A stretch of 64,000 nt of DNA, taken from the NCBI GenBank assembly GCA_030428125.1, contig JAUIBF010000001.1, positions 14,102 through 78,101 on the forward strand, in the 5' to 3' direction. Positions 1 to 64,000 of the stretch are shown piece by piece. The first letter of the stretch is position 1. Each line of letters starts with the position of its first letter. The translations under genes and the position numbers were made by a program. This DNA comes from a bacterium. GTDB taxonomy: Bacteria > Patescibacteriota > Saccharimonadia > Saccharimonadales > SZUA-47. Under the pieces are notes generated by a model. That model did not search any database and had not been told where the DNA came from. It saw only the letters and a program-made list of their open reading frames with translations.

Positions 1-58
1 CTTTCATTTTTTGATTATCTCATAAACTAAAAACAGACCCAGAAGGGTCCGTTCTTAG

Positions 59-79
59 TTTGGCTCAAGTGTAGTAGTA
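59..79 (-). repeat. cassette-boundary core only (TTTGGCTC on + strand, GAGCCAAA in gene sense)
   Basis: The 8-mer at 59-66 lies 13 nt beyond the stop codon at 80-82. In gene sense it is followed by a hairpin and a T-run. The same 8-mer occurs at 1432, 1997 and 2689, and TTGGCTC forms the 3' end of tRNA-Asn at 3139-3145. Confidence 0.4.
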
Positions 80-718
80 CTATTCTTTTGGTGATTTGAT
101 TAATAAATATCCAATCATCCAGAATTCGCCAATTGTTGCCGGCATTGGGAGTGCTTCAGTTAGTCCGTCTTGTTCCGGCAGTAAGATACCTGTGAAGGTT
201 GATAGGACGTAGCCAACACCACCTGCGACCAAAAACCACACCATTACTCTAGGCATTTTTGCTTTGTGTGCCGCATAGGCCATCGGCAACAGCCATAAAC
301 CAAAGAACAAAGTGCCAACTTGCCACAGTGTTTCGTGCGCTTCAAATAGCGTCTGAACAGTATCGCTACTACCACTAGCTAGAGCTGTGTTAAGTGCCAT
401 CAGCCAAAAAGCTGATGCAGCCAATATAACGACGGCATTTACCATGCCAAACGCGGCAATTAAACCAGCAGCAAAACTATCTTTTTTCTTAAATAATTTA
501 TAAAACCACACTGCTGCAAGTGCCTGGAATCCAACAATAAGAACTTCAGCGGCTATGCCTAGACGAGCAAGCGTTTCGTCTTTTACAAGATTAGCTGTTG
601 TTTGTGCCGCATCATCGACGACAAACAACTGATCTCTTGCAAATAAAAATGCGAAAACCCCAGTTATTGCTAGGCCTAAGTAAAATAATCCAGTCCACCT
701 TGCTGTTGTTAATTTCAT
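80..718 (-). CDS. DUF4386-like integral membrane protein
   Basis: 212-aa ORF with multiple hydrophobic helices. The N-terminus RWTGLFYLGLAITG resembles DUF4386. An AAGGAG SD lies upstream. Confidence 0.5.
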   Translation of the reverse strand: MKLTTARWTGLFYLGLAITGVFAFLFARDQLFVVDDAAQTTANLVKDETLARLGIAAEVLIVGFQALAAVWFYKLFKKKDSFAAGLIAAFGMVNAVVILAASAFWLMALNTALASGSSDTVQTLFEAHETLWQVGTLFFGLWLLPMAYAAHKAKMPRVMVWFLVAGGVGYVLSTFTGILLPEQDGLTEALPMPATIGEFWMIGYLLIKSPKE

Positions 719-742
719 TAGTATTCTCCTTTAATCGTGTAG

Positions 743-907
743 TTATTTGTCTGATTTGGTTTTAATTTCGTATGCAGCCATTAACAGAATCCCGGTTCCT
801 AGTCCGATAAACAAACCTGCCAGAAGTGCCCCCGTTAAAAAGCCGACACCCATGCCAATCAATAGGCAACCCGGTACAAATGCTGCACTTGGGCTATTCT
901 TTTTCAT
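743..907 (-). CDS. small membrane protein (54 aa, below the ORF-track cutoff)
   Basis: Hand translation gives MKKNSPSAAFVPGCLLIGMGVGFLTGALLAGLFIGLGTGILLMAAYEIKTKSDK. An AAAGGA SD lies about 6 nt upstream. This is more plausible than the overlapping + ORF 747..1043. Confidence 0.5.
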   Translation of the reverse strand: MKKNSPSAAFVPGCLLIGMGVGFLTGALLAGLFIGLGTGILLMAAYEIKTKSDK

Positions 908-953
908 AAAAAATCCTTTCCCTTTATCCTTGACTCCAGTGTCTCATAAATCT

Positions 954-980
954 AAAAACGAGCCAAAGTGGCTCGTTTTT
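954..980. terminator. Rho-independent terminator hairpin (bidirectional A-run/T-run)
   Basis: AAAAA-CGAGCCA-aag-TGGCTCG-TTTTT: a 7-bp perfect stem flanked by A and T runs. Confidence 0.6.
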
Positions 981-981
981 A

Positions 982-1030
982 TTTGGTTCACAACAATAGA
1001 GCAAGTCATAACTGCAATTAAACAAGATTT
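982..1030 (-). repeat. 49-nt cassette-end repeat, copy A
   Basis: tttggttcacaacaatagagcaagtcataactgcaattaaacaagattt. It has 5 mismatches to copy B and ends 9 nt from the stop codon at 1040-1042. Confidence 0.75.
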
Positions 1031-1039
1031 AGTCTTTAA

Positions 1040-1390
1040 CTAGGTATCGGTTTCTAGCGGAATCCAACCGCCTTTGCCATCGCTAAGTGCCTCAACCGTA
1101 GTAGTATGGTCAAAACATTGTTCAACGGCTTTAGCTATTACTTGCCGAGCACGTTCGTCATTTTCTACTTCGTCGACTGTCCCCGGTCTCATGCCGTAAT
1201 CATCACCGAGTACATCACTGCGGTCGGAGAAAACATAGACTCGTCCCTCTTCAGGTTGTTGCCATAGGACAAAATCCAGCCTTCCTCTCCAATAGTGTCT
1301 ACCAAAACTTACTGCATCGAAATCCCTTCGTTTTGTTTCGGGATCAAATTCTCCTAGTGCAACTATTTCTACGTTACCAACATCCGCCAT
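1040..1390 (-). CDS. hypothetical protein (116 aa from the internal ATG)
   Basis: The ORF-track entry is 1040..1408. The ATG at 1388-1390 is preferred because a TTGACA-17-TATGGT promoter overlaps the upstream TTG start. No recognisable domain. Confidence 0.5.
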   Translation of the reverse strand: MADVGNVEIVALGEFDPETKRRDFDAVSFGRHYWRGRLDFVLWQQPEEGRVYVFSDRSDVLGDDYGMRPGTVDEVENDERARQVIAKAVEQCFDHTTTVEALSDGKGGWIPLETDT

Positions 1391-1399
1391 AATAAAAAC

Positions 1400-1428
1400 A
1401 CCATACAATCATAAATGTATAGTGTCAA
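1400..1428 (-). promoter_or_regulatory. sigma70-type promoter, near-leaderless
   Basis: In minus sense: TTGACA (1428-1423), a 17-nt spacer, TATGGT (1405-1400), then 9 nt to the ATG at 1390. Confidence 0.5.
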
Positions 1429-1431
1429 TAT

Positions 1432-1480
1432 TTTGGCTCACAACGATAGAGGCAGTCATAACTGCAATTAAGCAAGATTT
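1432..1480 (-). repeat. 49-nt cassette-end repeat, copy B
   Basis: tttggctcacaacgatagaggcagtcataactgcaattaagcaagattt. It overlaps the stop codon at 1479-1481 by 2 nt and contains the small hairpin GCAGT-cata-ACTGC. Confidence 0.75.
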
Positions 1481-1934
1481 ACTTATTACTTAGTTCTACG
1501 AGTCTATCTACAAATACTCGCTTCCAGTACCACATTGAAACCCAACCAAACAAAGGTTTTGCAAAAATTCGTAACAATACGTTTGCTTTGGAGAGGTCAT
1601 ACATATACGAATATGTAATTTTTGTACCTTCTTCCGTATCTTCCATTAAAAATTCTTCATGACCTGTTGCCTTGAATTTATGATTTTTATTGTCAGATAT
1701 GAAACCTTTTCCGGGAACGAGGGTTGTTCGCATGGTGACGGGTATTGGCGGTATGCCTAGTGACTTTGCCTTTGCATGTATCAAGAGATTGTTCCCATCT
1801 CTTTCAATAATTTCTATTGAGTGAGCTACTTTTGGGAAGTACTTTGGCATGTTTTCAAAGTCGCTTACAATTTTGTACATCGAATCTCGCTGTGCTTTAA
1901 CTATCCAAGAGGCTTTGAGGTGTATTTTCTTCAT
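1479..1934 (-). CDS. SRPBCC (polyketide cyclase/START-like) family protein
   Basis: 151 aa. The N-terminal pattern IVKAQRDSMYKIVSDFENMPKYFP is typical of SRPBCC ligand-binding folds. Confidence 0.55.
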   Translation of the reverse strand: MKKIHLKASWIVKAQRDSMYKIVSDFENMPKYFPKVAHSIEIIERDGNNLLIHAKAKSLGIPPIPVTMRTTLVPGKGFISDNKNHKFKATGHEEFLMEDTEEGTKITYSYMYDLSKANVLLRIFAKPLFGWVSMWYWKRVFVDRLVELSNK

Positions 1935-1996
1935 AATTTAATCATACCCCAAAATAGAATAAGAGGCACTAGACCTCTGTTATTCTTGGTTATAAC

Positions 1997-2045
1997 TTTG
2001 GCTCACAACAATAGAGGAAGTTATAACTGTGACTAAACAGGACCT
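1997..2045 (-). repeat. 49-nt cassette-end repeat, copy C
   Basis: tttggctcacaacaatagaggaagttataactgtgactaaacaggacct. The first ~33 nt are nearly identical to copies A and B, and the rest is partly conserved. It ends 3 nt from the stop at 2049-2051. Confidence 0.7.
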
Positions 2046-2048
2046 AAC

Positions 2049-2567
2049 TTACTCTTTTTTTGACGAATCTCTGTCGTAGTAACGTTTGACCATGTATACT
2101 CTCGCGAGCGATTCAACTAAAAGAAGACCTAGTAAAAAGGCGACAATTATAGGGAAAACTCCGGTTTCGGGCAGTATATCTTGTTCTGCAAATATTTTAA
2201 TAACAATAAGTGCTGCAAGAGATAATGCAGCTTCCTTATTAGTGTGAAGTACAACAGCCTTATATTTTGGGTAAGCTCTGATGTATGTAGTTTTTGCACG
2301 ATAAGCTCCAAACCAAATACCAAGTATAACGCCAGCTGCAATTGCAAATATGTGTAAAAAACTATTTGCGATGTCAGTAGCCACTAGTGTGCCTACAATA
2401 ATAATTGCAACTAAAGGCTCCAAATACTGCATACGGAGCGTTCGAAAGCGATGAAATTTCTTTAAAGTAATATCATCATTTTCCTTTACAATTGCATTGC
2501 TGCGCCTAAACTCTTTAGCAATGACTACTAATAGCACTAAAACAGCTAATGTACTAAATTGCTCCAT
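2049..2567 (-). CDS. integral membrane protein, unknown function
   Basis: 172 aa with about 4 hydrophobic segments and no recognised motif. Confidence 0.45.
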   Translation of the reverse strand: MEQFSTLAVLVLLVVIAKEFRRSNAIVKENDDITLKKFHRFRTLRMQYLEPLVAIIIVGTLVATDIANSFLHIFAIAAGVILGIWFGAYRAKTTYIRAYPKYKAVVLHTNKEAALSLAALIVIKIFAEQDILPETGVFPIIVAFLLGLLLVESLARVYMVKRYYDRDSSKKE

Positions 2568-2688
2568 GGCCTTAAGTCTCCTATCTACAATCTATTTAAT
2601 AAAATTATACTAGTATCTGGATTTAAATTCTATTCTGGGCATACAAAAGTCAGAACCATATCTACAGTTCTGACTTAGTCTTTCTTGG

Positions 2689-2730
2689 TTTGGCTCTCCC
2701 TAGTGGACATACTCCGCAACGAACAAGACT
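2689..2730 (-). repeat. degenerate cassette-end repeat with intact core
   Basis: tttggctctccctagtggacatactccgcaacgaacaagact. The TTTGGCTC core is exact. The arm matches copies A-C at roughly 60 percent by eye. In gene sense a terminator hairpin (2648-2677) follows. Confidence 0.4.
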
Positions 2731-2755
2731 ATTTATGTAATAACAATTCTATTAA

Positions 2756-3070
2756 CTATACGTTAGAAAAACTGGCCTTAATCGCGAAGTAACGACGACG
2801 TCTCCAGTCTACGCCATTTTGTTTGAGGCAGTACTTAAACTTACGGTAATTCATAGTGTGTTTTGCGCCGTTACACATGTAGCAAGATGCAACCAAGTTG
2901 TTAAGTTCTGTTTTCCCACCTTTAGAAAAGGGTATCTTGTGGTCAACATGAAACCCTTTGACGCTAAGTTCTATGCCGCAATAATGACAACTACCTTTAT
3001 CAAGGTTATAAACCTCAGTTCTTTGCAGACTATTTGCATATCTAAGTACCGCCTCGGCCATAATTTGCAT
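2756..3070 (-). CDS. HNH endonuclease
   Basis: CHYCG...HVDHKIPFSKGG...NNLVASCYMCNGAKH is the canonical HNH/zinc-finger signature. Confidence 0.85.
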   Translation of the reverse strand: MQIMAEAVLRYANSLQRTEVYNLDKGSCHYCGIELSVKGFHVDHKIPFSKGGKTELNNLVASCYMCNGAKHTMNYRKFKYCLKQNGVDWRRRRYFAIKASFSNV

Positions 3071-3139
3071 ATTCTACAACAAAAGTATTAAAAAGTCAAT
3101 ATATACACTTAGCTTACCTTAGTTGCGAAGTGCGTACAT

Positions 3140-3214
3140 TGGCTCCGGAGACTGGATTCGAACCAGCGACCTCGAAGTTAACAGCTTCTTGCTCTACCAC
3201 TGAGCTACTCCGGA
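3140..3214 (-). tRNA. tRNA-Asn (GTT), CCA encoded
   Basis: The reverse complement TCCGGAGTAGCTCAGTGGTAGAGCAAGAAGCTGTTAACTTCGAGGTCGCTGGTTCGAATCCAGTCTCCGGAGCCA folds as a cloverleaf. The anticodon loop is CTGTTAA. Confidence 0.9.
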
Positions 3215-3247
3215 ATATCTTCTTATGTCTCTTGTTGCTCAGGAAAA

Positions 3248-3316
3248 GAGCAGCCGGAGCGTCGGATTTATTCCGCGCACCGCGCGATGAGAAAAACCTG
3301 GGTTTTTCTCATGAGC
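3248..3316 (-). ncRNA. unclassified two-hairpin RNA motif, copy 1 (5' leader of tRNA-Asn)
   Basis: Sense sequence: TCATGAG-AAAAACCcagGGTTTTT-CTCATCGCGCGGTGCG-CGGAATAAATCCG-ACGCTCCGGCTGCTC. It is homologous to 31701-31768 with compensatory stem changes and lies between a consensus promoter and the tRNA. Confidence 0.5.
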
Positions 3317-3337
3317 GAAGCGACATATCAGAGGTAG

Positions 3338-3366
3338 ATTATACGTTTTTTTGAGATTATCGTCAA
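3338..3366 (-). promoter_or_regulatory. consensus sigma70 promoter for the leader and tRNA-Asn
   Basis: In minus sense: TTGACG (3366-3361), a 17-nt spacer, TATAAT (3343-3338). Confidence 0.65.
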
Positions 3367-3418
3367 TTTAAAACTTTGCCCTTTATCTTTTACACTCAAA
3401 CAATATACTAGAACCTGT

Positions 3419-4195
3419 ATGACTATTATTGAGGCGATGTTACTTGGGCTGGTACAAGGGTTAACAGAATTCATACCTGTTTCTAGTTCAGGGCATTTGA
3501 TAATTGCACATGAATTATTTGATACCACAAGTGATAGTTTGGCTTTTGATGTAGCGCTGCATATAGGAACTTTGCTCGCACTACTACTATTCTTTAAAAA
3601 AGACATTATGAAATTACTAAAAAACTTGTTTAAGAAAAACAAGGATGGAGCTCTGGCTAGATTAATCCTATATGCCACTATCCCGGCTGTAATAGTTGGT
3701 TTGTTATTCGGTGGAATCATTGATGATCACGCTAGGACTACGCTAGTAGTAGCGTGTACGCTAGGGGTAGTAGGAGTAATTATGCTTCTGTCAGAAAAGT
3801 GCGCTAGCAGTAGTGTGGATAAGGATAACGTCCCGTCGACGAAACAGGGGTTAATTGTAGGTTTTGCGCAGAGTTTAGCATTAATCCCTGGAGTTTCTAG
3901 GTCAGGCGCAACAATGACAGCAGGCTTCTTTGTGGGAATGAGCAGAGAGCAAGCTGCAAGATTTTCGTTTCTGCTATCCATACCTATAATTGCCGGATCA
4001 GCTGCAGGAATAATGATTAGGGATGCAGACTCCCTGAACTTTGATTCAACTTTATTAATAGGAGTTATTACTGCATTTGCAAGTGGGCTGTTCGCCATTA
4101 AATTTATGTTACGAATAATTGGCAAGGTTGGTTTGAAACCTTTTGCATACTACAGAATCGTGATGGCTGCAGTGGTAGCGTTGTTTTTAGTGTAG
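3419..4195 (+). CDS. uppP: undecaprenyl-diphosphate phosphatase
   Basis: The N-terminus LLGLVQGLTEFIPVSSSGHLII and the later PGVSRSGATM motif are BacA/UppP signatures. The protein is polytopic. Confidence 0.9.
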   Translation: MTIIEAMLLGLVQGLTEFIPVSSSGHLIIAHELFDTTSDSLAFDVALHIGTLLALLLFFKKDIMKLLKNLFKKNKDGALARLILYATIPAVIVGLLFGGIIDDHARTTLVVACTLGVVGVIMLLSEKCASSSVDKDNVPSTKQGLIVGFAQSLALIPGVSRSGATMTAGFFVGMSREQAARFSFLLSIPIIAGSAAGIMIRDADSLNFDSTLLIGVITAFASGLFAIKFMLRIIGKVGLKPFAYYRIVMAAVVALFLV

Positions 4196-4226
4196 AATAG
4201 TTGTAAGAAGCATAAGGGAGATAAAA

Positions 4227-4976
4227 ATGACGATTAACATCACGCCCAAAAAGCTATTAAAAATTGTAGAAATACTTTTATTGGTAGTAATTCTTGGGTT
4301 ATTAGTGTGGTCACAACCATGGGAAAGTGAATCTAGCGCACAGACCAGAACTATAACTGTGAACGGCGAAGGAACGGTTGAGGCAGCTCCAGATGAATTT
4401 GTATTGTCGCCATACTTTCAACTAAGTGGTACCGACGAAAAAGAGATTCAGGCTCAGTTAACTCAGCAGGCAAACACTGCAGTAGAAGAGATAAAAAAGC
4501 TTGGTGTGTCTGAGGACAAAATTGAACTAGATGCAAGTAGTTATGATTACTGGTACGCACGAGAAGATGGTGAAGGCACCTTAACTATACAATTGACCAT
4601 AACACTGAACGATGAAGATACGGCACAAAAAGTTCAAGATTACTTATTAACATTAGATAATATAGAGGGCCAACTAACACCTCGTGCAGGTTTCAGTAAA
4701 GAAAAATCTAAGGAACTAGAAAATGAGGCAACCGACAAAGCGATCGAAGATGCAAGGCAGCGTGCCAATAGGCAAGCCGAATCATTAAACGCTGAAGTAG
4801 GTGAGGTGATTACAGTTGGAGACAATGGCTATACTGACGGACCAGTACTTTATGACGATTTAGGAACAGCAGAATTGCGAGTAACTGAAGACAGTCAAAG
4901 CAGCACTTCCTTACCAGTGTTACCGGGTACAGATGAATATACAAAAACGATTAACGTTACATTTGAGTTAAAATAG
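4227..4976 (+). CDS. SIMPL/DUF541 domain protein (periplasmic immunogenic protein-like)
   Basis: An N-terminal TM anchor is followed by TITVNGEGTVEAAPDEF, typical of SIMPL domains. Confidence 0.65.
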   Translation: MTINITPKKLLKIVEILLLVVILGLLVWSQPWESESSAQTRTITVNGEGTVEAAPDEFVLSPYFQLSGTDEKEIQAQLTQQANTAVEEIKKLGVSEDKIELDASSYDYWYAREDGEGTLTIQLTITLNDEDTAQKVQDYLLTLDNIEGQLTPRAGFSKEKSKELENEATDKAIEDARQRANRQAESLNAEVGEVITVGDNGYTDGPVLYDDLGTAELRVTEDSQSSTSLPVLPGTDEYTKTINVTFELK

Positions 4977-4980
4977 ATAC

Positions 4981-5652
4981 ATGGCTAAAGGAAACAATAC
5001 AACTATGAAGAAAGCGCTAATAGCGTTGAATGTTCTAGTGATTCTAGGACTTGGGGGTGCTTCAGCGTATTTATTCTTAGAGAATAAAGATTTAAATGAC
5101 CAACTAACTTTAACAACTGAAGAAAAGAACAGAAGGCTGGTTGAAGAAATTAACGACGTTTACGATTTGCCGGACGAAGAACCGGTAGTAGCAGTCGTTA
5201 CCGATCCAGAACAATTTAAGAGTGAGTATCCAGTTTTTGAAAATGCAGAAAGTGGAGATTACCTTCTGTTTTTCCGTAAAGCTAGGTTGAATGTTCTATA
5301 TCGCCAGGATGAGAAGCGAGTAGTTAAGACTGCCGATGTAGCAGTGCCAGTGTCGGTAGAAATCATTGGTTCTGAAAGTGCACTGTCTGAAATAGAAAAA
5401 AAACTTGCTGATTTCGGCGATCAGATTTCGGTAACTAAAACTGTAAAAGACGGAGTAACTCAAAGTTTTGTTTTAGATCTTGACGAGGATCAGGGGGCGG
5501 AGACAAAAAGTATTTCCGATCTGCTAGGGCTTGATATAGGGACTACGCTAACAGCAGGAATTGAACCGAATTCTCAGACCGAAATCGTGATTGTGGTAGC
5601 AGGGGATAAAACTTCAGCACCGGCTGCTGAAGCAGAACCTACTAGCGAGTAG
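4981..5652 (+). CDS. membrane-anchored hypothetical protein
   Basis: 223 aa with a single N-terminal TM segment and no recognised domain. Confidence 0.45.
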   Translation: MAKGNNTTMKKALIALNVLVILGLGGASAYLFLENKDLNDQLTLTTEEKNRRLVEEINDVYDLPDEEPVVAVVTDPEQFKSEYPVFENAESGDYLLFFRKARLNVLYRQDEKRVVKTADVAVPVSVEIIGSESALSEIEKKLADFGDQISVTKTVKDGVTQSFVLDLDEDQGAETKSISDLLGLDIGTTLTAGIEPNSQTEIVIVVAGDKTSAPAAEAEPTSE

Positions 5653-6655
5653 TATTAACAGACTTTTTCTTAATCGTAACGTTTTCATCAGGTAGACCCA
5701 GGGCTCGGGCGAGTCGAGAGCGTTGCCATTCTTGCACTCGATCAACATGGCTTTCGTGCTTTACTGGCATTAAATCTCCGGTAATAAATATTGGCTCTTT
5801 TTCTGGGCCACGGTCCCAAATAACCGAAGGCAGAACTGCACCGTGTTTCAGCACACTGATAATAGCGTAACTAGCTTGTTCAAGTTCTACGCGCTCGGGA
5901 TTATAACGGTCGTCACCAGTAACCTCTGCAGTTGTTCCTTCCCATGCCATGAATAGTCTCTTTTTAGGTAGGGGGTGGATTGTCATCATGTCAGGTAAGT
6001 GTCCAAAACCTGCAGGCAGCCAATCTAACACTTCTCGTCTCATGCGTTTATTGTTATCATCAACCAAATTATCAAATTTGATGTCTCCTGGTAGGTGGAT
6101 TTTATCGATCACCTTGCGCATAGTGTCTGTGCGTGGAAAACTCAAAAAAGTATTACCTTCTTTTTGGACGACTTCAGACGCTGCCATACTGAATGCTTGA
6201 AGGGTAGATACACCACGACTGATAATCAGTCCATTTGTCGAAATAATCTCATGCCACGGGGTTTCAAATAATTCGTGCTCAGCATAAGTTGCTGCAGCTT
6301 GTTCTACCGCAACATCAGGCATTTTCTGATGAGTAGTAACAGGAAAAATATGCATCTCTGAACGTTTTCTGCGCAGCAACCCCATCAAGGTCTCCTGCCT
6401 GATAAAAGCATCTTTTATGTAAGGATATAGCCGTTCATCAGCGGCTGTCGCAAGAGCATCTAGTTCTTCGGGCGTTGTTGGCACTGCTGGCATATGGACT
6501 GTTCGTAAATCCTGGGAAGGGTTCCTAACAGGATCAAAATCTAACTTCTCAAACAACCCAGCGTTTCTGTCAATATGAGCAGTAGTGGTAGAAGCTAATT
6601 CATCATAAATTGCACGTTGCTGATCATAGGGTATATGTTCTGCCAAGACTTCCAT
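5642..6655 (-). CDS. hypothetical protein
   Basis: A long uninterrupted 337-aa ORF with no recognised motif. It is divergent from the riboswitch operon. Confidence 0.5.
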   Translation of the reverse strand: MEVLAEHIPYDQQRAIYDELASTTTAHIDRNAGLFEKLDFDPVRNPSQDLRTVHMPAVPTTPEELDALATAADERLYPYIKDAFIRQETLMGLLRRKRSEMHIFPVTTHQKMPDVAVEQAAATYAEHELFETPWHEIISTNGLIISRGVSTLQAFSMAASEVVQKEGNTFLSFPRTDTMRKVIDKIHLPGDIKFDNLVDDNNKRMRREVLDWLPAGFGHLPDMMTIHPLPKKRLFMAWEGTTAEVTGDDRYNPERVELEQASYAIISVLKHGAVLPSVIWDRGPEKEPIFITGDLMPVKHESHVDRVQEWQRSRLARALGLPDENVTIKKKSVNTTR

Positions 6656-6720
6656 TTGTAAAAATCATTATAACATTATTTAAATAGTAGAGAAAATTAC
6701 TATATCTAGCGTAGTTTTAT

Positions 6721-6860
6721 GGTGCTACACTACCATTGGTATACAAACCATTAAAAGTAAAAACAAACTGGAAGTAGGGTGAAATTCCCTCGCAGTGCCG
6801 CTACGGTTATAGCCCGATACAGTAAAAATTTCCCGAGCAGGAAGAAGTAAGCAAAATCTT
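6721..6860 (+). promoter_or_regulatory. cobalamin-riboswitch-like aptamer (short, class-II-like)
   Basis: The core tGGAAGtaGGGTGAAATTCCCtCGCAGtGCCGCTACGGTtATAGCCCGATAC fits the remembered Cbl consensus GGGAA-N-GGTGnAAnTCC-N-CnG-nnCCCGCnACnGT followed by an AGCCCGA B12-box-like start. An intrinsic terminator follows. Confidence 0.55.
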
Positions 6861-6869
6861 TGTATATTG

Positions 6870-6903
6870 CCCTCTTTTCTACTCTGGATAAAGAGGGTTT
6901 TTT
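6870..6903 (+). terminator. riboswitch expression-platform terminator (also sequesters the SD)
   Basis: CCCTCTTT (6870-6877) pairs with AAAGAGGG (6890-6897), followed by six T. The 3' arm AAGAGGG is the SD for the GTG at 6905. Confidence 0.7.
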
Positions 6904-6904
6904 A

Positions 6905-8305
6905 GTGTCTCCAATCTCACCAGAAGGATTAGTAGTTGAAGCTCGAGACATCGAGGCAGATGCTCAATTGCAACGCAGAGCTAGTGGCTTAATTGGTGGT
7001 TTGGTTACAAATAATGAATTTGAAGTTGAGCAAGTAGATGTTGTAGGTGATGTGCAGTCAAATGTGCCGAGAAATTTATCAGAAGCATTGGAAGCGGCAC
7101 GTGATGGGGATGAGGTAGCTCTAGAGATGGTAAGAAGTAATGTAACAACTGATTACTTTGAACGAGCGTATAAATCAGGTTTTGTTTCAGAGGTCACATT
7201 ATCACGTCGTCCTAACGGAGATATCGAACAGTATGGACAAAGCATAGAAGACGTTCATATGAACAGTCTGAGGTTTTTGGGTAACGAAAAGCTAATTGAT
7301 AGAGCAAAAGTCGAAACGCTAAACAGCGTCAGAGATAGACATTATGTAAATAGTGGACTACTCAAGGATAATGCACGAGTAACTTTTTCTCTGGTTCATG
7401 ACCAAATGGACGACGAGGAAGCATCTGAGGTAGGATTTTTCGTTCATACCAGATCTATATCTATCCAGGTAATGACAGAACGCGAAGACGGAGAGATTAT
7501 CGTCCAGTCTGCGTTTGTTGCTGGAAGAGAAAACCTAAGCTCAGAAATTTTTGATAGGTCTGCCGTAATTAGACTGGCGGAAAAGCTGGGTGTAGATTAT
7601 TCAGATTGTGGTAGCGAGGATATATTGGGTAGACCACTAGTTGTAAATAAAAGTATGATTCCGAATTTAAGTTTATCGATTGTTGAAATGTTTGATGTTG
7701 CTGCCACTGAAGTAACGGGTAGGGATAAGTTTTTTGGTAGAGATACCGACAGTGATCACGACAAAGATTACCTAGAAAAAATGAAAGAAAGCCAAAAGTT
7801 AACATCCAGCATGAAGGAGAATATCGATTCCGTCGTCAGCGAGTTAGTGAACTTTAGAGCGGATACACCATTGCAAGCAACCGAAAAGTTAGCTGAACTG
7901 AACGACAAGTTGTTAAAGGAAAGAATTGTGGTTGATGAAAGCATAGATGCTAGAGTCCTTGGGGTCGAAACTGCATACCACGTTAATCATGCACGTGCCA
8001 TATTGTCTTCAAACGTACTTGCCAGAGAGCAACAGCATAGGCAGTTACAAATTCTACAAAGAAAAATTAATCTCGGGAACTCTAGTTCGTGTCCTGGAGG
8101 TGCTGGTGGCAATAAAACTGACGAACTTAGTGATATTTTTGATTTAGCTAGTACTTTGGTAGATAATCAGGATGAATCAGATTCAGAAAGTTTGGAAGAT
8201 TGTGAATTTGTTTCCAAAGAGTGTCCGAAGTGTGGAGAAAAAAATGTCAAAACAGAATGCAAAGACGGAGTTTACTACGGTGCCTGTGGGTGCGCGAGTG
8301 AATAA
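6905..8305 (+). CDS. hypothetical acidic protein with C-terminal Cys-rich zinc ribbon
   Basis: The ORF-track frame runs 6860..8305. The GTG at 6905 is preferred because it lies after the terminator and has an SD 7 nt upstream. The C-terminus is CEFVSKECPKCGEKNVKTECKDGVYYGACGC. Confidence 0.55.
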   Translation: MSPISPEGLVVEARDIEADAQLQRRASGLIGGLVTNNEFEVEQVDVVGDVQSNVPRNLSEALEAARDGDEVALEMVRSNVTTDYFERAYKSGFVSEVTLSRRPNGDIEQYGQSIEDVHMNSLRFLGNEKLIDRAKVETLNSVRDRHYVNSGLLKDNARVTFSLVHDQMDDEEASEVGFFVHTRSISIQVMTEREDGEIIVQSAFVAGRENLSSEIFDRSAVIRLAEKLGVDYSDCGSEDILGRPLVVNKSMIPNLSLSIVEMFDVAATEVTGRDKFFGRDTDSDHDKDYLEKMKESQKLTSSMKENIDSVVSELVNFRADTPLQATEKLAELNDKLLKERIVVDESIDARVLGVETAYHVNHARAILSSNVLAREQQHRQLQILQRKINLGNSSSCPGGAGGNKTDELSDIFDLASTLVDNQDESDSESLEDCEFVSKECPKCGEKNVKTECKDGVYYGACGCASE

Positions 8306-8308
8306 GTC

Positions 8309-8515
8309 ATGAAGCACCAACACCTATCTGTAGACGAATATCATAAACAACAAGCTGATTGTGATGAGTTATGCAACATAACTGAACTCATGGTTGAGGA
8401 TAATCCAAACATGATGATGTGTGTAACCTGTCCTTTTTGTAAAGAATTGGTTAATGCCATTTTGACTGATACAACAATCGCTTGCCCTGAATGTAAAGTG
8501 GTGGTTAATAGATGA
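8309..8515 (+). CDS. small zinc-ribbon protein
   Basis: 68 aa with CVTCPFC...CPEC. It starts 3 nt after the previous stop. Confidence 0.55.
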   Translation: MKHQHLSVDEYHKQQADCDELCNITELMVEDNPNMMMCVTCPFCKELVNAILTDTTIACPECKVVVNR

Positions 8516-8676
8516 ATGACGAAGAGCAAAAAATATTAGCTGACGTACAAAAGGAAATGTCAGAAGAATTCTTCTGCGAAATGTGTGGTCATTATCCCTT
8601 GGTTCCGGTGCACGGGCATTTTGAATGTCCTGAATGTAGATATAAAACAAAATGTTGCGAAGGTGGCCCACTGTGA
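8512..8676 (+). CDS. small zinc-ribbon protein (54 aa, below the ORF-track cutoff)
   Basis: Hand translation gives MNDEEQKILADVQKEMSEEFFCEMCGHYPLVPVHGHFECPECRYKTKCCEGGPL. It has an ATGA overlap with the upstream stop and a GTGA overlap with the downstream start. Confidence 0.5.
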   Translation: MNDEEQKILADVQKEMSEEFFCEMCGHYPLVPVHGHFECPECRYKTKCCEGGPL

Positions 8677-9416
8677 GTGATTTAGGACTTCTGGTTTATG
8701 CCGTTGTAGCGTTCTTTATGTCGGTTTTAAGTGGAGCTACAGGTGGTGGTGGTGGATTTATCATGACCCCGTTGATGATTTTTCTAGGATTAACTCCTGC
8801 TGAAGCAGTCGCAAATGGCAAGTTCGGGGGTATTTCTGTGACTATAGGTTCGTTGGTTGGGTTAAAAGAGCATAAGGTATCCAACAGGAAGCTTGTAATA
8901 ATCCTGACAATTCTAGCCGTAATCGCAGGCCTGATAGCACCAAAAATAATAGTTTCTATTGACCCTGAGGCTTACGAGAACATCCTAGGAGTTATGTTAA
9001 TGGTTTTATCTCCATTTATCATTTATAAACAAATTGGCAAAAAGACTAAAGAAGTGAGCAGGGCAAAAACATATATAGGTTTGGTTTTGGTTCTCTCGAG
9101 TATGGTTTTAGTAGGAATTTTTAGTGGAGGATTAGGAATATTTATTAACATCGCAATGATGGGATTTCTGGGACTAAGTGCTTTGGATGCTTCTGTAACA
9201 AAAAGATTAGGACAGTTAGTTTTAAATTCAGTAATAATCTTGGGGTTAATTGGTTCGGGCTTGTTTATTTGGAAGGTAATCGTTGCAGGTATCCTGGCAA
9301 ATACTTCTGGTGGATATGTTGGTGGCAAGATTGCAATCAAAAAAGGTTCAGATTTTGTCAGTAAACTAATAGCAATCGCAGCCTTTCTTAGTGGGTTCGC
9401 ACTGGTGTTAATGTAG
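8673..9416 (+). CDS. TauE/SafE (DUF81) family membrane transporter
   Basis: SGATGGGGGFIMTPLMIFLGL is the family signature and the protein is polytopic. The start is taken as the GTG at 8673 (the ORF track starts at 8652). Confidence 0.7.
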   Translation: MSDLGLLVYAVVAFFMSVLSGATGGGGGFIMTPLMIFLGLTPAEAVANGKFGGISVTIGSLVGLKEHKVSNRKLVIILTILAVIAGLIAPKIIVSIDPEAYENILGVMLMVLSPFIIYKQIGKKTKEVSRAKTYIGLVLVLSSMVLVGIFSGGLGIFINIAMMGFLGLSALDASVTKRLGQLVLNSVIILGLIGSGLFIWKVIVAGILANTSGGYVGGKIAIKKGSDFVSKLIAIAAFLSGFALVLM

Positions 9417-9995
9417 ATGAATAGAATAGGAATTTTTGCGGGAGCTTTTGATCCGATTCATGATGGTCATCTAGGAGTTGCAAGGTCTGCGCTAAAGTTT
9501 TTAGAACTAGAAAAATTGTACTTCATGGTTGAAAAATCACCATGGACCGAGAAGCGTCCGGTAGGAGTATCTCACAGGACTAAAATGGTAGAGTTAGCGA
9601 CTCAAGCTTTAGATAACATTAAGTTGTTTGATATTGATGACGACAGGTTTGATATTAATAAAACTTTGCCTAAATTAGAGAAAAAATTAAATGGCGCCGA
9701 ACTATATTTTATATTTGGGGCTGATGTCTTTATTCGTATGAATAAAGAACAATGGCCCGGCTTGGAAGGTCTGTTAAAGCACTATATAGTTGTATTTGAA
9801 CGTAGTGAAATAACTCAGAAAGAAATTACCGAACACGCCATAAGTCTAGGGATTGTAGTTGCAGTAATTCCTTCCGATTACCCACATCATAATTCCACAG
9901 ATGTAAGGCTGAAGCCTCACGAAAAGAGTATTTGGGTGCCCAAAAAAGTAGCCAAGTATATTGCTGATAACAATTTGTACAAGGTTATAGATTAA
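9417..9995 (+). CDS. nadD: nicotinate/nicotinamide-nucleotide adenylyltransferase-like (cytidylyltransferase fold)
   Basis: GIFAGAFDPIHDGHL is the (H/T)xGH nucleotidyltransferase motif. The ATG abuts the previous TAG. Confidence 0.7.
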   Translation: MNRIGIFAGAFDPIHDGHLGVARSALKFLELEKLYFMVEKSPWTEKRPVGVSHRTKMVELATQALDNIKLFDIDDDRFDINKTLPKLEKKLNGAELYFIFGADVFIRMNKEQWPGLEGLLKHYIVVFERSEITQKEITEHAISLGIVVAVIPSDYPHHNSTDVRLKPHEKSIWVPKKVAKYIADNNLYKVID

Positions 9996-11685
9996 CAGAC
10001 TCGGTTTTAGAATAGTGAGTCTGTATGTAGTCTAGATGTTGCTTGCGGAATTTGTTAAACTCAGATTTCTTAAAGCCAGATTTCTTAATAAAGGCTCCGA
10101 TTTTTTCAGAACCGATATAGTGGGGAAGCATTGCATATCCAGCTCCAAGTTCGTATAATTCAGCTGCTTCAGCGACAGCATCTGCATGACAAATAACTAC
10201 ACAATGGGGGTTAACTGATTCTATAGTACGTAGTAAAAATTTATTAGTTTCAAAGTCTGTAACAACCGATACTACCAGCTTAGCTCCGTCAATTCCTGCC
10301 TCCTCCAAAAGTTCAATATCAGTCATATCACCGTACAAGTAGTTAATATTAGAGTTTTCTAGTATCTCAACAATTTCTGGGTCGTAGTCCACAACTGCGT
10401 ATGGTTTTTTAAGTGATTTAAAGACTTTTACAAACTCTAATCCACCTTTTTTATAACCAAACAGTAGCAGTTCATTATTTTGTTTTTTCTGGCGTTCATT
10501 CTTAGTTTTTTTGCGCTCAAATAAGGTCAGGTAGCGTTCAAAGACCAGATATAATTTCTCATCGTACAGAATCGCATAGGAACTAACAGCAATTGTAATT
10601 AGACCTACCATAGTCATTAGGGATAAAGTTTTGTCATCAATTTGCCCTAAATCGTTTGCCAGGAGGAGTAATACCAAAGAAAACTCACTTATTTGTGCAA
10701 CGGCTAGTGAAGTTTTAAAGCTGGTTTTTTTGGTGTAGCCAAGGACTCCCATAATCGCCATAACTATAATTGGGTTTCCTACTAAGACGAAAGCTGACAA
10801 TAATAATGCAATAGGAAGTACAGAAACTACGTTACTCAAGTCTAGTTGTGAGCCCAAAACAACAAAGAAGAGAATTATAAAGAAATCTCGCAAAGGCTTT
10901 AGCCTAGAGGCGGCCTCTTGAGCATACGGGAATGAAGCCAATGATACACCTGCAGCCAAGGCACCGACTTCAAGTGAAAATCCTGTTTCTTTAAAAATTG
11001 CTCCAACTCCAAGTCCCCACGCTATGGAAAATAAAAACAAAAGCTCTTGTGAGCCAGCGATAGTTTTGTTAATTAGTGGCAGGATCCTAGTGGCTGCTAT
11101 AAATAGTGCAGTAACAACCATAGTACCCTTTAGAAGAAGCTCTAATAGATCATTAGTGTCTAATCCACCACTTCCGTTGGCACTAACATAAAGCAGAGCA
11201 AAGGTTGCTACAATATCTTGAACGAGCAGGAACCCAGTAGCAATTTTTCCATGTAGTCTAGTTTGTTCTTTCTTGTCGCTGAGAAGCTTAAGGATGATAA
11301 TCGTGCTAGAAAATGCAAGAGCTATAGAGACGTAAAGAGTTCCGGTAGTAGATAAATCAGTTAATGCTGAAACTAATAAAAACCCGAAGAAAGTGGTAAA
11401 GGCAACTTGACCTACGCCTGTCAGCACAGCAACACGACCAACTTCTTTAATAATTTTTGGATTCAATCCTAAGCCTACGAGAAACAGAAGTAACGCAATA
11501 CCTATATCTGAAAATATGTGTAAGGTTTCACCGTCGGTAACTAGATTAAGTGCAGTTGGCCCAACAAGTAATCCGGTAAGGATGTATCCGATAATCAACG
11601 GCTGCTTCAATACACGCATCAAAAGCGAAATACCTGCTCCAATAGCAATTATTGCGCTGAGTTCTAAAAATATGTCGTGTTCCAT
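9985..11685 (-). CDS. cation:proton antiporter (CPA2/Kef-type) with C-terminal TrkA-N/RCK domain
   Basis: 566 aa. About 12 TM segments are followed by a LLLFGYKKGG Rossmann-like RCK domain. Confidence 0.75.
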   Translation of the reverse strand: MEHDIFLELSAIIAIGAGISLLMRVLKQPLIIGYILTGLLVGPTALNLVTDGETLHIFSDIGIALLLFLVGLGLNPKIIKEVGRVAVLTGVGQVAFTTFFGFLLVSALTDLSTTGTLYVSIALAFSSTIIILKLLSDKKEQTRLHGKIATGFLLVQDIVATFALLYVSANGSGGLDTNDLLELLLKGTMVVTALFIAATRILPLINKTIAGSQELLFLFSIAWGLGVGAIFKETGFSLEVGALAAGVSLASFPYAQEAASRLKPLRDFFIILFFVVLGSQLDLSNVVSVLPIALLLSAFVLVGNPIIVMAIMGVLGYTKKTSFKTSLAVAQISEFSLVLLLLANDLGQIDDKTLSLMTMVGLITIAVSSYAILYDEKLYLVFERYLTLFERKKTKNERQKKQNNELLLFGYKKGGLEFVKVFKSLKKPYAVVDYDPEIVEILENSNINYLYGDMTDIELLEEAGIDGAKLVVSVVTDFETNKFLLRTIESVNPHCVVICHADAVAEAAELYELGAGYAMLPHYIGSEKIGAFIKKSGFKKSEFNKFRKQHLDYIQTHYSKTESVNL

Positions 11686-12158
11686 CTCTAAGATTTTTCC
11701 TTATGCGATAGCAAACTTATAGCCAAGCAGTTTGCTTGTTCTTGCGACAAATTGTATCTACTGATACTGAGCGAAGCAAAACAAGCAAAATTCTGGATAG
11801 AATTCGCTTGTAGCTGGGAATAATCTTTGAGTTGGTGCACAAGTTCCATGTTTGTTTTTAAACCGGTTTAACCCCTAAATTTTACCATTTTAGGATATTT
11901 AAGCACAAGAAGCATTGACCATAATCGATGTCGTTGCTATTATTAATTTGATCTGTGGTTTGGTTCTGCGAGGCTCCAACAGAGACAAAAACATTACAAA
12001 ATAAAAATGCGAGAGAAAGGGTAGGTCTCTTTAATCGTGCCTATCAAAGTTAAATTTGTGCAATCAATAGCACAGGCTGTGTCTGTGAAGTCGAAGCGCG
12101 CAAAATGGCAACAGTACATCGAGTACTAAAGTACTACCAGAGGTGGTATAATAAAGCG

Positions 12159-12188
12159 AAAAGAGAGTCTCTGCGAGAGCTCTCTTTT
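12159..12188. terminator. long hairpin terminator (bidirectional)
   Basis: AAAAGAGAGTCTC-tgc-GAGAgCTCTCTTTT lies directly after the stop at 12191. Confidence 0.65.
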
Positions 12189-12190
12189 TG

Positions 12191-12910
12191 TTATTCTACT
12201 TCTTGATCTTCTGGTTTTGTAGCTTCTTCCGAGTGTTCACTGTGGTCTTCCTCGGTTATTTCAGAATCAGACTGTTCAGTGCTAGTGCCGTTTTTCTCAT
12301 CGATTTTATCTTGTATAAACTGTGAGAATCCTTCCACTGTGCTTAATGAGCTTGTGTCCTCAACTACTACTCCATCAACTGCAAATGTAGGAGTGCTGTT
12401 AGCGCCTAAGTCTTTTCCGGCATCTATGTCGGCATTGATTACTCCAAGTACTTCACTAGTATTTACCTCACTCGTGTATTGATCCATGTCTAATCCTATT
12501 TCTCGAGCATATTGTTCAAAGACGCTTGCAGGGTTTGAACTGCTTGACCATGATTGTTGTTCGCCATAAAGCCTGTCGTGCATTTCCCAGAACATACCTT
12601 GGTTGGCTGCTGCTTGTGCTGCACGGTGAGCTGGCATTGCATTTGGGTGAATTTGAACTAGAGGGAAGTGCTTAAACTCAAATCTAATCTGGTCTTTAAA
12701 TTCTTCTTTTACTTGACTGACAATCGAAAAAAATCCAGCACAAGCAGGGCATTGGAAGTCTCCGTACTCTGTTAAGGTTATTACACCCTCCTCTTGTCCA
12801 TAAAAATTGTTGGATTCAGCGCCGACGGCATTATCATCGCCACCACTTAGTAAAATTGCACCACCTATGATAGCCACCACAGCTAGTACAGTAATCAATA
12901 TTTGTTTCAT
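12191..12910 (-). CDS. DsbA-family thiol:disulfide oxidoreductase, membrane anchored
   Basis: An N-terminal TM segment, the FQCPACAGF CxxC motif and a thioredoxin fold, with an acidic C-terminal tail. Confidence 0.75.
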   Translation of the reverse strand: MKQILITVLAVVAIIGGAILLSGGDDNAVGAESNNFYGQEEGVITLTEYGDFQCPACAGFFSIVSQVKEEFKDQIRFEFKHFPLVQIHPNAMPAHRAAQAAANQGMFWEMHDRLYGEQQSWSSSSNPASVFEQYAREIGLDMDQYTSEVNTSEVLGVINADIDAGKDLGANSTPTFAVDGVVVEDTSSLSTVEGFSQFIQDKIDEKNGTSTEQSDSEITEEDHSEHSEEATKPEDQEVE

Positions 12911-12988
12911 AAAATAAAACTCCCTTAACTTTAATTATATTTTACCTTATCTAGGCAGTTAACTTCTGATATAATTTAGATTAAACTA

Positions 12989-14026
12989 ATGGGTACATTT
13001 TTCCTCTTTCTCGCAATCACGTTTCTATTGGCGTGTTCGGCCATGTTTTCCGGTCTAACTATTGGTATTTTATCGCTCAATCACTTCGAACTTAAACGCA
13101 AAGCTCAGCTAGGCAATAAAGCAGCCAAGATGGTGTATCCAATTCGAGCGCTTGGACATCAGTTGATGGTGACGTTACTAATTGGAAATGTGATAGTAAA
13201 CGCTGGAATTACAGCCCTTTTGGATCTAAGAGTAAATGGACTTTTTGCAGTTATTCTCACCACCATACTAGTGGTAATGTTTGGGGAGATTCTACCCATG
13301 GCTTATTTGCGTAAGTATGGTCTGGAAATTTCTGCGAAGCTAGCACCTGTTCTCAAATACTTAGTCCTTGCCCTTTCGCCAGTTGCAAAACCTTTGGGGA
13401 AGGCTTTAGACAGATGGCTAGGTGAAGAAGGCCCAACTGTTTATTCTAAAGAAGAGCTTTATAAAATTTTCGAAGAACATAAAGTGTCGCCAGAAAGCGA
13501 TATTGAAGATGATGAAGTGCAGATAGTGCGACACGCACTAAGCTTCGGCGATAAGCAGGTTAGAGAGGTAATGACACCTCGTAGAATGGTTGTGTCTGTT
13601 TCTTCCGAAGATGATGTAGGTCCAATATTGATTAACGAACTCCATGATTCAGGACACTCCAGATTCCCAGTATATAACGATAAAAAAGCACAAAACTTTA
13701 TCGGCACACTTTATTTGCATGATTTGATCGGATTAAAGGCTAGCGGGAAAGTAAAAGCTGCAATGAGGAGTGCTGTTTACTATGTTCACGAAGAAGAATC
13801 GCTGGATCATGCATTAAAAGTTTTCTTAAAAACAAATCATCATTTATTGATTGTTGTTAATACTTTCGAAGAGTTTGTCGGTGTCATTAGCATTGAAGAC
13901 GTTATTGAACAGGTTATCGGTAAGCAGATCCAAGACGAATTTGATCAGCATGCTGATTTAAGAGCTGTCGCAAAAAGCTTGGCCGAAAAAGAAGCACAGA
14001 AACGTGAATTAACAGATAAAAAGTGA
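12989..14026 (+). CDS. CNNM/DUF21 plus CBS-pair membrane protein (hemolysin/CorC-like)
   Basis: An N-terminal DUF21 TM region is followed by VREVMTPR and a CBS pair. Confidence 0.75.
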   Translation: MGTFFLFLAITFLLACSAMFSGLTIGILSLNHFELKRKAQLGNKAAKMVYPIRALGHQLMVTLLIGNVIVNAGITALLDLRVNGLFAVILTTILVVMFGEILPMAYLRKYGLEISAKLAPVLKYLVLALSPVAKPLGKALDRWLGEEGPTVYSKEELYKIFEEHKVSPESDIEDDEVQIVRHALSFGDKQVREVMTPRRMVVSVSSEDDVGPILINELHDSGHSRFPVYNDKKAQNFIGTLYLHDLIGLKASGKVKAAMRSAVYYVHEEESLDHALKVFLKTNHHLLIVVNTFEEFVGVISIEDVIEQVIGKQIQDEFDQHADLRAVAKSLAEKEAQKRELTDKK

Positions 14027-14167
14027 TATAGTAATCCTGATGAGAAGATTGATTTACGCAAACGATAATAATCTACGGGTCAACTGACTCTGCGTTTTTG
14101 GCGCGCGGGGATTACAGTAGAGGCCCGCTGAACCAGCCAAAATCAATCAAACTAGACTAAAGGAAAA

Positions 14168-15478
14168 ATGATGAAAAGAACTCTATCAAAAGATATAGCT
14201 AAGTGTGTGGGAAAAGAAGCGACAGTAAAAGGTTGGCTCCATAAAAAAAGGTTGCTCGGAGGCCTGACTTTTATAAATGTTCGAGATAGATCGGGTTTGG
14301 TGCAAGTTTTGATAGAAGACAAGGCCGAAGTTGAAAAGTTAAGAGGCATGCAAATAGGAACTGTTTTAGAAGTAACAGGTAAGGTCAAGGAAGAACAACG
14401 AGCTCCTGGTGGTGCAGAGATTTATGAGCCAAACATTACGGTAGTTGTTCCCGTAGATGATGAGCCCCCTGTAGAGATAGACAAGCCCCTTTCGCATAAA
14501 TCTGAACACTTAGACACCTTGCTTGAGCACAGAGGAATCGGCCTTCGTAACCTAAACGAGACTGCTATTTTTAAAGTTAGAAGCGATATAAACAAACATA
14601 TTCGTGAGTATTTGTGGCAACAGGAATTTATTGAAATACAAACCCCAAAACTTCTCGGTGCTCCAACCGAAGGAGGAGCCGAAGTATTTACTCTAGATTA
14701 TTTCGGTCAAGAAGCGAGTCTAGCGCAAAGCCCACAATTATACAAGCAGATGATGGTCGGTGTTTTCGAGCGTGTATACGAAATTGGGCCTACATTCAGA
14801 GCTGAGCTTAGCGCGACCACGCGTCATGTGTCTGAGGTTACTATGCTAGACATTGAAATGGGCTTCATAGAAAGCCATGATGATGTGTTGAACGTGATTC
14901 AAGGTATGGTGTACGACGTAGTCACTAAAATTCAGGATGAACATTCAGAAATATTCAAGAAACTCAACGTTGCTCCTACTAAACTGACAGAAAAATTTCC
15001 TAGGTTTACAGTTGATGAAATTCATGAACTGTACACTAAAGCAACTGGGACAGATACTACTCAAGAAAAAGACCTAATTCCTGATGAAGAACGTTGGATT
15101 TGTGAGTATTCTAAGAAGAAACATGGTTGCGAGGCCGTTTTTGCTACCAACTTCCCTAAAGAAGCAATGAAGTTTTACCACAAACTCAACGAAGACGGTA
15201 CGGTTATGTGGGCAGATCTACTGTTTAAAGGTCTAGAAATCGCTACTTGTCCTGTAAGAGAAAATAACCACGACAAATTAGTCCAACAGATGAAAGACGC
15301 TGGTATGGACATAGATAACCAAGGCTATAAATATTTCTTGCAAGCAATGAAGCATGGTTTGCCAGCGCATGGTGGATGTGGCTTCGGGATAGATCGTTTA
15401 GTGCAAAAACTTCTAAATCTTGGAAATGTCAAAGAGGCTATACTATTCCCACGAGACATAAACAGGCTCGCACCGTAA
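14168..15478 (+). CDS. aspS: aspartate--tRNA ligase, short archaeal/eukaryal type (possibly non-discriminating)
   Basis: 436 aa with an OB-fold N-terminus, class II motifs FRAE and GGCGFGIDR, and the AspRS-type QSPQLYKQ. Confidence 0.8.
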   Translation: MMKRTLSKDIAKCVGKEATVKGWLHKKRLLGGLTFINVRDRSGLVQVLIEDKAEVEKLRGMQIGTVLEVTGKVKEEQRAPGGAEIYEPNITVVVPVDDEPPVEIDKPLSHKSEHLDTLLEHRGIGLRNLNETAIFKVRSDINKHIREYLWQQEFIEIQTPKLLGAPTEGGAEVFTLDYFGQEASLAQSPQLYKQMMVGVFERVYEIGPTFRAELSATTRHVSEVTMLDIEMGFIESHDDVLNVIQGMVYDVVTKIQDEHSEIFKKLNVAPTKLTEKFPRFTVDEIHELYTKATGTDTTQEKDLIPDEERWICEYSKKKHGCEAVFATNFPKEAMKFYHKLNEDGTVMWADLLFKGLEIATCPVRENNHDKLVQQMKDAGMDIDNQGYKYFLQAMKHGLPAHGGCGFGIDRLVQKLLNLGNVKEAILFPRDINRLAP

Positions 15479-15482
15479 AGTC

Positions 15483-16331
15483 ATGAGGTTTGGCGTCATA
15501 GCTGACTGTCAGTATGCCGACATAGAAGACTGGAATCCAGGGGAGTTCGATAGGCGATTTAGACTATCTCTCAAGAAACTACAGGAAGCAATAGACTTTT
15601 TTAATACACAGGAACTAGAGTTTATTGTTCATCTTGGTGATTTAATTGATCAAGGAATTGAAAACCTAGAACCTTTGAGGAAAATATTAGATTCATCGAA
15701 GCATAAAATTAATCATGTCTTGGGTAACCATGATTTCTATGTGACAGTCGACGCCGATCCCAGACGCAACAATCATCAGGCGCTTCTTGATTTCATGGGG
15801 ATGCCTGCAAAATACTATAGTTTCACATCAGGTAGCTTTAAGTTTGTGGTTCTCGATACTAATGAAGTAGGGACTATAGAGTGGGAGCCAGACTCAGAGG
15901 ATTATGAACGAGGACAGAGAGTCTTAAAAACAGAGCAAGAAAAGGGCTATATTTACGCCAAATCTTGGAACGGCGCACTAAGTAATGAGCAATTAAGCTG
16001 GCTTCAAAATGAAGTTAAAGAGGCTGACAAAAATAAACAAAAAGTGATTTTATTCGCTCACCACCAGCTTTTCCCAGAAAATAGAGAAAATATGCTAAAA
16101 AAAGAAGTCATACTAGAGTTACTAGACAAAAATCGCAACATAGTTGCATTTATGAATGGACACAATCACCATGGAGACTATGGAGTGTACAAGGACGTTC
16201 CTTGTACAACTTTTAAAGGAATGGTTGAGCAAGAGTCAAATGCCTATGCTGTCGCGGAAATAGTCGGTAGTAAGTTTAAAATTACCGGTTACGGTCGAGA
16301 AATTTCTAGAGATATAGAGCTTAGAGACTAG
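15483..16331 (+). CDS. metallophosphoesterase (ADP-ribose/CDP-alcohol diphosphatase-like)
   Basis: Calcineurin-like motifs: ADCQY, HLGDLID and GNHDF. Confidence 0.65.
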   Translation: MRFGVIADCQYADIEDWNPGEFDRRFRLSLKKLQEAIDFFNTQELEFIVHLGDLIDQGIENLEPLRKILDSSKHKINHVLGNHDFYVTVDADPRRNNHQALLDFMGMPAKYYSFTSGSFKFVVLDTNEVGTIEWEPDSEDYERGQRVLKTEQEKGYIYAKSWNGALSNEQLSWLQNEVKEADKNKQKVILFAHHQLFPENRENMLKKEVILELLDKNRNIVAFMNGHNHHGDYGVYKDVPCTTFKGMVEQESNAYAVAEIVGSKFKITGYGREISRDIELRD

Positions 16332-17290
16332 GCTGCCCTATCTATTTCAGGTGCGCCGGGCGTACTTGCCCAGCCTCGCTTTACGAGCCTACGAATTATA
16401 AATCCACCGGGGTCTCTACGAAGAGTATCTCCTGCCAAATACGGATTACTTGGATTGTCATGGTGGTCTTTATGCCTCTTTTCACCCAATACAACTGCCT
16501 CGAAGCCCTCCAGGATGTTTGCTGCATATTCGCCCTTTTCGTCAGGTACGGGTTCTTCTTTACCGGCTAGTACTTTAAGTCTGTTTATCCAGCCTTTTTT
16601 CTGACCTGTGTGATTAACTGCATTTATATCTCCAGCCATTGCAAACATTGCTCCTACATGAGTTGCTGCTTCGGCTGCAGCAACCACAGGACCAAGGGTT
16701 GCTGTAATTCCTGCTGCTTTCATCACAATGCCAGCATATGGATACTTATTGCGGAAGGCTTCTGGGTCAGCTTCTTCTATGTCAACGTTTCTGAAATGAG
16801 CTGGCCAGTGTTGTCGATCTTCTAGTCCACTTTCTTGGTCGAAAGCGTGTAAATCAAGTAAGAAAGGCACAATAGTTTTCTTAGCTCTTCGGTGTAATCC
16901 AGGTGTGTTGAACAGAACTTTTTTGTAACCGTCTAACTTTACAGAGTAAGGGTCTCTAAACGCCTCTATTGGTGCTTCAGGGGCACCTTCAGGTCTTCTA
17001 TCATTCCATTCATTTAAAGCTTCCCAATTTTCTTGGTCAGGGTACGCGTGGTGTACTATATGGTCCGTCCAGTCGATAAAGGGCATACCTGTGAACGTCA
17101 AGTTGAGTCCATGCATTACTTTTTTAGTGCCTTCAGAGTATTCGACTCCACCGTGGGTTTTTCGGTGAAGCCAAGTGGTAATCATAACACCGGCTGCGTA
17201 GGCTGAAGCACCACCCAAAAGAATTCCTGCAGCAACGGGATGTCTCAAGCCTCTTGGGTTTAGTAGCTTTTCATAATTAACAGGTGGCAT
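16328..17290 (-). CDS. membrane fatty-acid desaturase-like di-iron protein
   Basis: Three His boxes: HRKTH, HIVHH and HKDHH. Confidence 0.45.
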   Translation of the reverse strand: MPPVNYEKLLNPRGLRHPVAAGILLGGASAYAAGVMITTWLHRKTHGGVEYSEGTKKVMHGLNLTFTGMPFIDWTDHIVHHAYPDQENWEALNEWNDRRPEGAPEAPIEAFRDPYSVKLDGYKKVLFNTPGLHRRAKKTIVPFLLDLHAFDQESGLEDRQHWPAHFRNVDIEEADPEAFRNKYPYAGIVMKAAGITATLGPVVAAAEAATHVGAMFAMAGDINAVNHTGQKKGWINRLKVLAGKEEPVPDEKGEYAANILEGFEAVVLGEKRHKDHHDNPSNPYLAGDTLRRDPGGFIIRRLVKRGWASTPGAPEIDRAA

Positions 17291-17315
17291 AAGAGTAAGT
17301 ATGACATATTAAGTC

Positions 17316-19289
17316 ATGATAAATCAGCTAAAAAATGGTAAAATAAGCTTAAGCATGGACGAAGAAGACAAAAAGCCAGAAAATGTTCAGGAAAACGAAC
17401 CAGAAATGGCTGAAAAAACTAGCAAAAAAATAGAGGTTAACGATTTTTCTGAAGACGATGAAGTTGATGATAGGAAAAACGATTCGTCTGAAGGAAAAAC
17501 AGAAGACTCTTCTAGTGAAAACAATGATTTAACTAAAGAAGAAGTTGGCGAAAACAAAACCGTGGGCGAGGCTATTGATGAATCCGAGGCCGAGGAGGGC
17601 ACAAAAAGCCCCGAAGAAATTGACAAGGCAGTTGATGATATCGTTCGGACGGAGAGCGATGAAGCAATAGCAGAAGCCGACGCCAAACTACAAGCGCTAA
17701 AAGAATCTAAAGACAAGAAATCACTTAAAGACAAAATCAAAGGTGGATTTAGAGCATGGTGGGACAACAAGCCAATAAGGTATGGGACGTTTGCCGCACT
17801 GTTTATTTTGTTAGTTTCAGTTGCACTATTGCCAACAACTCGATACTCAATATTAAATCTATTTGGTGTTCGAGTATCTTCGTCGATGACAATAATTGAT
17901 TCACAAACTAGATTGCCACTTAAAAACATCAATGTGTCTATACAGGACAAAACTGCCCAGAGCGACGAAGATGGAAATGTTCAATTCAGTGACTTAAAGC
18001 TAGGCTCTAGTGAACTTAGTATTACTAAGATTGGATATGCTGATAATACACGTGAAATAGTCCTAGGCTGGGGCAGTAACCCAATTGGTGAACAAGAAAT
18101 TATCGCAACAGGCGAGCAGTTTACGTTCGTGCTAAGTGACTGGCAGAGTGAAAGTAAGATTACAGAAGCCGAAGCTACAGCTGGAGAAAATAGCGCAAAA
18201 GCTGACAGCGAAGGCAAGATTGTATTAACAGTCGGTCAAGAAGATATTTCCGAAGTTAAAATTACGGTTGAAGCGGAAAATTATCGTACAGAAGAGTTTA
18301 GCGCAAACGAAATATCTGATGAAGAAGTAGATCTTAAAATGGTTCCTTCGCGAAAACACACATTCGTGAGCAATAGATCAGGTGAGTATGACTTATACAA
18401 GATTGACCTAGACAAGCAAAACGAAGAAGTATTACTTGAATCTACCGGCAAAGAACGCGAAGTGCCCGTCATATTAGAACATCCAACAAAAAACCTAATT
18501 GCATTTGTCTCATCAAGGGATGGAGAAGAAAATTCGGATGGTTACGTACTCGACGGATTATTCGTAATAGACACAGACACAGGCGACACAGAACGTATCG
18601 CACGTTCAGAACAGTTGCAGCTTCTAGGTTGGTCAGGCGACAGTCTAGTGTTCTGGCAGGTTGTAGAAGGTACCAGTCGGGCGAATCCCGAAAGAAGTAA
18701 GATTATAAGTTACGATAAAAACACCACAGAACGTACAGAATTAGCTGCAGCGAATTATTTTAACGACATAGAGTTGGTCGGAGACACTGTCTACTACGCT
18801 GTATCTAGCTTTGCGGTGCCACAAAGCCAAGCCAAACTATACACAATTAAGGTTAATGGCGATGAAGGTAACCTCTTGATAGACAAACAAACTTGGAGTA
18901 TCTACCGAACAGCCTACAACAAATTGTTGTTTAATACTGATGATCAAAAATGGTATGAAAAGGTAGGGCAAGATGAGATAGCTGAAGTTGGCCAGCAGTC
19001 TTCTCCTCAGGCTCTCACGTTCGTAGATTCCCAAAATGGAGATAGCACAGCATGGGTAGAAGTTCGTGACGGCAAAGGAGTTTTGCTTAAATCAGTGACC
19101 GAAGAGATAAAAGACGAGCAAGTCGTTTCATTGCCCGGCTTAAGTCAAGTACTGTACTGGATAAACGACACCTCCCTAGTCTTTAGGGTGATTAGCAACA
19201 GTGAAACGGCTGACTATCTAGTAGACTTTACTAACAACGAACCTATCAAAATTACTGATGTGACTGCGACCCAGAATAAATATTTCTAA
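17316..19289 (+). CDS. membrane-anchored extracytoplasmic protein with PD40/TolB-like beta-propeller
   Basis: An acidic N-terminal region and one TM segment are followed by FVSNRSGEYDLYKIDL and FVSSRDGEENSDG repeats, typical of PD40. Confidence 0.55.
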   Translation: MINQLKNGKISLSMDEEDKKPENVQENEPEMAEKTSKKIEVNDFSEDDEVDDRKNDSSEGKTEDSSSENNDLTKEEVGENKTVGEAIDESEAEEGTKSPEEIDKAVDDIVRTESDEAIAEADAKLQALKESKDKKSLKDKIKGGFRAWWDNKPIRYGTFAALFILLVSVALLPTTRYSILNLFGVRVSSSMTIIDSQTRLPLKNINVSIQDKTAQSDEDGNVQFSDLKLGSSELSITKIGYADNTREIVLGWGSNPIGEQEIIATGEQFTFVLSDWQSESKITEAEATAGENSAKADSEGKIVLTVGQEDISEVKITVEAENYRTEEFSANEISDEEVDLKMVPSRKHTFVSNRSGEYDLYKIDLDKQNEEVLLESTGKEREVPVILEHPTKNLIAFVSSRDGEENSDGYVLDGLFVIDTDTGDTERIARSEQLQLLGWSGDSLVFWQVVEGTSRANPERSKIISYDKNTTERTELAAANYFNDIELVGDTVYYAVSSFAVPQSQAKLYTIKVNGDEGNLLIDKQTWSIYRTAYNKLLFNTDDQKWYEKVGQDEIAEVGQQSSPQALTFVDSQNGDSTAWVEVRDGKGVLLKSVTEEIKDEQVVSLPGLSQVLYWINDTSLVFRVISNSETADYLVDFTNNEPIKITDVTATQNKYF

Positions 19290-19365
19290 GAGTTATAGGC
19301 ATAAGAAGTATGATACAATTTTCTTATTAGTATTTATGTCTTAATAGATAAGAAAAAGAGGTGGA

Positions 19366-19995
19366 ATGAAAAAAACATTGATAAGTCTAGTTCTGGTTTT
19401 AAGTTTGACTACACTTCCGGGTGTTGTGCATGCTCAAGACACATCCCAGGCACCAGAAGAGTCATCGTCTCCTGAACTCACAGACGAAGAAACGAGCAGT
19501 GACGGGGCAGGTCGAAGAGCTGAAAGGTTACAAAAATATAAAGACAGACTTGCTGTTCGACTGTCAGCTAACGAAGAGCGAGTGTTGAGAAATTCATGTA
19601 CTGCAGCCCAAGAAATGGTTGCAAAAGTGTCTAATAGAGTTGCTAGAGTTAGAGAGAATCGCGAAGAATCATACGCAACTATAAGTGAAAGACTTAATGA
19701 TCTTGTGGTTAAAGTTGAGATTGCAGGTGTGGATGCTACTTCACTAAATGACGCTATTGTTACTATGGAATCAGAGGTAAGCATATTTAAAGCTACTCTA
19801 GATGAATACGAAACAATACTAAGTGATCTAGCCGAGATGGATTGTGAAAGCGATCCTCAAGCTTTTAGAGCAGCTTTGTCTGCTGCAAAGCAACACAGAG
19901 TGACATTAGTTAGTTCATCACAAGGTATAAGACAGTATTTTGACAATACCATTAAACCAATACTACAACAACTAAGAGAAGATCTATCAACTTAA
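19366..19995 (+). CDS. secreted hypothetical protein
   Basis: Signal peptide MKKTLISLVLVLSLTTLPGVVHA, with an AAGAGGTGG SD. Confidence 0.55.
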   Translation: MKKTLISLVLVLSLTTLPGVVHAQDTSQAPEESSSPELTDEETSSDGAGRRAERLQKYKDRLAVRLSANEERVLRNSCTAAQEMVAKVSNRVARVRENREESYATISERLNDLVVKVEIAGVDATSLNDAIVTMESEVSIFKATLDEYETILSDLAEMDCESDPQAFRAALSAAKQHRVTLVSSSQGIRQYFDNTIKPILQQLREDLST

Positions 19996-20009
19996 AAACA
20001 GGGGTATAA

Positions 20010-20759
20010 ATGGACGAGCAAAAAGACACAGAGGATATGGTGGTAGGAAGTGACGGGTCTATGAATGATGCGTCTTCATCAGAGCCACAAAAGGTGGAAG
20101 TTAAAGTAAATTCATCTGAAGAACAAGGGCAAGCACAGACACAAAGTGAGCCTCTAAATGAAGTTATGCCACCACCCGCAGCTGAATCCACAGAAGATAC
20201 TGTAGACACAGAGCCAATGGTTAAAGAGGAGCCTAACAATTCCGGGACTAGCGAAGCCGCAGAAGTTAAACAGCCCCCATCTGAGGAAGGGTCTACAACT
20301 GAACAGCCTGCAAGTTCTGTAGACTTAAATGCACTAGCTGAAAAAGAAGAAAAACCAGTAGAATCAGTAGCTATCGGAGAGAGTACAGTAGCTCCGGCAG
20401 TAGCTAGTAAGGACAACACTACCGAAAAAGTCGCACCAGAAGCTCCGGCGTCTAAAAAGCCACACGAACACAGAAATAATAAAAAATTTGCAGTGTTAGT
20501 GACGGTTGTCGTAGCTCTTTTACTTGCTGGTGGAGCAGTATTTATGTACATTTCGACTCAAAACAATACCCAGGAATCGGAGAGAAGTTCAAACCAATCA
20601 TCCAACACTGAGGAATTAACCCCAACAGATGACGCTCCAGCGACAACTGATGACGTAGACCAAGCAGCTCAGGACGCCGAAGAAGCTATCAACGCTCTTG
20701 ATGACGCATCTGATTTTAGTGAAGACGAATTGTCCGACCAAAATTTAGGCATTGAATAG
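20010..20759 (+). CDS. acidic low-complexity protein with one TM segment
   Basis: 249 aa, E/S/T/P-rich, with the TM segment FAVLVTVVVALLLAGGAVFMYI. Confidence 0.5.
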   Translation: MDEQKDTEDMVVGSDGSMNDASSSEPQKVEVKVNSSEEQGQAQTQSEPLNEVMPPPAAESTEDTVDTEPMVKEEPNNSGTSEAAEVKQPPSEEGSTTEQPASSVDLNALAEKEEKPVESVAIGESTVAPAVASKDNTTEKVAPEAPASKKPHEHRNNKKFAVLVTVVVALLLAGGAVFMYISTQNNTQESERSSNQSSNTEELTPTDDAPATTDDVDQAAQDAEEAINALDDASDFSEDELSDQNLGIE

Positions 20760-21320
20760 TTTGTTCTCTATCCACGGTAGTACATCAGTAAATACAGAGG
20801 AGTCGTTGTTGACGGTAAAAATCTTTCCTTCATTTGAGATTAGTTTAGAATTGGATTTTAGATCTTGAATATCCCTCTGAATAAAATCAATTCTTTTATT
20901 GATTGTTTCTATATTATCTCCACGTCGTTTCATCCGGTCGATAAGTAAGCTTTCATAATTATCAGGTGGTTGCATCCCAATCAACAAACAATTTTTTATC
21001 TCAGCAAACTGGGGTGTTAACGCGGGCCATGCATTTATAAGGATATGGTTTTCAGTAACTCTTAAGGCGCCGCTTGTATATCCATATCTATTTCCGGCAA
21101 AGTTTCCATATACAGCAAACTCTCCATTCTCAACCATGTCAGCAAATTTTTCTTTTGTGACAGTTATTCTATCACTCATAGTTTCGTTAATACGTTTCAG
21201 TCTTGTTGTATATAATTTTGGTTGCTCAAATGATTCTGGATGTTCTTTAATTAACTCATTAGCGGCAAAAGTCTTGCCTATTGCAGAAGGACCGATAAAT
21301 ACTACTAACATCTTAGCCAC
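20745..21320 (-). CDS. P-loop kinase, guanylate-kinase-like
   Basis: GPSAIGKT Walker A motif plus a YTTRLKR segment resembling guanylate kinase. Confidence 0.45.
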   Translation of the reverse strand: MAKMLVVFIGPSAIGKTFAANELIKEHPESFEQPKLYTTRLKRINETMSDRITVTKEKFADMVENGEFAVYGNFAGNRYGYTSGALRVTENHILINAWPALTPQFAEIKNCLLIGMQPPDNYESLLIDRMKRRGDNIETINKRIDFIQRDIQDLKSNSKLISNEGKIFTVNNDSSVFTDVLPWIENKLFNA

Positions 21321-21357
21321 ATAACTATTCTACTAGAAATGGTATAATTATTTAAAG

Positions 21358-22044
21358 ATGTCAAATAGCATATCAGTAGAAGCGCTTAATGCCCCGTTTA
21401 ATGTTGACGAATATCACAGACAGTCAGAATTAGCACAAAAAGCAGGTCGTACGTTGCTCAAAATGGGTGTAATGATGTGGATCCAGTACGAAGATAGACT
21501 ACTGGTTCTTAAGCATGAGGCTAGAGATGGACTGTGGCGGCAAGGTGCTTTAGGTCCTTCTATGGAGACCGCAAGGTATCTTGAAGGAGACTTTGCGCAC
21601 TTAGTTTGCGAAAGTCCAATGCAAGCTTGGCAGAGGTCTTTGGATGAGGAGTTAGGTATGGACGCCAATGATGTATCCGACGCGGGCTTCTTTTTGACAA
21701 AAGGATATGTCGCAGTAAGGAATAACTGGAACGTAGGTAGGCTAAATGGTTATGATGACGCATTTTACTCTGGCATAAGCGTTGCTGTAGGAGTAGAGAA
21801 CCCGGATGTTATCGGAAATGCACTGAGAAGACGTGGAGGAAGAACTGAAGAGGTAATTGGTTTTGATTTTGTACTTCCCTCAAGTGTTTTAGGTTCAGAA
21901 AACACAAGACCAGGCTTTATACCGTGGACTGAAGAAATGATGACACAATACGGACTAGGAAAATCAGGCCTCGAAAGACAACTTTATATAGAGCCCGTAC
22001 CATTACCTACTGAACTAGGTAAAGACGTAAGGTTCGCAGACTAG
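21358..22044 (+). CDS. hypothetical protein (weak Nudix-like segment)
   Basis: 228 aa. A TGGTATAAT extended -10 lies 9 nt upstream of the ATG. Confidence 0.4.
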   Translation: MSNSISVEALNAPFNVDEYHRQSELAQKAGRTLLKMGVMMWIQYEDRLLVLKHEARDGLWRQGALGPSMETARYLEGDFAHLVCESPMQAWQRSLDEELGMDANDVSDAGFFLTKGYVAVRNNWNVGRLNGYDDAFYSGISVAVGVENPDVIGNALRRRGGRTEEVIGFDFVLPSSVLGSENTRPGFIPWTEEMMTQYGLGKSGLERQLYIEPVPLPTELGKDVRFAD

Positions 22045-22046
22045 AT

Positions 22047-22946
22047 CTACTTTTTAGATTTTGGTTTTGGGGCTTCGTGAATGACATGTTGAGGGAACGG
22101 TATTTCAATACCATTTTTGTTAAAGGCAACCTTAAGCCTTTTTCTAAGTTCCCCAGTTACATCCCATTGTTCCATAGCTTGAGTCTTGCCAGTAATCTTT
22201 ACTACTATTGCTGAATCGGCGAAGTCATCTACTCTAAGCATTCTAGGAGCTTCTATAATGCCGTCTTTCCACTCACTATCTTCACCTAAGAGTTCGCCAA
22301 CTTCATTTATGACTTTTTCCAGTTTTTCTAGGTCAGTATCGTAGCCTACACCAATGTCCAAATTAACGTTCGCGTACTCCATGGTCATATTTGTTGCCAC
22401 TTTTATTTCTCCGTTGGGGACGTGGTGCACCATGCCGTCTAAGTCTCTCAGTACGGTTTCTCGCAAGGTTACTCTCTCAACTACACCTGATACTGTTTGG
22501 TTTAATTCCACTACGTCTCCGACCCGGTATTGATTTTCAGCCAAAATGAAGAATCCAGATAGAAAATCTTCGACCATAGACTGTGCACCGAATCCTAGTG
22601 CGACACCAGCTATGCCCGCACCAGCGAGTAAAGGCCCAATGTTTATCCCTGCTTCTGCCATCAATAATAAGCCAGCAATAACCCATATTACTGCTCTAAT
22701 TCCTGCATTTGCAGTAGAAAGTAAAGTGTCTTCACGGAGTTTTTCGTCACGTTTTGTCTTAAAATGTTCTGGCCTTATAGCTCTTCTAATTAGCTTTCGT
22801 ACTGCAATCATGGCAAAGTGGTGTGCTATCACAGCGCCTAGGATAATAAACCCGATAGCTGCAGCATGACTTAACGCTTGCTCTAAGAAGCTAGGGTCGG
22901 TTTCAGTTCCTGTTTGAGCAAAAATTCCTAAAAAGCTGTAGTACAT
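22047..22946 (-). CDS. small-conductance mechanosensitive channel (MscS family)
   Basis: TM helices are followed by the conserved FILAENQYRVGDVVEL beta domain. The start was moved to the ATG at 22944-22946 to remove the overlap with the MazG-like gene. Confidence 0.75.
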   Translation of the reverse strand: MYYSFLGIFAQTGTETDPSFLEQALSHAAAIGFIILGAVIAHHFAMIAVRKLIRRAIRPEHFKTKRDEKLREDTLLSTANAGIRAVIWVIAGLLLMAEAGINIGPLLAGAGIAGVALGFGAQSMVEDFLSGFFILAENQYRVGDVVELNQTVSGVVERVTLRETVLRDLDGMVHHVPNGEIKVATNMTMEYANVNLDIGVGYDTDLEKLEKVINEVGELLGEDSEWKDGIIEAPRMLRVDDFADSAIVVKITGKTQAMEQWDVTGELRKRLKVAFNKNGIEIPFPQHVIHEAPKPKSKK

Positions 22947-23004
22947 AAACAATAGTATAACAACAGGCCTGTTATGATGGTAGTAAGAAATAGAGGGGAA
23001 ATTT

Positions 23005-23352
23005 ATGAATTTCAACGAATACCAAAGACAAGCAAAAACAACCGAGCTTATGGACCGGTCAGAGCAACTATCGGCAAATGATCCAGCTATGATCGCGAAG
23101 ATACTGGGCTTAGTTGGTGAAGCAGGTGAAGTTGCAGAAAAGTTCAAAAAAATCGTACGCGACAGAGAAGGCGTCATAACTGACGAAGACAAACTAGATA
23201 TACGTAAGGAGTTAGGTGACGTACTCTGGTATATCAGCGCCCTTGCTGATTATTTGGACTTACCACTGGATGAGGTTGCAGAAAAAAACCTAGAAAAATT
23301 ATTTGACAGAAAATCTCGAGGCGCTCAAAGGGGAAGTGGAGATGATAGATGA
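23005..23352 (+). CDS. MazG-like nucleotide pyrophosphohydrolase
   Basis: LGLVGEAGEVAEKFKK and ELGDVLWY are MazG EExxE/D motifs. Confidence 0.75.
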   Translation: MNFNEYQRQAKTTELMDRSEQLSANDPAMIAKILGLVGEAGEVAEKFKKIVRDREGVITDEDKLDIRKELGDVLWYISALADYLDLPLDEVAEKNLEKLFDRKSRGAQRGSGDDR

Positions 23353-23819
23353 TATTCGATAACAAATATCCAGAGGTAGCTCGTCCTTATACTGCTAGTT
23401 TTGTGATTTTACGTGATGGAACAAAAATAGCCATGGTGCTAAGAAAAAATACTGGCTGGATGGACGGCTACTACGGGCTTCCGGCTGGTAAAGGAGAGTG
23501 GTTTGAACCGTTTTCAGTTGGCGCTGTTCGAGAAGCGAAAGAAGAGTCCGGAGTCGATATTAAGTTAGAAAACCTAAAACCATTACACGTTGTACATAGA
23601 CACGGAAGTGACAGCGAAGGAAAGTTTATTGACTGGGTGGATGTTTACTTTGAAGCTGAGAAGTGGGAAGGTGAGCCTCACAATGCTGAGGAGGAAAAAT
23701 CGGAGAGATTAGACTGGATAGATCTAGGAGACTTGCCAGAGAATATTGTCCCGCCACAACGCGCTGCATTGGAAGAAATTGAAAAAGGGAATATGTATAG
23801 TGAGTATGGTTGGGAATAA
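23349..23819 (+). CDS. Nudix hydrolase
   Basis: Nudix box GKGEWFEPFSVGAVREAKEESGV. Confidence 0.8.
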   Translation: MIFDNKYPEVARPYTASFVILRDGTKIAMVLRKNTGWMDGYYGLPAGKGEWFEPFSVGAVREAKEESGVDIKLENLKPLHVVHRHGSDSEGKFIDWVDVYFEAEKWEGEPHNAEEEKSERLDWIDLGDLPENIVPPQRAALEEIEKGNMYSEYGWE

Positions 23820-24054
23820 TTGGGTAGAGAAAGACGGCAAACTTTATAACAGATATGAATTTTCGGATTTTGCAACTGCGTTGCAATTTGCGAATGTAAT
23901 TGGGAGGCTGGCTGAATCAGCAAATCACCATCCCGATATTTCCATTGGCTGGGGTTATGTTGAAGTCAATCTGTTCACTCATTCAGAGAATGCCATTACC
24001 GAAAAAGACAAAGAACTATCCCGTAATATCTCCAAGGCATACAATAGTAAATAA
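23806..24054 (+). CDS. pterin-4a-carbinolamine dehydratase
   Basis: FANVIGRLAESANHHPDI...VEVNLFTH is the PCD signature. The start is taken at the internal ATG at 23806. Confidence 0.75.
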   Translation: MVGNNWVEKDGKLYNRYEFSDFATALQFANVIGRLAESANHHPDISIGWGYVEVNLFTHSENAITEKDKELSRNISKAYNSK

Positions 24055-24084
24055 TTCTAAAAAGTTGTATAATAACCTAAACTT

Positions 24085-24663
24085 ATGAGTGAATTTAGGT
24101 CTATAGCAATTGGTGGATATCCCGGATCAGGAAAAACAGTTCTTGCAGAGCGCTTGGCTGATCACGGCTTCCAAGTATTTACAGGCAGTACAATTTTGAG
24201 GAAGGAAGCAGAAAAAACTGGATTCGAGAGCGATGGTTCCAGGGATGGATATATTGAGTACTGGAGTAGAGTCTCCGAAGAAAGAGGCAGAAACTGGTTA
24301 GCGCTAAGTGCAATAGAAATGGCTGACGGAAAACCATTTGTTTACGATGGCCTTAGAGTGAAGGAAGATGCAGAAACACTGCAGGGACATGATGTACTAA
24401 TTGCCTTTATCGAGTTCGATCCCGTTGAGGCGTTAAGGAAAATAAACGCACGAAAAAGAGGAGATGATGAGGGAATACTGAGCTTGAGTGGACTACTCAA
24501 TCGACTCGAGGTTGAAGATAATGACGATCCCTTCAGTCAGCATTACATCAGAGATATAAGTGGAGTACTTTTGCCTGCAATACCGTTTATCGAAAATCCA
24601 GACATTCGAAAAGCCCGAATAGACTTGTCTGCTAGAGTGTTGGTTGTTATGGCAAGAAATTAG
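24085..24663 (+). CDS. P-loop nucleotide/nucleoside kinase-like protein
   Basis: GGYPGSGKT Walker A motif. Confidence 0.45.
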   Translation: MSEFRSIAIGGYPGSGKTVLAERLADHGFQVFTGSTILRKEAEKTGFESDGSRDGYIEYWSRVSEERGRNWLALSAIEMADGKPFVYDGLRVKEDAETLQGHDVLIAFIEFDPVEALRKINARKRGDDEGILSLSGLLNRLEVEDNDDPFSQHYIRDISGVLLPAIPFIENPDIRKARIDLSARVLVVMARN

Positions 24664-25391
24664 TTAACTAGATCAAATTCAAGTATCAAAGCTTTATGGT
24701 CTGACACAAGAATATTCGAAGTGAAAAAATCTAGCACTTTTATGTCATCGTTAACAAAAATATAATCGATAACTTCTTCTCGCTTAGCTAGTTCTGTTCT
24801 GGTTGTTTTCAACTTAAATTCAGTAGGTAAGTTTCTTAAGGTTTTGTGAATTGGTTCCAGGGATTTGCTATTTGGATGTAGATTAAAGTCTCCGGTTAAT
24901 ATAATAGGCCCATCAAGCTTGTCAATGTAATCCGTTAACTTTAGTATTTGTTCTGTATTCTCAACACTACCATCTTTCCCATGAGGGCTGTGATGTCCGT
25001 GATGAGTCAAAACATTTATCAAACCCTTGTCGGTTTTTATTGTGGCATGCACGAAGTTTCGATTGTTGTAGTCATCAGAATCGACAGAATCAATATCCTC
25101 CATGAAATGGTTTTTAACAAATTCTATGTATTCTGATTCAATTTTAAATTTAGACACTACAGCATTGCCTAAACCCGCTAGCTCATGCATGTACCTATAA
25201 CTAAAGGCCGGAGCAAAAATATCGTATGGATAATCTGCCTCTGGTAAAAATTTTCTGTATGGATCCAGTACAGAACCGGGTCGTTCAGCTAAATCTGTGG
25301 CTTCCCCCAGGCACACTATATCCGGTTTTTCTTCAGCTATCAGTCGTTGCAGTTGCGTGCCTAGTTTTCCACCCCAGCAATTTAACTGCAT
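24660..25391 (-). CDS. endonuclease/exonuclease/phosphatase (EEP) family protein
   Basis: MQLNCWGG, GDFNL and SDHKAL motifs. The start is at the ATG 25389-25391, which avoids overlap with the upstream gene. Confidence 0.7.
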   Translation of the reverse strand: MQLNCWGGKLGTQLQRLIAEEKPDIVCLGEATDLAERPGSVLDPYRKFLPEADYPYDIFAPAFSYRYMHELAGLGNAVVSKFKIESEYIEFVKNHFMEDIDSVDSDDYNNRNFVHATIKTDKGLINVLTHHGHHSPHGKDGSVENTEQILKLTDYIDKLDGPIILTGDFNLHPNSKSLEPIHKTLRNLPTEFKLKTTRTELAKREEVIDYIFVNDDIKVLDFFTSNILVSDHKALILEFDLVN

Positions 25392-25396
25392 TAACT

Positions 25397-26683
25397 TCAC
25401 TTTGCAAACTTCTTCCTTAACCATTCATCTAAACTGCCACCACCTCCAGCAGTCAGACACAGCACTAGGTCCCCGTGTTTGGCATGGTCTTTTATAACGT
25501 GTTCCAGGGCGTCATCTAGCTGTCCTGGCTCGCACACCTGAGGTTTTCTAGTTATGTCGCATAGTTTTTGTGGAGTAAGCATTTCTAAAGATTTATCTTC
25601 GCGTGCCAGGTAGCTAGGAACGATAAATAATTTTTTAGTACCTGCAAAAAGATGTTCTAATTCATTTTTAATAAAATGCTGTCTGGTATTATGCAGTCCT
25701 TCATAGACTACAACTACATTATCTCCCGCTACTTCTCGGGCAAGCTGTAATGCTCCACGAATTTTTTCTGGAGTATGCGCGTAATCAGTGTAGATATTTT
25801 TGGATATCATTTCAAATCTCCTGGATACGCCAGGAAATTTATTAATTATTTCTACGCCTTTTTTGTAGTCGCATAGCCCAAGCTTCTCTGCAGCAACGAC
25901 AATGGCATGCGCGTTTTCTCGATTAACCAAGCCAGGTAATTTAAGTGCTTTCAGGTCTGCAGAAGAGGCTAAAACTGTTGTAGAACTATCTTCGGTTAGT
26001 CCTAGTCTGTGCGCATCTTTTTCCCATAAAACGACTTTCTCAGACTGTTCAAAAAACTGCTTAAACGCTAACTGGTATTCTTCCTCCGTTGGGTATACAT
26101 CCGGATGGTCATAAGCAACGCCCGGTATTACAGAAATTGCAGGGGAAAAGCTCAAAAAATTCCTATCGTACTCATCTGCTTCATAAACAAAATACTCCGC
26201 TTTGGGGTCGTACTCACCAGAATCTACAAAGGATAGTTTAGCTCCTACCGATAAACTAACCGGCACCCCTAGTTGCTTAAACAGCCAGATCATCATGGAT
26301 GTAGATGTAGTTTTGCCATGAGTTCCTGCTATTGCTATCATTTTTTGACCGGTATCTTGCAGTAAAGCATTCAAAAAGTCGTCTCTTTTGGAATTCTTGA
26401 TTCCGTGTTCACGGGCAAACTCTAATTCGGCATGATTTGGATTTTCTTTAGGCACTGCAGAGGAGTAAACAATCCAGTCAATAGGACTGTTCTGATTTAC
26501 AGCCTCAATTTGATCCCATTCTTGACCTATGTGGATATTAGTTATCCCATGGTTTATCAGGTACTCTATGTAGCTACTATCTTGTTTATCGGATCCAGAA
26601 ACCTTATATCCGGCTTTATGTGCGATTAGTGCTAGTGGTCCAATACCAGCACCACCAATACCTGAGAAATATATGTGCTTCAT
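25397..26683 (-). CDS. murC: Mur ligase (UDP-N-acetylmuramate--L-alanine ligase-like)
   Basis: N-terminal GIGGAGIGPLALIAHKAGYKVSGSD and the AGTHGKTTSTSM P-loop. Confidence 0.7.
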   Translation of the reverse strand: MKHIYFSGIGGAGIGPLALIAHKAGYKVSGSDKQDSSYIEYLINHGITNIHIGQEWDQIEAVNQNSPIDWIVYSSAVPKENPNHAELEFAREHGIKNSKRDDFLNALLQDTGQKMIAIAGTHGKTTSTSMMIWLFKQLGVPVSLSVGAKLSFVDSGEYDPKAEYFVYEADEYDRNFLSFSPAISVIPGVAYDHPDVYPTEEEYQLAFKQFFEQSEKVVLWEKDAHRLGLTEDSSTTVLASSADLKALKLPGLVNRENAHAIVVAAEKLGLCDYKKGVEIINKFPGVSRRFEMISKNIYTDYAHTPEKIRGALQLAREVAGDNVVVVYEGLHNTRQHFIKNELEHLFAGTKKLFIVPSYLAREDKSLEMLTPQKLCDITRKPQVCEPGQLDDALEHVIKDHAKHGDLVLCLTAGGGGSLDEWLRKKFAK

Positions 26684-26749
26684 TAATCTATAGTCTACCC
26701 CGTAAATGTTAAGTTTGCTATAGTAAACCCATAGTAGGGCAAAACAAAA

Positions 26750-27958
26750 ATGATAAACAAATTAATACATAATATCGCTAGACCACATCATCCATGGCGT
26801 ACTATGAAATTCGACGAGCTTGCCGAAATTTATACCAGTATGACTCTCAGGTCGCTAGGATTTGGAATTATTGGTATCTTTGTTCCGGTTTTTCTTTATA
26901 AGAACGGTGTAGACTTACAGGATATTTTCTATTTCTACGCGCTGTTTTTTCTGTTGCGGGTACCAGTATCTTACGCAACTGCTTTTATAGTTGGGCGTAT
27001 TGGCCCAAAGCATACAATTGCGATAAGTACAGTAATTTTTGTAGTATTCTTAAGTTTACTTTTGACTTTTGAGATTTATGACTGGCCACTTGGGTTAATG
27101 GCCCTATTTTTTACGATAGCAAATGGGATGTTTTTTGTAGCTTACAATACAGATTTTTCTAAGGTTAATCATAAAAAACATGGAGGCAAGGAGCTCGGGT
27201 GGTTATATATTTTTGAACGGGCTGGGTACGCTCTAGGTCCATTTGTCGGTGGCCTAATAGCAAGTTTCATTGCGCCCGAGCTTACCATAGTTGTTGCTGT
27301 TTTGGTCATGATAGGATCACTAATTCCACTTTTTATGACCAACGAACCTGTTAAATTGCATCAAAAAATTGACTTTAAGGGATTCAAACCTCTTCGTTAT
27401 CGTTCAAACTTTATTTCGTTAGCAGCATTTAATATTGAAAATGTCGCGTCGACCATTATGTGGCCACTATTAGTTGCAGTATTCATATTTGTCGATGACA
27501 CTTACGCAAAACTGGGTGCTGTAATAGGGCTAGGAATGGTAATTTCTATATTTAGCGCCAGAATGTTCGGAAAATTTATAGACAACAAAAAAGGGTTATT
27601 TCTACTTCAGTACGGTGTAATTATGGACTCAGTTTTACATACAATCAGGCCGTTCATCACTACAGGTGCCGGTGCAATCGCAGTTAGTGTCTCTAACGAG
27701 CCAATTACCTTGTCTTACAAAATGCCTCTAGTAAAGGGCTGGTACGACCAAGCCGATTCGATAGAAGGCTACAGAATTGTTTACCTCACATGGTCTGAAA
27801 TGATAACAGGATTTTCTAAGGGAGCTTATTGTTTAGCATTATTTATTGCTTGTTATTTCTGGGACCCACTAACCGTACTAAGAAATAACTTTTTCATAGT
27901 TGCACTAATTGCGCTCTTGATGTTCTTGCAAAAATTCCCAGCGCTAAAAAAGGTATAA
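26750..27958 (+). CDS. MFS-like polytopic membrane transporter
   Basis: 402 aa with about 12 hydrophobic segments. Confidence 0.5.
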   Translation: MINKLIHNIARPHHPWRTMKFDELAEIYTSMTLRSLGFGIIGIFVPVFLYKNGVDLQDIFYFYALFFLLRVPVSYATAFIVGRIGPKHTIAISTVIFVVFLSLLLTFEIYDWPLGLMALFFTIANGMFFVAYNTDFSKVNHKKHGGKELGWLYIFERAGYALGPFVGGLIASFIAPELTIVVAVLVMIGSLIPLFMTNEPVKLHQKIDFKGFKPLRYRSNFISLAAFNIENVASTIMWPLLVAVFIFVDDTYAKLGAVIGLGMVISIFSARMFGKFIDNKKGLFLLQYGVIMDSVLHTIRPFITTGAGAIAVSVSNEPITLSYKMPLVKGWYDQADSIEGYRIVYLTWSEMITGFSKGAYCLALFIACYFWDPLTVLRNNFFIVALIALLMFLQKFPALKKV

Positions 27959-27968
27959 TGCATTACAT

Positions 27969-28571
27969 ATGGCCAAGCATAAACATTTAGAGAAAAATGC
28001 ACTGTTGCGACTTGCAGTGTTTGGGGTGGCAACAGTCGTTTTTGTTGCACTAAGCATCTTTGGGCTTATTAGAAACTCGCAGGGAGCCGTAGAGCGATAT
28101 GATGCGCTCAAAGCAGTGGATGAGTCCGGAGGAGATGTAGAATCGGCTTTAAATGACCTTAGAACTTATATATATAGTCATATGAACACGAGAATCGGTA
28201 GTGAATTAGGTCTAAGACCCCCAATTCAGCTAAGTGGTACGTACGAAAGATTGGTAGAGGCAGAAAGAGAACGAGTATCAAAAATAAACAGTGCTTTAGA
28301 GCCAAAAGCCATTACCTATTGTGAAGCGCGGAAACCCGATGGTTTTTCTGGACGTTATAGGCTTGACTGTATCGAGGAGTACAAGGACGAAAATGGAGCA
28401 AAAGAGCAACCAATCGAAGACGATTTTTACAAATTCGACTTTGCACCTCCTCGTTGGTCTCCTGACTTGGCTGGATTTAGTATATTGATTGCAGTAATTT
28501 CCGGAATTGCTTTTCTAGTACAGTTAATACTCTACTTTAGAGTTCGCCACGCAGTTCATTACAGTAATTAA
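27969..28571 (+). CDS. hypothetical membrane protein (N- and C-terminal TM segments)
   Basis: 200 aa with no recognised motif. Confidence 0.45.
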   Translation: MAKHKHLEKNALLRLAVFGVATVVFVALSIFGLIRNSQGAVERYDALKAVDESGGDVESALNDLRTYIYSHMNTRIGSELGLRPPIQLSGTYERLVEAERERVSKINSALEPKAITYCEARKPDGFSGRYRLDCIEEYKDENGAKEQPIEDDFYKFDFAPPRWSPDLAGFSILIAVISGIAFLVQLILYFRVRHAVHYSN

Positions 28572-28600
28572 AAAACCACCCAAATAAAGGGTGGTTTTTT
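28572..28600. terminator. bidirectional Rho-independent terminator
   Basis: AAAAA-CCACCC-aaataaa-GGGTGG-TTTTTT lies between convergent genes. Confidence 0.75.
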
Positions 28601-28617
28601 AGGTTCCTGATTTTTAA

Positions 28618-29322
28618 CTATGGAGTAGTTGTTTCAGGTGTCTCGGTTTCGGTTTCGGTTTCAGTGTCAGCTGGGGTCGTGTCTTCCGTTGTCGGAGTGT
28701 CATCGACTTCTTCTGTTCCGGTTGGTTGTGTTTGCTGATTCTGCTGAGTCTGTCGACCGTTAGCATCAAATTCCTTGATTGCAGTTACAACTTGACCATC
28801 ATCTTTTAGGTTTTCCCAGTAAAGAACCTTGTCTCTAGCGATAAACATTTCATCTTCAGGGCCATGAAGCTCGTTGCCCAGCTTTGCAAGGCTAATGTTT
28901 GCTTGTTGTTGTTGGTTTTCACCTTGTGGCTGGATAGGATTTTCAACTCGAACGTAGAATATATCAGTTAGGTGGTACAGGCTACTGTTGTAGATAGCCA
29001 GTTTACCAAAGTAAACTTGTCCATCTTGGCTGTCTAGGAATATGGCCTGATAGCGATCTTTATTAATCAGATCGGCCTCTTTATTTCCTGATCCACCACC
29101 AAATACTAGTCCGACAATTAAAGCCGCAATAATAACCGTTACTGCAAATAACAAGAATACAGGCACTATTTTGTGAAGTGCTGATTCTCCTTTATCGCTT
29201 TTGCCACTGTTCATTGGCTTAAAAGACTGAGTTGGTTGTTCGTTGTTTTGTCCGTGACTGCCTGTGTTTTGAGTATTTTGAGGCATCTGTCCTGGGCGAT
29301 TGCCTCTGTTGGCAAAATCCAT
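28618..29322 (-). CDS. membrane-anchored Q/T/E-rich hypothetical protein
   Basis: The start is taken at the ATG 29320-29322, which has a purine-rich SD. The ORF track starts at the GTG at 29346. Confidence 0.5.
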   Translation of the reverse strand: MDFANRGNRPGQMPQNTQNTGSHGQNNEQPTQSFKPMNSGKSDKGESALHKIVPVFLLFAVTVIIAALIVGLVFGGGSGNKEADLINKDRYQAIFLDSQDGQVYFGKLAIYNSSLYHLTDIFYVRVENPIQPQGENQQQQANISLAKLGNELHGPEDEMFIARDKVLYWENLKDDGQVVTAIKEFDANGRQTQQNQQTQPTGTEEVDDTPTTEDTTPADTETETETETPETTTP

Positions 29323-29430
29323 TTCCCACCTATCCTTTCTTTTCACAAAAGTGTTGTTTATACAAATTTCAGTTTAATGCATAAGCAGTATCTAAAGCAA
29401 CCACTTTTTACGCCTAAGTGATAAAAATAG

Positions 29431-29460
29431 TTGACAAGTGTTTGCTAGAGGGGGTATGGT
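29431..29460 (+). promoter_or_regulatory. sigma70-type promoter
   Basis: TTGACA (29431-29436), an 18-nt spacer, TATGGT (29455-29460). An AAGAGGGGAG SD lies downstream. Confidence 0.55.
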
Positions 29461-29503
29461 GAGATTACCAAATTAAAGTTAAGAGGGGAGCGCTGACAAA
29501 GCC

Positions 29504-29704
29504 ATGGCTTACAAGCACACAAACTCAAAGGGTGTAACTTACTATCTAAACTCGAAGGACGTAACACTCCGAGGTGGTAAGACACAAACTATCTATTATT
29601 TCTCAAAGGACGAACGACCAGAAGCTGTTGACGCAGTTCCAGCTGGTATGCAAGTCAACGAAAACCCACGAAACGGTTTCTTGACTGTTAGCCGCAAGAA
29701 ATAA
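29504..29704 (+). CDS. small basic conserved-looking protein (66 aa)
   Basis: Strong promoter, SD and terminator. The sequence begins MAYKHTNSKGVTYYLNSKDVTLRGGKTQTIYYF. Confidence 0.55.
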   Translation: MAYKHTNSKGVTYYLNSKDVTLRGGKTQTIYYFSKDERPEAVDAVPAGMQVNENPRNGFLTVSRKK

Positions 29705-29729
29705 TCTCTACACTAAAAAGTAGATCAAA

Positions 29730-29763
29730 ATAGCCCAAGCCTCAAAACAGCTGGGCTATTTTT
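29730..29763 (+). terminator. Rho-independent terminator
   Basis: ATAGCCCA-loop-TGGGCTAT followed by TTTT. Confidence 0.7.
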
Positions 29764-29802
29764 AGTTGCAACAGATAAAACAAATGGATAAAGTAGTAGT
29801 TA

Positions 29803-30573
29803 ATGAGTAAAAGGGATACTAAAAACATTGTTACGGTCAAGAACCTGACCAAAACTTACGATGACAAAAACGTAGTCGATGGTATTAGTTTTGAGGTAAA
29901 AAAAGGCGAAATTTTCGGCATTCTAGGTCCAAATGGTGCCGGCAAGACCACAACTCTAGAAATGCTGGAGACAATGCGTGAAATTGATGGGGGTGAAGCG
30001 CTAATTGCCGGAATTGATGTTAAAAAACAACCCAATAAAGTCAAAGAAATAATTGGCGTGCAACCCCAGACGCCTAACTTTGAAGAAAAAACCAAACTAA
30101 CTGAAATAATCGACTTTCTCGCATCTTGTTACGGCGAAAAAGTCGATGCCAAAGAAATCCTAAAAAGCGTTCAACTGGAAGAAAAGGCCAGTTCTTACCC
30201 TGAGCAACTTTCAGGTGGCCAGAGGCAGAGATTCAGTATCTCGACAGCACTCGTTCACGGGCCCAAAGTATTCTTCCTAGACGAGCCAACAACCGGCTTA
30301 GACCCGCAAGCTAGACGTAACCTATGGGATCTTGTCAAGCAAGTGCGCGATAGAGGAATAACCGTGATTATGACTACGCACTATATGGATGAAGCAGAGT
30401 TATTGTGTGATAGAGTTGCTGTTATGGATGAGGGCAAAATAATTGCCCTAGACACCCCAAAGAAACTGATTAAACAACTGCTAGCCAAGGGATTCAAGAA
30501 AGAACAACATGTCGAGCAAGCTGACCTAGAAGATGTGTTTATTGACCTAACCGGAAAGGCTTTGAGGGAATAA
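29803..30573 (+). CDS. ABC transporter ATP-binding protein (ABC-2/DrrA-like)
   Basis: GPNGAGKTT Walker A, the LSGGQRQR signature and FLDEPTTGLD Walker B. Confidence 0.9.
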   Translation: MSKRDTKNIVTVKNLTKTYDDKNVVDGISFEVKKGEIFGILGPNGAGKTTTLEMLETMREIDGGEALIAGIDVKKQPNKVKEIIGVQPQTPNFEEKTKLTEIIDFLASCYGEKVDAKEILKSVQLEEKASSYPEQLSGGQRQRFSISTALVHGPKVFFLDEPTTGLDPQARRNLWDLVKQVRDRGITVIMTTHYMDEAELLCDRVAVMDEGKIIALDTPKKLIKQLLAKGFKKEQHVEQADLEDVFIDLTGKALRE

Positions 30574-30576
30574 ACT

Positions 30577-31695
30577 ATGTCTGACTTACGAAAAGCCCTT
30601 TTGCCTATAACTACCTTTGTTCCGATGGATATAAAACGTCTTTTTCGCGACAAAGTTGCAATTTTCTTCGTATTTGTTTTTCCATTAATTTTCCTACTCA
30701 TTTTCGGGAGTATTTTTAGTGGTGACAACAATGTATCTTTTAGAATTGCTGTGTTTAACGAATCCGACTCAGAAATTGCAAATGGTCTAGAATCACAGAT
30801 GATAGATAATGATTTCTTCGATGTTGATGAAGAAGTTACGACTACCGTTCAAGCTAATGAAAAAATGGGTCGTGGGCAACTTGATGCAACTGTAACTTTG
30901 CCCTCAGATTTCGGCCATTCTCAGGAAGGCTCAAGTGGTCCATCCGGAAATATTGAGATTACCTACAACCAATCAAACGAAAATGCAGGTCGTACTCTAG
31001 CGTCAGTTTTGGATTCTATGATGAACGAAGTCAATTCTCAATTTGTTGATACTTCTGTACCGTTTACAGTCACTGCTGAATCTACTGCTAGCGAAGGATT
31101 GACCCAGTTCGATTATACATTCTCAGGCATTCTAGGCTTTACACTACTTTCACTTGGGGTTTTTGGCCCAACAACTGTATTTCCAAGGTTGAAACAAAAA
31201 GGAGTTTTACGACGCTACAAATCAACTCCACTGAAGGTCTGGCAGTTCTTTGTTGCTAACGTGCTATCTAATGCGTTTGTTGGTTTGCTGGCACTAATTA
31301 TCATGTTCTTGGCCGCAGTATTCATTTTTGATCTAAATATGCGTGGAAGCATAATCAATCTTTCAATTGTGGTGGTTCTGGGCACGATATTGTTGTTTGG
31401 AATTGGTCTAGCCGTTGGTGGATGGGCGAAAAATGAAAATCAAGCAGCACCAATAGCACAATTGGTTACTTTGCCAATGATGTTCCTGAGCGGCGTGTTC
31501 TTCCCAGTTTTCTTGATGCCAGAATTACTCCAGAACATCACTAGATTCATACCACTAACACCGATAATTGACTCCATCCGTTTGGTTATAACCGAAAATG
31601 CTAGCTTAATCGACTTAGCTCCTGAACTAGGAATTATGATCGGCTGGACGGTGATTATTTATCTGATTGCTTTCAAACTCTTCTCTTGGGAGTAG
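30577..31695 (+). CDS. ABC-2 type transporter permease
   Basis: 372 aa with one N-terminal TM segment, a large loop and 5 C-terminal TM segments. It is adjacent to the ATPase gene. Confidence 0.75.
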   Translation: MSDLRKALLPITTFVPMDIKRLFRDKVAIFFVFVFPLIFLLIFGSIFSGDNNVSFRIAVFNESDSEIANGLESQMIDNDFFDVDEEVTTTVQANEKMGRGQLDATVTLPSDFGHSQEGSSGPSGNIEITYNQSNENAGRTLASVLDSMMNEVNSQFVDTSVPFTVTAESTASEGLTQFDYTFSGILGFTLLSLGVFGPTTVFPRLKQKGVLRRYKSTPLKVWQFFVANVLSNAFVGLLALIIMFLAAVFIFDLNMRGSIINLSIVVVLGTILLFGIGLAVGGWAKNENQAAPIAQLVTLPMMFLSGVFFPVFLMPELLQNITRFIPLTPIIDSIRLVITENASLIDLAPELGIMIGWTVIIYLIAFKLFSWE

Positions 31696-31700
31696 AGTTT

Positions 31701-31768
31701 CATGAGAGGAGGTGACTCCTCCCCTCATCGCGCAGGAAAACGGAATAAATCCGTTTTGCTGGCTACTC
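31701..31768 (+). ncRNA. unclassified two-hairpin RNA motif, copy 2 (3' UTR of the ABC operon)
   Basis: TCATGAG-AGGAGGtgactCCTCCC-CTCATCGCGCAGGAAAA-CGGAATAAATCCG-TTTTGCTGGCTACTC. It has the same architecture as 3248-3316 in minus sense. Confidence 0.5.
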
Positions 31769-31784
31769 CCCACCCAAAGAAAAA

Positions 31785-31810
31785 GCCACCCTTACAAATG
31801 GGTGACTTTT
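31785..31810 (+). terminator. Rho-independent terminator
   Basis: GCCACCC-ttacaaat-GGGTGAC followed by TTTT. Confidence 0.6.
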
Positions 31811-31842
31811 CTGGTTCCAGCTGGCGCTAAATTACTTTTGTA

Positions 31843-32043
31843 ACTCTTACTTCTTCGCAAGAAGGTTGCGCAGCCATTTCGAAATCGCTGGTAACCGCCG
31901 CTTCATGAAGACGGCTGTCTCTCAAGACGCTTTTATTCTATCACAAGTTTGCATTAAGCAATAGGATTATGCGTAGTATTTTTAACATACAAAAAGGCCG
32001 GCTTATTGCCGGCTAATTTGTCCTTTTGCGAAGAAGTAAGAGT
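31843..32043. repeat. 18-bp perfect inverted repeat bracketing 165 bp of ORF-free sequence
   Basis: actcttacttcttcgcaa (31843-31860) is the exact reverse complement of ttgcgaagaagtaagagt (32026-32043). Confidence 0.8.
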
Positions 32044-32235
32044 GCAAGCACACATGGTCTATGCGTGCTGTCAAGCAGTATGCTTGCGTACTAGATTGTA
32101 TAATGTCAACTACTTTTGTGCAATATTAGTGTTCAAAAGTACAACAAATAACTCTTTAAAGGCGCTAATGTGATATTAATCAAAGTTGTAAAAACTATTG
32201 AAAAATAAGCACAAACGTGATATAATACTAATACT

Positions 32236-32544
32236 ATGCCAAATACTCCAGATAACACACCTAGCGCTGATGCCCGAGAGGCTTATGCCGGCAAAAACCC
32301 AGACTCTGATTACGGTGGCCGCTGGCAAGTGCCAGGCAGTGGGGTAGTTGGCAGTTCTGTTGAATCTGTGCCTGTTGATGTGCCTAAGGTTCCAGAACAA
32401 CTAGACTTATTTGATCAGCCGACAGATACTCCTACACAAAGCTCTCCTAAAAAAGACAAGTACGGTCATGTAGAAGGCGCCGCCGCACGAGCATTACGTG
32501 CAGCCGACCAAGCATATATCCGTAGCCAACTAAGAGGTAAATAA
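32236..32544 (+). CDS. hypothetical protein
   Basis: 102 aa. A TGATATAAT extended -10 lies 9 nt upstream of the ATG, so the mRNA is near-leaderless. Confidence 0.45.
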   Translation: MPNTPDNTPSADAREAYAGKNPDSDYGGRWQVPGSGVVGSSVESVPVDVPKVPEQLDLFDQPTDTPTQSSPKKDKYGHVEGAAARALRAADQAYIRSQLRGK

Positions 32545-32545
32545 T

Positions 32546-33325
32546 ATGCCGCCACAATCAAAGCCAGTTCAACCTGAGCTAGAGGGGATGCCGCAAAGTC
32601 CGGCAAACCCAAACAGAAAATACGCCTTCGGCGGATTTATAAAAGCTGAAATATATGATGTATTTGGTGAACTACCAACCGATGAGTTGACGCAGGCCGA
32701 AAAAGACTGGTTTACACCTAGGCGTTTAGAGCAAATTTGCTTAGTCAGCCATGAAGATAAGCAGGTATATAACGAACGCGAACGCTTTGCTGGTGTGCTA
32801 CTGAGTGCTTACGAACGAACCGCTTTGCTTTATGCTCCAGAAAACCTAGGCAACCGAGCACTAGCCAGAACCCTAAATGCCAGCACTGAAGTTGATGAAG
32901 AAGCAATTGAGAGAAGCAAGCGTAGTTCAGTGCATGCTATAGAGCGGAAAGTAGAAGGCATGAAGGCCCACACCGAAAGTTTAACCACTAGGCGCAGCGA
33001 TATAATTGAACTGCACAAAGAAGCTAGAGCACCAGGTTATGCTCATAAACCTAAAGAGCGCATGCAACAGCTATTTTCTGCATCTTGGCAGGAGCTGCTG
33101 AACTTAGTCGACATTCTTCAAGAAAAACGTGGTTATGATGATGAACAGAAACAAAAACTGCTGGCCTCCGCTGTAAATTATCTGACGACTGGTCCACAAA
33201 AAGATCGAGTAAAAAACTGGAAAGAGTTGTTGGAGTTCCAGATTCGGTACCTCAACGCCCGGGTTGGAATTTTTGAACGCCGCATAAAAGTTTCTGAATC
33301 GGTACTAGAACAGGCTGAAGTATAA
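32546..33325 (+). CDS. hypothetical protein
   Basis: 259 aa. It starts 1 nt after the upstream stop. No recognised motif. Confidence 0.5.
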   Translation: MPPQSKPVQPELEGMPQSPANPNRKYAFGGFIKAEIYDVFGELPTDELTQAEKDWFTPRRLEQICLVSHEDKQVYNERERFAGVLLSAYERTALLYAPENLGNRALARTLNASTEVDEEAIERSKRSSVHAIERKVEGMKAHTESLTTRRSDIIELHKEARAPGYAHKPKERMQQLFSASWQELLNLVDILQEKRGYDDEQKQKLLASAVNYLTTGPQKDRVKNWKELLEFQIRYLNARVGIFERRIKVSESVLEQAEV

Positions 33326-33335
33326 TAGTCATCTG

Positions 33336-34280
33336 ATGAGCAAGCCGTTTTTTGTACTAGCCCCAATGGATGATGTTACCGATACGGTATTTCGACGTGT
33401 TGTTGATGATTGTGCTTCGGCTGATTACTACGTCACAGAGTTCGTGAATGTAGACGGGCTTTGCAGTGCGGGACGGGAAAGAATCTTGCCTAAACTCAGT
33501 ACACAGCAGGACAAGGGCACCGTTATTGCTCAAATATGGGGTAAAAAACCAGAAAACTTCGAAACAATCGCCAGAGAGATTGCAGACGGAACAATTCAGG
33601 GGTTTTCTGGAGTTGATATTAATTTTGGTTGTCCTGACAAAGCTGTAGTTAAGAATGAATGTTGTTCTGCCATGCAGCAGCCACACTTGCGAGAGCAAGC
33701 AGGAGAGCTAATCCAGGCAACTTTGGATGGTCTGGGTGGACGGCTCCCATTAACCCTTAAAACTAGACTGGGCTTCAAAGACATTGACTATACTTGGCAC
33801 GAATTTTTATTGAGTTTTAAACCGATGATGCTTACTGTGCATGTCCGGACCACAAAACAAATGAGCAAAGTTCCAGCCAAGTGGGAAGCGATTTTACCGA
33901 TACTTGAATTAAGAGATAAAATTTCACCCGAAACCAAGATAGTATTGAATGGTGACATAGTTGACCGTAAACACGGAGAAGAACTGGCAGAAAAATATGG
34001 CGTGGATGGAATCATGATTGGCCGTGGAATCTTCCACAATCCGTATTGCTTCGAGGAGAAAGACATCTGGTCAGAAATGGGTAGAGAAGAGCGAATTGAA
34101 CTGTTTAAAAAACACCTAGAACTATTCGAAAATACTTACAAAAACGGTGAACGAAAATTTAATCCATTGAAGAAATTTGCCAAAATATACATCTCTGACT
34201 TTCCTGGTGCATCAGAACTACGCGACAAAGTCATGCACACCAACTCTGTCGAGGGAGCCCTAGAAGTAATTAATACATAA
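33336..34280 (+). CDS. tRNA-dihydrouridine synthase
   Basis: FVLAPMDDVTDTVFRRV, VDINFGCP and GIMIGRG are Dus-family motifs. Confidence 0.85.
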   Translation: MSKPFFVLAPMDDVTDTVFRRVVDDCASADYYVTEFVNVDGLCSAGRERILPKLSTQQDKGTVIAQIWGKKPENFETIAREIADGTIQGFSGVDINFGCPDKAVVKNECCSAMQQPHLREQAGELIQATLDGLGGRLPLTLKTRLGFKDIDYTWHEFLLSFKPMMLTVHVRTTKQMSKVPAKWEAILPILELRDKISPETKIVLNGDIVDRKHGEELAEKYGVDGIMIGRGIFHNPYCFEEKDIWSEMGREERIELFKKHLELFENTYKNGERKFNPLKKFAKIYISDFPGASELRDKVMHTNSVEGALEVINT

Positions 34281-34309
34281 GCGATTTTCGTGTAAAATGT
34301 AACTAACAC

Positions 34310-35872
34310 ATGGCACGGATATCAAAACGTATAAAGAAGCCTAAGAAAGTCCTATATTTTAAAGGATATCTTAAGAATGATTTAGAGTTTGTTGACCCTG
34401 GTCGCTTACGTGAGAAGATTAACGAGCAGGCTCATTTTTCGATTCTTTACATAACTCTTCTAGTTACTTCTGTCTTAGTATGTACGCTAGGTTTGCTGAC
34501 CGACAGCACAGCCATTGTTATTGGTGGTATGTTGATTGCTCCCCTGATGTGGCCGTTAGCAAGACTCGGATTCGGCATTGCTCACCGTTCAAAAGTCCAT
34601 CTATATAGAGGATTTGCGCTCGTATTGGCAAGCATTATTGTCGGGACATTGAGTGCTTACATAATTACTTCAATTTCGCCGATTAAGGTGATCAACGACG
34701 AAATTTTAGCCAGAACTTCACCTACTCTAATGGATTTATTCATTGCACTTGCAGCAGGTGTAGTTGCAGCTATAGCAATCACCCAAAAGAAAATCGCCGA
34801 TTCATTAGCTGGCGTGGCTATCGCAGTCTCATTGATGCCACCGTTGTGCACAGTAGGAATTGCTTTGTCACTCAGAAACGTTCCATACAGTCTAGGCGCG
34901 CTATTGCTGTTTGCTGTTAATGCAGCATGTATTACTCTGGTTACTACCATTGTGTTTATATGGACTCAGCATGCCCGAAAAGAACAAGTCCATATCGCCA
35001 AAAAAGCTGCAGCAGTGAACTTGTTTTTCGTTTTGCTCCTTTCCATCCCTTTAGTAGGGTTCTTGCGTTCGTATAGTTTTGAGCTGCAGTCGTATGGAAT
35101 CATTACCAACGAAATGAATAAATACATTGACGACAAAGATCCAGCCGCGGCTTTTGAGAATATTAATATTGAACAAACCGACAGGTCCACCTTAGCGATA
35201 TCTGCAGATTTACTAATACCAACAGATATTTCATACACTTTTGAAGATAACGATAAGTTAATAAGTACACTAGAAGCAAAATTAAACAAAGAAGTTTTAT
35301 TAAATTTACGAATTCAAGAAATTATTGAACCAATTAGTAAGGACCAAAAGGACAACGAGGCCTTAATTACAAATTTAAACCACAGATTGTCCGAAGAATT
35401 AACCAGCATAGACAGCTCGTATAAAGTTAGTTCTGTAAGTGTAGTAGAAAACGAATCGGGTGGGTGGATTATTTCTTCAGAAGTACTGACTAGTCCCGAC
35501 GCTGTCCCGACATCAGATACGGTTACGAATTTAAGCGATCTTTTGAGTCGTGAGTTTAACGAAAACGTAAAAGTTAACATCACATTCCTGCCACAATTAA
35601 CCCTGAGGTCTGATGAGCAGTCACTAGTCGATGAAATCCAAGAAACAGTGGAGAACTCTACTGCTAGCAGAAATCCGACTTCACAGGTGAGCAATCTGGT
35701 TTACACGTCTAATAATTTAGGCAACAGAGTGGTATTTACGATTACTACCAGTACCCCCGAGCTATACTCAGAGGAATTCATAGACGAAATTCGAAGCATT
35801 CTTCAGTCGCAGCTAGACGAAGTTGTGTCGATTAGAGTTAGGCTTGTAGCCGCTGTAGATATCGAAGGCTGA
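34310..35872 (+). CDS. DUF389/TIGR00341-like membrane protein with large C-terminal soluble domain
   Basis: The TM region contains GGMLIAPLMWPL and GVAIAVSLMPPLC, typical of DUF389. Confidence 0.6.
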   Translation: MARISKRIKKPKKVLYFKGYLKNDLEFVDPGRLREKINEQAHFSILYITLLVTSVLVCTLGLLTDSTAIVIGGMLIAPLMWPLARLGFGIAHRSKVHLYRGFALVLASIIVGTLSAYIITSISPIKVINDEILARTSPTLMDLFIALAAGVVAAIAITQKKIADSLAGVAIAVSLMPPLCTVGIALSLRNVPYSLGALLLFAVNAACITLVTTIVFIWTQHARKEQVHIAKKAAAVNLFFVLLLSIPLVGFLRSYSFELQSYGIITNEMNKYIDDKDPAAAFENINIEQTDRSTLAISADLLIPTDISYTFEDNDKLISTLEAKLNKEVLLNLRIQEIIEPISKDQKDNEALITNLNHRLSEELTSIDSSYKVSSVSVVENESGGWIISSEVLTSPDAVPTSDTVTNLSDLLSREFNENVKVNITFLPQLTLRSDEQSLVDEIQETVENSTASRNPTSQVSNLVYTSNNLGNRVVFTITTSTPELYSEEFIDEIRSILQSQLDEVVSIRVRLVAAVDIEG

Positions 35873-35877
35873 TAAAT

Positions 35878-36219
35878 TTACTGGTGGTATTTTTCGCCCC
35901 ATTCGGCCATTTTTACTAGGACTTCCTGTAGTTCCTGGCCTTTTGCAGTAAGACCGTATTTATAGCGAGGAGGGTGTTCGTTATACTTATTCTTTGTAAT
36001 AATTTCTGAGATTTCGAGTTTTGACAGTCTATCGCTCAACGTTCTAGGGCTAATACCGGCTAAGTCAATCTCGAGCTCGCCAAACGTTTTTTGTCCCGAC
36101 ACCAGTTGCCCGAGTAACAGGGGGGTCCACTTGTCTCCAAGAATTTTCAAAGCAGACTGTATGCAGCCAGGACGCTTTTCGATGCTCATGCAAGCAGGTT
36201 TGACGGTTTGAAATGCCAT
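35878..36219 (-). CDS. HxlR-family transcriptional regulator
   Basis: ILGDKWTPLLLGQL...FGELE...ISPRTLSDRLSKLE...Y.LT.KG. Confidence 0.8.
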   Translation of the reverse strand: MAFQTVKPACMSIEKRPGCIQSALKILGDKWTPLLLGQLVSGQKTFGELEIDLAGISPRTLSDRLSKLEISEIITKNKYNEHPPRYKYGLTAKGQELQEVLVKMAEWGEKYHQ

Positions 36220-36364
36220 TTCCCTACCATTTTATCACAAAGTAACTTTACAAAGTGTAGTTACGTGTAGTACTGTAGAGACTGCACTGTTACTATAAAT
36301 AGTAAAGTGACAATACAAACTAGTGTGATTTATGTCACATTCTCTTAAAAATAAGGATTTTATT

Positions 36365-36916
36365 ATGGTTAAAAATATTAAACTTATAGTCGGCTCTACT
36401 AGGAATGGTCGCAAAGCGCGAATGGTCGCAGAATGGCTACAAAAACAAGCTAAAGATGAAAATTACGATCTAGAAATTATAGACCTTAGAGACATGAACC
36501 TGCCACTTTTCGATTCGGCTGTATCCCCGGCCTATATGGATGTCGATACACCAGAAGCAAAAAACTGGTCAAAAGTTATTACTGACTCTGACGGATTAGT
36601 TTTTCTAACAGCAGAGCACAATAGAAGTATCCCTGCTTCTTTAAAGAGTGCAATCGATTATTTGTTTAAGGAATGGGAAGGTAAGCCAACGGCTATTGTA
36701 AGTTACGGTTTCATTGATGGTGGAGCTAGCGCTACTAATCACCTCAAAGATATCTTAAACTGGTGCAAAGTAAACCTTGTAGAACCAAATGTAGCACTTC
36801 CCTTTACGCAAGATACCTTCGATAGTAATTCTGGAGAAATTGCAGACGCAGACAAATCTTTCTCAGAGCATAGAGAAGATTTCATCAAATCACTGGAAGC
36901 AATTGAGAACGCATAA
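36365..36916 (+). CDS. NAD(P)H-dependent FMN reductase family oxidoreductase
   Basis: IKLIVGSTRNGR and AEHNRSIPASLKSAIDY. It is divergent from the HxlR gene. The start is the ATG at 36365, which has an AAGGA SD. Confidence 0.75.
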   Translation: MVKNIKLIVGSTRNGRKARMVAEWLQKQAKDENYDLEIIDLRDMNLPLFDSAVSPAYMDVDTPEAKNWSKVITDSDGLVFLTAEHNRSIPASLKSAIDYLFKEWEGKPTAIVSYGFIDGGASATNHLKDILNWCKVNLVEPNVALPFTQDTFDSNSGEIADADKSFSEHREDFIKSLEAIENA

Positions 36917-37033
36917 TTAAACAAAATAGTTTTTAATCACTGATGACATAATTTCTGTCTTCCTTTCTTGTGTGGAATTAACAGAGTAAATTCAGTATAA
37001 TAGGTCCCAGTTATTTAGATAGTGTCTCTGGTT

Positions 37034-37109
<76 letters not shown>

Positions 37110-37142
37110 AGAAATGCTGTCTTTTTAATGTAAAATGAAAGT

Positions 37143-37592
37143 GTGATGGAATTCATCCAAAACAAAATTAACCAGATTAAAAAACTCCTTCAGGAAAAAG
37201 GTCTATACGACGTTAGGGTTTTAGCTCTAGTCGGCGTCGGAGTAATTGCCATTAGTGTATTTTGGAATGGAGCCAACATAGTTCAGCAAAATTACGAACT
37301 TGCACAAAAAGTAGAGGCTATTGAGCAAGAAAATGAGATTTTGAGACTAGAAAATCAAAATAAAGAACTCAGAAATGAATATTTAGCAACAGACGAATTT
37401 GCAGAAATCACTGCACGCCGAATTCACGGTAAAGCATCTCCTGGTGAGCGAGTTTATATAGTCCCCAAAGACGTTGCTCTAGATGCACTGAGTGAAGACG
37501 CTGAAGAAGACGAAGGGCAATTGACTCAACATGAAAAGCCTGCCTGGCAGAAGAACCTAGAATCTTGGGTAAATATTTACTTCGGTAGCTAG
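37143..37592 (+). CDS. septum formation initiator (FtsB/DivIC) family protein
   Basis: One TM segment followed by the coiled coil QNYELAQKVEAIEQENEILRLENQNKELRNE. Confidence 0.65.
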   Translation: MMEFIQNKINQIKKLLQEKGLYDVRVLALVGVGVIAISVFWNGANIVQQNYELAQKVEAIEQENEILRLENQNKELRNEYLATDEFAEITARRIHGKASPGERVYIVPKDVALDALSEDAEEDEGQLTQHEKPAWQKNLESWVNIYFGS

Positions 37593-37593
37593 T

Positions 37594-39234
37594 CTACAGA
37601 ACCACATCACGACGTCTGAATTTGATCAAACCCAGAACGGCTAGAGATAAACCGGCAGTAGTCAACCATGCGGCTGGCGCTAACTGAAAACTGTCAGCTG
37701 GCATAGCAGGCAGATGTCCAAATGGTGATATGTCTATAATCCATTGTGGCAAGTCCAACACTACTCCCAATTGTAATATGACGATGCATGAGGCAAAGCC
37801 TCCCCAGGCAAGTGGCATGGCCAAACTTGGCATGAAGCTAAACAGGGCGATTACAAATCCAGCAAATGCAGCTATAGCTGTAATCTGAGCTAACGATGCA
37901 TAGATTATATCCCACAATTGATCCCAAGGAGCGGAAGTAGTTATGATGTAGGTCAAACCAATACCAAGCGCCGATACAATAGTTAGCGCGATTGCGCCCA
38001 GGAGCACGTACATTATGTGACTCATCATCCATTTGTATCTTGACACCCCTGTACTTAATACTGATTCAATTCTTCCTGTCGATTCTTCACTACGCATTCG
38101 TAGTAATCCCTGAGCAACATACCCTGCTACGGTAATGCCCATAAATGCAATAAGAACGCTTAAAAATATATAATTTATATCATCAGAGCTTTGGCTGATT
38201 GACGAAATTGCTTCCCTAAACTCATCATTGTCATCTAGAAAACCCTGGAATTCCTTCAGAGATAAACCATACGAAATTGCTAGAACTGCAATCGCTGCGG
38301 TCCAACCCCTGAATATGCCTTTCTGTAGTCTGCGCGCTAATCCAAAAGTACTCAATAGTGACGGCTTGGCTCTAGCTGGCCCTGGTTTTGTAGCAAATAT
38401 TCCAGAGCCAATATCACGTTTAGTCATTAAGAACGCAGCAAAACCTACACACACGACAGTTAGACCGACGAATAAACTCAGAATCCAAACATTATTTTCA
38501 GTAAATGCATACACTTGCTGACCCCACCCAAAGGGCGAAAGCCAAGACGGGAAGTTGCTTTGTACGCCCAAGCCACCATTTACAAGATCGCCTGTGACAT
38601 CACCGATTGCTCGAAGCAAGAAAGCAACTCCTATTACTAGCGCACACAAAGCATTTGCGCTCCTAGCACCATCTGTTAGCTGTGCGACAATTGCAGCTAA
38701 ACTCGCGAACGATACTCCTACAGCACCTAAAGTTACACCGGTTAAAATCGAGCCACCAACAGATAGTTCACCTCCACTACCAGCTATCATTAGTACTGAA
38801 GCCAGAAATGCTATAGCAATGTTCGCTATCAACGCAACAATTAGTGCAGCGACTAATGGTGCATGTCTGGAGACAGTCATAGAGCCGATTAGCTCTGAGC
38901 GATCCGTTTCTTCATTTTGCCTTGTATGTCTCACCACAGTAAGGGTGCTAATAAATGCCACTGCTAAAGCCGTAAACAAGAACCCTTCATTTAGTACTAC
39001 TGAACCCAATTCCGGTCCATGAATTGGACCTGCAAATACTCTCCCCACAACGCTAGGTGCGCTTGTAGCTGCATAGTTGATAAGCCCTTCTGGGCTGCTG
39101 CCATATAGATCTACAACTGAGCTAACAGTAAAGAAAAACATCAGACAAACGGCACTGATTGCGATCGGCAACTTAACCCTGTCTAACCTCAAACCAACTC
39201 GGACCAAGTGCCAAGTACCACGTAATCCGTTCAT
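37594..39234 (-). CDS. ABC-2 exporter permease (12-TM type)
   Basis: 546-aa polytopic protein immediately downstream of the ATPase gene. Confidence 0.65.
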   Translation of the reverse strand: MNGLRGTWHLVRVGLRLDRVKLPIAISAVCLMFFFTVSSVVDLYGSSPEGLINYAATSAPSVVGRVFAGPIHGPELGSVVLNEGFLFTALAVAFISTLTVVRHTRQNEETDRSELIGSMTVSRHAPLVAALIVALIANIAIAFLASVLMIAGSGGELSVGGSILTGVTLGAVGVSFASLAAIVAQLTDGARSANALCALVIGVAFLLRAIGDVTGDLVNGGLGVQSNFPSWLSPFGWGQQVYAFTENNVWILSLFVGLTVVCVGFAAFLMTKRDIGSGIFATKPGPARAKPSLLSTFGLARRLQKGIFRGWTAAIAVLAISYGLSLKEFQGFLDDNDEFREAISSISQSSDDINYIFLSVLIAFMGITVAGYVAQGLLRMRSEESTGRIESVLSTGVSRYKWMMSHIMYVLLGAIALTIVSALGIGLTYIITTSAPWDQLWDIIYASLAQITAIAAFAGFVIALFSFMPSLAMPLAWGGFASCIVILQLGVVLDLPQWIIDISPFGHLPAMPADSFQLAPAAWLTTAGLSLAVLGLIKFRRRDVVL

Positions 39235-39236
39235 AA

Positions 39237-40148
39237 TTACTTGCTCGCTTTTGATTTAGTGTCGTACTGAGACAAGAATAACTCTTCCAAAGATGGCGGC
39301 TGGCTAACCAAAGAAACAAGATTTTGTTTCGATAGCTCGGCCATTGCTTTGTCTAGCGATTCAGAATCAACTTCAAATTCCAGCTTCATCCCATCCTCAG
39401 TAAGTCGCTGGTTATGCACGCCCTTTGCTTTTAGCTTTTTTGCTTTGTCCTTAGTATGCGCCTTTATAGAAGTCCGGTGGAGGTGCTGTAGTTCACTAAG
39501 TGTTCCTGATTGCACAGTCTTGCCGTCTCTAATGATAGTTATTCGGTCGCAAAGCGCTTCAACCTCAGCCAGGATATGACTTGATAGTAATATTGTTTTA
39601 CCTTGGTTCTTCAGTTCTTTTATGTGTTTTTGGAAAACGGCTTCCATTAATGGGTCCAAACCACTGGTTGGCTCGTCCATAATGTAGACTTCTACGTCAG
39701 ACGCAAGCGCAGCTACAAGCGCTACTTTTTGGCGATTGCCTTTGGAGTATGTTCGGAATTTTTTGCGTGGGTCTAGTTGGAAGCTATCTAGTAATTCTTT
39801 GCGTTTTTTTTCGTCTAATCCGCCACGCAAGTTCCCGAGCAAGTCAATCGATTCACCACCAGTTAGTTGTGGCCACAAGTTTACGTCGCCTGGAACGTAG
39901 GCAATTCGTTTATGTAACTCGACGGCATCTTTCCAAGGATCTTGGCCGAGCAACTTGGCATCGCCCCCTGATTTTGAAAGTAACCCCAAAAGAATGCGTA
40001 TAGTTGTAGACTTTCCGGAACCATTTGGTCCCAGGAACCCATGAACTTCGCCTTTGTTTACTTCTAAATTTAGTTTGTTTAAGGCCCTAAATGACCCAAA
40101 GTTTTTGACGAGGTTACTAACCTCGATAATTTTTTCGTTACCCATCAT
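39237..40148 (-). CDS. ABC transporter ATP-binding protein
   Basis: [18 protein letters not shown] and [10 protein letters not shown]. Confidence 0.9.
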
Positions 40149-40210
40149 GGTTATGAGTATACCAGAGAATCAACAGCGAATATCACTGCTTACTTGCTAA
40201 AATATAGTCT

Positions 40211-41218
40211 ATGGCATTGGCTTTTGCTAAAAGATACAAAAACCTATTATTTTTATTTTCGGGTTTAGCGTTACTGCTAAGCGTGAGGTTCTATTTAGCA
40301 TCAAGTAACTCTGATTTACCGAATAAGCTTCAGGATTTTATAACCTTGTCAGTCAGTGTGTTTGTCGAAGCGTTTCCGTTTTTGGTGTTGGGTTCGGTGC
40401 TTGCGGCACTGGTGAACACTTTTGTTTCGCCTCATACATTTGAGAAAATTTTGCCAAAAAATAAATTAGCCAGAAGGGCGTCCTTGTCGCTTTTAGGGTT
40501 TCTGTTTCCGGTTTGTGAATGTGGAAATGTTCCACTGTCCAGATCTTTAATGATTCAAGGCCTTAAACCATCAGAAGCAATAACATTTTTGCTGGCAGCA
40601 CCAGTGTTGAATCCAATTACGATTTGGTCTACATGGGTAGCGTTTAGTTATGACGGATCGATAGTCGCATCCAGGATCGCTGCAACATTCTTAATTGCAA
40701 ACACCATAGGATTTATACTTTCCTTGATAAAAAACGAGAACGACTTTATAACCAAAGATTTTCAAGCAGTTTGTGAATCATCTCTAACCCAAAAGAAATC
40801 AGACAAAGCATTGTTGGCTAAAGTTTCTAGTTTTGTTTCTAATTTCAAACACGAAGCTTTCGTAATGGTAAAGATGCTTGCTTTTGGAGCCATCATTGCT
40901 GGGCTTATTCAGACTATCGTTCCGAGAGATATTTTAATTAACATCGGTAGCGACGTAATATTGTCGATAATCGCAATGCTTCTACTGGCATTTCTTGTTT
41001 CAATTTGTGCAACGGTAGATGCTTTCTTTGCCTTGTCGTTTTCTAACACGTTTACGGCCGGATCGATTACTAGCTTCCTAGTATTTGGCCCAATGATTGA
41101 CATTAAGATGTTGGCGCTACTTAAACCTACTTTTAAGACAAAGACTCTGGTGCTTATTTCAACACTCGCGCTCTTACTAAGTGCTCTAGCCGGATTGGTG
41201 GTAAATTATGCGCTTTAA
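40211..41218 (+). CDS. DUF318/UPF0718-type permease (two-component permease subunit)
   Basis: Polytopic, with the FPVCECGNVPL motif. It is paired with a TIGR03943-like partner. Confidence 0.65.
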   Translation: MALAFAKRYKNLLFLFSGLALLLSVRFYLASSNSDLPNKLQDFITLSVSVFVEAFPFLVLGSVLAALVNTFVSPHTFEKILPKNKLARRASLSLLGFLFPVCECGNVPLSRSLMIQGLKPSEAITFLLAAPVLNPITIWSTWVAFSYDGSIVASRIAATFLIANTIGFILSLIKNENDFITKDFQAVCESSLTQKKSDKALLAKVSSFVSNFKHEAFVMVKMLAFGAIIAGLIQTIVPRDILINIGSDVILSIIAMLLLAFLVSICATVDAFFALSFSNTFTAGSITSFLVFGPMIDIKMLALLKPTFKTKTLVLISTLALLLSALAGLVVNYAL

Positions 41219-41903
41219 GTTATCTGTCCAAACCACTTACTTACTGTTGGTAGTAGCTAGCATTTTGCTAGTGGCGCTTCAGGATAAGTTACTAATTTAT
41301 ATTCATCCTCGATATATAATCTTTACAATTACTTTATGCGCTTTGGCTGGATTAATACTTATTGCTAGCTTGTTTATTAAAGACTCAGAGGGTCTTCACA
41401 AACATAAAGAATCAAAATTGGGGTTAATTCCACTAATGCTGCTAGTGGCTGTAATGATTGTTATTCCACCTAAGACTTTATCCAGCTCAACTGTTACTCA
41501 GCGATTGAGCAACTCGCAAAGTGGACAACAATCAAACCAGGTTTTTAGTGGTTCAACCTTGGGCTTATCAGTTTCTGACTGGTTCCAGATACTGAGCCTT
41601 AACGAAGAACCAGAATACTATGCTTTGAAACCGGCTAAGATCACAGGATTTATTTATGATGCAGGCTTAGGTGAGGATACAGTTTGGGTTTCTAGATTTA
41701 TTCTGACATGCTGTGCTGTCGATGCTCGCCCGGTAGGAGTGCCGGTGCGTGTTGAGAATTGGGCAGAGAATTATTCCGAGGACGACTGGGTGATAGTCGA
41801 GGGCAACTTTGAATTATCTGAAACTTCTGAAGGCTCAAAAATTGTTTTGATTCCAGACAAAATAGAAAAGACCGAAGAGCCGGAGAATCCATATGAATTC
41901 TAA
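41208..41903 (+). CDS. TIGR03943-like membrane protein (permease partner)
   Basis: TM segments plus the conserved-looking FILTCCAVDARPVGVPV. It overlaps the permease gene by 11 nt. Confidence 0.6.
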   Translation: MRFKLSVQTTYLLLVVASILLVALQDKLLIYIHPRYIIFTITLCALAGLILIASLFIKDSEGLHKHKESKLGLIPLMLLVAVMIVIPPKTLSSSTVTQRLSNSQSGQQSNQVFSGSTLGLSVSDWFQILSLNEEPEYYALKPAKITGFIYDAGLGEDTVWVSRFILTCCAVDARPVGVPVRVENWAENYSEDDWVIVEGNFELSETSEGSKIVLIPDKIEKTEEPENPYEF

Positions 41904-43284
41904 GCAATTTAGGAGTATGGCAGTTATCTTGTGCCTAGCCCTGATTGGATTGGTAGCAGGTATTGGGTATTTACTTTATCAAAATGGGCCCAGGGTAAGA
42001 TACTTAAACTTCGATTCTGAAATTACCGAAACTGCGTTTACGAATGGAACAAATATGAAAATAGTCTTTGATAGACCTCTGGCAGAAAATGACTACTCGG
42101 ATGAAATATCCTTTGACCCAACGGTTAATTTCAGTGCTCAAACTGATGGTCAGACCATCATTGTTCAATTTTTGGAAAATTTACAGCAGGAAACCGAATA
42201 CTCCCTAATCATCAAGCCTGAAATATATGACACCAAGGGGCAGAAGATGAGTAGTAAGTCAGTAAAAAGATTCACCACTGCTCAGTACGAATTTGCGTAC
42301 ATTGAGCGGAACTACGGAATGGGCGATGATTCAGTATTGCAGTCCGAGGCAGATGAAATAATCCTCGGAGACTTAAATGGAACAAGAAATACAATCTTTT
42401 CACATCCAGTTATTAGGTCGTTCAAAGCCAACGGAGAGTACTTGCTGGTAGTTGGTGTGGGCGAATATAGCGACGAAATATATGTAGTAGATATTAACAG
42501 TAGAGAACATAAATCTGTAGAGATGCCGTTTGATAGCAGGGTTCAGAAATTAGAAGTTAGTCCTCGCGGGAACATAGGAGTCTTTGTTCTGCAGCCTGAC
42601 TTTGATTCAGTCGGTGCAGAAAAATACCTAGAGCTAGCAAACAAAACATATTCAGTAAACCTTGAGACCGGGGAAATTACCGAACTAGTCGACCAGGACA
42701 ATTATCCCGTTAAGTCATATGATGTCAGACTAGACCTAAATGGGCAGTATATATTATCTCAAAACGACAGGTATATCTATCAGGTTCATAGTCCTTTTAA
42801 CGATTATCCACCAACACCCCTAGGGTCGTTCACGTCGTTTAGAGACTATATTGATGGAGACAAAAAAATAATATTTAGAAAAGGGGAAGATTTCGTTAAG
42901 TATGATATTGCAACCGGCGAAATAGAAACCATAGATTTTTCTTCGGATGAATTCATCCAGGATGTTGCCGTGTTCAATGAGAATATCACTCCGTTCATTG
43001 CAACATATACTGCTGATTCATGGCGAGCAAAGTTATTTAGCTTTGACTCTGGAACAGACGAAGAGATATTGTGGCAATTCAACAGCTTAGACTCAAATGT
43101 TAGAACTTTTAAACCCAGCTACGACGGTCAGCTTATAGCCATTGCAATAAATAAAACTTCCTGCGATCAAGACAACATTGGCATAAATGCTGTCTGTAAA
43201 AACATAAAAACCGAAATTTTTGATATTGAAAATCAGGAAATTGTAGAGACTTTAAGTGGATTTGATCTGGTCTGGTTGCCTTAA
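41893..43284 (+). CDS. membrane-anchored extracytoplasmic protein (Ig-like plus propeller-like)
   Basis: 463 aa with an N-terminal TM segment. It overlaps the upstream gene by 11 nt. Confidence 0.45.
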   Translation: MNSKQFRSMAVILCLALIGLVAGIGYLLYQNGPRVRYLNFDSEITETAFTNGTNMKIVFDRPLAENDYSDEISFDPTVNFSAQTDGQTIIVQFLENLQQETEYSLIIKPEIYDTKGQKMSSKSVKRFTTAQYEFAYIERNYGMGDDSVLQSEADEIILGDLNGTRNTIFSHPVIRSFKANGEYLLVVGVGEYSDEIYVVDINSREHKSVEMPFDSRVQKLEVSPRGNIGVFVLQPDFDSVGAEKYLELANKTYSVNLETGEITELVDQDNYPVKSYDVRLDLNGQYILSQNDRYIYQVHSPFNDYPPTPLGSFTSFRDYIDGDKKIIFRKGEDFVKYDIATGEIETIDFSSDEFIQDVAVFNENITPFIATYTADSWRAKLFSFDSGTDEEILWQFNSLDSNVRTFKPSYDGQLIAIAINKTSCDQDNIGINAVCKNIKTEIFDIENQEIVETLSGFDLVWLP

Positions 43285-43707
43285 ACTTTGGCAGGATGCA
43301 CATAGCCCGTGAAGCTCTAAATGGTGAGATGTCAGTTTGTATCTTTTAGAGTTTGCAATTAAGTTTAGCGCTTCCTCAAGCTTACTGTCGTTAATCTCAG
43401 CAACATGGTTGCACCTATCGCAGCTAATGTGATGATGGTGGGGTTTAAATGAGTCTCCCAGTTCGTAGAGATTTTTTAATCCGTGGGGTACTAGCGTAAC
43501 AACATCTGCTTTGCGTAAGCCATCGATAGTTCGGTATATACTAACCTGATCGTAGTCAGGTAGCTCCTTCACGATGTCTTGAATACTTAGAGCATGCTTT
43601 CTTTCATTGAGTAAATTAAAGACATCAGCCTTAAGATTTGTCATTCTAAGACCGCGTGAATGGACCTGTTGCCTTAAAAGTTGCTCATTTGAATTAGAAG
43701 TTTGCAT
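43252..43707 (-). CDS. Fur-family metalloregulator (Zur-like)
   Basis: A winged-helix N-terminus followed by HHHHISCDRC...HGLCASC metal sites. Confidence 0.8.
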   Translation of the reverse strand: MQTSNSNEQLLRQQVHSRGLRMTNLKADVFNLLNERKHALSIQDIVKELPDYDQVSIYRTIDGLRKADVVTLVPHGLKNLYELGDSFKPHHHHISCDRCNHVAEINDSKLEEALNLIANSKRYKLTSHHLELHGLCASCQSLRQPDQIKST

Positions 43708-43718
43708 TAACTATAGCT

Positions 43719-43739
43719 TAACGCAAATAATTTGCGTTA
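43719..43739. promoter_or_regulatory. perfect 10-1-10 palindrome, candidate Fur/Zur operator
   Basis: TAACGCAAAT-A-ATTTGCGTTA lies 12 nt upstream of the fur-family ATG and overlaps the upstream half of the divergent TGTTAATAT extended -10 promoter. Confidence 0.6.
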
Positions 43740-43798
43740 TCAAGTGTTAATATGCAATTATTATTCAAAGTAAAGTAATTTTGATAAATAAGAGAGAA

Positions 43799-44653
43799 AT
43801 GAATACGATAGTTGATTACGCAAAGGGTGGGGTTGAACAGGTTGGAGATGTAGCAGTCGCTCACAGGTCCCCAGTAAGTTCATACGAAAATATAATTGCT
43901 GGGCTTTTAAGACAAAAGAGACTTAAGATCCCAGTTGACTCTTCTGACGGTGTTAAAAAACAAGCAGAAGCTATAGGCATACCTGTTTCCGGTAAATCCA
44001 TTGAGCTTTTACGCATTTTGTCAGATGCACAACCTGCCGGATATTTGAGTTTTAAAGGTGAAACAACACATGGAATGATTTCACCAAATTACGATAGTAG
44101 AGGCAGAGAAAAGAAAGGCACAGTACGCTTTCAAAGTGTGTTAGGTGGATTTACTATTAGAAACGGTGTTTGGCTTCCAGAAGCTGCAAATGCCATCTAT
44201 CTGGCTGGTGCCACGGGATTAGAGTCCAAAGGTATGGGGGATTGTCACAGTATACCTGTTTCAAAGGACCCAGAACACAAACTAACTGTAATTGGTGCTA
44301 TATCTAAAGGTGATATTAATATTGCAAAAACTCATGCTCAGCATGGTGTCAGAGAATCTGGAGGGTCTGTTGCTAGTTCATTAACCAATGGTCAACTAGG
44401 TAATGTATTTGCACCCGATTCTATAGAAGGATTCTCAGGGTTTGGAAAGCCTGTTGAACTGACAGGAAATGAGCAACCCTCAGCAACATTCTTTATTCCG
44501 GTCAGCTACCTGGAGAATCCAGAGCAAGCTTTCGGGGCATATATTACAGACGGAGACATTACGCCCGAGCAGATAGTTAATGGCGCAGGGTATAGAGCTA
44601 TTAACTCCAGGGGTGCAGTAATTGGTGAGTTTACGAAAGCAATGGAAGGATAG
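43799..44653 (+). CDS. hypothetical protein (candidate Fur/Zur regulon member)
   Basis: The start is the ATG at 43799, which has a purine-rich SD (the ORF track starts at the TTG at 43781). No recognised domain. Confidence 0.5.
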   Translation: MNTIVDYAKGGVEQVGDVAVAHRSPVSSYENIIAGLLRQKRLKIPVDSSDGVKKQAEAIGIPVSGKSIELLRILSDAQPAGYLSFKGETTHGMISPNYDSRGREKKGTVRFQSVLGGFTIRNGVWLPEAANAIYLAGATGLESKGMGDCHSIPVSKDPEHKLTVIGAISKGDINIAKTHAQHGVRESGGSVASSLTNGQLGNVFAPDSIEGFSGFGKPVELTGNEQPSATFFIPVSYLENPEQAFGAYITDGDITPEQIVNGAGYRAINSRGAVIGEFTKAMEG

Positions 44654-45254
44654 GATTTTGAATCAAAACCTACTGCCAAACCAATTTGAAGCAACGCCAA
44701 CACCTGAAATCCAAGCAGGAAAAAAAGGAGTTGAATTTGATTTCATCGCTTGGGAAGTAGAACTAGAGGGCGTCGATACTGCTACAGCAGATTGGGCTCC
44801 TCGAACTTCAACATTGTCTCCTGATTGTGATGATATAGTTTTTGATTTTGATGCCTGGGAGGCTGAATTAGAAGATGTAGACCTTGAAGAACAGGCCAGG
44901 CTTGCTTTTGACGGTCTATTAACGTTCGAAACAGAAGATGAAGGCAAGACCAGGACTATTAGCGACATAAAAAATGACATTGTCACTTTTATGTCTAATC
45001 CAGAGATTATCCAAATGCAGAACATGATAGAATATGCAGCTGTTCAGTTCGCACAATTCTGCAGCCACAACCATATCGGAGGTGACTCCATAGGCGACTC
45101 GCTATCAGGGCTATTTGACATGGGACAAAGCTTGCTTGGTGAAAAAACTCATTCACATGACGATCATCATGAGCATGACTTACTAGGTCATGATGAAGAT
45201 GACGAAGAAGACGAACCTGATGGCAAAAAGAAGAAGAAAAAACGTCGTCGATAG
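44622..45254 (+). CDS. acidic His-rich protein with polybasic C-terminus
   Basis: It contains the internal repeat FDFIAWEVELEGVD / FDFDAWEAELEDVD, the His-rich segment HSHDDHHEHDLLGHDEDDEED and the ending KKKKKKRRR. The start is uncertain; a TTG at 44658 has a GGAAGGA SD. Confidence 0.5.
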   Translation: MVSLRKQWKDRILNQNLLPNQFEATPTPEIQAGKKGVEFDFIAWEVELEGVDTATADWAPRTSTLSPDCDDIVFDFDAWEAELEDVDLEEQARLAFDGLLTFETEDEGKTRTISDIKNDIVTFMSNPEIIQMQNMIEYAAVQFAQFCSHNHIGGDSIGDSLSGLFDMGQSLLGEKTHSHDDHHEHDLLGHDEDDEEDEPDGKKKKKKRRR

Positions 45255-45353
45255 CATAGTTTATAAGTCTAGACCTGACGTAGACTGATTGGATACCGGA
45301 TTTTAATCTAGTAGAAATAACAGATAAATATACTGATATTGGAAATCGGATTT

Positions 45354-45375
45354 AAATCGGAGTTAACTCCGATTT
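45354..45375. terminator. bidirectional hairpin between convergent genes
   Basis: AAATCGGAGTTAACTCCGATTT is a perfect palindrome. Confidence 0.6.
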
Positions 45376-45377
45376 AA

Positions 45378-45962
45378 TTATCGGCGGCGATAGTTACGCC
45401 AACTAGATCTACGATAATCATCCGAGTCTCTTTCGTCAGATTCAGACTGCACATCACGGTTTCTACTTCTGCGCCAGTCTCTCCAACCTCTATCTTCTTC
45501 GTAGTCATCATTTTCTGCTTCCCACTCATCTAGTCTATCTAGAGCTTCTTCGTATCGCTGTTCGGCTTCTTCGATTTTCTCGGGTTCAACTTCTTCTGCT
45601 TGCTGGAGATCCTGTAGTTCTGTAGAGGTCTCTTCCAGAATCATTTCAATTTCTTCACGTTCAGTTTCGCTAGCTTGCTCACTTGCCGGTGCGTTGTTAT
45701 TCTGGCTTTCAAAAAACCCTTGTCCTATGAACACAAAGCTTGCTACTGCGAAAGTTGCTGCCATGCTGGTTGCAAACCAAAAAAAGGGACTACGAGTAGA
45801 ATCTTTAGACACTCTGTCAGGCACGCTTGCGATATTTTTCTTAGCGGATTCGGACAGGCCTTTAGTCCTCATCGAACCTAAATTCTCAGCCAATTTAGCA
45901 AGTTCTTCGATATCTTCATCGCTCGCACCATTGCTTTTTAGCTGTTTCTTAAGCTCACTCAT
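45378..45962 (-). CDS. putative anti-sigma factor (single-pass membrane protein)
   Basis: It overlaps the ECF sigma gene by 8 nt. It has one central TM segment and an acidic/Arg-rich C-terminus. Confidence 0.45.
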   Translation of the reverse strand: MSELKKQLKSNGASDEDIEELAKLAENLGSMRTKGLSESAKKNIASVPDRVSKDSTRSPFFWFATSMAATFAVASFVFIGQGFFESQNNNAPASEQASETEREEIEMILEETSTELQDLQQAEEVEPEKIEEAEQRYEEALDRLDEWEAENDDYEEDRGWRDWRRSRNRDVQSESDERDSDDYRRSSWRNYRRR

Positions 45963-46443
45963 CGGATAAATCCTTCTTCATTTTCTTCAATGCCCTGTAC
46001 TGAACAACCCTAACATTCGATTCACTCATGCCTAAGGCCTCAGCAGTTTCTTTAACCGAGTATGCCTGCATAAAACGTAAGTTTACAACAGACTTCATAT
46101 CTTCTGGTAAACGAGATATAGCTCTGACAGTTCGTTTTTGTTCCAGCTTTTTATCCATAATTTCCTCTTGTGTCGGTGCATCATCGGCAATTTCGATTTC
46201 CTCATCTAGGGGAATAGCTTTTTTCTTGCGCCAGTGATCTGTAAGCGTGTTTCGAGCTATTGCATATAGCCAACCACGTGGATGTTTAAAGTCGTAGTTA
46301 TCGATATTTTTCCAGGCTTTAGTGAAAGTATCTGCAGTTAAATCTTCTGCTAGTTCCATGTCACGGACATGTACAAATAGGAACCGGTAAATGTCATCGG
46401 CGTATTCGTTGTACATTTTGATATACCTCCGTCTTGCTAGCAT
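45955..46443 (-). CDS. ECF-type RNA polymerase sigma-70 factor
   Basis: Region 2 is DLTADTFTKAWKNIDNY...WLYAIARN. Region 4 is the HTH YSVKETAEALGMSESNVRVVQYRALKK. Confidence 0.85.
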   Translation of the reverse strand: MLARRRYIKMYNEYADDIYRFLFVHVRDMELAEDLTADTFTKAWKNIDNYDFKHPRGWLYAIARNTLTDHWRKKKAIPLDEEIEIADDAPTQEEIMDKKLEQKRTVRAISRLPEDMKSVVNLRFMQAYSVKETAEALGMSESNVRVVQYRALKKMKKDLSDE

Positions 46444-46581
46444 GAGTTATTTAATTATCACATACAGGAGTCGGGTTTTTATATTTGATTTTAGATGGAA
46501 ATCATCGATTCCTGCATTTAATGTAACGTTTTAATTTGTGTTTCGTTACATATAGCGTCAGTAAATCTAAAGAGGAGAATT

Positions 46582-47268
46582 ATGACAATATCCAAAAACA
46601 TTAAAAAACTGATAGTTATTGCGATACTCGCAACGGCAATAACTACACCAGTAGTAGTTCGCGTGAACGCTCAAGAAGAGCCTTCAACAGAAGACACTAC
46701 TACATTAGAAGAAACTGAAGTAGAGGAGACCGAAGAGGCTCCGGTGGAGGAGACAGATGAAGGAGAAGTTGAGTCAGATACTACAGAGGAAGAAACTACT
46801 GTGGAGACTGAAACTGAAGAGGTTGTGGAAGACACAGAAGAGCCCGTTGTAGAAGCAGTCACTACTGATGTCTCTATCGAAGAAGCAATAGTTATAGCAC
46901 GAGCTGAACACCCAGACGTTGAAGTCGTGATGGCTAAAGTAAAGCTTAAAAAACTAGACAGTGAAAAAGTTTATAAAGTAGTCTTTGCTGACGGCTGGCG
47001 AATTTATGTGAGTGCCGTAGATGGTGAAATAGTCAGAATCAAAGACGGTAGTAACAAGAAAAAAGAATGTAGCAAACGAGGTCAACGAGCTGTAGAATCT
47101 TGGAGAAGCAACTACAAGAAAAGAAATAAGCGAAATCACCACGATCATCGCCGAGGCTGGTCTCACCACAAACATTGGGATAAAAATAACGATTCCAGTG
47201 ACGATGAACAAGAAGAGGTAGAAGAAACTAACGAAGAAACAGAAGAAGTCGTCGAAGAATATAACTAA
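46582..47268 (+). CDS. secreted PepSY-domain protein with E/T-rich acidic linker
   Basis: A signal peptide is followed by EEAIVIARAEHPDVEVV...VYKVVFADGWRIYVSAVDGEIVRIKD. Confidence 0.6.
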   Translation: MTISKNIKKLIVIAILATAITTPVVVRVNAQEEPSTEDTTTLEETEVEETEEAPVEETDEGEVESDTTEEETTVETETEEVVEDTEEPVVEAVTTDVSIEEAIVIARAEHPDVEVVMAKVKLKKLDSEKVYKVVFADGWRIYVSAVDGEIVRIKDGSNKKKECSKRGQRAVESWRSNYKKRNKRNHHDHRRGWSHHKHWDKNNDSSDDEQEEVEETNEETEEVVEEYN

Positions 47269-47411
47269 ATAGTGTCTCTAGTAGAATCGCCTCGAGTTAT
47301 ATAACCGGGGCGATTTAAATTTATTATTCTGAATTTATACACTGGAACAAAAATACTTAACGTATATAATTAGCAATATTAATAAAACCATGGTGGGGTA
47401 AAGGAGCAAAT

Positions 47412-48086
47412 ATGCCAAGCTTGGTTCTGCCAGAAGAAAATCAATTCGAAGTAGCCCTCCACTTACACGAGACCGGGAGGTTTGGAATTCATGAAAATCC
47501 AGATGACTTCATTACCTTAAAAAGTGGAAGAATATCACCACACTACCTAGACCTTAGACCTGGAATATCTAGTCCAGACACTCGAAGAATTGTTGGAGGT
47601 GGACTGCTTGATCTTGCGGAGATGGGTGAAGACTTTTTGCATATTGTAGGGACTCCGGAAGCATTTACCTCTTATGCTGCTTCAATGGCAGATATGTCAG
47701 AGAGAAGTTTATTGCAGCCGAGGGTGGCACAAAAGCAAAGCGGGAACAAGGTTCCAATTTTAGGTACATATAGTGATTGGGATACAGTCGCAGTATTCGA
47801 TGATGTAGTTACAGATGGCAAAACTAAGGTAGACACAATTGAAGGGTTAGAGGCTGCAGGTCTAATCGTAGCTGGCTAATATGTGGTGCTTGACCGGCAA
47901 GAAGGTGGGGTGCCACAGGTAGAGCAGGAAACAGGTATTGTTATCGGTTCAGTTTTGCGAGTAGCTGATATGGTGCGTACGTTACGAGCAGAAAACGTCT
48001 ATTCTGAAACGCAATTCGATAATGTAAAACAATACCTCGAACAGTATGGAGACGAGGGCGTTGCAGCATCCATGGGAACGGCATAA
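47412..48086 (+). pseudogene. pyrE: orotate phosphoribosyltransferase interrupted by one in-frame TAA (47877-47879)
   Basis: ORFs 47412..47879 and 47883..48086 are in the same frame. The joined sequence reads VAVFDDVVTDGKTK...GLIVAG*YVVLDRQEGG, spanning the PRPP-binding loop and the LDRQEGG motif of OPRTases. Confidence 0.7.
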
Positions 48087-48116
48087 AAACTAGTAACTTT
48101 AAATCGGAGGAACAGA

Positions 48117-48881
48117 ATGTTAAAAGCAAACGTAGGACAACTCTCACCAGATCAAAGAATAATTATTGCTTATGATGGCATGAACTTAGACCAGGCAGCA
48201 GAGATGCATGCCGGATTTAATGAAGCTGGGTTTCATCCTATAGCTAAAGCAAACTCGCTTGCCACAAGACCGGGGCTTGATGCAGTAATGGCTAGGTTTA
48301 CAGACCTAGGATCACAAGTCATGTTCGACCCGAAACATCACGATACAGAAAACACGATGTACAACTACATAACAGAGGATGTCGCTGCAGAACCAGTGGC
48401 GCCGTTAATGGTTACGCTGCATGCATCGAATGGTACTGATGCACTTAGAGAAGCAACGCGTGGTAGGAATGAGTCTGTAGGAGCCGATTCTGAAATACTT
48501 AATTTGCTTGGTATTACAGTGCTAACTTCACTAGACGATGATGATGTTGTAAGTGTTTTCGGTGAAGGCGCGACTGCTGAATCAAAGTTCGTGGAGTTCG
48601 CACACCGAGCTCATGAAGCAGGCTGGCAAGGCTTAGTTTCTTCAGGAAAAGAGCTTGTAAAAGGTTATGAATTCAGAGAGCTAGACGGATTGCTGAGAGT
48701 TATTCCTGGTATCAAGTTGCCTGGCAATGACGACACAAAAGGTCAGAAACGACTATATACTCCTGATGTTGCAATCAGTGAAGGAGCGGACTTTGTTGTA
48801 ATTGGTCGCCACATCACAGAGGCAGATTCACCAGTTGCTGCTCTGGAGAAGGCAGTCGAGTTGGTTGATAAGGCAGCTTAG
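48117..48881 (+). CDS. pyrF: orotidine-5'-phosphate decarboxylase
   Basis: FDPKHHDTENTM (DxKxxDIxNT-like) and PGIKLPG...RLYTPDVAISEGADFVVIGRHI. Confidence 0.7.
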   Translation: MLKANVGQLSPDQRIIIAYDGMNLDQAAEMHAGFNEAGFHPIAKANSLATRPGLDAVMARFTDLGSQVMFDPKHHDTENTMYNYITEDVAAEPVAPLMVTLHASNGTDALREATRGRNESVGADSEILNLLGITVLTSLDDDDVVSVFGEGATAESKFVEFAHRAHEAGWQGLVSSGKELVKGYEFRELDGLLRVIPGIKLPGNDDTKGQKRLYTPDVAISEGADFVVIGRHITEADSPVAALEKAVELVDKAA

Positions 48882-49070
48882 TATGATTGTTGTAGGCGCG
48901 TAGGTAGCTTTTTAGGCTTTTCGGTTTACTATATACGAACCCTTTACTTACAAGTCAATCTGAAATGACTTCATTTACTGCCTTGCGCGGGGTTTGCGAG
49001 TTTTGCCTAAACGTAATCGTGATGATTCATTGTATACTTTTAGGTATCAGAGTAGAGGGAAACACACAGG

Positions 49071-50330
49071 GTGAATGCCGGTAAACTGAAAATAATCATT
49101 AGTAAATACAAATTATCAGTTTTTATGGTTATTTTTGGAGTGATAGGTGTAGGGTTCCTAGCATTTTCATCTGCTGCGTCTGATTCGGTTATTGTTGAGT
49201 CTGAAAGTACATTTATCACTGGCGATGCCAGTGTCTTGTACGATGTAAATACCTCCGAAAATCAATACGTAGAGTTCGGATCTAGTGACGGCCAGACCTG
49301 GGAGCAAGCTCTCTTGGCTGCTACTGAAGCCACAAATATTCCGCCTGATTGTCACCAGGACGAATCGACCATATCATCAGCCAGGACTTCGGAGTGTCGG
49401 GTCATTGCCCAAGTAGGTATGAATATAATGCGTGATTGGTATATTAAAAACACCGGTTTCGAAAGTTATTTCGACCCTGATCTAAACAGATTTTTGACAG
49501 ATTCAGACCTAGACCCGTATCCGGGTGGTGAAATAACGGAAAGCAATATAACGCTTGATAGAAAAAAATTCTCCGGCCCAATAACTATAGTCGGCAATAA
49601 TGTCACCATTACAAATTCCAAAGTGGAAGTAGGGGGCTATTCATACGGGATAGACTTAAGGCAGGGCAGCAATTACACAATTGACAGAGTTACTGTTGAA
49701 TACGTTGGCCAACTTGGTCCGACTAAAGCCGATCGTGGCAACAGGGCTGTGTATGCAAATAAGCCAGGCGTAGTCAGAAGGGTAAAGGCGCTGGATGGTT
49801 TTAGTTCAGGTTTTCGAGCGGAGGGCCAAGGGGCTATGGACATACTTTGGGAGTACAATTTCCTAGATAGACTTTACGTTACCGATCTTAACCCCGATGG
49901 ATCAACAGCAGGAGACCACAACACATCAGCAACGCTAAGGTCAAACTTAGGTGCTTCGCAAGGTATTAGTGGCGTTACATATCGACGAAACATGTTCTTA
50001 GATGGAACATCAGCCGCATTTAGCTTTTATGATAAAGAACCAAGTGTTACTCATAGCAATTTATTATTCGAAGAAAACATTTATGATATTTTTCATACAT
50101 CTAACTCTGACGGATCTGGTGGCCGAGGTGTTAATTATTGTATAAATTCGGGTAACAGTGGTAACTACAGTAACGTAAGGTACATAGGGAATGTTTTTGG
50201 TCAATCTCAAAGACCTACAAATAAAGGCGATGGAAATTGGTACCGCAAATGTGGCTCGTCATTTCCAAGTTCGGGTAATCAAGGCGATTATTCATCAGGC
50301 AATAGGTATATCGACGGCAATCCTATTTAG
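49071..50330 (+). CDS. secreted protein, probable right-handed beta-helix
   Basis: GTG start and an N-terminal TM/signal segment. The protein is G/N/S-rich with repetitive strands (ITIVGNNVTITNSKVEV). Confidence 0.45.
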   Translation: MNAGKLKIIISKYKLSVFMVIFGVIGVGFLAFSSAASDSVIVESESTFITGDASVLYDVNTSENQYVEFGSSDGQTWEQALLAATEATNIPPDCHQDESTISSARTSECRVIAQVGMNIMRDWYIKNTGFESYFDPDLNRFLTDSDLDPYPGGEITESNITLDRKKFSGPITIVGNNVTITNSKVEVGGYSYGIDLRQGSNYTIDRVTVEYVGQLGPTKADRGNRAVYANKPGVVRRVKALDGFSSGFRAEGQGAMDILWEYNFLDRLYVTDLNPDGSTAGDHNTSATLRSNLGASQGISGVTYRRNMFLDGTSAAFSFYDKEPSVTHSNLLFEENIYDIFHTSNSDGSGGRGVNYCINSGNSGNYSNVRYIGNVFGQSQRPTNKGDGNWYRKCGSSFPSSGNQGDYSSGNRYIDGNPI

Positions 50331-50344
50331 AAGATCCTGAAGTT

Positions 50345-50689
50345 TTACTTATTGGACGTAAAGTCAATTCTTAGTTGGGCCATTAGTTCGACGGCACGTT
50401 TTGGGATGGGGCTATCGACCGTGAATCTAACAACGCCTTTACTATGGTCTAACTCCGGAAATTCTTCGATAACTACTGATACAATTCGTGGATCAAACGG
50501 ATAGACATTTAATCCGTGCTTGTTATCGCTGAAACCAATCAAGGGCTTGTTGTTAAGTTTGAATGCTGGCAGGCCGTAGCTCAAGCCTTCGACTGCATCC
50601 GGTGCTAGTTCTATAACGGTATCAATCACGCATTTTTTTAAACACTGTGCCTCATCACTATCAAGGCTACTCAAATAATCACTAAACAT
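50345..50689 (-). CDS. DUF1801 (YdhG-like) domain protein
   Basis: LSYGLPAFKLNNKPLIGFSDNKHGLNVYPF is typical of DUF1801. Confidence 0.6.
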   Translation of the reverse strand: MFSDYLSSLDSDEAQCLKKCVIDTVIELAPDAVEGLSYGLPAFKLNNKPLIGFSDNKHGLNVYPFDPRIVSVVIEEFPELDHSKGVVRFTVDSPIPKRAVELMAQLRIDFTSNK

Positions 50690-50705
50690 ATCCTAATTGT
50701 AGCTC

Positions 50706-50734
50706 AAAATAAAAACCCCATCCATGGGATGAGG
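50706..50734 (-). terminator. orphaned Rho-independent terminator (probable original tRNA-fMet terminator)
   Basis: In minus sense: CCTCATCC-cat-GGATGGGG followed by TTTTTATTTT. It starts 9 nt after the left copy of the tRNA 3'-end repeat. Confidence 0.6.
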
Positions 50735-50742
50735 TTCATATT

Positions 50743-50751
50743 TTGGTAGCG
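50743..50751. repeat. left direct repeat (attL core) TTGGTAGCG
   Basis: Identical to 56176-56184, the last 8 nt of the tRNA plus 1 flanking nt. Confidence 0.6.
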
Positions 50752-50862
50752 CGCCTAAAATCGGATTGGAACCTAATCTGTTCAGAGCTTAGCCGCTGGA
50801 AACAGCAATTAGAGGTGGCACAAGATGTTATGTGGACTGGCAGTTAGGAGTGGAACGGATTC

Positions 50863-52767
50863 TTAAACTAGGTTCTTTTCTATGTAGTCTTTAAGGTCTT
50901 TCACGAACTTAGCATAGTCAGACGTAATGTCGTCATACTTAAAGCTATCAAATACTGCCGTCTTAAGCTCTTTAAAGATCGTTTTGATCTCGTCACTGTT
51001 TCTGCCGTCGCTGATCAGCTGGTCTTTGATGTATTTAAGCTTGTTATGTGCCGGCAGGCTTGAGGCGCTTACAGTGAACTCGTTGCCTAGTTTTTTAGTT
51101 ACTGCGCTAACTGAACTAGAAAGAAGCTCATTCTTAATAAAGTCTTCGCCAGTTATCGCATTAGTATTTTTTGAAATCTGCTTGTAGGTCAGCCATTTGA
51201 TTTCATGACCCCACTCATTGTAGTTTTTCTGATTATCCTTAGCCGCTGTATCGTTATCACTTACGATGAGCCCCTTTCTCTCAGCAGCTTCAAGCGTAGG
51301 CACTAAGGACCTGAACGAAGGTGCCCCGGAACCATGAACAATACCAAGCTGGCTAAAGAACTGTTTGTGGTTTTTCGTAGTGTACTTCTTAAATAACTGC
51401 TTGTCTCTCCAGCCCTCAAAAAGCAGGTTTACCTCTTTTAGATGTTCGAAAGTAGAATAGTTAATTGCATTGAATATAACTTCTTCATCTACAATATTTC
51501 CTTCGTTTCCTTCCTCTAAACTAGTTACTTCGCGATCCTTTCTTACAATATAGTGCCTTGAAATATCATGTCTATCGATCATAAAAATAGAGTGAGTCGA
51601 GTAGACTACCTGATTATTTGTTGATACTTTCAGCAACTCATCCCTAAAGTACCTTGCCCCGGAGGGGTGAAGGCCGATTTCTGGTTCGTCAATCAGTATA
51701 AGCGCGTCCTGGAGCTTACCAGTATGTGAGGTGCTCGAAATACTAAGCAGGAAAGCAATGAACTTCTTGAACCCGTCACTCCTGTCTTTGAATTGGAAAT
51801 CGTTCTCTTCAGATATGCTGCACTGTATTTTTGTCCCGTCCATTTGCAAAGTAAAACTAACATCACCATACTCTTTCCAGACAGTTGCTAAATACTCGGT
51901 CGCTTTTTCGTGGACTCTTTTTAGTAGGTTGTTTAAGCGTGTTGGACCTTTTTCTTTTTCTGCTTTAATAGTGCTCGGTATATCTTCAATCCCCGCCAGA
52001 TTAAACATGTTCTTTAGTGAAAGAAACTTTTTAGGATCTTCCATGAACTTGGCTAAATTAACGTGAGACGGCAAGAAGTCCTGCTCTTCAAACTCCCAAA
52101 AAATAACTTCAGGCAGATTGTCCTTCATGTACTGGATTAAGCTGCCGTGAACAAGATCTGAAAAGTTGTCAAAAGTTGCTACCGCGAGATAGCCCTCAGG
52201 AATTTTTTGGTGTTCTTCTTCTGACAACTTGGCTAGCTTTAATGCGCCTAATGTTGTCTTTAGTCCTTCTTCGTCAGTATACTCAAAGTCTTCGGGGCAT
52301 TTTGAGGTTATCTTATACCAGCCGTCTGTAATGTCGTACTTCTCGTCATATGTAAAATATTGACCAGATTTACTTTCTTTAGGGACATTAACCTTGTATT
52401 GGAGGTGTTCAAATGTTCTTATGAAACCGTATACAGTAAGCGCCTCGTCACCTATACTCGCAATTTTAGCCCTTGGCCCGGCTAGGATTTGAGCATTTAA
52501 AATATCCCTAACTGCCTCGTGATCCTTCTTCTCAAGCTTAAACTTAAACTTGATGCACGATTCATCAACCTGCGCCTCATCTCCTAGAGGCTGCCTCTCG
52601 TCTGACTTGTGGGGTGCGTATTCTGGTGAAAGTGTTGCAAGGGCGTTTAGTACGTTTGATTTGCCCGACTCATTAATACCAACTAAAACTCTGCAGCTTG
52701 GATCAAATGTAACAACCTGATGTTTTATAGACCTGTAGTTTATGATTGTTGATTCTACTAGTTTCAT
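50863..52767 (-). CDS. OLD-family / PARIS-like ATPase-TOPRIM protein
   Basis: Walker A GINESGKSNVLNAL and Walker B LILIDEPEIGLHP. The C-terminus LLFEGWRDKQLF ... LIVSDNDTA fits the TOPRIM E-G and DxD motifs. Confidence 0.6.
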   Translation of the reverse strand: MKLVESTIINYRSIKHQVVTFDPSCRVLVGINESGKSNVLNALATLSPEYAPHKSDERQPLGDEAQVDESCIKFKFKLEKKDHEAVRDILNAQILAGPRAKIASIGDEALTVYGFIRTFEHLQYKVNVPKESKSGQYFTYDEKYDITDGWYKITSKCPEDFEYTDEEGLKTTLGALKLAKLSEEEHQKIPEGYLAVATFDNFSDLVHGSLIQYMKDNLPEVIFWEFEEQDFLPSHVNLAKFMEDPKKFLSLKNMFNLAGIEDIPSTIKAEKEKGPTRLNNLLKRVHEKATEYLATVWKEYGDVSFTLQMDGTKIQCSISEENDFQFKDRSDGFKKFIAFLLSISSTSHTGKLQDALILIDEPEIGLHPSGARYFRDELLKVSTNNQVVYSTHSIFMIDRHDISRHYIVRKDREVTSLEEGNEGNIVDEEVIFNAINYSTFEHLKEVNLLFEGWRDKQLFKKYTTKNHKQFFSQLGIVHGSGAPSFRSLVPTLEAAERKGLIVSDNDTAAKDNQKNYNEWGHEIKWLTYKQISKNTNAITGEDFIKNELLSSSVSAVTKKLGNEFTVSASSLPAHNKLKYIKDQLISDGRNSDEIKTIFKELKTAVFDSFKYDDITSDYAKFVKDLKDYIEKNLV

Positions 52768-52857
52768 ATTTTGTAGCTTTTGTCATATTCCCACCACTTG
52801 GTTACAGTTTACATCTGCCACCTCTGTTTTACAAGATTAGCACTCAATACGTAGCCA

Positions 52858-52922
52858 GTACGCGCGCAGACATGTGTGTGCGCAGAGCATGTTTTGTAAG
52901 CAATACGTGCGCGTGTGCGCAG
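52858..52922. repeat. GC-rich alternating purine-pyrimidine tracts with a 10-nt direct repeat
   Basis: Alternating tracts at 52858-52868 (11 nt), 52870-52884 (15 nt) and 52903-52921 (19 nt). GTGTGCGCAG occurs at 52876-52885 and 52913-52922. Confidence 0.75.
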
Positions 52923-52927
52923 GTGAT

Positions 52928-53398
52928 CTATTGGTAGATATTTTCTACCGCATACATAGCAGATTCACCATTTGTGCCATGAATCAATTCAACAAAGCTC
53001 GGATTAACATCCAATAAGTAGCCCCAGCGCAGCATGTAGTCGTCAGCTTCTTTCGTACCAATCCTGCTATTTATGTGTCTAATTTCAGGAAAATAACAGA
53101 GATACAGCCACCGGAAGTGCAGTTTTGAGCCACGTGGAGCATTCTGGGCTTGCGTGTCGCGCTTTCTGACGAAGTATGTAATGAAAGCTAGGTCTGCAGC
53201 CTTCTTTCCGTCTGGGGTCATAGAATGTTTGACGTCCATGTACGTAATTGGCATGCCCAGCATGCTCTTTATGCGAATTTTGGATACATGCAAAAAGTCG
53301 AGCCTGGATTCTTTAGGTATGCGCTCGGTCCTGTTCATGCCAAGCCAGTGGAACTTCAGCGGCTGATATTTACTGACAAACTTGTCAAATGATTGCAT
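52928..53398 (-). CDS. hypothetical protein (element cargo)
   Basis: 156 aa with no recognised motif. It starts 3 nt after the upstream stop. Confidence 0.5.
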   Translation of the reverse strand: MQSFDKFVSKYQPLKFHWLGMNRTERIPKESRLDFLHVSKIRIKSMLGMPITYMDVKHSMTPDGKKAADLAFITYFVRKRDTQAQNAPRGSKLHFRWLYLCYFPEIRHINSRIGTKEADDYMLRWGYLLDVNPSFVELIHGTNGESAMYAVENIYQ

Positions 53399-53401
53399 GC
53401 C

Positions 53402-53806
53402 TTAGAGCTGATGCATTATCCGAATAAACACGATAGCAGCTACTATCGGAAATAAGAAACCTGCGGCTGATGTGATTGTGAAAAATACTAATTTTGGCAC
53501 ATCATGTAACGCTCCGGGTTTTTCTTGTCCAAGCATCATGAGTGCGCCGTCACGGTCGTTCATAGCATGGATTGATTTGATCTTTCTTAGCTTTAGTAAA
53601 AAGAACGGTATTGATGCAAATGAGATAACAAATATACCGGGCAAAAATAACAAAACCGTAGACAATGAAACGAAAGTGCCAGTTATGATGCTGTAGATCA
53701 AACCTGCAGTTAACCACCAAAAGATAACACTCTTTGAATATGATGTTGCCGACATGTTGTATTCATCAGCATCAACACCTGCGACCTTCTTTTTCTTTTC
53801 TGCCAT
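53402..53806 (-). CDS. small 3-TM membrane protein (element cargo)
   Basis: The start is the ATG 53804-53806, which has a GAAGGAG SD (the ORF track extends to 53905). It has three hydrophobic helices. Confidence 0.5.
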   Translation of the reverse strand: MAEKKKKVAGVDADEYNMSATSYSKSVIFWWLTAGLIYSIITGTFVSLSTVLLFLPGIFVISFASIPFFLLKLRKIKSIHAMNDRDGALMMLGQEKPGALHDVPKLVFFTITSAAGFLFPIVAAIVFIRIMHQL

Positions 53807-54206
53807 TGCTACTCCTTCGTTAATTAGGTGCGAGCAATCAAAAAGCCCGTCACGAGCGACAGCCTTTCGACCATCCATCACCGTTTCCAGCAATGACATC
53901 AACAAGAAGTACTCATGACGAGCTGTTTCTTGTTGATGATTTGATGACCATGCCGGCAGAACCGGGTTAGGTCTAGTGGATTAACCACTTGAAGACATTA
54001 TATCTTGTTTGTGTACAATGACTACCAGTAAATATACTAAATAACATAAGCATTATCCTTGCAAATTTGTGTTCGGCCACGTATGCTGTACTTAACTGTC
54101 CCACTGATCAAGGACGAAAAAAGGATCACATCATTAACCATAAATAGTAAAGGAGATTCAAAAACAAAATATCTGCGAGGCTATAACTAATAAGAGGAAG
54201 CCGGAT

Positions 54207-54476
54207 ATGAAAAAACTACATAAACATTCAACTGCATACCGAATGCAGTACGTAACTAGTGACAGATTTTTAGTAGCTGCACTGATTAGTAATGGGCTTA
54301 GTCCAGAAGTAATTGCTAAGACGAAGGCAGGCGTCATGTTCTATACATTTAAGCGCAGTCAGCGTTTTACGAGACTACTAGAACGTTACGAAAATAACAC
54401 GCTCAAGGTGAAAACAGACTACTACGATCGAGTTTGCGAGATGCATTACGAACCCTTCGATTGGGGTAATGACTAG
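54207..54476 (+). CDS. DUF5659-like small protein
   Basis: The TSDRFLVAALISNGL...FYTFKRS...Y pattern resembles DUF5659 proteins common in phage and CPR elements. An AAGAGGAAG SD lies upstream. Confidence 0.4.
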   Translation: MKKLHKHSTAYRMQYVTSDRFLVAALISNGLSPEVIAKTKAGVMFYTFKRSQRFTRLLERYENNTLKVKTDYYDRVCEMHYEPFDWGND

Positions 54477-54594
54477 CAAGGAGGCTCGTAAGCTCCTTGG
54501 CAAACAAGCGCAGGAAATGTCCGATGATGAGGTACAACACTTCATCGAGTTTCTTGTTGCCTGCGCCAAGGAGCGCCTTGGAGTCAAGGTGTAA
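54469..54594 (+). CDS. 41-aa ORF upstream of the recombinase (possible directionality factor)
   Basis: Hand translation gives MTSKEARKLLGKQAQEMSDDEVQHFIEFLVACAKERLGVKV. It overlaps the upstream stop. The functional suggestion rests on position only. Confidence 0.3.
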   Translation: MTSKEARKLLGKQAQEMSDDEVQHFIEFLVACAKERLGVKV

Positions 54595-54642
54595 AAAGAG
54601 CCAATAACACTATAAAATAGTTGTAGTGAAAGGTACAACACT

Positions 54643-56220
54643 ATGAATAATCAAAGAACCAAGAAAGCCGTTGCATATATTAGGGTTTCAAGCACTATGC
54701 AAAAGGACAACGAAAGTCCTGATACGCAACACGCAAAAATTCAGGAATATGCTAACTCAAATGGGATTGAGATTATCAAAGACGGCTGGTTCTTTGATGA
54801 AGCAAAAAGTGGTAAAAATGCAGACCGTGAAGAGCTGCAGAACATGCTTAAGTTTGCTCTTTCGCGGAGAGACAAGATTGATCACGTAATAGTTTACAAA
54901 ATGAGCCGCGCTTCTAGGGACCTGTACTCATACATCACACAAGTGCAAATGGCACTAAGATCAAAAGGTATCACAATGAGATCCGCCACGGAGCCAATTG
55001 ATGATACAAAAATGGGAAGGTTCATGGAAAACTTGTACGTCATACTTGCCCAGCTCGATAATGACAGCAAAGCAGAATATACGCTCGATAACATGAAATC
55101 GCTTGCCGCGCAGGGCTATTATCAACACTCGCCACCGACTGGATACGATAACGCTAAGCTGCCTAATGCTATGGGGAAGCCAAGACCTTCGCTTAAACAA
55201 AATGACATGGCGCCAAAAGTAAAGAATGTCCTCGAAAGGTTTAGTAAGGGTGGTATCACGAAAGCCGAGCTCAAAAGATATGCCGATTCTATCGGATTGA
55301 GGAGTAGGTATGGCAAGAAGATGAGTGAAGATTCAATTAATCGCATGCTTGGCAATGCGACATATGCAGGCTTTATTAAGGATAGATTCACTGATCACAA
55401 ACAAGTAGCTGGTAGGCATGAGCCAATCATTACCCCAGAAGTTTATGAGTTAAACCAGGCGCTTCTTTACGGCAGGAACACCCGTAAAGATGAGGTACAC
55501 AAGCGTAAGAACGAGAGCTATGTACTGAAAGGAACATTGATGTGTATCGGATGTAACAACCCTTTGTACGCTTCGGCGCCACGCACTGGAAATGGTGGAT
55601 ATTCTCCAAGATATCATTGTGGACGCGGCTGTAAATCACCATCCATAAAAGCAAATATTGTGCATGAGGACTTTGAGCGTTTGCTTGATGAGCTTAAGCC
55701 TTCTGAAGGCGTGCTCAAATTGTACAAACAAGTGTTGATTCAAGAAGCCAATAAGGCACTAGGCGCTCTTAATGGCCGTATATCAGCTGTACGAGATGAG
55801 CTTGACGAGATTGCTGTAAAACGGGCTAACGGAATTGAAATGTTCGCCGGTGGAGAGTTGTCTATAGAAGAAAAGAACGTATTAATAGACAGTTTGGATC
55901 AAAAGAAGCTAGAAACCCAATTAAGACTGCATGACCTTGAGCAACTGCAGAATATTCGTGAATCTGACATAGATGCTGCGATCAACTTTATGGGTAGCGT
56001 CAACGAGCAGTGGAAGAACAGTAACTTCGATAACAGAGTTAGGTTCCAAAACATACTATTTCCTCAAGGTATTACGTATAATCTCGCCGAACAAGAGTTT
56101 GGAACCTCACAAATGAGTCCGCTTTATAGATTGGTGGAACGAAAAAGAGACTCCGGAGAGTCTCAAAAATCTTACTTGGTAGCGGGGGCAGGACTCGAAC
56201 CTGCGACCTCTTGGTTATGA
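54643..56220 (+). CDS. large serine recombinase (integrase)
   Basis: The N-terminal resolvase domain AVAYIRVSSTMQ contains the catalytic Ser region, with the later YKMSRASRD. A recombinase domain, the Cys cluster CIGCNNPLY...YHCGRGC and a coiled coil follow. The last 44 nt are antisense to the tRNA. Confidence 0.85.
   Translation: MNNQRTKKAVAYIRVSSTMQKDNESPDTQHAKIQEYANSNGIEIIKDGWFFDEAKSGKNADREELQNMLKFALSRRDKIDHVIVYKMSRASRDLYSYITQVQMALRSKGITMRSATEPIDDTKMGRFMENLYVILAQLDNDSKAEYTLDNMKSLAAQGYYQHSPPTGYDNAKLPNAMGKPRPSLKQNDMAPKVKNVLERFSKGGITKAELKRYADSIGLRSRYGKKMSEDSINRMLGNATYAGFIKDRFTDHKQVAGRHEPIITPEVYELNQALLYGRNTRKDEVHKRKNESYVLKGTLMCIGCNNPLYASAPRTGNGGYSPRYHCGRGCKSPSIKANIVHEDFERLLDELKPSEGVLKLYKQVLIQEANKALGALNGRISAVRDELDEIAVKRANGIEMFAGGELSIEEKNVLIDSLDQKKLETQLRLHDLEQLQNIRESDIDAAINFMGSVNEQWKNSNFDNRVRFQNILFPQGITYNLAEQEFGTSQMSPLYRLVERKRDSGESQKSYLVAGAGLEPATSWL
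56176..56184. repeat. right direct repeat (attR core) TTGGTAGCG
   Basis: Identical to 50743-50751. Confidence 0.6.
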
Positions 56221-56251
56221 GCCAAGCGAGCTGCCGCTGCTCCACCCCGCG
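56177..56251 (-). tRNA. tRNA-Met (CAT), initiator-like
   Basis: The reverse complement is CGCGGGGTGGAGCAGCGGCAGCTCGCTTGGCTCATAACCAAGAGGTCGCAGGTTCGAGTCCTGCCCCCGCTACCA. The 5' CGCGGGGTGGAGCAGC and the unpaired 1:72 position resemble bacterial tRNA-fMet. Confidence 0.85.
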
Positions 56252-56407
56252 TCGTCGGCATGTGATGGCGTTTGCGCCAGAACTGCCGACGAAACAAGTT
56301 CCTCGGACACTTCTGGCACCCTCGCCAAGCTGCCTCCTCTCGATTTTGTGAATCCTCTCACAAAATCGGACAAGCTACATTTATTAGTAGCTTTTAGACT
56401 GGGATAT

Positions 56408-56436
56408 ATTATACATAACAGAGGTAATATAGTCAA
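56408..56436 (-). promoter_or_regulatory. consensus sigma70 promoter for the tRNA-fMet leader
   Basis: In minus sense: TTGACT (56436-56431), a 17-nt spacer, TATAAT (56413-56408). Confidence 0.6.
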
Positions 56437-56689
56437 TGGTGTGGTTTGGGGAAATAGTTTTAACTAAAGACTATTTCTTTGATTTAGGTTTTTTAGGCTC
56501 ACGCCTTGGTCGATCTTTCGACATAAAAACACTCCTCAGTACAAATTAATTTGTCTTGTGTGAAGTGGTTTTATGAAATCATCTTAAGTTTTGCTCCTTG
56601 TGTTGGTATTACCCAAACCACATCTACAATATATCTCATTTCTTACCGCTTGTGTATAGTCGATATCACTCTGATAAAATTACTTCGTT

Positions 56690-58075
56690 ATGATAGAGAG
56701 ACAAGTAGACGCAATTATAGGTCTGCAAATGGGTGACGAAGGAAAGGGTAGATTTGCTCACCAGCTTGCAGCGAACTATCCTATGGTTGCACGATTTAAT
56801 GGAGGGGCAAACGCAGGACACACATTTTCGCATAATGGTCGGGAAGTAAACACACATCAGATTCCGTCTGGTATTACTCACGAAGGTGTTGTGAACTTGA
56901 TAACTATTAGCTCATACGTTGATCCAAAAGCATTACTAGAAGAAGCAAACGGACTCTGGGAAATAGGAATTCCGGTATCGGGTAGAAACCTTAAAGTATC
57001 TGATGGGGCAAATTTAGTATTGCCACACCATATTATGCGCGACAATATTCGTGAGTTAAGTAAGGACGGACAAGGTAGTACAGGGCGAGGTATTAGCTTT
57101 GTAGGTTCAGATAAATACGAACGAATTGGCGTTACACTAAATGACTTCATTAACGACCCTCAGCTTGTAAAATCAAGGGTTATTGAAGGTATAGACGGGG
57201 TCAACAGATCACTGGATGAGTTGTTCGTCTCCGTAATGGAAGACGATGACTTAGAAGATTCAAATCGCGAACAGCTATTGGAAAATATTTGCAATGCTGT
57301 TGGTGTAGCTAATCTAGAATGGGCCAGCTGGAAAGAAGCGACTGGAGAAATTAGAGCATACGAAACGGATACTTTTGAATTTATCCACGAAGCATTAGGA
57401 AAAGGTCAAACGCTACTAGCAGAAGGTGCTCAAAGTTCTGGATTAGATATCGAGCATGGAATGAGGCCGGAAACCACTTCATCACATGTGACCATTGGTG
57501 GCGCGTTAAGCAGCATAGGCGTTGGACCACGTGCTATTGGAGAAGTTTATGGTGTCGCGAAACTTCCTAAATCAAGGGTAGGTGGTACACCTGAATCTTT
57601 TCCTACCAGGATCACGGATGAAGAAATAGCAGCTCGTATTAGAGGTAACGCAGGCGATATTGATGGAGAATACGGAAAGTCTACAGGTAGAGAACGAATG
57701 GTGGGATGGCTCGATTTACCAGAGCTTAGAAGATCTGTATTAGTAAATGAAGTAACACAATTAGTATTTACAAAATTAGATTGTATTCCAAGAGCCGGGG
57801 ACTATACTCAAGTTGCTACACATTTTGTAGGCGAAGATGGACAGCCTGTTGAGATAGCTCCAAACTTTGTTAGTAAGGTCAGAAAAATGAAACCTGAATA
57901 TGAACAGTTACCAACATGGGAAGAAGATATTTCCGGTGTGCGAAGGTTTGATGAATTACCAGAAAATGCCAAAGCCTACCTCGAATTTATCAAGAGCCAA
58001 CTAGGTGTCGAGATAACAATGGTCGGTGTCGGTCCAGAGTCTGAGCAATTTATTGATATGCGAGTAGCGACTTAA
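56690..58075 (+). CDS. purA: adenylosuccinate synthetase
   Basis: GLQMGDEGKG P-loop and GGANAGHT. Confidence 0.85.
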   Translation: MIERQVDAIIGLQMGDEGKGRFAHQLAANYPMVARFNGGANAGHTFSHNGREVNTHQIPSGITHEGVVNLITISSYVDPKALLEEANGLWEIGIPVSGRNLKVSDGANLVLPHHIMRDNIRELSKDGQGSTGRGISFVGSDKYERIGVTLNDFINDPQLVKSRVIEGIDGVNRSLDELFVSVMEDDDLEDSNREQLLENICNAVGVANLEWASWKEATGEIRAYETDTFEFIHEALGKGQTLLAEGAQSSGLDIEHGMRPETTSSHVTIGGALSSIGVGPRAIGEVYGVAKLPKSRVGGTPESFPTRITDEEIAARIRGNAGDIDGEYGKSTGRERMVGWLDLPELRRSVLVNEVTQLVFTKLDCIPRAGDYTQVATHFVGEDGQPVEIAPNFVSKVRKMKPEYEQLPTWEEDISGVRRFDELPENAKAYLEFIKSQLGVEITMVGVGPESEQFIDMRVAT

Positions 58076-58078
58076 GAA

Positions 58079-58981
58079 TTACCAGCTTTGTTCGCTGTAG
58101 TCCATGTAGTTACTGTCGGTTGCAGTAACTTTGTATGCAATATAGTTACCTTTGTCGAGTTTTGCAATCGGAGGTAATTTCGTACCTTCTATGTACTTTC
58201 TAGGCTCGATAATATGTTCAAATACCTGCTGTTTTAACTTGGCGTCCGCGATTGGCTCAGCTGTTCCTTTGATATATAAAACCTGTAAAGATTCAGAAGG
58301 ATGGATAGTAATCTGAACTTTGCTGTTAGACTCCAAATTTTTGACCTTAGTAGTTTCAGTTTTGGTCAGGAAATATATGTTTTCATCTTTATCCAATATG
58401 TAATGAATAACCGATGCATGTACGTTGCCTCTTCCGTCAGACGTGGAAAGTACGGCAGTATTATCGAGTTTAGTTGTGCCATCGTTTTCATGTGGCCTGG
58501 ATAATGGTTTGTCGTGATCGATTTTATACGGCTGGAAATCTTTCTTGGCTGGCTCTTCCGGTTTTAATGTGGATGCAGTATCGCGTTTTTCTATATATTT
58601 TTCAATATACTCAACAAACTTTTTTGCGCATTTTATATTTACGTACCTCAGTTCGTAATCTTTTACGTGGGTATGAAGTACTATTGAGGCAAAGGGGCCG
58701 GCTAACGTGGTCTTAACGCCAGCAACTACTTCGTAAGTTATTTCGTCCCAGTTTCGATAAAACGGCTTACAATCTATAAATATTACACGTCTGTCGGTGG
58801 CAACTAACATCACAGGCTCGAAAGATTCGTATAAACGACCGTAAACAACGCCTTTGACGTGCTCATTCTCATGAATAATAGTAGGCAGGTATCCGGTGCT
58901 CAGTTTCGTGAATCCATAAGCAGTCATCCCAGCTTTTTTGAGTTCGTCTTTAACTCTTTGGTTGTGTTTGGCTAAGTTCAT
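58079..58981 (-). CDS. bacterial PH-domain plus pyridoxamine-5'-phosphate-oxidase-like fusion protein
   Basis: The N-terminal half resembles YokE-type PH domains. The C-terminal half (AVLSTSDGRGNVHASVIHYILD...) is a PNPOx-like split barrel. Confidence 0.45.
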   Translation of the reverse strand: MNLAKHNQRVKDELKKAGMTAYGFTKLSTGYLPTIIHENEHVKGVVYGRLYESFEPVMLVATDRRVIFIDCKPFYRNWDEITYEVVAGVKTTLAGPFASIVLHTHVKDYELRYVNIKCAKKFVEYIEKYIEKRDTASTLKPEEPAKKDFQPYKIDHDKPLSRPHENDGTTKLDNTAVLSTSDGRGNVHASVIHYILDKDENIYFLTKTETTKVKNLESNSKVQITIHPSESLQVLYIKGTAEPIADAKLKQQVFEHIIEPRKYIEGTKLPPIAKLDKGNYIAYKVTATDSNYMDYSEQSW

Positions 58982-59130
58982 AATGCACCTCCTAATATCT
59001 AGTATCTACTCCTTGAGAGCAGTTTTCAAGTATAAGCAAAACGGCTAGGATTTACTCCCAGCCGCTTTGCTTCAGTCTTTAATGCATGTATCTATTCAGT
59101 AGCTTGCTCCGATCCTCCCTCAAAATGAGG

Positions 59131-59601
59131 TCAACCATGTCCACGATGTCCAAAACCCTCACCTTTTTCTGATCTAATAGCGTCTAAGTCTATGCCTTGC
59201 TCTTCAGCCCAAGCTTTAAAGTCTTCCATATCAGATTTCATTTGCTCATGGATTTCTTCACGAGTTAAATCCTGGTCTCTCAACTCTTCACGCGCTTGCC
59301 TCATTTCTTCACGTTTTTGCGAAAGCGCGTCGGCTTGTTCTTGAGTCAAGGTTCCGTCTTCGACCAGACTTGCGAGTCTTTCAGCTTCTTCTGCTTCCAT
59401 TTCAGCATGTTTTTCCACGCGTGCTTCATCGAATACTGCCTGCACATCATCACGGCTCAACCCAAACTTTTCAACAAGTTTATCAATGATTCCACTGCCG
59501 TCCTCACCTCCGTATGCGCTAGCCACAGATGGTCCAACGAGTGATCCTGCAGCTATTGTCGTTAGGACTCCAGCTGCTAGCATTGCTTTACTTAATTTCA
59601 T
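59131..59601 (-). CDS. secreted helical acidic protein (DUF2680/YckD-like)
   Basis: A signal peptide is followed by E/A-rich helices. It lies downstream of the two-component system. Confidence 0.4.
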   Translation of the reverse strand: MKLSKAMLAAGVLTTIAAGSLVGPSVASAYGGEDGSGIIDKLVEKFGLSRDDVQAVFDEARVEKHAEMEAEEAERLASLVEDGTLTQEQADALSQKREEMRQAREELRDQDLTREEIHEQMKSDMEDFKAWAEEQGIDLDAIRSEKGEGFGHRGHG

Positions 59602-59768
59602 TTCTTCTCCTTCGCTTTAGTTTCTTGATACCCTAGCTGATACTTCGCTTACGTTCCAGGAGCTAAAAAATTGTGAGCTCAGTCCGGAACAGCTTTTACC
59701 GTTAGGATATAAAGAATATAAATTACCAAGCTGAAATCACACTTTGAGAAGACTTAATTTTTGCTGAG

Positions 59769-60782
59769 TTAGTATTTTGGTACGCAAACAGTGAAAGTAG
59801 AACCTTTGTCCACAGTACTTTTTACAGTGATTTTGCCACTAAGTGCCTCGATAGATTTTTTTGCAATTGAGAGGCCGATTCCATATCCACCTACTTTGTT
59901 CTTGGTCCTAGACTGGTCGGCCCTATAAAACCTATCAAATATCTTATCCTCATCCAGAGGGTTTATTCCAACCCCTCTGTCTTTAACATCAACCAGATAA
60001 CTGCTCTTGCTCAAACTAACTTTAATAGAAATTTCTGAGCCCGTAGGACTGTATTTACTGGCATTATTTACTAGAGTCGCTATGACATTAGTCAAAGCCT
60101 CTTCGTTTGTATGGATTTCTTGAGACTTAAGTTTTCTAATAACGGTTTGTTTTTTCCTAGAAATATCCTTTTTATTACGTGCAATTGCGTTTTCAATTAT
60201 CTCTCTCAAATCAGCTTTTGCTTTAACTAAATCTTCGTTTTCTAGTCTTGAAAGTTTCAACAATCCTTCTGTAAGGGAGGTGAGTTTATCTAGCTCTTCG
60301 ATGTTACTTTCAAGCTGTTTTTTAGCATCCTTTAATGTTAGCTTTGAATCAGTAAGGGAAATTTCGTTTTCCAACCTCATAGCTGCTATTGGAGTTCTGA
60401 GTTCATGTGAGGCGTCTGAAGTAAACCGACTTTGTGACTCATGAGCTTCCTCGATAGGACGCAGACTTCGTCTCGCCAAGTAATAACTTAGTAGTCCACC
60501 ACTGACAAATATAAATAAGTTTATAAACCCCAAACTTATCCTTATGTCTCGCTTAGCATCCTTAATTGCCTTATCTTGACCAGTTAAAAAGTCTTGCAGG
60601 CCTTCAAGGTTGTTCAGCCTTATTATCTGCGCAAATGAGTTTGGTCGACGGATACCTTGTTCAATTTCGCGTGATGCTAACTGGTAAAGACCTAAACTGA
60701 AAATTAGGGAAATTGACATTATTATTAGCAAATATAAACCAGTAAGTCTTAGTGATGCTCGCTGGAACATGCTCTGTCGCAT
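59769..60782 (-). CDS. sensor histidine kinase
   Basis: Two TM segments, the H-box FTSDASHELRTP and the ATPase motifs NASKYSP, DRGVGI and GGYGIGLSIAK. Confidence 0.9.
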   Translation of the reverse strand: MRQSMFQRASLRLTGLYLLIIMSISLIFSLGLYQLASREIEQGIRRPNSFAQIIRLNNLEGLQDFLTGQDKAIKDAKRDIRISLGFINLFIFVSGGLLSYYLARRSLRPIEEAHESQSRFTSDASHELRTPIAAMRLENEISLTDSKLTLKDAKKQLESNIEELDKLTSLTEGLLKLSRLENEDLVKAKADLREIIENAIARNKKDISRKKQTVIRKLKSQEIHTNEEALTNVIATLVNNASKYSPTGSEISIKVSLSKSSYLVDVKDRGVGINPLDEDKIFDRFYRADQSRTKNKVGGYGIGLSIAKKSIEALSGKITVKSTVDKGSTFTVCVPKY

Positions 60783-61462
60783 TACTTTTTCTCTCCGAAG
60801 TAATAGCCAAAACCACGTCTAGTATTTATGAGTTTTGGAAGGTCAGGGAAGGGTTTATCGATTTTGTTTCGTAAATATCCCATATAAACTTCTACTGTAT
60901 TTGGTAGGATGTCAGCGTCATAATCCCAAACATGCTGCATAATCTGATCTTTGGTGGCTATGCGTCCGGGTTGGCTCATTAAATATTCAAGCAGGGCAAA
61001 CTCTTTTGAGGTAAGTTCAATAATTTCCTTACCACGATTAGCAGTGAAGCTATCACGGTCCAAACTAACACCGTTTGATTCTATGTGAGTGTCAACTGCT
61101 TCCTTGGGTCTGCGCAATAGGGCACGCACCCTTGCAATTAATTCTACAAAAGCAAAGGGTTTGACCAGATAGTCATCCGCGCCCGCGTTGAGACCTTCTG
61201 CGCGGTCAAGCACCTTATCTTTTGCAGTAAGTAAAAGGACCGGGGTATGGATTGAAGCCTCTCGCATCGACTTCAAAATCGTAATACCATCGGTCCCAGG
61301 CAACATCCTGTCCAGAATAACTATGTCGTAAGGTTCAGTAGTTGCCATACTGAGTCCTTCATCTCCGTCGTAACAAACATCCACAGCGAAGGCCTGTCTT
61401 TCCAACCCGCGCACAAGTGCCCCAGCTATCTTATGATCATCTTCTATAACTAGAACTCTCAT
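60782..61462 (-). CDS. OmpR-family response regulator
   Basis: A receiver domain (DVCYDGDEG...VILDRMLPG) plus a winged-helix C-terminus. Confidence 0.9.
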   Translation of the reverse strand: MRVLVIEDDHKIAGALVRGLERQAFAVDVCYDGDEGLSMATTEPYDIVILDRMLPGTDGITILKSMREASIHTPVLLLTAKDKVLDRAEGLNAGADDYLVKPFAFVELIARVRALLRRPKEAVDTHIESNGVSLDRDSFTANRGKEIIELTSKEFALLEYLMSQPGRIATKDQIMQHVWDYDADILPNTVEVYMGYLRNKIDKPFPDLPKLINTRRGFGYYFGEKK

Positions 61463-61551
61463 ACTTATATTATAACTGCCAACCTGAAATTAAACTGAGA
61501 AAATAAAACACCACTGAAAGATTTAACCTCCAGTGGTGTATTCTATGCGTT

Positions 61552-61800
61552 TTATCGCTGTCGTTCGCGTGCTTCACTAACGTGAATAGTTCGACCACCA
61601 AATTCCTTGTTGTCTAAGCCGTCAATCGCAGCTTTACCTTCATCGTCAGAGTCAAATTCTACGAATCCAAACCCACGTGAACGTCCAGTTTCTCGGTCAG
61701 TGATAACTTTAGCGCTTGCTACAGTACCAAATTGTGAGAAGCCATCTTTAAGCTCATCATCGGTTGTTGAAAACGGTAATCCGCCTACAAATAGTTTCAT
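61552..61800 (-). CDS. RRM-type RNA-binding protein
   Basis: RNP-2 motif LFVGGL and RNP-1 motif RGFGFVEF. Confidence 0.85.
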   Translation of the reverse strand: MKLFVGGLPFSTTDDELKDGFSQFGTVASAKVITDRETGRSRGFGFVEFDSDDEGKAAIDGLDNKEFGGRTIHVSEARERQR

Positions 61801-61956
61801 GTTACTGTTACTTTCCTCTTATTTTCTTTGGCAATTCGACCATCTGATTGAGAGGATATGTAACGTTGAACGATTTTCTTAGCACTTTTCACTCTTAAAA
61901 GACTCTTGCAAGACTAATTAAAACACGAAATTAACAAATCAACTAATTATTTTGGG

Positions 61957-63351
61957 TCATTTACAATCGATTTTGTTAGCAGCACGTCTAACAGCTTGAG
62001 ACCAGGTAGGGAAAGCATGAATTGTATACTGGATTTTTGATGCTTTCATTTTCCACTGAATCGCTAGTGTAAGTTCATGGATCAGCTCACCGGCTCGTGG
62101 ACCGATAATGCTTGCTCCTAGTAGTACGCCCTTTTTATTAGCTAGGATTTTCACAAATCCGGTATCTTCTTGTGTAGTGTTTGCTCTAGACACTACACTC
62201 AACGGAATCGCACCAACTTGATACTTAACTTTCTTTGCTTTTAGCTCTGCTTCTGTAGCTCCGACAGCAGCTACTTCAGGTTCAATAAATACACATCTAG
62301 GGACAGCGTGATAATCTGCCATGTAGATTAGGCTAGAACTCATGTTTTGAGCCGCTATTCTACTTTGATAACTGGCAGTATGAGTAAACATGTATCCACC
62401 AGTAACATCACCGGCCGCAAATATGTGTGGGCTGGAGGTTTTCATTTCTCGGTTCACTTTTATTCCACGTCTGTCGAACTCTACACCAGCATTTTCTAGT
62501 CCTAGATCAGTATTAGGTGCTTTCCCAGCTGCAAGCAAAATATTGTCGACTGTTACTTTGTGAATTTTCCCAAGTTTCTCAAAGCTAACAATTCTCTGAG
62601 AGCCTTTTTTCTCAACTTTAACGACTTTAGATTCTGTATGTACTTCAGTTCCATTGGCGTCGAAAATAGCTTCAACTAGGTCGCCGACTTCTTCGTCTTC
62701 ACGTGCAAGTAAGCGTTCAGCAAACTCAGCGATGTGGACTTTTACTCCAAAACTGGAGAAAATATGAGCGAATTCACAGCCAATAGCACCTCCACCTATA
62801 ATAAATAGGCTTTTTGGTGGTTTCTCTAAGTCAAGAGCCTGACGGTAACCAATATACCCGGATTCTTCAAGGCCGGGAATAGGTGGTACGACATCATGAG
62901 TCCCAGTTGCAATTAGAAACTGCTGTGCAGTGTAGCGTTTACCTCTGACACTCAGGGTCCAAGGGTCTATAAAGTGAGCATGTCCTTTAATGACGTTTAT
63001 GCCATCGTTTTTGAATGCGGCCTCTCCTTCTGAGGTCCCTGTGTTGCGTACAGCGGTATCTTTCCAAGCTTTAATTGCAGGGTAGTTGATAGATACATCT
63101 TTAACTTTAATTCCAAAGTTCTCAGCGTTCTTGATTGTGTTAAGAGTTTCGGCTGTCTGAAGCAAGGCTTTTGTAGGCACGCAACCATAGTTAGGGCATT
63201 CACCGCCTAGTTTTTCCTGCTCAATAACAGCAACAGATTTACCCTTGGATCTTAATGTGTGTGCTGCAACACCACCACCAGAACCGGTACCTATGACAAT
63301 TACGTCGTAGTCAGTCAATTTAGGTTTTATGTGTTTTGATTTATAAACCAC
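61957..63351 (-). CDS. FAD-dependent pyridine nucleotide-disulfide oxidoreductase (Lpd/MerA/Gor class)
   Basis: GTGSGG FAD site, the redox-active GGECPNYGCVPTK and a C-terminal dimerisation domain with an HAFPT-type motif. Confidence 0.8.
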   Translation of the reverse strand: MVYKSKHIKPKLTDYDVIVIGTGSGGGVAAHTLRSKGKSVAVIEQEKLGGECPNYGCVPTKALLQTAETLNTIKNAENFGIKVKDVSINYPAIKAWKDTAVRNTGTSEGEAAFKNDGINVIKGHAHFIDPWTLSVRGKRYTAQQFLIATGTHDVVPPIPGLEESGYIGYRQALDLEKPPKSLFIIGGGAIGCEFAHIFSSFGVKVHIAEFAERLLAREDEEVGDLVEAIFDANGTEVHTESKVVKVEKKGSQRIVSFEKLGKIHKVTVDNILLAAGKAPNTDLGLENAGVEFDRRGIKVNREMKTSSPHIFAAGDVTGGYMFTHTASYQSRIAAQNMSSSLIYMADYHAVPRCVFIEPEVAAVGATEAELKAKKVKYQVGAIPLSVVSRANTTQEDTGFVKILANKKGVLLGASIIGPRAGELIHELTLAIQWKMKASKIQYTIHAFPTWSQAVRRAANKIDCK

Positions 63352-63366
63352 CCTTAAATTTCCCCT

Positions 63367-63636
63367 TTACCAAACTATTCTATGATGAAGTAACATATGT
63401 CCTGCATCTGGATGGTAAGCACCCAAGTGTTTGGCTGCTTGTCTGCGAATATCATTTGCAGTTACTTCGTGTTTTTTAGATATCCAGGCGTTTACGTCTT
63501 TCTGAACTTTATCTGCAACTAATTCTGCACTGCCTGCTGGTTCTCTAACAGCTTGGCAAGCTGCAAACACACTTGCATATACTTTTCGTTCGTCGTATGG
63601 TTCAGTGTGGCCTTTTCTTTTAACGATATGTTGCAT
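63367..63636 (-). CDS. stand-alone ATP-cone domain protein
   Basis: 89 aa. HIVKRKGHTEPYDERKV... fits the ATP-cone pattern seen at NrdR/NrdA N-termini. Confidence 0.5.
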   Translation of the reverse strand: MQHIVKRKGHTEPYDERKVYASVFAACQAVREPAGSAELVADKVQKDVNAWISKKHEVTANDIRRQAAKHLGAYHPDAGHMLLHHRIVW

Positions 63637-63640
63637 GATC

Positions 63641-64000
63641 TTATCCGAAATTTATTGTCCCATTAGCGATTAAAATTAGTATCCAGCCTAGCGCTACGAA
63701 CAGCAGGCCCATAGCTAGACGCATACTGCCTTTAGATTCTTCTTTCCACTTACTAACGGCGCTAATTTTAGTGCCTGACGCTACCATAATGAGAATAACG
63801 ATCAAAGGCAACACAAATACCAGGTTATAGAGAACCATTAGCAAGAATGCCCAGATGGTAAAGTCAATTCTCAGTATGGTAATGATTGCAAGATAAGGTG
63901 CACCAGTACAAGGCAGTTCAACAGCTGCAACGAACGCACCTAGAAGCATCACGCCCCATACTGACTTGTTGCTGTGTGACCAGTCGTGGATCTTATCAGC
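63641..64000 (-). CDS. CcdA/DsbD-family thiol-disulfide transfer membrane protein (5' end outside the window)
   Basis: The LPCTGAPYL motif lies in a TM helix. The ORF stays open to the window edge. Confidence 0.55.
   Translation of the reverse strand, partial: ADKIHDWSHSNKSVWGVMLLGAFVAAVELPCTGAPYLAIITILRIDFTIWAFLLMVLYNLVFVLPLIVILIMVASGTKISAVSKWKEESKGSMRLAMGLLFVALGWILILIANGTINFG

Follow-up and report, generated by a model that had tools for sequence, protein, structure and literature searches.

The 64,000-nucleotide stretch of DNA analysed here (the window) carries, behind a tRNA-Asn gene, an array of small gene cassettes that have no integrase of their own. Related arrays are found in other Saccharibacteria, again behind tRNA-Asn, and their cassettes are gained, lost and reshuffled at a shared core, GAGCCAA. 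We consider it likely that these are tRNA-Asn-anchored arrays specific to Saccharibacteria, whose cassettes are moved by site-specific recombination at the 7-bp core by an enzyme acting in trans. We found no publication on this cassette system in the literature.

The array is anchored by a tRNA-Asn(GTT) gene on the minus strand at 3140-3214 (ARAGORN; Rfam tRNA, 67.6 bits). The 3' end of this gene, ..CTCCGGAGCCA, together with the following base A, forms the first core (core 0, minus strand, 3139-3145). We take it as the primary attachment site, comparable to an attB or attI, from its sequence and from a cassette inserted exactly at the equivalent 7-mer in the strain pair L086/L049. Five minus-strand units lie 3' of the tRNA, with core-to-core lengths of 449, 692, 565, 450 and 923 bp; each terminates in GAGCCAA, which in one of them is GAACCAA. 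On the plus strand these cores read TTTGGCTC at 59, 1432, 1997 and 2689, and TTTGGTTC at 982, where the first-pass annotation had placed them. Cassette 1 (449 bp, 2690-3138, core GAGCCAA at 2690-2696) has a promoter-like site at 3099-3071 (promoter scan), an HNH endonuclease ORF at 2756-3070 (Pfam HNH, 3e-14) and an arm at 2697-2733. This arm had been taken for a degenerate form of the 49-nt repeat that ends the next three units, but it belongs instead to a separate recurrent family, F3 (..GTCCACTAGCGG followed by GAGCCA), with 18 copies in 13 loci besides the window. Cassette 2 (692 bp, 1998-2689, core 1998-2004) starts with a terminator hairpin of class (i), GTCAGAAC..GTTCTGAC, at 2649-2674, and has a 172-aa membrane-protein ORF (2049-2567) and an arm of the F1 family (copy C, 2005-2048); its class (i) post-core sequence occurs 48 times across 37 loci. 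Cassette 3 (565 bp, 1433-1997, core 1433-1439) has a terminator-like hairpin (1978-1962), an SRPBCC ORF (1479-1934; Pfam Polyketide_cyc) and an F1 arm (copy B, 1440-1481), and cassette 4 (450 bp, 983-1432), which ends in the variant core GAACCAA (983-989), has a promoter-like site with a hairpin (1428-1397), a 116/122-aa ORF of unknown function (1040-1408) and an F1 arm (copy A, 990-1036). Cassette 5 (923 bp, 60-982, core GAGCCAA at 60-66) has a bidirectional terminator hairpin (953-981), a 54-aa membrane ORF (743-907), a DUF4386 ORF (80-718; Pfam DUF4386, 1e-47) and, before its core, an arm that fits no recognised family. A further terminator hairpin (36-49) lies past the last intact core. 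Pfam thus agrees with the HNH, SRPBCC and DUF4386 calls made earlier from sequence and gave no match for the other ORFs of the window array, and we likewise find terminator-like hairpins after the cores at 1997, 1432, 982 and 59 and promoter-like sites before the HNH and 116-aa ORFs.

The terminal repeat is present in three copies, at 982, 1432 and 1997 (nhmmer E ~1e-17 each), and nhmmer over the window found no fourth; a recount of the differences between copies A and B confirmed the earlier figure of 5 in 49 positions. On both strands of the window TTTGGCTC occurs seven times, compared with 2.57 expected from shuffles of the 64 kb, and all four plus-strand copies fall within 2.7 kb (~0.05 expected), each just 3' of an ORF. 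Among the 24 GAGCCAA 7-mers in the window, only the four array cores lie under no ORF of at least 90 aa. The copies at the tRNA end and at 54598 are covered only by an opposite-strand reading frame, which in our reading is spurious; the copy at 960 is inside the cassette 5 terminator hairpin, and the remaining copies are in coding sequence. In this window-wide survey the core is therefore not a general intergenic or terminator motif. The 10 kb beyond window position 1 (locus L001) contain no additional core and no F1 arm.

The repeat is not confined to this locus. The F1 arm, which sits in gaps between ORFs, has matches in the genomes of 16 Saccharibacteria species and on 103 metagenome stretches, and in a search of 185,579 species the only matches elsewhere were two that can be ascribed to chance. 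Statistics for metagenome loci are from 80 loci obtained from these 103 stretches, and counts of F1 are inflated by ascertainment because the loci were gathered by the F1 arm itself. Where a tRNA-Asn gene is in range, it lies upstream on the same strand (6 of 6 and 22 of 22 loci, 28 in total), and the 80 metagenome loci contain only two other tRNAs. There are 13 recurrent arm families and 24 recurrent classes of post-core sequence, which are freely combined; F1 pairs with 16 of the recurrent post-core classes and the real tRNA with 9. All arm families terminate in GAGCCA, and the boundary core is GAGCCA(A), not GTTRRRY, in 175 non-redundant junctions. The arms are about 25-47 nt long (F1 ~47 nt, about 31 of them nearly invariant) and begin 0-10 nt past the stop codon; the core follows the arm, and the terminator comes next. 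They resemble the T-arm and acceptor side of a tRNA (T at -11, C at -10, C at -9 and a GTTCGAA-like motif), and the core is identical to the terminal bases of tRNA-Asn, discriminator G and CCA, together with the base that follows. Most arms, including F1, F2 and F3, are not tRNA fragments; a minority carry at least 18 nt of the true tRNA-Asn 3' end, and distal arm-like strings look decayed. Sequence to the left of the core is strongly conserved and that to its right hardly at all. Such a one-sided pattern would be uncommon for a simple tyrosine-recombinase core flanked by two inverted binding sites, and it tells against the reading that we prefer.

The typical cassette was characterized in 97 loci. 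Between genes, GAGCCA has 221 sense and 27 antisense copies, compared with 176 and 135 in coding sequence. The 131 core-to-core units have a median length of 802 bp, 75 of them have exactly one ORF, and 173 ORFs are in sense orientation and 46 in antisense. The 749 cargo ORFs form 568 clusters, 456 of which are singletons, and the first gene past the tRNA, the HNH endonuclease in the window, is varied in other loci. A terminator-like hairpin opens most cassettes, and promoter-like hexamers are present in several; both come from consensus scans only and would speak for self-contained units rather than dependence on a platform promoter.

Near-identical strains differ by single GAGCCAA-bounded cassettes. 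The flanks of loci L049 and L086 are 100% identical over 382 and 2814 nt, and L049 has an extra 980-bp cassette with an EEP-family ORF, its own terminator and arm, and no integrase. This cassette is placed exactly at the tRNA-Asn 3' core, between two GAGCCAA copies, and is the sole difference from L086 across the tRNA-distal 3.2 kb of 100% identical flank; only 7 identical bases flank the insertion, and the arms on its two sides differ. The terminal inverted repeats and site-variable target duplications of a MITE or IS-type transposon are not found here, as the cassette ends, ACTAGATACCC.. and ..GACCGTTAAGCT, are not inverted repeats and the duplicated 7-mer is identical at all junctions. In a second pair, L086 and L092 (99.97% identical), the difference is one additional 661-bp cassette between two cores. 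Loci L009 and L069 share one cassette (99.2% identical from core to core) among unrelated neighbours; the arms in front of it differ until 6 nt short of the core, and identity begins at the core. Loci L050 and L081 also have a cassette in common, which follows an arm in one locus and a tRNA-like end in the other, and a DHH cassette is found in three different contexts in three distinct genomes (its fourth locus, L041, is near-identical to L013 and was not counted as separate). Finally, the SRPBCC cassette of the window recurs in L133 with 86% nucleotide identity from the core onward, preceded there, unlike in the window, by an F2 arm and a NUDIX cassette, and homologues of it are present in the tRNA-Asn arrays of L132 (a complete genome) and of one further contig. 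The first-pass annotation had named a static, syntenic locus, a repeat found only here or inside genes, and a core common in intergenic terminators as observations that would speak against a cassette array; all were looked for, and every outcome favoured the array reading.

Each cassette runs from the core through a terminator hairpin, usually a putative promoter, one ORF (sometimes a few) and the arm to the next GAGCCA(A). In the mechanism that we propose, a site-specific crossover within the 7-bp core would insert, excise or swap cassettes. Both the 3' end of the tRNA and the cores already present in the array would be targets, so new units would pile up behind the tRNA and older ones would decay distally. 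The junctions and the variation between strains bear out the cassette array that the first-pass annotation had described; that a dedicated recombinase in trans does the moving, as it had also proposed, we infer from the junctions only, and the arrays yielded no such enzyme. It would be encoded elsewhere, unlinked to the array; a tyrosine recombinase is our first guess at its class, and a circular cassette the presumed intermediate. No circular cassettes or excision junctions were seen. No recombinase was found in about 540 kb of array loci: the window array, L001 and the ~97 array loci gave no XerD-like or resolvase-like ORF, and neither the Pfam tags of L001 and L132 nor Pfam scans of 37 array ORFs showed a recombinase, in searches of limited sensitivity that used single seed sequences plus Pfam on about 60 ORFs. 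A very divergent or novel recombinase may be encoded among the many unannotated ORFs. No record with the arms and no autonomous element with these sites was found in the IMG/VR, phage and plasmid collections. The absence of a recombinase from the arrays is consistent with action in trans.

Cassettes of the same architecture might be moved by a different chemistry, in which the enzyme recognises one side of the junction only and is something other than a classical tyrosine integrase working on duplex DNA. Candidates would be an HUH/Y1 single-strand nuclease (as in IS200/IS605 or IS91), a large serine recombinase or a single-strand reaction like that of integrons. We regard this as unlikely. Conservation that lies nearly all on the arm side of the core and the strong hairpin that opens every cassette are in its favour, as is the fact that natural transformation in Saccharibacteria takes up single-stranded DNA. 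However, the arms have no significant fold as single-stranded DNA (z about 0, ranging from -1.4 to +0.9 across the tRNA end and nine arms of six families), and RNAalifold on 27 F1 copies gave only a weak 7-bp stem without compensatory changes; lacking a fold, the arms do not qualify as attC sites. The hairpins at the 5' ends of cassettes fall into many unrelated sequence classes and so look like ordinary terminators. The window genome does have a large serine recombinase of its own (54643-56220), but it is located at tRNA-Met and no relatives of it were found near arrays in the array loci searched, and the Pfam-scanned cargo contains no HUH-type ORF.

It is quite improbable that no dedicated recombinase is involved and that portable homology is provided by the conserved arms, the recurrent terminators and the tRNA gene, with natural transformation and RecA-dependent or homology-facilitated swapping moving the cassettes. 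The indel between L086 and L092 is flanked by a 58-nt direct repeat and might just as well have arisen through homologous recombination, as a deletion. The ~31 nearly invariant nucleotides of F1 and the identical post-core classes that recur inside single arrays might serve in the same way. Homologous exchange nevertheless predicts breakpoints scattered along shared sequence, whereas the L049 insertion has just 7 identical flanking bases and differing arms, identity between L009 and L069 starts at the core despite differing arms, and more than 170 non-redundant junctions have the same 6-7-mer between unrelated left and right sequences.

An ordinary tRNA-linked island, in which integrase-carrying prophages or integrative elements inserted in tandem and decayed to cargo and att scars, is very doubtful. 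The units with true tRNA-Asn 3' fragments, the decayed look of the distal arm-like strings and a 33-nt tRNA-Asn 3' segment on one IMG/VR phage-like contig would fit it. Against it, no integrase, whole or fragmentary, was found in the ~540 kb that about 100 loci cover, and the units, small throughout and mostly single-ORF, all look like complete modules of terminator, promoter, ORF and arm. In addition, the arms were found on no phage or plasmid record, and the 980-bp unit of L049, itself without an integrase, is the sole difference in 3.2 kb of identical sequence. Nor is there an integrase beside the tRNA-proximal site, as there is in a classical tRNA island or prophage. That arm and core are instead an RNA-level element at mRNA 3' ends, mimicking a tRNA 3' end for processing or stability with the array incidental, is hardly credible: the position of the arm just past the stop codon and ahead of the terminator and its likeness to T-loop, acceptor strand and GCCA would suit such an element, but an Rfam match, a conserved fold and covariation are all absent, the motif keeps to the tRNA-Asn locus and is not scattered among genes across the genome, and the core-bounded indels would be left unexplained.

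Cassettes moved in trans at the tRNA-Asn core, the reading that we prefer, have counterparts in several known systems. CIMEs are cis-mobilisable, att-flanked elements without recombination genes; they are kilobase-scale deletion derivatives of ICEs, few per genome, that use the ICE's own att sites and undergo site-specific accretion with ICEs in streptococci. The arrays described here similarly consist of core-bounded units, none with a recombinase, that would rely on the integrase of another element and accrete in tandem at a tRNA 3' end; they differ in their many miniature cassettes and several arm families, and no parent element was found in the IMG/VR, phage and plasmid collections. Xer-dependent modules (Acinetobacter pdif, IMEX) are also small recombinase-less gene modules moved at short sites by a host-encoded recombinase. 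They recombine at dif-like XerC/XerD sites of 28 bp, which often lie at the terminus or form inverted pairs, whereas all sites here are in direct orientation behind the tRNA; a dif-like 11-6-11 dyad was not evident by inspection, and GC skew at the window locus is not terminus-like. Tycheposons and the islands of Prochlorococcus adjoin a specific tRNA, grow by repeated site-specific integration with newer material tRNA-proximal, and have joints marked by tRNA-derived repeats, as here. Tycheposons carry their own integrase and hallmark replication genes and have ~40-nt att sites of partial tRNA (bioRxiv 10.1101/2020.12.28.424599). The present cassettes have one gene, non-tRNA arm families and a 7-nt common core (7 nt, not ~40 nt, are shared at the L049 insertion) and no integrase and no hallmark replication or mobility genes were found in them; we do not count them as tycheposons.

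The resemblance to integrons extends to arrays of like-oriented cassettes of ~0.5-1 kb, most of them with a single ORF, a recombination site that ends each cassette, a short core shared with a fixed primary site, insertion at that primary site (here the tRNA-Asn 3' core in L049 compared with L086, a site analogous to attI but different from it) and extremely diverse cargo that includes resistance-like, toxin or defence genes. As the first-pass annotation had concluded, the array does not qualify as a classical integron: no IntI gene was found beside it, a tRNA gene provides the primary site with its 3' end, GAGCCAA stands in place of GTTRRRY as the core, and the sites at the cassette ends form sequence families and lack the hairpin fold of attC. 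The cassettes also seem to bring their own terminator and often a promoter, whereas integron cassettes rely on Pc, and the host belongs to a CPR phylum. CALINs are likewise cassette arrays without a linked integrase, presumably served in trans, but they are defined by attC sites, which are absent here. Cassettes are gained, lost and reshuffled exactly at the core motif across about 100 related loci, and we therefore regard these arrays as an integron-like gene-capture system of Saccharibacteria.

Re-examination of the window bore out the gene content, core positions and three-unit terminal repeat that the first-pass annotation had described at tRNA-Asn(GTT) (3140-3214, minus strand). Every real gene to the left of this tRNA gene lies on the minus strand. 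Moving away from the tRNA, these genes encode an HNH endonuclease (2756-3070), a membrane protein of 172 aa (2049-2567), an SRPBCC protein (1479-1934), a protein of 116/122 aa whose function is unknown (1040-1408), a membrane peptide of 54 aa (743-907) and a DUF4386 protein (80-718). In gene sense the units end in GAGCCAAA, which appears on the plus strand as TTTGGCTC at 59, 1432, 1997 and 2689; the unit that ends at 982 has GAACCAAA in place of TTTGGCTC, and the tRNA-Asn 3' end itself reads ..GGAGCCA, then A. We call GAGCCA(A) the core and the sequence directly before it the arm. The terminal repeat occurs in three units and is absent from the rest of the window; the arm of the HNH unit, which had been taken for a degenerate copy of that repeat, is instead a member of a different arm family (F3). 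Behind four of the cores stands a terminator-like hairpin, and two ORFs have a promoter-like site ahead of them. The window holds seven copies of the 8-mer TTTGGCTC, counting both strands, where 2.6 are expected, and all four plus-strand copies lie within 2.7 kb. Among the GAGCCAA 7-mers of the window, only the four array cores lie under no ORF of at least 90 aa; the frames over GAGCCAA at the tRNA end and at 54598 are taken to be spurious.

Two further core-like sequences in the window deserve mention. The terminator that opens cassette 5 (953-981) is a perfect bidirectional hairpin whose stem holds GAGCCAAAGTGGCTC, a core-like 8-mer with its complement, and this accounts for the minus-orientation match to TTTGGCTC at 960. 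Apart from that copy and the tRNA end, the sole GAGCCAA outside the array under no sense-strand ORF is at 54598-54604 (plus strand), 45 nt ahead of the start of a serine recombinase gene; as C at -10, the signature of the arms, is missing, it is probably a chance occurrence. On L001, the contig that extends the window 10 kb beyond position 1, intact cores stop after the fifth unit. Intergenic strings resembling decayed arms lie at L001 5764-5907 and 6268-6470, 2.6-3.3 kb past window position 1 (for example GGTTAAGACTCCAGTGGAGCTGTGGGCAAA after an HD_4 gene), and homologues of two genes from this part of L001 occur within arrays elsewhere; the array may extend this far in the form of older, eroded cassettes. 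The public short-read assembly of the source organism (Logan contigs of ERR3428546; L001 and L023) splits inside the tRNA-Asn gene, one contig ending within it and the other starting about 233 nt before uppP, and an arm or core is the start or end point of several metagenome contigs, a pattern that repeated junctions, or junctions polymorphic in the population, would be expected to produce.

Occurrence of the repeat beyond this locus had been set beforehand as a test. When one genome from each of 185,579 species was scanned with the final 20 nt of the repeat, 18 loci matched, 16 of them in Saccharibacteria MAGs and the other two chance matches within coding sequence, and a stricter 29-nt pattern was present in 103 metagenome-contig stretches, 80 of which were retrieved as loci; thus the repeat does recur elsewhere. 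In 28 loci (6 from genomes and 22 from metagenomes) the arm has a tRNA-Asn(GTT) upstream of it and on its own strand, 0.4 to 6.5 kb away, and in none of these is a tRNA-Asn found downstream of the arm or on the opposite strand. The 80 metagenome loci contain just two other tRNAs, and the array lineages have at least five different tRNA-Asn sequences. At L070, a group I intron (3838-4071; Rfam RF00028, 82 bits) sits inside the apparent anchoring tRNA-Asn gene, which ARAGORN misses. One lineage (L036, L049, L063, L064, L086, L094, L101 and the contig of P0005) encodes a small LexA_DNA_bind-only protein of about 140-158 aa just upstream of tRNA-Asn.

We characterized cassette anatomy over about 97 loci, which were gathered through the F1 arm and lie on short MAG and metagenome contigs. 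Intergenic GAGCCA is found 221 times in sense and 27 times in antisense orientation, as against 176 and 135 times within coding sequence; some 140 of the 221 are tRNAs or the F1 arms through which the loci were gathered, and the rest are still about threefold in excess over antisense. Core-to-core units (n=131) have a median length of 802 bp (interquartile range 575-1392), 75 contain exactly one ORF and 11 contain none, and 79% of ORFs are in the sense orientation. The commonest sequence before the core is the F1 arm (RGTTATAACTTCCTCTATYGTTGT, 106 copies), followed by the real tRNA-Asn 3' end (27), F3 (AGTTGCGAAGTGCGTCCACTAGCGG, 18), F2 (GTCCGTGACCTGTAAGCG, 10), a further family (GTTCGCAACTCGTCnGCTAGnGT, 9) and smaller families of various sequences with 2-3 copies each. 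The sequences after the core are terminator-like hairpins that group into classes, of which the three largest have 48, 27 and 16 copies, and arm families and post-core classes combine almost freely, F1 with 16 recurrent classes and the tRNA with 9. The post-core sequence moves together with the gene downstream of it: a DHH-family cassette always has a class (i) hairpin in front, whereas its left neighbour can be an F3 arm, a tRNA fragment or the tRNA itself, and three different sequences come after it. A cassette therefore consists of a terminator hairpin, usually a promoter, an ORF, an arm and a core. Units of about 165-180 nt that lack an ORF also recur between two cores in several genomes (L002 1718-1885 in the oriented copy, L013 3289-3453, L019 1623-1788 and L132 7616-7971). 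Each opens with a terminator, continues with two or three hairpins and closes with 11-18 nt of true tRNA-Asn 3' end, and no Rfam match to them was found; they may represent empty cassettes or a small RNA.

Conservation across 175 non-redundant junctions is one-sided. All arm families share T at -11, C at -10 and C at -9 with the tRNA, where these bases form part of the T-stem (3' strand), and some arms copy the tRNA geometry exactly (GGTTCAAGACC-8 nt-GAGCCAA, compared with GGTTCGAGTCC-8 nt-GAGCCAA in the tRNA); to the right of the core, positions +7 and +8 alone carry information.

The first-pass annotation had also called for variation between relatives, and this is what the loci display. Exact-protein look-ups with UppP, DUF4386 and SRPBCC returned contigs from the same sample only, so strain-level comparison was made with other Saccharibacteria loci rather than with the source genome. 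Between L086 and L049, a 382-nt segment that includes the tRNA and 2814 nt downstream match at 100% identity, and precisely at the tRNA end L049 has an extra 980 bp with GAGCCAA on both flanks, composed of a terminator, an ORF for a 248-aa endonuclease/exonuclease/phosphatase-family protein and an arm. (Upstream of tRNA-Asn, L086 differs from L049 by a 2.4-kb insertion encoding a surface protein and a sortase.) Similarly, L086 has one additional 661-bp Ham1-family cassette between two cores relative to L092, which is otherwise 99.97% identical. Near-identical strains thus differ by single cassettes, both at the tRNA end and inside arrays. Cassettes also change neighbours. L009 and L069 share one cassette that is 99.2% identical from core to core, with unrelated flanks and with preceding F1 arms that diverge up to 6 nt before the core; L050 and L081 have the same cassette from the core on, preceded by an arm in one and by a tRNA-like end in the other. 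Cassette 3 of the window is 86% identical to L133 over 511 nt in a match that begins one base before the core, upstream of which stands the F2 arm of a NUDIX cassette in L133 and the F1 arm of cassette 2 in the window. SRPBCC homologues are encoded in a complete Saccharibacteria genome of 1.23 Mb (CP064992.1), as the fifth unit of its tRNA-Asn array (L132), and, in another lineage, directly after the LexA-like gene that precedes tRNA-Asn; for the other window cassette proteins, the loci examined yielded no homologue. In seven loci of that LexA-like lineage, the same upstream core genes have different arrays after them. These are discrete cassettes with a constant 6-7-bp joint, whose left and right partners reassort freely.

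From these junctions we infer that the cassettes are moved by an unlinked site-specific recombinase. Such an enzyme, encoded elsewhere, would cut within GAGCCAA and recognise the tRNA-like arm side of the junction, and a circular cassette, its arm, core and terminator joined, would recombine with the tRNA end or with a resident core; a terminal-overlap search of contigs found no circular cassettes. Since conservation is one-sided, several enzyme classes are possible. The enzyme could be a tyrosine recombinase with its crossover at the edge of its site, by analogy with integrons; it could also be a serine recombinase or a single-strand nuclease. Simple homologous recombination could have produced the L086/L092 indel, which has a 58-nt repeat, but the breakpoints in general are not scattered and RecA-dependent exchange needs more than 7 bp of identity, both of which argue against it as the means by which cassettes move.

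With E. coli XerD, gamma-delta resolvase and the window's serine recombinase as single seed queries, phmmer and tblastn searches of limited sensitivity, run against every ORF and the six-frame translation of about 100 loci, detected no tyrosine or serine recombinase in or beside the arrays. Likewise, when about 60 ORFs within or near arrays were scanned with Pfam, no recombinase or transposase appeared save the serine recombinase at tRNA-Met. The latter is a 525-aa large serine recombinase (54643-56220, plus strand; Pfam Resolvase, Recombinase and Zn_ribbon_recom) whose gene runs with its last 44 nt antisense into the 3' part of the tRNA-Met gene (56177-56251, minus strand), and it is therefore probably part of a separate integrative element at tRNA-Met. 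No repeat of the tRNA-Met end was found within 20 kb. Just to its left are a 634-aa AAA_15/AAA_21 (AbiEii-like) ATPase (50863-52767, minus strand), which could be defence cargo of that element, and two unannotated ORFs.

Other identities for the array were considered. Rfam searches (E up to 10; window 1-4000 and seven related loci) gave tRNA, noise and, elsewhere, the group I intron; RNAalifold and single-strand DNA folds of the arms as candidate attC sites gave no significant structure and no covariation, and the attC idea was dropped; and local GC skew, examined for a dif/terminus idea, is not terminus-like. IMG/VR scans with the F1, F2 and F3 arms and two tRNA-Asn ends returned chance matches, phage tRNA clusters and one partial tRNA-Asn, and in a blastn comparison with plasmid and phage collections the tRNA gene was the only part of the array to match; none of these records or contigs was found to carry the array. 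The partial tRNA-Asn, which lacks the D-arm, is on a phage-like contig with lysin and ssDNA-annealing-type genes (IMGVR_UViG_3300033074_000763; L129, about 3180-3280 in the oriented copy). Its last 33 nt are a Saccharibacteria tRNA-Asn 3' end, with a terminator next; it may be an attP, and no integrase was found within the 10 kb examined.

Among known systems, the array works like an integron or CALIN (an attC cluster without an integron integrase) in lining up one-gene cassettes, but it has none of the integron features IntI, attC and GTTRRRY, in keeping with the initial view that it is not a classical integron. It resembles a CIME in lacking an integrase, and would likewise be served in trans. 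It is also anchored at a tRNA like the tycheposons of Prochlorococcus (bioRxiv 10.1101/2020.12.28.424599), whose own integrase and 40-nt partial-tRNA att sites are, however, absent from the cassettes. We rate the array type as belonging among cassette arrays made by site-specific recombination, and a full-text literature search of incomplete coverage found no description of such arrays. The cargo is extremely diverse: 749 ORFs fall into 568 clusters, 456 of them singletons, and include class A beta-lactamase-family, M15 dipeptidase-like, nucleotidyl- and phosphotransferase-like genes, zeta-toxin/CPT-like kinase, Fic, DNA methylase and restriction-modification genes, and Ham1, NUDIX/QueC-like and nucleoside hydrolase genes.

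On balance we lean slightly towards the view that Saccharibacteria have an independently invented, integron-analogous gene-capture platform of their own, in which the 3' end of the single tRNA-Asn gene would be the docking site for self-contained one-gene cassettes with a tRNA-mimicking end, shuffled at the 7-bp core by a recombinase encoded elsewhere in these ~1-Mb genomes, and which would be a main route to defence, resistance-like and surface functions in these reduced episymbionts. The conserved arm and core would provide PCR handles for cassette metagenomics, the site is a possible docking point for engineering these hard-to-manipulate bacteria, and the system would be bait for recombinase discovery. 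If true, such a platform would be a second case, beside integrons, of one-gene cassette arrays from site-specific recombination, with a different site logic in which duplex arms mimic a tRNA end and cassettes carry their own terminators. Saccharibacteria and other CPR bacteria have tiny genomes and few recognised mobile elements, and little has been established about how they acquire accessory genes; cassettes anchored at one tRNA gene would, if the reading is true, give them a concrete and testable route of acquisition.

Follow-up and report, generated by a model that had tools for sequence, protein, structure and literature searches.

A structured intergenic repeat of Saccharibacteria with triplex potential, read as a probable non-autonomous mobile element

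Intrastrand-triplex repeats known as BoxC, PIT elements or TM-ECO are said to go back to work by Hoyne and Maher in 2000. As far as the available text of Holder et al. (2015; PMC4666352) goes, these repeats occur in E. coli, other Proteobacteria and Cyanobacteria, and those of E. coli are intergenic and without strand bias, can occur as inverted pairs and have no reported link to mobile elements. The TM-ECO consensus is given in the same text as CCCTCNCCC-N3-6-GGGNGAGGG-N3-GGGNGAGGG, a 37-nt G/C-rich sequence of the form C9-loop-G9-loop-G9 with loops of 3-6 nt (PMC4666352). Judged by analogy, they appear to be the closest known analogue of the element described here, which is a structured intergenic repeat with triplex potential and not a dedicated RNA gene. 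The element resembles them, in so far as the available text describes them, in being multi-copy and intergenic without strand bias or phage link, in lacking a plasmid link as well, in occurring as inverted pairs (here at the loci L060 and L072) and in consisting of three collinear blocks that make up a hairpin and a third strand, while the opposite strand has the complementary triplex class. It departs from them, as they are presented there, in several respects. Target-site duplications and empty sites accompany the element, whereas the accessible part of PMC4666352 mentions no such duplications. The sequence is unrelated to TM-ECO, the consensus is not matched and the host clade is the Saccharibacteria; the purine tract is a mixture of A and G with an obligatory skipped layer; the second 'loop', short in TM-ECO, is a conserved hairpin of 33-40 nt (P2), and there is an extra hairpin on the 5' side (P0); and the triads covary across many sequence types, whereas TM-ECO has a fixed sequence.

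REP sequences and REPINs are mobilised by RAYT proteins (IS200/IS605-type Y1 transposases) and insert without target-site duplication; a REP is an imperfect palindrome of 20-40 nt with a conserved 5' tetranucleotide, and the RAYT gene is often flanked by REPs. The element shares with them the character of a short structured intergenic repeat that is found in both orientations and at gene ends, with compensated stems and concerted evolution within a genome, and REP/REPIN sequences can stabilise transcripts. It differs in having neither a GTAG-type head nor a single palindrome but two hairpins and a tail, and in carrying duplications of 8-23 bp. No RAYT was seen near the element, and an all-against-all comparison of the 439 ORFs within 3 kb of the copies gave no recurrent gene and no cluster larger than five. 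With MITEs (Correia, RUP, ERIC, Nezha) it has in common that the insertions are small, non-coding, non-autonomous and intergenic, produce target-site duplications and are co-transcribed with their neighbours, but it lacks terminal inverted repeats, its duplications are highly variable instead of fixed in length, and it is built of two hairpins and a third strand, not of one long hairpin. We know of no autonomous IS related to it.

Long target duplications of variable length are left by IS1634/IS1549-type insertions and by the target-primed insertions of SINEs and LINEs. The duplications of the element are likewise long and variable, the property by which SINE-like retroposons are judged; unlike IS1634/IS1549 it has no transposase and no inverted repeats, and unlike SINE/LINE retroposons it has no A-rich tail. 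Major-groove triple helices of RNA are known from the MALAT1 and PAN ENE, the telomerase RNA pseudoknot and the SAM-II, SAM-V and preQ1-II riboswitches. If the forward strand folds as RNA, the element would resemble them in its 3' pyrimidine strand, parallel to the purine strand, with U.A-U and C+.G-C triads. Those RNAs are sense-specific genes or leaders in a fixed context with third strands that are mostly U-rich or A-rich, and unlike the element none of them is a dispersed repeat of varying orientation. Integron attC sites were also considered and rejected, as the alignment contains no R''/R' core sites (RYYYAAC ... GTTRRRY) and the orientation of the copies is random.

The whole stretch of DNA analysed here (64,000 nt; hereafter the window) contains two copies of the element. 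An earlier note on this DNA had described two similar motifs at 3248-3316 (minus strand) and 31701-31768 (plus strand) with stems that are unlike each other and still pair. Reading and aligning both sites confirmed the sites and the pairing, with each motif extending a little further on its 3' side. With a covariance model built from the copies of other genomes, copy 1 was placed at 3242-3314 (minus; 89.5 bits, E = 4e-16) and copy 2 at 31700-31774 (plus; 70.0 bits, E = 3e-12). All other scores of the model in the window, searched with the filters off, were 19 bits or lower, so that there is no third copy and the likeness of the two is far above chance. In the alignment of the two copies the blocks TCATGAG, CTCATCGCGC, CGGAATAAATCCG and GGCT(R)CTC are conserved, and the base of hairpin 2 provides an additional compensatory site (CGG/CCG versus CAG/CUG) that had not been noted before. 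Both copies fold better than shuffled sequences (z = -3.5 for copy 1 and -4.3 for copy 2), and the opposite strands fold about as well as the motif strands (z = -2.5 and -4.7).

All parts of copy 1 are read on the minus strand. P0 (3315-3322) is present as CGCTTCGC, a weak two-pair form of the small GC hairpin GGC-TTC-GCC. It is followed by P1 (3287-3312; ATGAGAAAAACC / GGTTTTTCTCAT) with a purine-rich 5' arm, by the conserved CGCGC junction (3286-3282), which overlaps the base of P2, by P2 itself (3253-3285) with the conserved apex CGGAATAAATCCG, and by the third-strand tail (3242-3252), where TG-CTCT-TTT-CC runs parallel to the P1 5' arm AT-GAGA-(A)-AAA-CC. A sigma-70-like promoter, TTGACG-17-TATAAT (3338-3366, minus), lies outside the element and drives a transcript with both copy 1 and a tRNA-Asn gene (3140-3214, minus), which begins 27 nt downstream of the copy on the same strand. 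The location of copy 1 between promoter and tRNA-Asn had been recognised correctly; the promoter had been called perfect, and it is indeed present but matches at 11 of 12 positions. A BacA/UppP gene is divergent from the tRNA-Asn gene, and an HNH endonuclease gene lies downstream.

Copy 2, on the plus strand, has a P1 (31702-31728) of the form ATGAGAGGAGG-TGACT-CCTCCCCTCAT with one A.C mismatch, a P2 (31730-31763) of the form GC(G)CAG-G-AAAACGGA-ATAAA-TCCGTTTT-G-CTGGC, and a third-strand tail (31764-31774), TA-CTCCCCACC, which matches the P1 arm GAGAGGAGG in parallel save for two positions. The same P1 type is found at L091 and L066:7493, and at L091 it is accompanied by the unblemished counterpart of the tail, CTCTCCTCC; because of the two deviating positions, copy 2 was considered slightly decayed. 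Upstream lie genes for an ABC ATPase and an ABC-2 permease (PF12698, PF01061), whose stop codon (31693-31695, plus) is 6 nt ahead of copy 2, and downstream follows an intrinsic-terminator-like hairpin with a T run (31787-31812, plus; hairpin part 31787-31804), which agrees with the position after the permease stop and before a terminator given previously. At the gathering threshold the only Rfam matches in the whole window were three tRNAs and LOOT.

In order to find further copies, the pattern TCATCGCGC-N4-12-GGAATAAATCC was scanned over 185,579 species genomes. This yielded 90 stretches, of which about 70 were full copies in Saccharibacteria/Saccharimonadales bins and the other 20 or so were chance matches in unrelated phyla, mostly within coding sequence. 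A covariance model built from 63 copies, the kind of scan of relatives that the earlier note had proposed, then gave many further copies, amounting to at least 86 in about 60 Saccharibacteria genome bins among the fetched loci. Sixteen of the 86 do not contain the search pattern, as the P2 apex is swapped for other hairpins, and one of these carries a 119-nt variant. The universal core comprises the P1 base (ATGAGA/TCTCAT), CGCGC, the P2 base and GCTG with the tail; the invariance of CTCATCGCGC and GGAATAAATCC is partly due to ascertainment, since the pattern that led to 70 of the 86 copies prescribes both blocks. On one strand the order of parts is P0 (where present), P1 with its purine-rich 5' arm, a 1-nt junction, P2, UG and the pyrimidine tail. 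The core measures about 75 nt, and about 105 nt when the 5' P0 hairpin and a ragged 3' flank are included. Nineteen of 84 copies have the full three-pair P0 hairpin, the stems of which covary (GGC/GCC, GCC/GGC), and its place in full-length copies is 2 nt upstream of P1.

Searches of both window sites against Rfam 15, at the gathering threshold and permissively, gave no family for the element (no overlapping match below E = 0.5), as had been anticipated from the sequence alone, and full-text literature searches found no published Saccharibacteria repeat or RNA motif that matches it. The element appears to be a previously undescribed family specific to Saccharibacteria, without an Rfam entry. 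A coding sequence was rejected, by eye, because no frame is kept across the P1 length variants, which is in line with the disagreement between the translations of the two window copies noted before (14 versus 34 codons). A phage origin was also rejected, as the IMG/VR viral contigs gave 87 pattern matches that were all due to chance, none of them fitting the covariance model.

The claim that this is a genuine structured element with compensatory stem changes was borne out by the family. Among 85 distinct rows, standard pairs occupy 95.6% of the cells and double changes affect 19 of 23 pairs (260 cells), with the reservation that the alignment was fitted to the model and that the copies are related to each other. 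None of 500 shuffles reached the observed pairing or covariation, and slid registers came nowhere near it. Covariation was seen at 8 of 11 positions of P1 and at 11 of 12 of P2. One-sided changes of the wobble type were 20 times rarer than double changes (13 versus 260 cells), and the non-standard cells among 1901 comprised 17 G-U, 30 A-C and 53 other mismatches. When wobbles were counted by transcribed sense, where the numbers are small, contexts read in reverse had 3 G-U and 8 A-C and forward contexts 8 and 11. The rarity of one-sided changes and the lack of an excess of G-U over A-C fit a structure that pairs on both strands or as DNA, and the pairing pattern does not support an RNA read in a single sense.

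The most unusual feature is one that had been missed previously: the pyrimidine 3' tail covaries with hairpin 1 in a parallel (mirror) register. Mutual information peaks at the corresponding columns of the P1 arm and the tail. The P1 5' arm GAGACAAACC is accompanied by the tail CTCT-TTTCC, GAGACAAAAC by CTCT-TTTTC, GAGACACCCC by CTCT-TCCC, GAGAGGGG by CTCTCCCC, GAGAGGAGG by CTCTCCTCC, GAGGGAACC by CTCC-TTCC and, in a divergent copy, GGGAGGGG by CCCTCCCC. The register is constant: at the foot of P1 the linker T is placed over the A-T pair and the linker G over the T-A pair, CTCT lies over GAGA, and beyond this every A-T pair is matched by a T and every G-C or C-G pair by a C, while layer 7, usually a C.U mismatch, is always skipped by the tail. 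This rule for the third strand (T over A-T, C over G/C), which corresponds to the triads used to recognise BoxC/PIT/TM-ECO and hereby predicts a triplex from sequence, is obeyed in 517 of 563 layers (92%). For the variable layers the proportion is 269 of 303, compared with 179 +/- 9 when tails were shuffled among copies, and none of 5000 shuffles reached the observed value. Among the departures from canonical triads are 117 cases of C over C-G pairs, which speak against a triplex, and three cases of A over A-T, which would form permitted T.A-T triads only on the purine-motif strand.

Antiparallel Watson-Crick pairing between tail and P1 was rejected, because the GAGA/CTCT block leads both strands and the asymmetric types GAGAGGAGG, GGGAGGGG and GAGGGAACC fit in the parallel register only. 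The topology is consistent with this relation, as the tail starts at the 3' end of P2, a point 1 nt away from the foot of P1, and climbs the helix parallel to the purine arm. Polymerases yield direct or inverted repeats, not mirror repeats, and a physical interaction therefore appears to be the simplest cause. Judging by the aligned copies, the covariation of the tail probably reflects a third strand of the Hoogsteen type and hence an intrastrand triple helix. In the nomenclature found in the available text of PMC4666352, class III denotes the pyrimidine-motif intrastrand triplex and class I, with the purine motif, its complementary strand; by these definitions the motif strand is predicted to be able to close as a class III triplex and its complement as the class I counterpart.

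The orientation of 84 copies was compared with flanking genes within 200 nt using gene calls that were crude but on the conservative side (tRNAs, and ORFs of 100 aa or more). Both neighbours were on the strand of the element in 15 copies and on the opposite strand in 16, neighbours were divergent in 8 and convergent in 3, only one neighbour was resolved in 26 (14 sense, 12 antisense), and 16 copies had no neighbour within this distance. Orientation towards flanking genes is hence random (about 29 sense, 28 antisense). A bias towards one replication strand was likewise rejected, as the GC skew around the copies was 44:42. Many copies lie 0-20 nt from stop or start codons, and many occupy the whole spacer between genes of the opposite strand; at L032 an antisense element is separated by 6 and 19 nt from neighbouring genes that encode 447 and 1280 aa, the second of which has its Shine-Dalgarno sequence directly next to the element. 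The earlier note had read the motif as an RNA element in the sense of local transcription. This reading is not supported, given the random orientation across the 84 copies and the fact that G-U is not favoured, and the agreement with local transcription in the window is a coincidence of two copies.

In 10 of the 84 copies the P1 end is located 1-7 nt from the boundary of a tRNA gene, eight times next to the 5' end of an opposite-strand tRNA and twice behind the 3' end of a same-strand tRNA. Five of the eight copies with an opposite-strand tRNA (L010, L014, L042, L076, L088) have a strong promoter 22-43 nt past the element, and in these the reverse sense is therefore a tRNA leader, while in window copy 1 it is the forward sense that forms the leader of tRNA-Asn. 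The possibility that the element itself serves as a tRNA promoter was rejected, as there is no -10-like sequence at the right distance and the real promoters lie beyond the element. A stand-alone promoter upstream of P0 was rejected as a general feature: no conserved promoter at a fixed distance was found among the copies, and promoter-like sequences just upstream of P0 are limited to a few of them, e.g., L012, L080 and window copy 1.

Evidence for insertion came from direct repeats in the flanks. Repeats of at least 8, 10 and 14 nt flank 16, 9 and 5 of 83 copies, respectively, compared with 1.8, 0.16 and 0.05 in randomly paired flanks, and pseudo-elements shifted by 300 or 600 nt had flanking repeats in 3% and 0.6% of cases. 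The longest repeats measure 23 nt (L080), 20 nt (L029), 18 nt (L061), 16 nt (L064) and 14 nt (L059); shorter ones of 11 nt were found at L037, L066 and L067, of 10 nt at L017 and of 8 nt in several copies. The duplications thus span 8-23 bp when perfect and up to about 30 bp when imperfect. P0 is inside the target-site duplications of L064, L080, L059 and L029. Unconserved sequence intervenes between duplications and core, with a length of 6-30 nt towards the 3' side and of 6-32 nt, often with P0, towards the 5' side, and inspection of the insert ends at L064, L261, L080, L059 and L029 revealed no terminal inverted repeats. The variable length of the duplications argues against mobilisation of the IS200/IS605/RAYT type, which leaves none, and together with the lack of inverted repeats it argues against ordinary DDE-type MITEs. 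A match to a known REP/MITE family had been named as what would refute the RNA element; the behaviour is indeed REP/MITE-like, but the family is not a known one.

Two pairs of filled and empty sites confirm insertion. At L080 about 106 nt (P0, core and 14 nt) are inserted 23 nt inside lepA with a perfect 23-bp duplication, ATGGACCAGAATAATATCCGTAA, and the downstream copy of this duplicated sequence restores lepA; at L259 and L260 (LepA 82-83% identical) lepA comes directly after murJ, with 0 and 31 nt in between, and the element is absent. An insertion at the ftsX stop codon is common to L064 and L261 (91% identical) and has a 16-bp duplication, AAAACTCAACCGCTAA, whereas L262 (87%) and L263 (84%) have a single copy of the ftsX target and no element. 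At the ABC-2 site of the window, 80 orthologous loci (44-70% identity) were compared: the element is present at L190 and, in degenerate form, at L235, a remnant is left at L187, and all other loci show unrelated sequence there. No target-site duplication was found around either window copy. Since neither of them has duplications and the triads of copy 2 are broken by two changes, both were considered old insertions.

Private variants are shared within one genome although the P1 types differ: GCTGCG occurs in both copies of MGCX01, a 2-nt linker deletion in both copies of CAZOZI01 and the same alternative P2 apex in two copies of L065. Between the orthologous copies at L064 and L261, 9 of 72 nt are different, and among these differences are two compensatory double changes in P2. 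On the evidence of these alignments, the within-genome variants and the compensatory changes between orthologs would fit gene conversion or selection on the fold after insertion. At the ABC-2 site the copies of the window, L190 and L235 have different P1/tail types, each internally matched, which suggests that the element is not a purely selfish passenger and points either to selection on the structure once inserted, and so to a host function, or to gene conversion.

We consider it probable, at roughly 0.62, that the window copies are old insertions of a non-autonomous mobile intergenic repeat of Saccharibacteria. The conserved property would then be the fold of a single strand, DNA or RNA, made up of P0, P1, P2 and the third strand on P1, and a putative trans-acting enzyme would recognise the folded strand and copy or insert the element; by analogy with other structure-dependent mobile repeats, such recognition could keep the helices and the triplex intact. 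Copy 1 would be carried along as part of the leader of tRNA-Asn, and copy 2 would belong to the 3' UTR of the ABC-2 operon; the two would be transcribed and fold, and any effect on processing or stability would be secondary. What sits less well with mobility is that neither a mobilising gene nor a recurring protein family was seen within 3 kb of the copies, that the IMG/VR viral contigs hold no copy, that the duplications do not adjoin the conserved core and that few known bacterial transposition mechanisms give duplications so variable in length. The compensatory P2 changes between L064 and L261 and the matched types at the ABC-2 site are further points against it, and they count in favour of the reading that the host has domesticated the element, whatever its origin, as REP-like punctuation, i.e., as a compact hairpin with triplex that acts either way round at the boundaries of transcription units and could serve as a barrier to exonucleases, as a processing mark in mRNA and tRNA precursors or as a pause site for the polymerase on DNA. 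The crowding of copies against start and stop codons, their position in either orientation between promoter and tRNA and at tRNA boundaries, and the persistence of the element in strongly reduced genomes also agree with such a role. We nevertheless regard it as unlikely, as most of the orthologous sites are without the element (about 76 of 80 ABC-2 loci, and the empty lepA and ftsX sites), so that no site needs it, its neighbours have no gene class in common, the conserved single-stranded blocks and the strand-specific tail exceed the needs of a generic hairpin, and the variants shared within genomes allow gene conversion as the source of the apparent compensation.

Runs of adjacent C+.G-C triads are unfavourable at neutral pH, and the GGGG types would need four to six of them if the element functioned as a sense-specific RNA encoded by the strand with the pyrimidine tail, its 3' end being tied up in a triple helix of U.A-U and C+.G-C triads, be it a stability or processing signal in cis, a protein-binding site or an sRNA. 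That both window copies lie in the local sense of transcription, that the geometry is coherent for one strand, with the tail rising from the P1 base parallel to the purine arm, and that promoter-like sequences precede P0 at L012, L080 and window copy 1 would all suit such an RNA, and so would the statement in the available text of PMC4666352 that the pyrimidine motif is the only one known to form in RNA. Roughly half of the copies, however, are antisense to tightly flanking genes that leave no room for a promoter, there is no promoter at a fixed distance and no enrichment of G-U, and target-site duplications and empty sites mark the copies as insertions and not as conserved genes, which makes this account improbable. 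Two of its specific forms were rejected, an independent sRNA gene because of the missing promoter and because many copies lie 0-20 nt from genes on both sides, and a sense-specific cis-regulatory RNA or riboswitch because of random orientation and diverse neighbours. A forward transcript with a triplex-held 3' end might instead be reverse-transcribed at staggered nicks in the manner of a SINE, which would give duplications of variable length, such as the 8 to about 30 bp observed, and insertion in either orientation. The lack of terminal inverted repeats on inspection and the ragged, unconserved junctions are compatible with this, as are L019, L048 and L017:7845, which lack the canonical P1 5' arm and keep all 3' parts, though L048 and L017:7845 are orthologous to each other and share a replacement hairpin of their own, so that truncation is uncertain. 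We would give retroposition of this kind only a very slight chance, since no reverse transcriptase was identified near the copies, neither strand has an A-rich tail, there is no internal promoter and G-U is tolerated no more than A-C; we also know of no endonuclease-dependent retroposon of the SINE-like kind in bacteria. A more specific version of the preferred reading, in which the transposition intermediate of a mobile element is recognised via its intramolecular triple helix and inserts with 8-30-bp duplications and without inverted repeats, possibly through an RNA intermediate, is no more than tentative and in our view rather doubtful.

The element raises the question of what inserts about 100 nt without inverted repeats and with target duplications of 8-30 bp, and its insertion mechanism may be new. 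Recognition through a triplex, if true, would make it the first natural family with Hoogsteen-type (parallel) covariation across dozens of independent variants and would represent a new mode of mobility in reduced CPR genomes; an RNA intermediate, if true, would make it a bacterial SINE-like retroposon. Most evidence for triple helices has so far been supplied by crystal structures or by a single fixed sequence, as in the case of BoxC. The comparative signal here is unusually clean, with three strands that co-vary, a skipped layer at a fixed position and a G that sits over the T-A inversion. If undescribed, such a family would keep being rediscovered by annotators and RNA-motif hunters as a 'novel ncRNA', and it can serve to mark recent insertion and rearrangement in bins of Saccharibacteria. 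Copies occur at about 1 per 120 kb in unselected Saccharibacteria loci; the genomes of this group are tiny and streamlined, and yet the flanks of carriers hold about one copy per 30-35 kb (16 extra copies in about 560 kb, and two in the 64-kb window).

The end of P1, the first of the two conserved hairpins of the element, lay 1-7 nt away from the edge of a tRNA gene in 10 of the 84 copies, with the tRNA on the strand opposite to the element at eight loci of other Saccharibacteria bins (L005, L009, L010, L014, L042, L076, L084, L088) and on the same strand at two (L006, L062). The optional 5' hairpin P0 was absent from all tRNA-adjoining copies, as if the tRNA either occupied the place of P0 or marked a preferred target. 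The elements of L060 and L021 abut the 5' end of an opposite-strand 5S rRNA gene (L021 and the upstream flank of L060), this gene being identified by eye from the sequence. Element copies were also found as convergent inverted pairs, namely in L060 (1888-1963, plus strand, and 2167-2247, minus strand) and in L072 (4091-4162, plus strand, and 4198-4272, minus strand).

Private variants in the linker between P2 and the tail, in the tail itself or in the P2 apex were common to copies of the same genome despite differing P1 types, as seen for L028 and L064 (MGCX01), L049 and L080 (CAZOZI01), and the two copies of L065 (3742-3816 and 5977-6049). This sharing indicates that copies within one genome either evolve in concert or co-evolve with a factor specific to that genome.

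The element also meets neighbouring reading frames. In L080 (3853-3980), where it is inserted into lepA, the lepA ATG is retained in the 23-bp repeat on the upstream side. The result is a decoy ORF of ~50 codons that crosses the element and precedes the point at which lepA starts anew. A conserved S20-like (rpsT) frame (..SSAG[IV]RRIKA..) directly follows a reverse-oriented element in L013, L015 and L038; no canonical start codon was found for it in these three loci, in two of which the frame extends into P0.

In the window, a stand-alone HNH endonuclease gene (2759-3070, minus strand, 104 aa, Pfam PF01844) with a promoter-like site (3099-3071, minus strand) is located directly 3' of tRNA-Asn, adjoining copy 1; no recurrent association of this gene with other element copies was found. 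Copy 2 is followed by an ORF-free spacer of 460 nt (31775-32235) containing two terminator-like hairpins (31787-31804 and 31996-32014, the second bidirectional), and a strong promoter-like site (32198-32226) precedes two ORFs without a Pfam match. In the orthologous locus L187, the site just after the ABC-2 permease stop codon, which matches that of copy 2, carries a decayed remnant of the element (3608-3680) in which P1 is intact, P2 mostly deleted and a tail fragment left. Elsewhere in the window, LOOT RNA (Rfam RF03000), a candidate sRNA, was matched over its full length at 53858-53973 on the minus strand (70.1 bits versus a gathering score of 46.4).

Follow-up and report, generated by a model that had tools for sequence, protein, structure and literature searches.

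Organization of the locus

We analyzed a stretch of 64,000 nt, referred to as a whole as the window, in which an intact tRNA-fMet gene on the minus strand carries a 5,433-bp integrated element at its 3' end (window positions 50743-56184). The host is a tiny bacterium of a candidate phylum. The element and its borders comprise the following features.

50703..50737, minus strand: native Rho-independent terminator of tRNA-fMet (terminator scan), on the host (B) side of attL
50743..50751, plus strand: attL core, TTGGTAGCG, left copy of the direct repeat
50743..50847, plus strand: detached 3' end of the recombinase ORF (P' arm of attP), encoding LVA and then RLKSDWNLICSELSRWKQQLEVAQDVMWTGS up to a stop codon, in frame with the core
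50863..52767, minus strand: 634-aa ATPase-Toprim protein, OLD/PARIS-like (Pfam AAA_15, 8.6e-24; AAA_21, 6.8e-20)
52928..53398, minus strand: 156-aa cargo protein without a family match in Pfam, PADLOC, or PHROG
53402..53905, minus strand: cargo ORF of about 165 aa without a family match, overlapping the LOOT RNA gene
53841..53977, minus strand: LOOT RNA gene (Rfam RF03000; Rfam match at 53858-53973), including the 3' strand of the closing helix and the U-run
54207..54476, plus strand: 89-aa DUF5659 protein (Pfam DUF5659, 1.2e-06), first gene of the recombinase operon
54469..54594, plus strand: conserved partner protein of 41 aa, with the motif EARKLLG...SDDQV...
54643..56220, plus strand: 525-aa large serine recombinase (LSR, Int) in its integrated-state isoform (ORF and domain searches)
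56142..56164, minus strand: surrogate intrinsic terminator for the tRNA (hairpin at 56147-56164), GAGACTCtccgGAGTCTC and TTTTT in the tRNA sense
56176..56184, plus strand: attR core, TTGGTAGCG, right copy, equal to tRNA nt 69-76 plus one flanking base
56177..56251, minus strand: intact tRNA-fMet (CAT) (ARAGORN; Rfam 62.5 bits), on the host (B') side of attR

A preliminary description had reported a serine-recombinase element that lies between the tRNA and its terminator, with a 9-nt direct repeat, two small ORFs (54207-54476 and 54469-54594), and minus-strand cargo ORFs. All of these features are present where it placed them, the ORFs being in the ORF list, and its interpretation was largely right. 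It had overlooked the LOOT RNA gene, the second terminator (56147-56164, minus strand), and the continuation of the recombinase frame at the left end.

The repeat TTGGTAGCG has no third copy in the window. Taken alone it is weak evidence and only marginally non-random: the count expected by chance is 0.29, and two or more copies arose in 3 of 100 shuffles. The boundary is validated not by these statistics but by homology to other elements of the family, which starts exactly at the left repeat, and this family evidence settles the status of the element. The GC content of the element equals that of the flanks, with no foreign signature.

The recombinase and its exchangeable C-terminus

Profile searches of the Pfam type identified Resolvase (5e-28) and Recombinase (6.9e-07, above the cutoff) domains in the ORF at 54643-56220, in agreement with its first description as a large serine recombinase; Zn_ribbon_recom, at 20.6 bits, was just under its cutoff of 25.3. 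Matches in the PDB covered the catalytic domains only. All residues invariant in the family, including R14/S16, are kept. The ORF indeed runs 44 nt into the tRNA gene. The strand antisense to the tRNA specifies the last 16 residues of Int (GAGLEPATSWL...), with the TGA stop codon opposite the anticodon.

Int C-termini fall into two classes, the tRNA-antisense class (...LVAGxGLEPxTSWL) and a conserved alternative (...LVAQVHSNWNLIxxELxRW...). The stub detached at the left end corresponds to the C-termini that attP-form homologues actually have (...LVAQVHSNWNLILEELSRWK...) and would form the recombinase C-terminus in an excised circle. Beyond the core (50752-50847) it is still an open frame of 34 codons that fits the consensus, and the conserved left-end block stops near 50857. 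The tail is under purifying selection (dN/dS about 0.36 beyond 27 bp from the core), and its motif (W/Y)N(L/V)I..E(L/I)..RW is conserved across the subfamilies at tRNA-fMet and tRNA-Glu, with an Int identity of only about 41-46%. Because the stub is the true recombinase C-terminus in three tRNA-free circles, attP lies inside the recombinase ORF, and the tail of the enzyme changes upon integration: a conserved tail of about 31-36 residues gives way to 16 residues read from the strand antisense to the tRNA.

Two terminators for one tRNA

The tRNA gene has the hallmarks of an initiator (5' CGCGGGG, a C1xU72 mismatch, and an A11:U24 pair) and a promoter-like site at 56436-56408 (minus strand). Its native terminator, a stem-loop at 50737-50713 (minus strand) of 11 pairs including G-T, followed by TTATTTTGAG, is now displaced by 5.4 kb; the hairpin and T-run are thus real and slightly longer than had been described. 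Every other delimited element has an equivalent hairpin and T-run just beyond its left core. The earlier statement that the element separates the tRNA from its own terminator therefore holds for the native terminator only, since the tRNA is not left without one: the element supplies a replacement. This surrogate, also picked up independently by the terminator scan, is embedded antisense in the recombinase CDS (residues ...ERKRDSGESQ...). Int 3' ends of the fMet family carry a hairpin and U4-6 at a constant distance (about 30 nt) after CCA in 36 of 37 distinct sequences, with stems that differ in sequence; the one remaining sequence is on a contig that breaks off within the tRNA.

Related elements and circular forms

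More than 300 recombinase homologues (52-76% identity) come from Saccharibacteria/Patescibacteria. In metagenomes of these groups, more than 40 related recombinases (51-76% identity) overlap tRNA-Met(CAT) by exactly 44 nt, as does every locus with an Int at least 51% identical and the tRNA on the contig, where the tRNA is on the minus strand. A sister subfamily does likewise at tRNA-Glu. The element family is widespread, and we found no published description of it.

Besides the window, 13 further elements were delimited, 12 of them distinct. All 14 integrated loci (13 distinct elements including that of the window; 3.2-10.9 kb) share the left-end layout of host hairpin and T-run, TTGGT(A/T)GC core, and in-frame alternative tail. 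The family-wide core is complementary to tRNA nt 70-76 and has one further base. The crossover dinucleotide is inferred to be probably (A/T)G at core positions 6-7, as indicated by the attP dyad and by A/T covariation at position 6; its exact position is ambiguous, and L039/L040, L055, and L098 deviate at or just after TTGGT.

Three relatives (L014, L015, and L016) were assembled as circles of 4.5-9.8 kb that lack the tRNA and carry the alternative tail. Their terminal overlaps of 30, 127, and 127 nt are the signature of circular assembly, though such assemblies could in principle be tandem arrays. Two near-identical hosts (L042 and L043, flanks 92-96% identical) bear different elements at one site, with unrelated int genes and lengths of 3.2 versus 7.8 kb. 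The circles, these differing elements, and the hairpin with T-run directly outside the left core in 12 of the 12 other distinct delimited relatives support the proposal that an LSR drove the insertion between tRNA-fMet and its native terminator through a short crossover core.

The preliminary description had further called the element recently acquired and possibly still excisable. Recent acquisition was not shown, with GC equal to the flanks and no close host relative to give an empty site; no empty attB was found for this host, and the nearest purA relative is 73% identical and lacks a tRNA at the corresponding position. Excision of this copy remains a plausible inference because all parts of the element are intact. 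Against it, the Logan assembly of one metagenome, ERR3428546, contains the integrated state only: contig L008 (window 45348-56206) is uninterrupted across attL, so there is no abundant excised or empty form in this sample. That the contig breaks off within the tRNA is more readily attributed to a shared tRNA sequence.

LOOT RNA, cargo, and small genes

The LOOT RNA scored 70.1 bits with the Rfam model (gathering score, 46.4) and 123.7 bits with a covariance model built in the present analysis, and covariation was seen. Its promoter-like site (54024-53997, minus strand) overlaps another at 53992-54019 (plus strand) ahead of the DUF5659 gene. This orphan RNA is a recurrent component of these elements, a genomic context that is new as far as could be checked. 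The start of the cargo ORF overlapping it probably lies downstream of the LOOT terminator, at MAEKKKK (about 53806). Hydrophobic stretches are visible by eye in the translation of this ORF; no transmembrane prediction was made.

The 634-aa protein matched the PADLOC profiles Old (3.9e-30) and AriA (1.2e-24) as well as ATPase-Toprim and GajA. It is a likely anti-phage nuclease, a defence role that is inferred. Cargo varies between elements (restriction-modification, HEPN, Fic, OLD), and the payload often consists of defence genes. At least 11 of 18 elements have the gene for the 41-aa protein directly upstream of the recombinase. This protein, which has no Pfam or PHROG match, is by inference a candidate for a regulator or for the directionality factor. 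Domain searches, including Pfam and PHROG, gave no assignable recombination directionality factor and no replication or transfer function.

Proposed mechanism and alternative explanations

We consider it very likely that window 50743-56184 is a small integrative element moved by its LSR; this is one joint judgement on the whole explanation, observed and inferred parts together. What has been observed is the anatomy and how it is conserved in the family, the circles, and the use of one site by different elements. In the free circle, attP would lie within the int ORF, about 31-36 codons ahead of the stop, and Int would recombine it with attB, the 3' end of the tRNA-fMet gene. The tRNA body would then be host-derived, with its last nucleotides swapped for identical ones of the element. 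The native terminator would stay at attL, 5.4 kb off, and the antisense hairpin and U-run in int would end the tRNA transcript. The int ORF would lose its conserved C-terminal helix, left as the orphan stub, and would read 44 nt into the antisense tRNA and stop opposite the anticodon. The control region is semi-conserved, with the LOOT sRNA divergent from an operon of DUF5659, the 41-aa protein, and int. The payload is variable, here the OLD-like ATPase-Toprim nuclease and two unknown proteins.

That the repeat is fortuitous and the recombinase a resident invertase or resolvase unrelated to the insertion is effectively refuted: two 9-mer copies do occur in some shuffles, but homology to other elements begins exactly at the repeat, 12 other distinct elements have equal architecture, and the two tail classes, the circles, and the shared left-end layout rule it out. 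A degraded prophage or phage satellite is very improbable. Serine integrases are typical of temperate phages and satellites are small, but no relative of the element was found in IMG/VR, its PHROG matches are only to the integrase and the OLD-like protein and none is structural, and the complete circles of 4.5-9.8 kb contain no structural or packaging genes recognised by domain searches. Together with the low identity of Int to annotated phage or plasmid recombinases (at most 26%), this bears out the earlier view that it is not a phage. The family might rather be chiefly a small plasmid or episome that is parked in the tRNA gene only occasionally, as opposed to an island that excises occasionally. 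Circular forms assemble alone, and a circle of one type recurs in several independent assemblies (L016, L027, L028, and members of the P0165 cluster). We regard this as unlikely, as the searches revealed no recognisable replication gene, some 105 of 120 homologues are integrated, and a design that restores both tRNA and terminator implies long chromosomal residence.

It is somewhat less unlikely that the element integrated as proposed and is now a fixed, immobile remnant with an inactive or domesticated recombinase. This would fit the exclusively integrated assembly, unbroken at attL, the GC content shared with the host, an integrated-state Int without its conserved native tail, and the existence of decayed relatives (L055 with a split int; L009 with a decayed older left-end remnant). 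Every invariant Int residue is nevertheless kept, the detached stub is still open and fits the consensus, and neither the conserved 41-aa partner nor the surrogate terminator is disrupted. Much harder to dismiss, with a chance only a little short of even, is that the exchange of C-termini is neutral, has no regulatory meaning, and merely results from the placement of attP within the end of int, the isoforms being alike and direction being set by a separate factor only. In the AlphaFold model the tail is a helix that follows a linker of some 20 residues and is not docked (pLDDT 30-45), characterised LSRs require only a directionality factor, and the tRNA-encoded tail is not free to evolve. On the other hand, conservation of the motif across both subfamilies with dN/dS below 0.5, and the precedent of phiC31, whose integrase touches the directionality factor with its very C-terminal end and works in the opposite direction when the RDF is fused to the Int C-terminus, suggest that the swap alters Int activity, which remains an inference.

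Comparison with known systems

The domain order of Int (resolvase catalytic domain, recombinase domain, and zinc ribbon with a long coiled-coil insertion) is shared with LSRs of phages, ICEs, and cassettes (Bxb1, phiC31, A118/LI, TP901-1, SPbeta SprA, SCCmec Ccr), as are short att sites with few identical bases and the position of int at the element end. Unlike those elements, the present one has as its target the 3' terminus of a tRNA gene, not a protein-coding gene, has attP inside the int ORF and the target-gene terminator embedded in int, and lacks a recognisable directionality factor. In integrating at a tRNA 3' end and restoring the tRNA, with the integrase beside the tRNA, a far-end direct repeat, variable cargo, and a reused site (tandem remnants), it resembles P4-like and lambda-like islands and prophages. 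These have tyrosine integrases and repeats of tens of nt, whereas this family has a serine integrase and repeats of 5-11 nt and also replaces the tRNA terminator.

The cargo nuclease resembles OLD, PARIS, and Gabija ATPase-Toprim nucleases in its PADLOC matches. It differs in being one fused protein that has neither a GajB nor an AriB partner; its Toprim part is seen by PADLOC profiles only, not by Pfam, and its function is putative. The LOOT motif originates from Weinberg et al., 2017 (PMC5737381). The RNA of this clade departs from the Rfam model, although above its gathering score, in that a 13-bp long-range helix to the 3' end replaces the central hairpin.

Mycobacteriophage BPs and its relatives show integration-dependent immunity, in which attP lies in a coding sequence and, in BPs, 33 residues are lost; BPs integrates by a tyrosine recombinase, it is the repressor gene that is split, and the functional effect, loss of a degradation tag, has been shown (PMC4557955). 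There, as in the present family, integrated and free forms encode differing C-termini; in this family integration splits the gene of the serine integrase itself, with an effect of the swap that is undemonstrated. In SSV1-type archaeal viruses attP also lies within the integrase gene, and integration into a tRNA gene partitions this gene. Those integrases are tyrosine recombinases cut into two large parts, which makes the integrated form inactive, whereas the Int of the element loses just its C-terminal tail and keeps every catalytic and DNA-binding domain.

Insertion of the element at a tRNA-fMet gene

The 5.4-kb element lies at the 3' end of a tRNA-Met(CAT) gene identified with ARAGORN and Rfam. 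The features considered here, in window coordinates, are as follows.

56177-56251, minus strand: tRNA-Met(CAT)
56176-56184: attR core, right copy of the direct repeat TTGGTAGCG
50743-50751: attL core, left copy of the repeat
50737-50713, minus strand: stem-loop followed by a T-run
54643-56220: int, gene of the large serine recombinase (LSR) Int
56164-56142, tRNA sense: replacement terminator within int
54469-54594: small protein directly upstream of int
53858-53973, minus strand: LOOT RNA (Rfam RF03000)
50863-52767, minus strand: cargo ORF

The tRNA sequence reads CGCGGGG at its start, with a C1xU72 mismatch and an A11:U24 pair, which are initiator-tRNA features. The repeat has only these two copies in the whole window. 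By chance, a 9-nt repeat has an expected count of 0.29, and at least two copies occurred in 3 of 100 shuffles; taken alone, the direct repeat is weak evidence. To the left of the left copy, a terminator scan detected the stem-loop and T-run. The preliminary description had claimed this repeat, this hairpin and a 525-aa serine recombinase ORF reaching 44 nt into the tRNA, and all three were recovered. The tRNA remains intact after insertion at its 3' end, and the tRNA-end repeat recurs at the far boundary, as required of a tRNA-inserted island. The insertion as a whole, also proposed there, is supported by the left-end architecture found across the family, by circular relatives without the tRNA and by differing elements at the same site. 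GC content was flat across the element. The best promoter-like site for the tRNA (TTGACT-17-TATAAT, 11/12 match; in the region 56252-56436, minus strand) is placed some 150 nt ahead of the mature 5' end, implying a long leader, which contains the inverted repeat gtcgtcggca...tgccgacga.

No empty site was found for the host: a purA scan of species-representative genomes gave relatives at 33-35% identity only. For the purA gene beside the tRNA, one relative reached 73%, on a 2.3-kb contig without the tRNA, and the remainder were at 55% or below; the named relatives were Saccharimonadales. In place of an empty site there are circular forms and differing elements at one site in near-identical hosts, namely contigs L042 and L043, with flanks 92-96% identical and different int genes and element sizes. 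The Logan contig L008, from the window organism, spans attL without a break, and thus the integrated state dominates in that sample, ERR3428546. Logan contigs of this organism break at 56206, inside the tRNA, and at 56287; population heterogeneity was considered for these breaks and rejected, because the same contig crosses attL unbroken. Among metagenome contigs, 10 of 43 stop within 150 nt past the tRNA.

The related locus L009 carries an older, decayed left-end remnant (LVEYVVSQWNYICKEILRW...) plus further tRNA-end fragments, and L012 likewise has such fragments. These (L009:124-170, L012:298-340 and 470) match up to 21 nt of the tRNA-fMet 3' end and are followed by other conserved sequence (...CCAGGACT..cacgttccg..cccaga). 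The pattern suggests a second, unrelated element type that likewise uses tRNA-fMet and makes up tandem arrays with the LSR elements.

The integrase is a large serine recombinase

An HMM search of the ORF, proposed in the preliminary description, found the domains PF00239 (Resolvase; 5e-28, residues 9-159) and PF07508 (Recombinase; 29.9 bits against a cutoff of 21.1, residues 188-275). The zinc ribbon PF13408 remained below its cutoff (20.6 against 25.3 bits); C301, C304 and C326 are invariant. In the AlphaFold model of a homologue, P0222, two long helices (356-403 and 409-450) come after beta strands, and together with the invariant cysteines this meets the criterion of a zinc ribbon with an inserted coiled coil. 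The motif R14-x-S16-x3-Q20 was invariant in two alignments, of 26 and 36 homologues, and the PHROG search returned 'integrase' at 4.8e-73. We conclude that the enzyme is a bona fide LSR. No annotated phage or plasmid recombinase matches it at more than about 26% identity, and a scan of IMG/VR with the recombinase gave no relative, in agreement with the earlier view that the element is not a phage.

Integration exchanges the C-terminal tail of Int

Homology between the window and L009 starts exactly at the repeat. Read in the int frame, the left end of the element encodes LVA followed by RLKSDWNLICSELSRWKQQLEVAQDVMWTGS and a stop codon. About 105 of 120 homologues end in ...LVAGxGLEPxTSWL, which is the tRNA read in antisense, and eight of the 120, with 541-556 aa, end in ...LVAQVHSNWNLILEELSRWK..., the tail of this left-end stub. 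Three contigs encoding the long form lack the tRNA and have terminal overlaps of 30, 127 and 127 nt; since these equal the assembler's k or k-1, the contigs are circular paths, 9.8, 6.2 and 4.5 kb long. The two tail classes, together with tRNA-free circles carrying the long form, place attP within int. Integration swaps the last 31-36 int codons for 16 tRNA-antisense codons. For the window element, joining 54643-56184 to 50752-50847 reconstructs a free-form Int of 540 aa. In the integrated form, the int stop codon TGA is opposite U33-C34-A35 of the tRNA.

In 14 integrated loci (13 distinct elements of 3.2-10.9 kb), the left boundary consists of the host hairpin and T-run, then TTGGT(A/T)GC, then the in-frame tail. 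The dN/dS of the tail is about 0.36 in codons 10-21, outside the normal half-site, and its motif is common to the tRNA-Glu subfamily, where it was also seen at the left ends. AlphaFold predicted for an attP-form homologue a disordered linker (499-520) and a helix (521-539); the pLDDT of the tail helix was 30-45, uninformative on docking. The conserved left-end block stops about 115 nt from the core. It ends at a second (T/G)(A/G)GAAC motif (50848-50857 in the window, with equivalents in other elements), about 84 nt past the TGGAAC of the P' arm, and the two copies are likewise 84 nt apart in the L009 remnant. The second motif may mark another site of protein binding.

In many free-form tails (L015, L016, L021, L036, L039, L055) the last residues are ...(V/A)YS(T)A(A/D), ...APVAA or ...APMSA, reminiscent of ssrA-like degradation tags such as that of the free-form repressor of mycobacteriophage BPs; the window tail (...DVMWTGS) has no such ending. 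In L058/L059 (10001-11674; contigs of 124 and 30 kb), a 44%-identical recombinase has a long non-tRNA tail (LVTHVDQTWKPLLESMERIDAAVEELVQEVEE) and LOOT upstream, and might represent the attP form within a larger replicon.

Excision by LSRs needs a separate recombination directionality factor. It is possible, though doubtful, that the tail exchange is a switch: the free-form Int would carry a conserved C-terminal amphipathic helix, replaced on integration by a tRNA-encoded peptide, and directionality, synapsis or stability would depend on the isoform, giving a self-contained integration/excision toggle that might be tuned by the 41-aa protein and LOOT. For a difference in stability or activity the evidence is only indirect, namely tail conservation and a tethered helix predicted at low confidence. 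Two natural isoforms from attP within int would offer a route to directionality control without, or alongside, such a factor, a point of interest for the engineering of integrases.

A replacement terminator within int

In tRNA sense, 12 nt past CCA, the window contains GAGACUCuccgGAGUCUC and then UUUUU. Nearly all int 3' ends examined in the fMet family, those of circles among them, have a hairpin of 6-14 bp with U4-6 at the same distance from CCA, the sole exception being a contig that ends inside the tRNA. The stems differ in sequence among elements and were scored sequence by sequence; a single consensus structure was tried and dropped, because individual base pairs are not homologous between hairpins. 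The 41%-identity tRNA-Glu group has no obvious surrogate terminator. The conserved KK/EK codons in the Int linker stem from the terminator U-run. Judged from the hairpin and U-run within int, the element keeps the initiator tRNA properly terminated. Of the earlier proposal that the tRNA is cut off from its own terminator, the displacement of the native terminator holds; the loss is compensated by the replacement. An essential initiator-tRNA gene can thus be occupied harmlessly, with its 3' end restored and a terminator supplied by the element from the antisense strand of a coding sequence.

Position of the crossover

Core identity between attL and attR is 5-11 nt, consistent with the short core of LSRs. 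Two positions of the crossover dinucleotide were weighed. The strongest symmetry is the attP dyad CTTGG-T(A/T)GC-CCAAG, which is best centred on core positions 6/7 (0.40, with a background near 0.22) and has no clear counterpart in attB, and in 11 of the 13 distinct elements (4 A/A, 7 T/T) attL and attR carry the same base at core position 6 (A or T, tRNA nt 72); together these indicate crossover at (A/T)G, positions 6-7. L039/L040, L055 (split int) and the secondary-site locus L098, which diverge right after TTGGT(A), favour TTGGT instead. The choice between the two is unresolved. Under either, the element supplies only tRNA nt 71/72-76 plus the trailer. The reconstructed junctions of the window element are as follows.

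attB: GGGATGAGGTTCATATTTTGGTAGCGGGGGCAGGACTCG
attP: GAGTCTCAAAAATCTTACTTGGTAGCGCGCCTAAAATCGGATTGG

At L098:3500-3560, the closest homologue (76%), the core TTGGTA is joined to non-tRNA DNA beside APH and ABC-F genes; this junction is either a secondary integration site or a rearrangement. L098 also shares a segment 76% identical to the LOOT/167-aa-ORF region of the window.

LOOT RNA in the control region

LOOT scored 70.1 bits, above the Rfam gathering threshold of 46.4, with a promoter-like site at 54024-53997 (minus strand) and a U-run after 53845. By nhmmer and a covariance model built here, 19 (17 distinct) of the 80 recombinase loci carry LOOT, with both the fMet and tRNA-Glu subfamilies represented: the window (53841-54024, minus strand), L022, L029, L031, L034, L038, L041, L047, L058/59, L060, L065, L070, L073, L082, L083, L085, L086 and L089. 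Usually it is upstream of int and divergent. Nothing follows it on its strand in L034, which makes it a stand-alone sRNA. Support for the fold is good: across the 17 distinct homologues, 95.5% of cells were paired, with double changes in 21 of 32 pairs, and none of 500 shuffles was as good. A 13-bp long-range helix, covarying and absent from the Rfam model, takes the place of the model's central hairpin in this clade. The main text of the source paper (Weinberg et al., 2017; PMC5737381) does not discuss LOOT. This previously orphan RNA thus gains a genomic home as a recurrent component of recombinase elements; if Int does act as a switch that LOOT helps to tune, the function of LOOT would be that of a regulator of mobile-element state.

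A promoter-like site for the int operon (DUF5659, 41-aa protein, int) at 53992-54019 (plus strand) overlaps that of LOOT back to back, each -10 over the other's -35 (53992-54024). Both sites are consensus matches only; if real, their use would be mutually exclusive. At least 11 of 18 elements encode, directly upstream of int, a small protein with the motif EARKLLG...SDDQV. The small conserved proteins upstream (41-81 aa) had no Pfam or PHROG match, and we regard them only as candidate directionality factors.

Targets and cargo of the family

Loci were collected by exact-protein look-up and a metagenome scan. More than 300 Int homologues of about 525 aa were found at 52-76% identity, and the named ones are Saccharibacteria or Patescibacteria. 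Wherever Int was at least 51% identical and the contig carried both the int 3' end and the tRNA, a minus-strand tRNA-Met(CAT) was overlapped by exactly 44 nt. A sister group (37-46% identity) is inserted alike at tRNA-Glu(CTC/TTC); for most loci the ORF overlap is 41 or 50 nt, and in L054 it is 107 nt (L052, L054, L056, L057, L060-L062, L064, L065, L067, L069, L080).

Cargo found in the family is as follows.

Window: predicted ATPase-Toprim protein
L009: type I/IIG restriction-modification and HEPN
L012: Fic
L013, L014: type II restriction-modification
Other upstream cargo: surface-type proteins

The best PADLOC match of the window cargo was Old (3.9e-30), with AriA, ATPase-Toprim and GajA also matched. 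Its ATPase part is clear (AAA_15, AAA_21); over the C-terminal part, only the PADLOC Old (residues 339-580) and ATPase-Toprim profiles match, and Pfam gives no Toprim hit. Phage protection by this OLD-like protein is inferred. Two ORFs upstream of its gene had no Pfam or PHROG match. Mobile elements of Saccharibacteria/Patescibacteria are poorly known; this family is a common vehicle for defence genes among them, and a possible genetic tool whose target site all genomes of the group possess.

Comparison with known systems

In the literature, of which our coverage was incomplete, we found no description of LSRs at tRNA genes, of attP within a serine integrase gene or of such Saccharibacteria elements; novelty is unproven. 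What is newly added here is family-wide targeting of tRNA-fMet and tRNA-Glu in Patescibacteria with variable defence cargo, as well as the location of attP within int and the exchange of tails, a surrogate terminator embedded in int, and the LOOT association. SSV1-type integrases resemble the element in their ORF-spanning attP. Mycobacteriophage BPs shares this feature: in its integration-dependent immunity, the repressor loses 33 C-terminal residues on integration (PMC4557955). With attP within an ORF and a product whose C terminus is altered by integration, the element meets the criterion of a BPs-type switch. In phiC31 integrase, the extreme C terminus touches the directionality factor (RDF), and C-terminal fusions of the two (Int-RDF) work; by analogy, a regulatory role of the swapped tail is plausible, though untested. 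Islands that target tRNA genes normally use tyrosine integrases. The element is alike in lifestyle but differs in its serine recombinase, and so lacks a trait typical of the class, and it extends serine integrases to tRNA 3' ends, a target class classically tied to tyrosine integrases.
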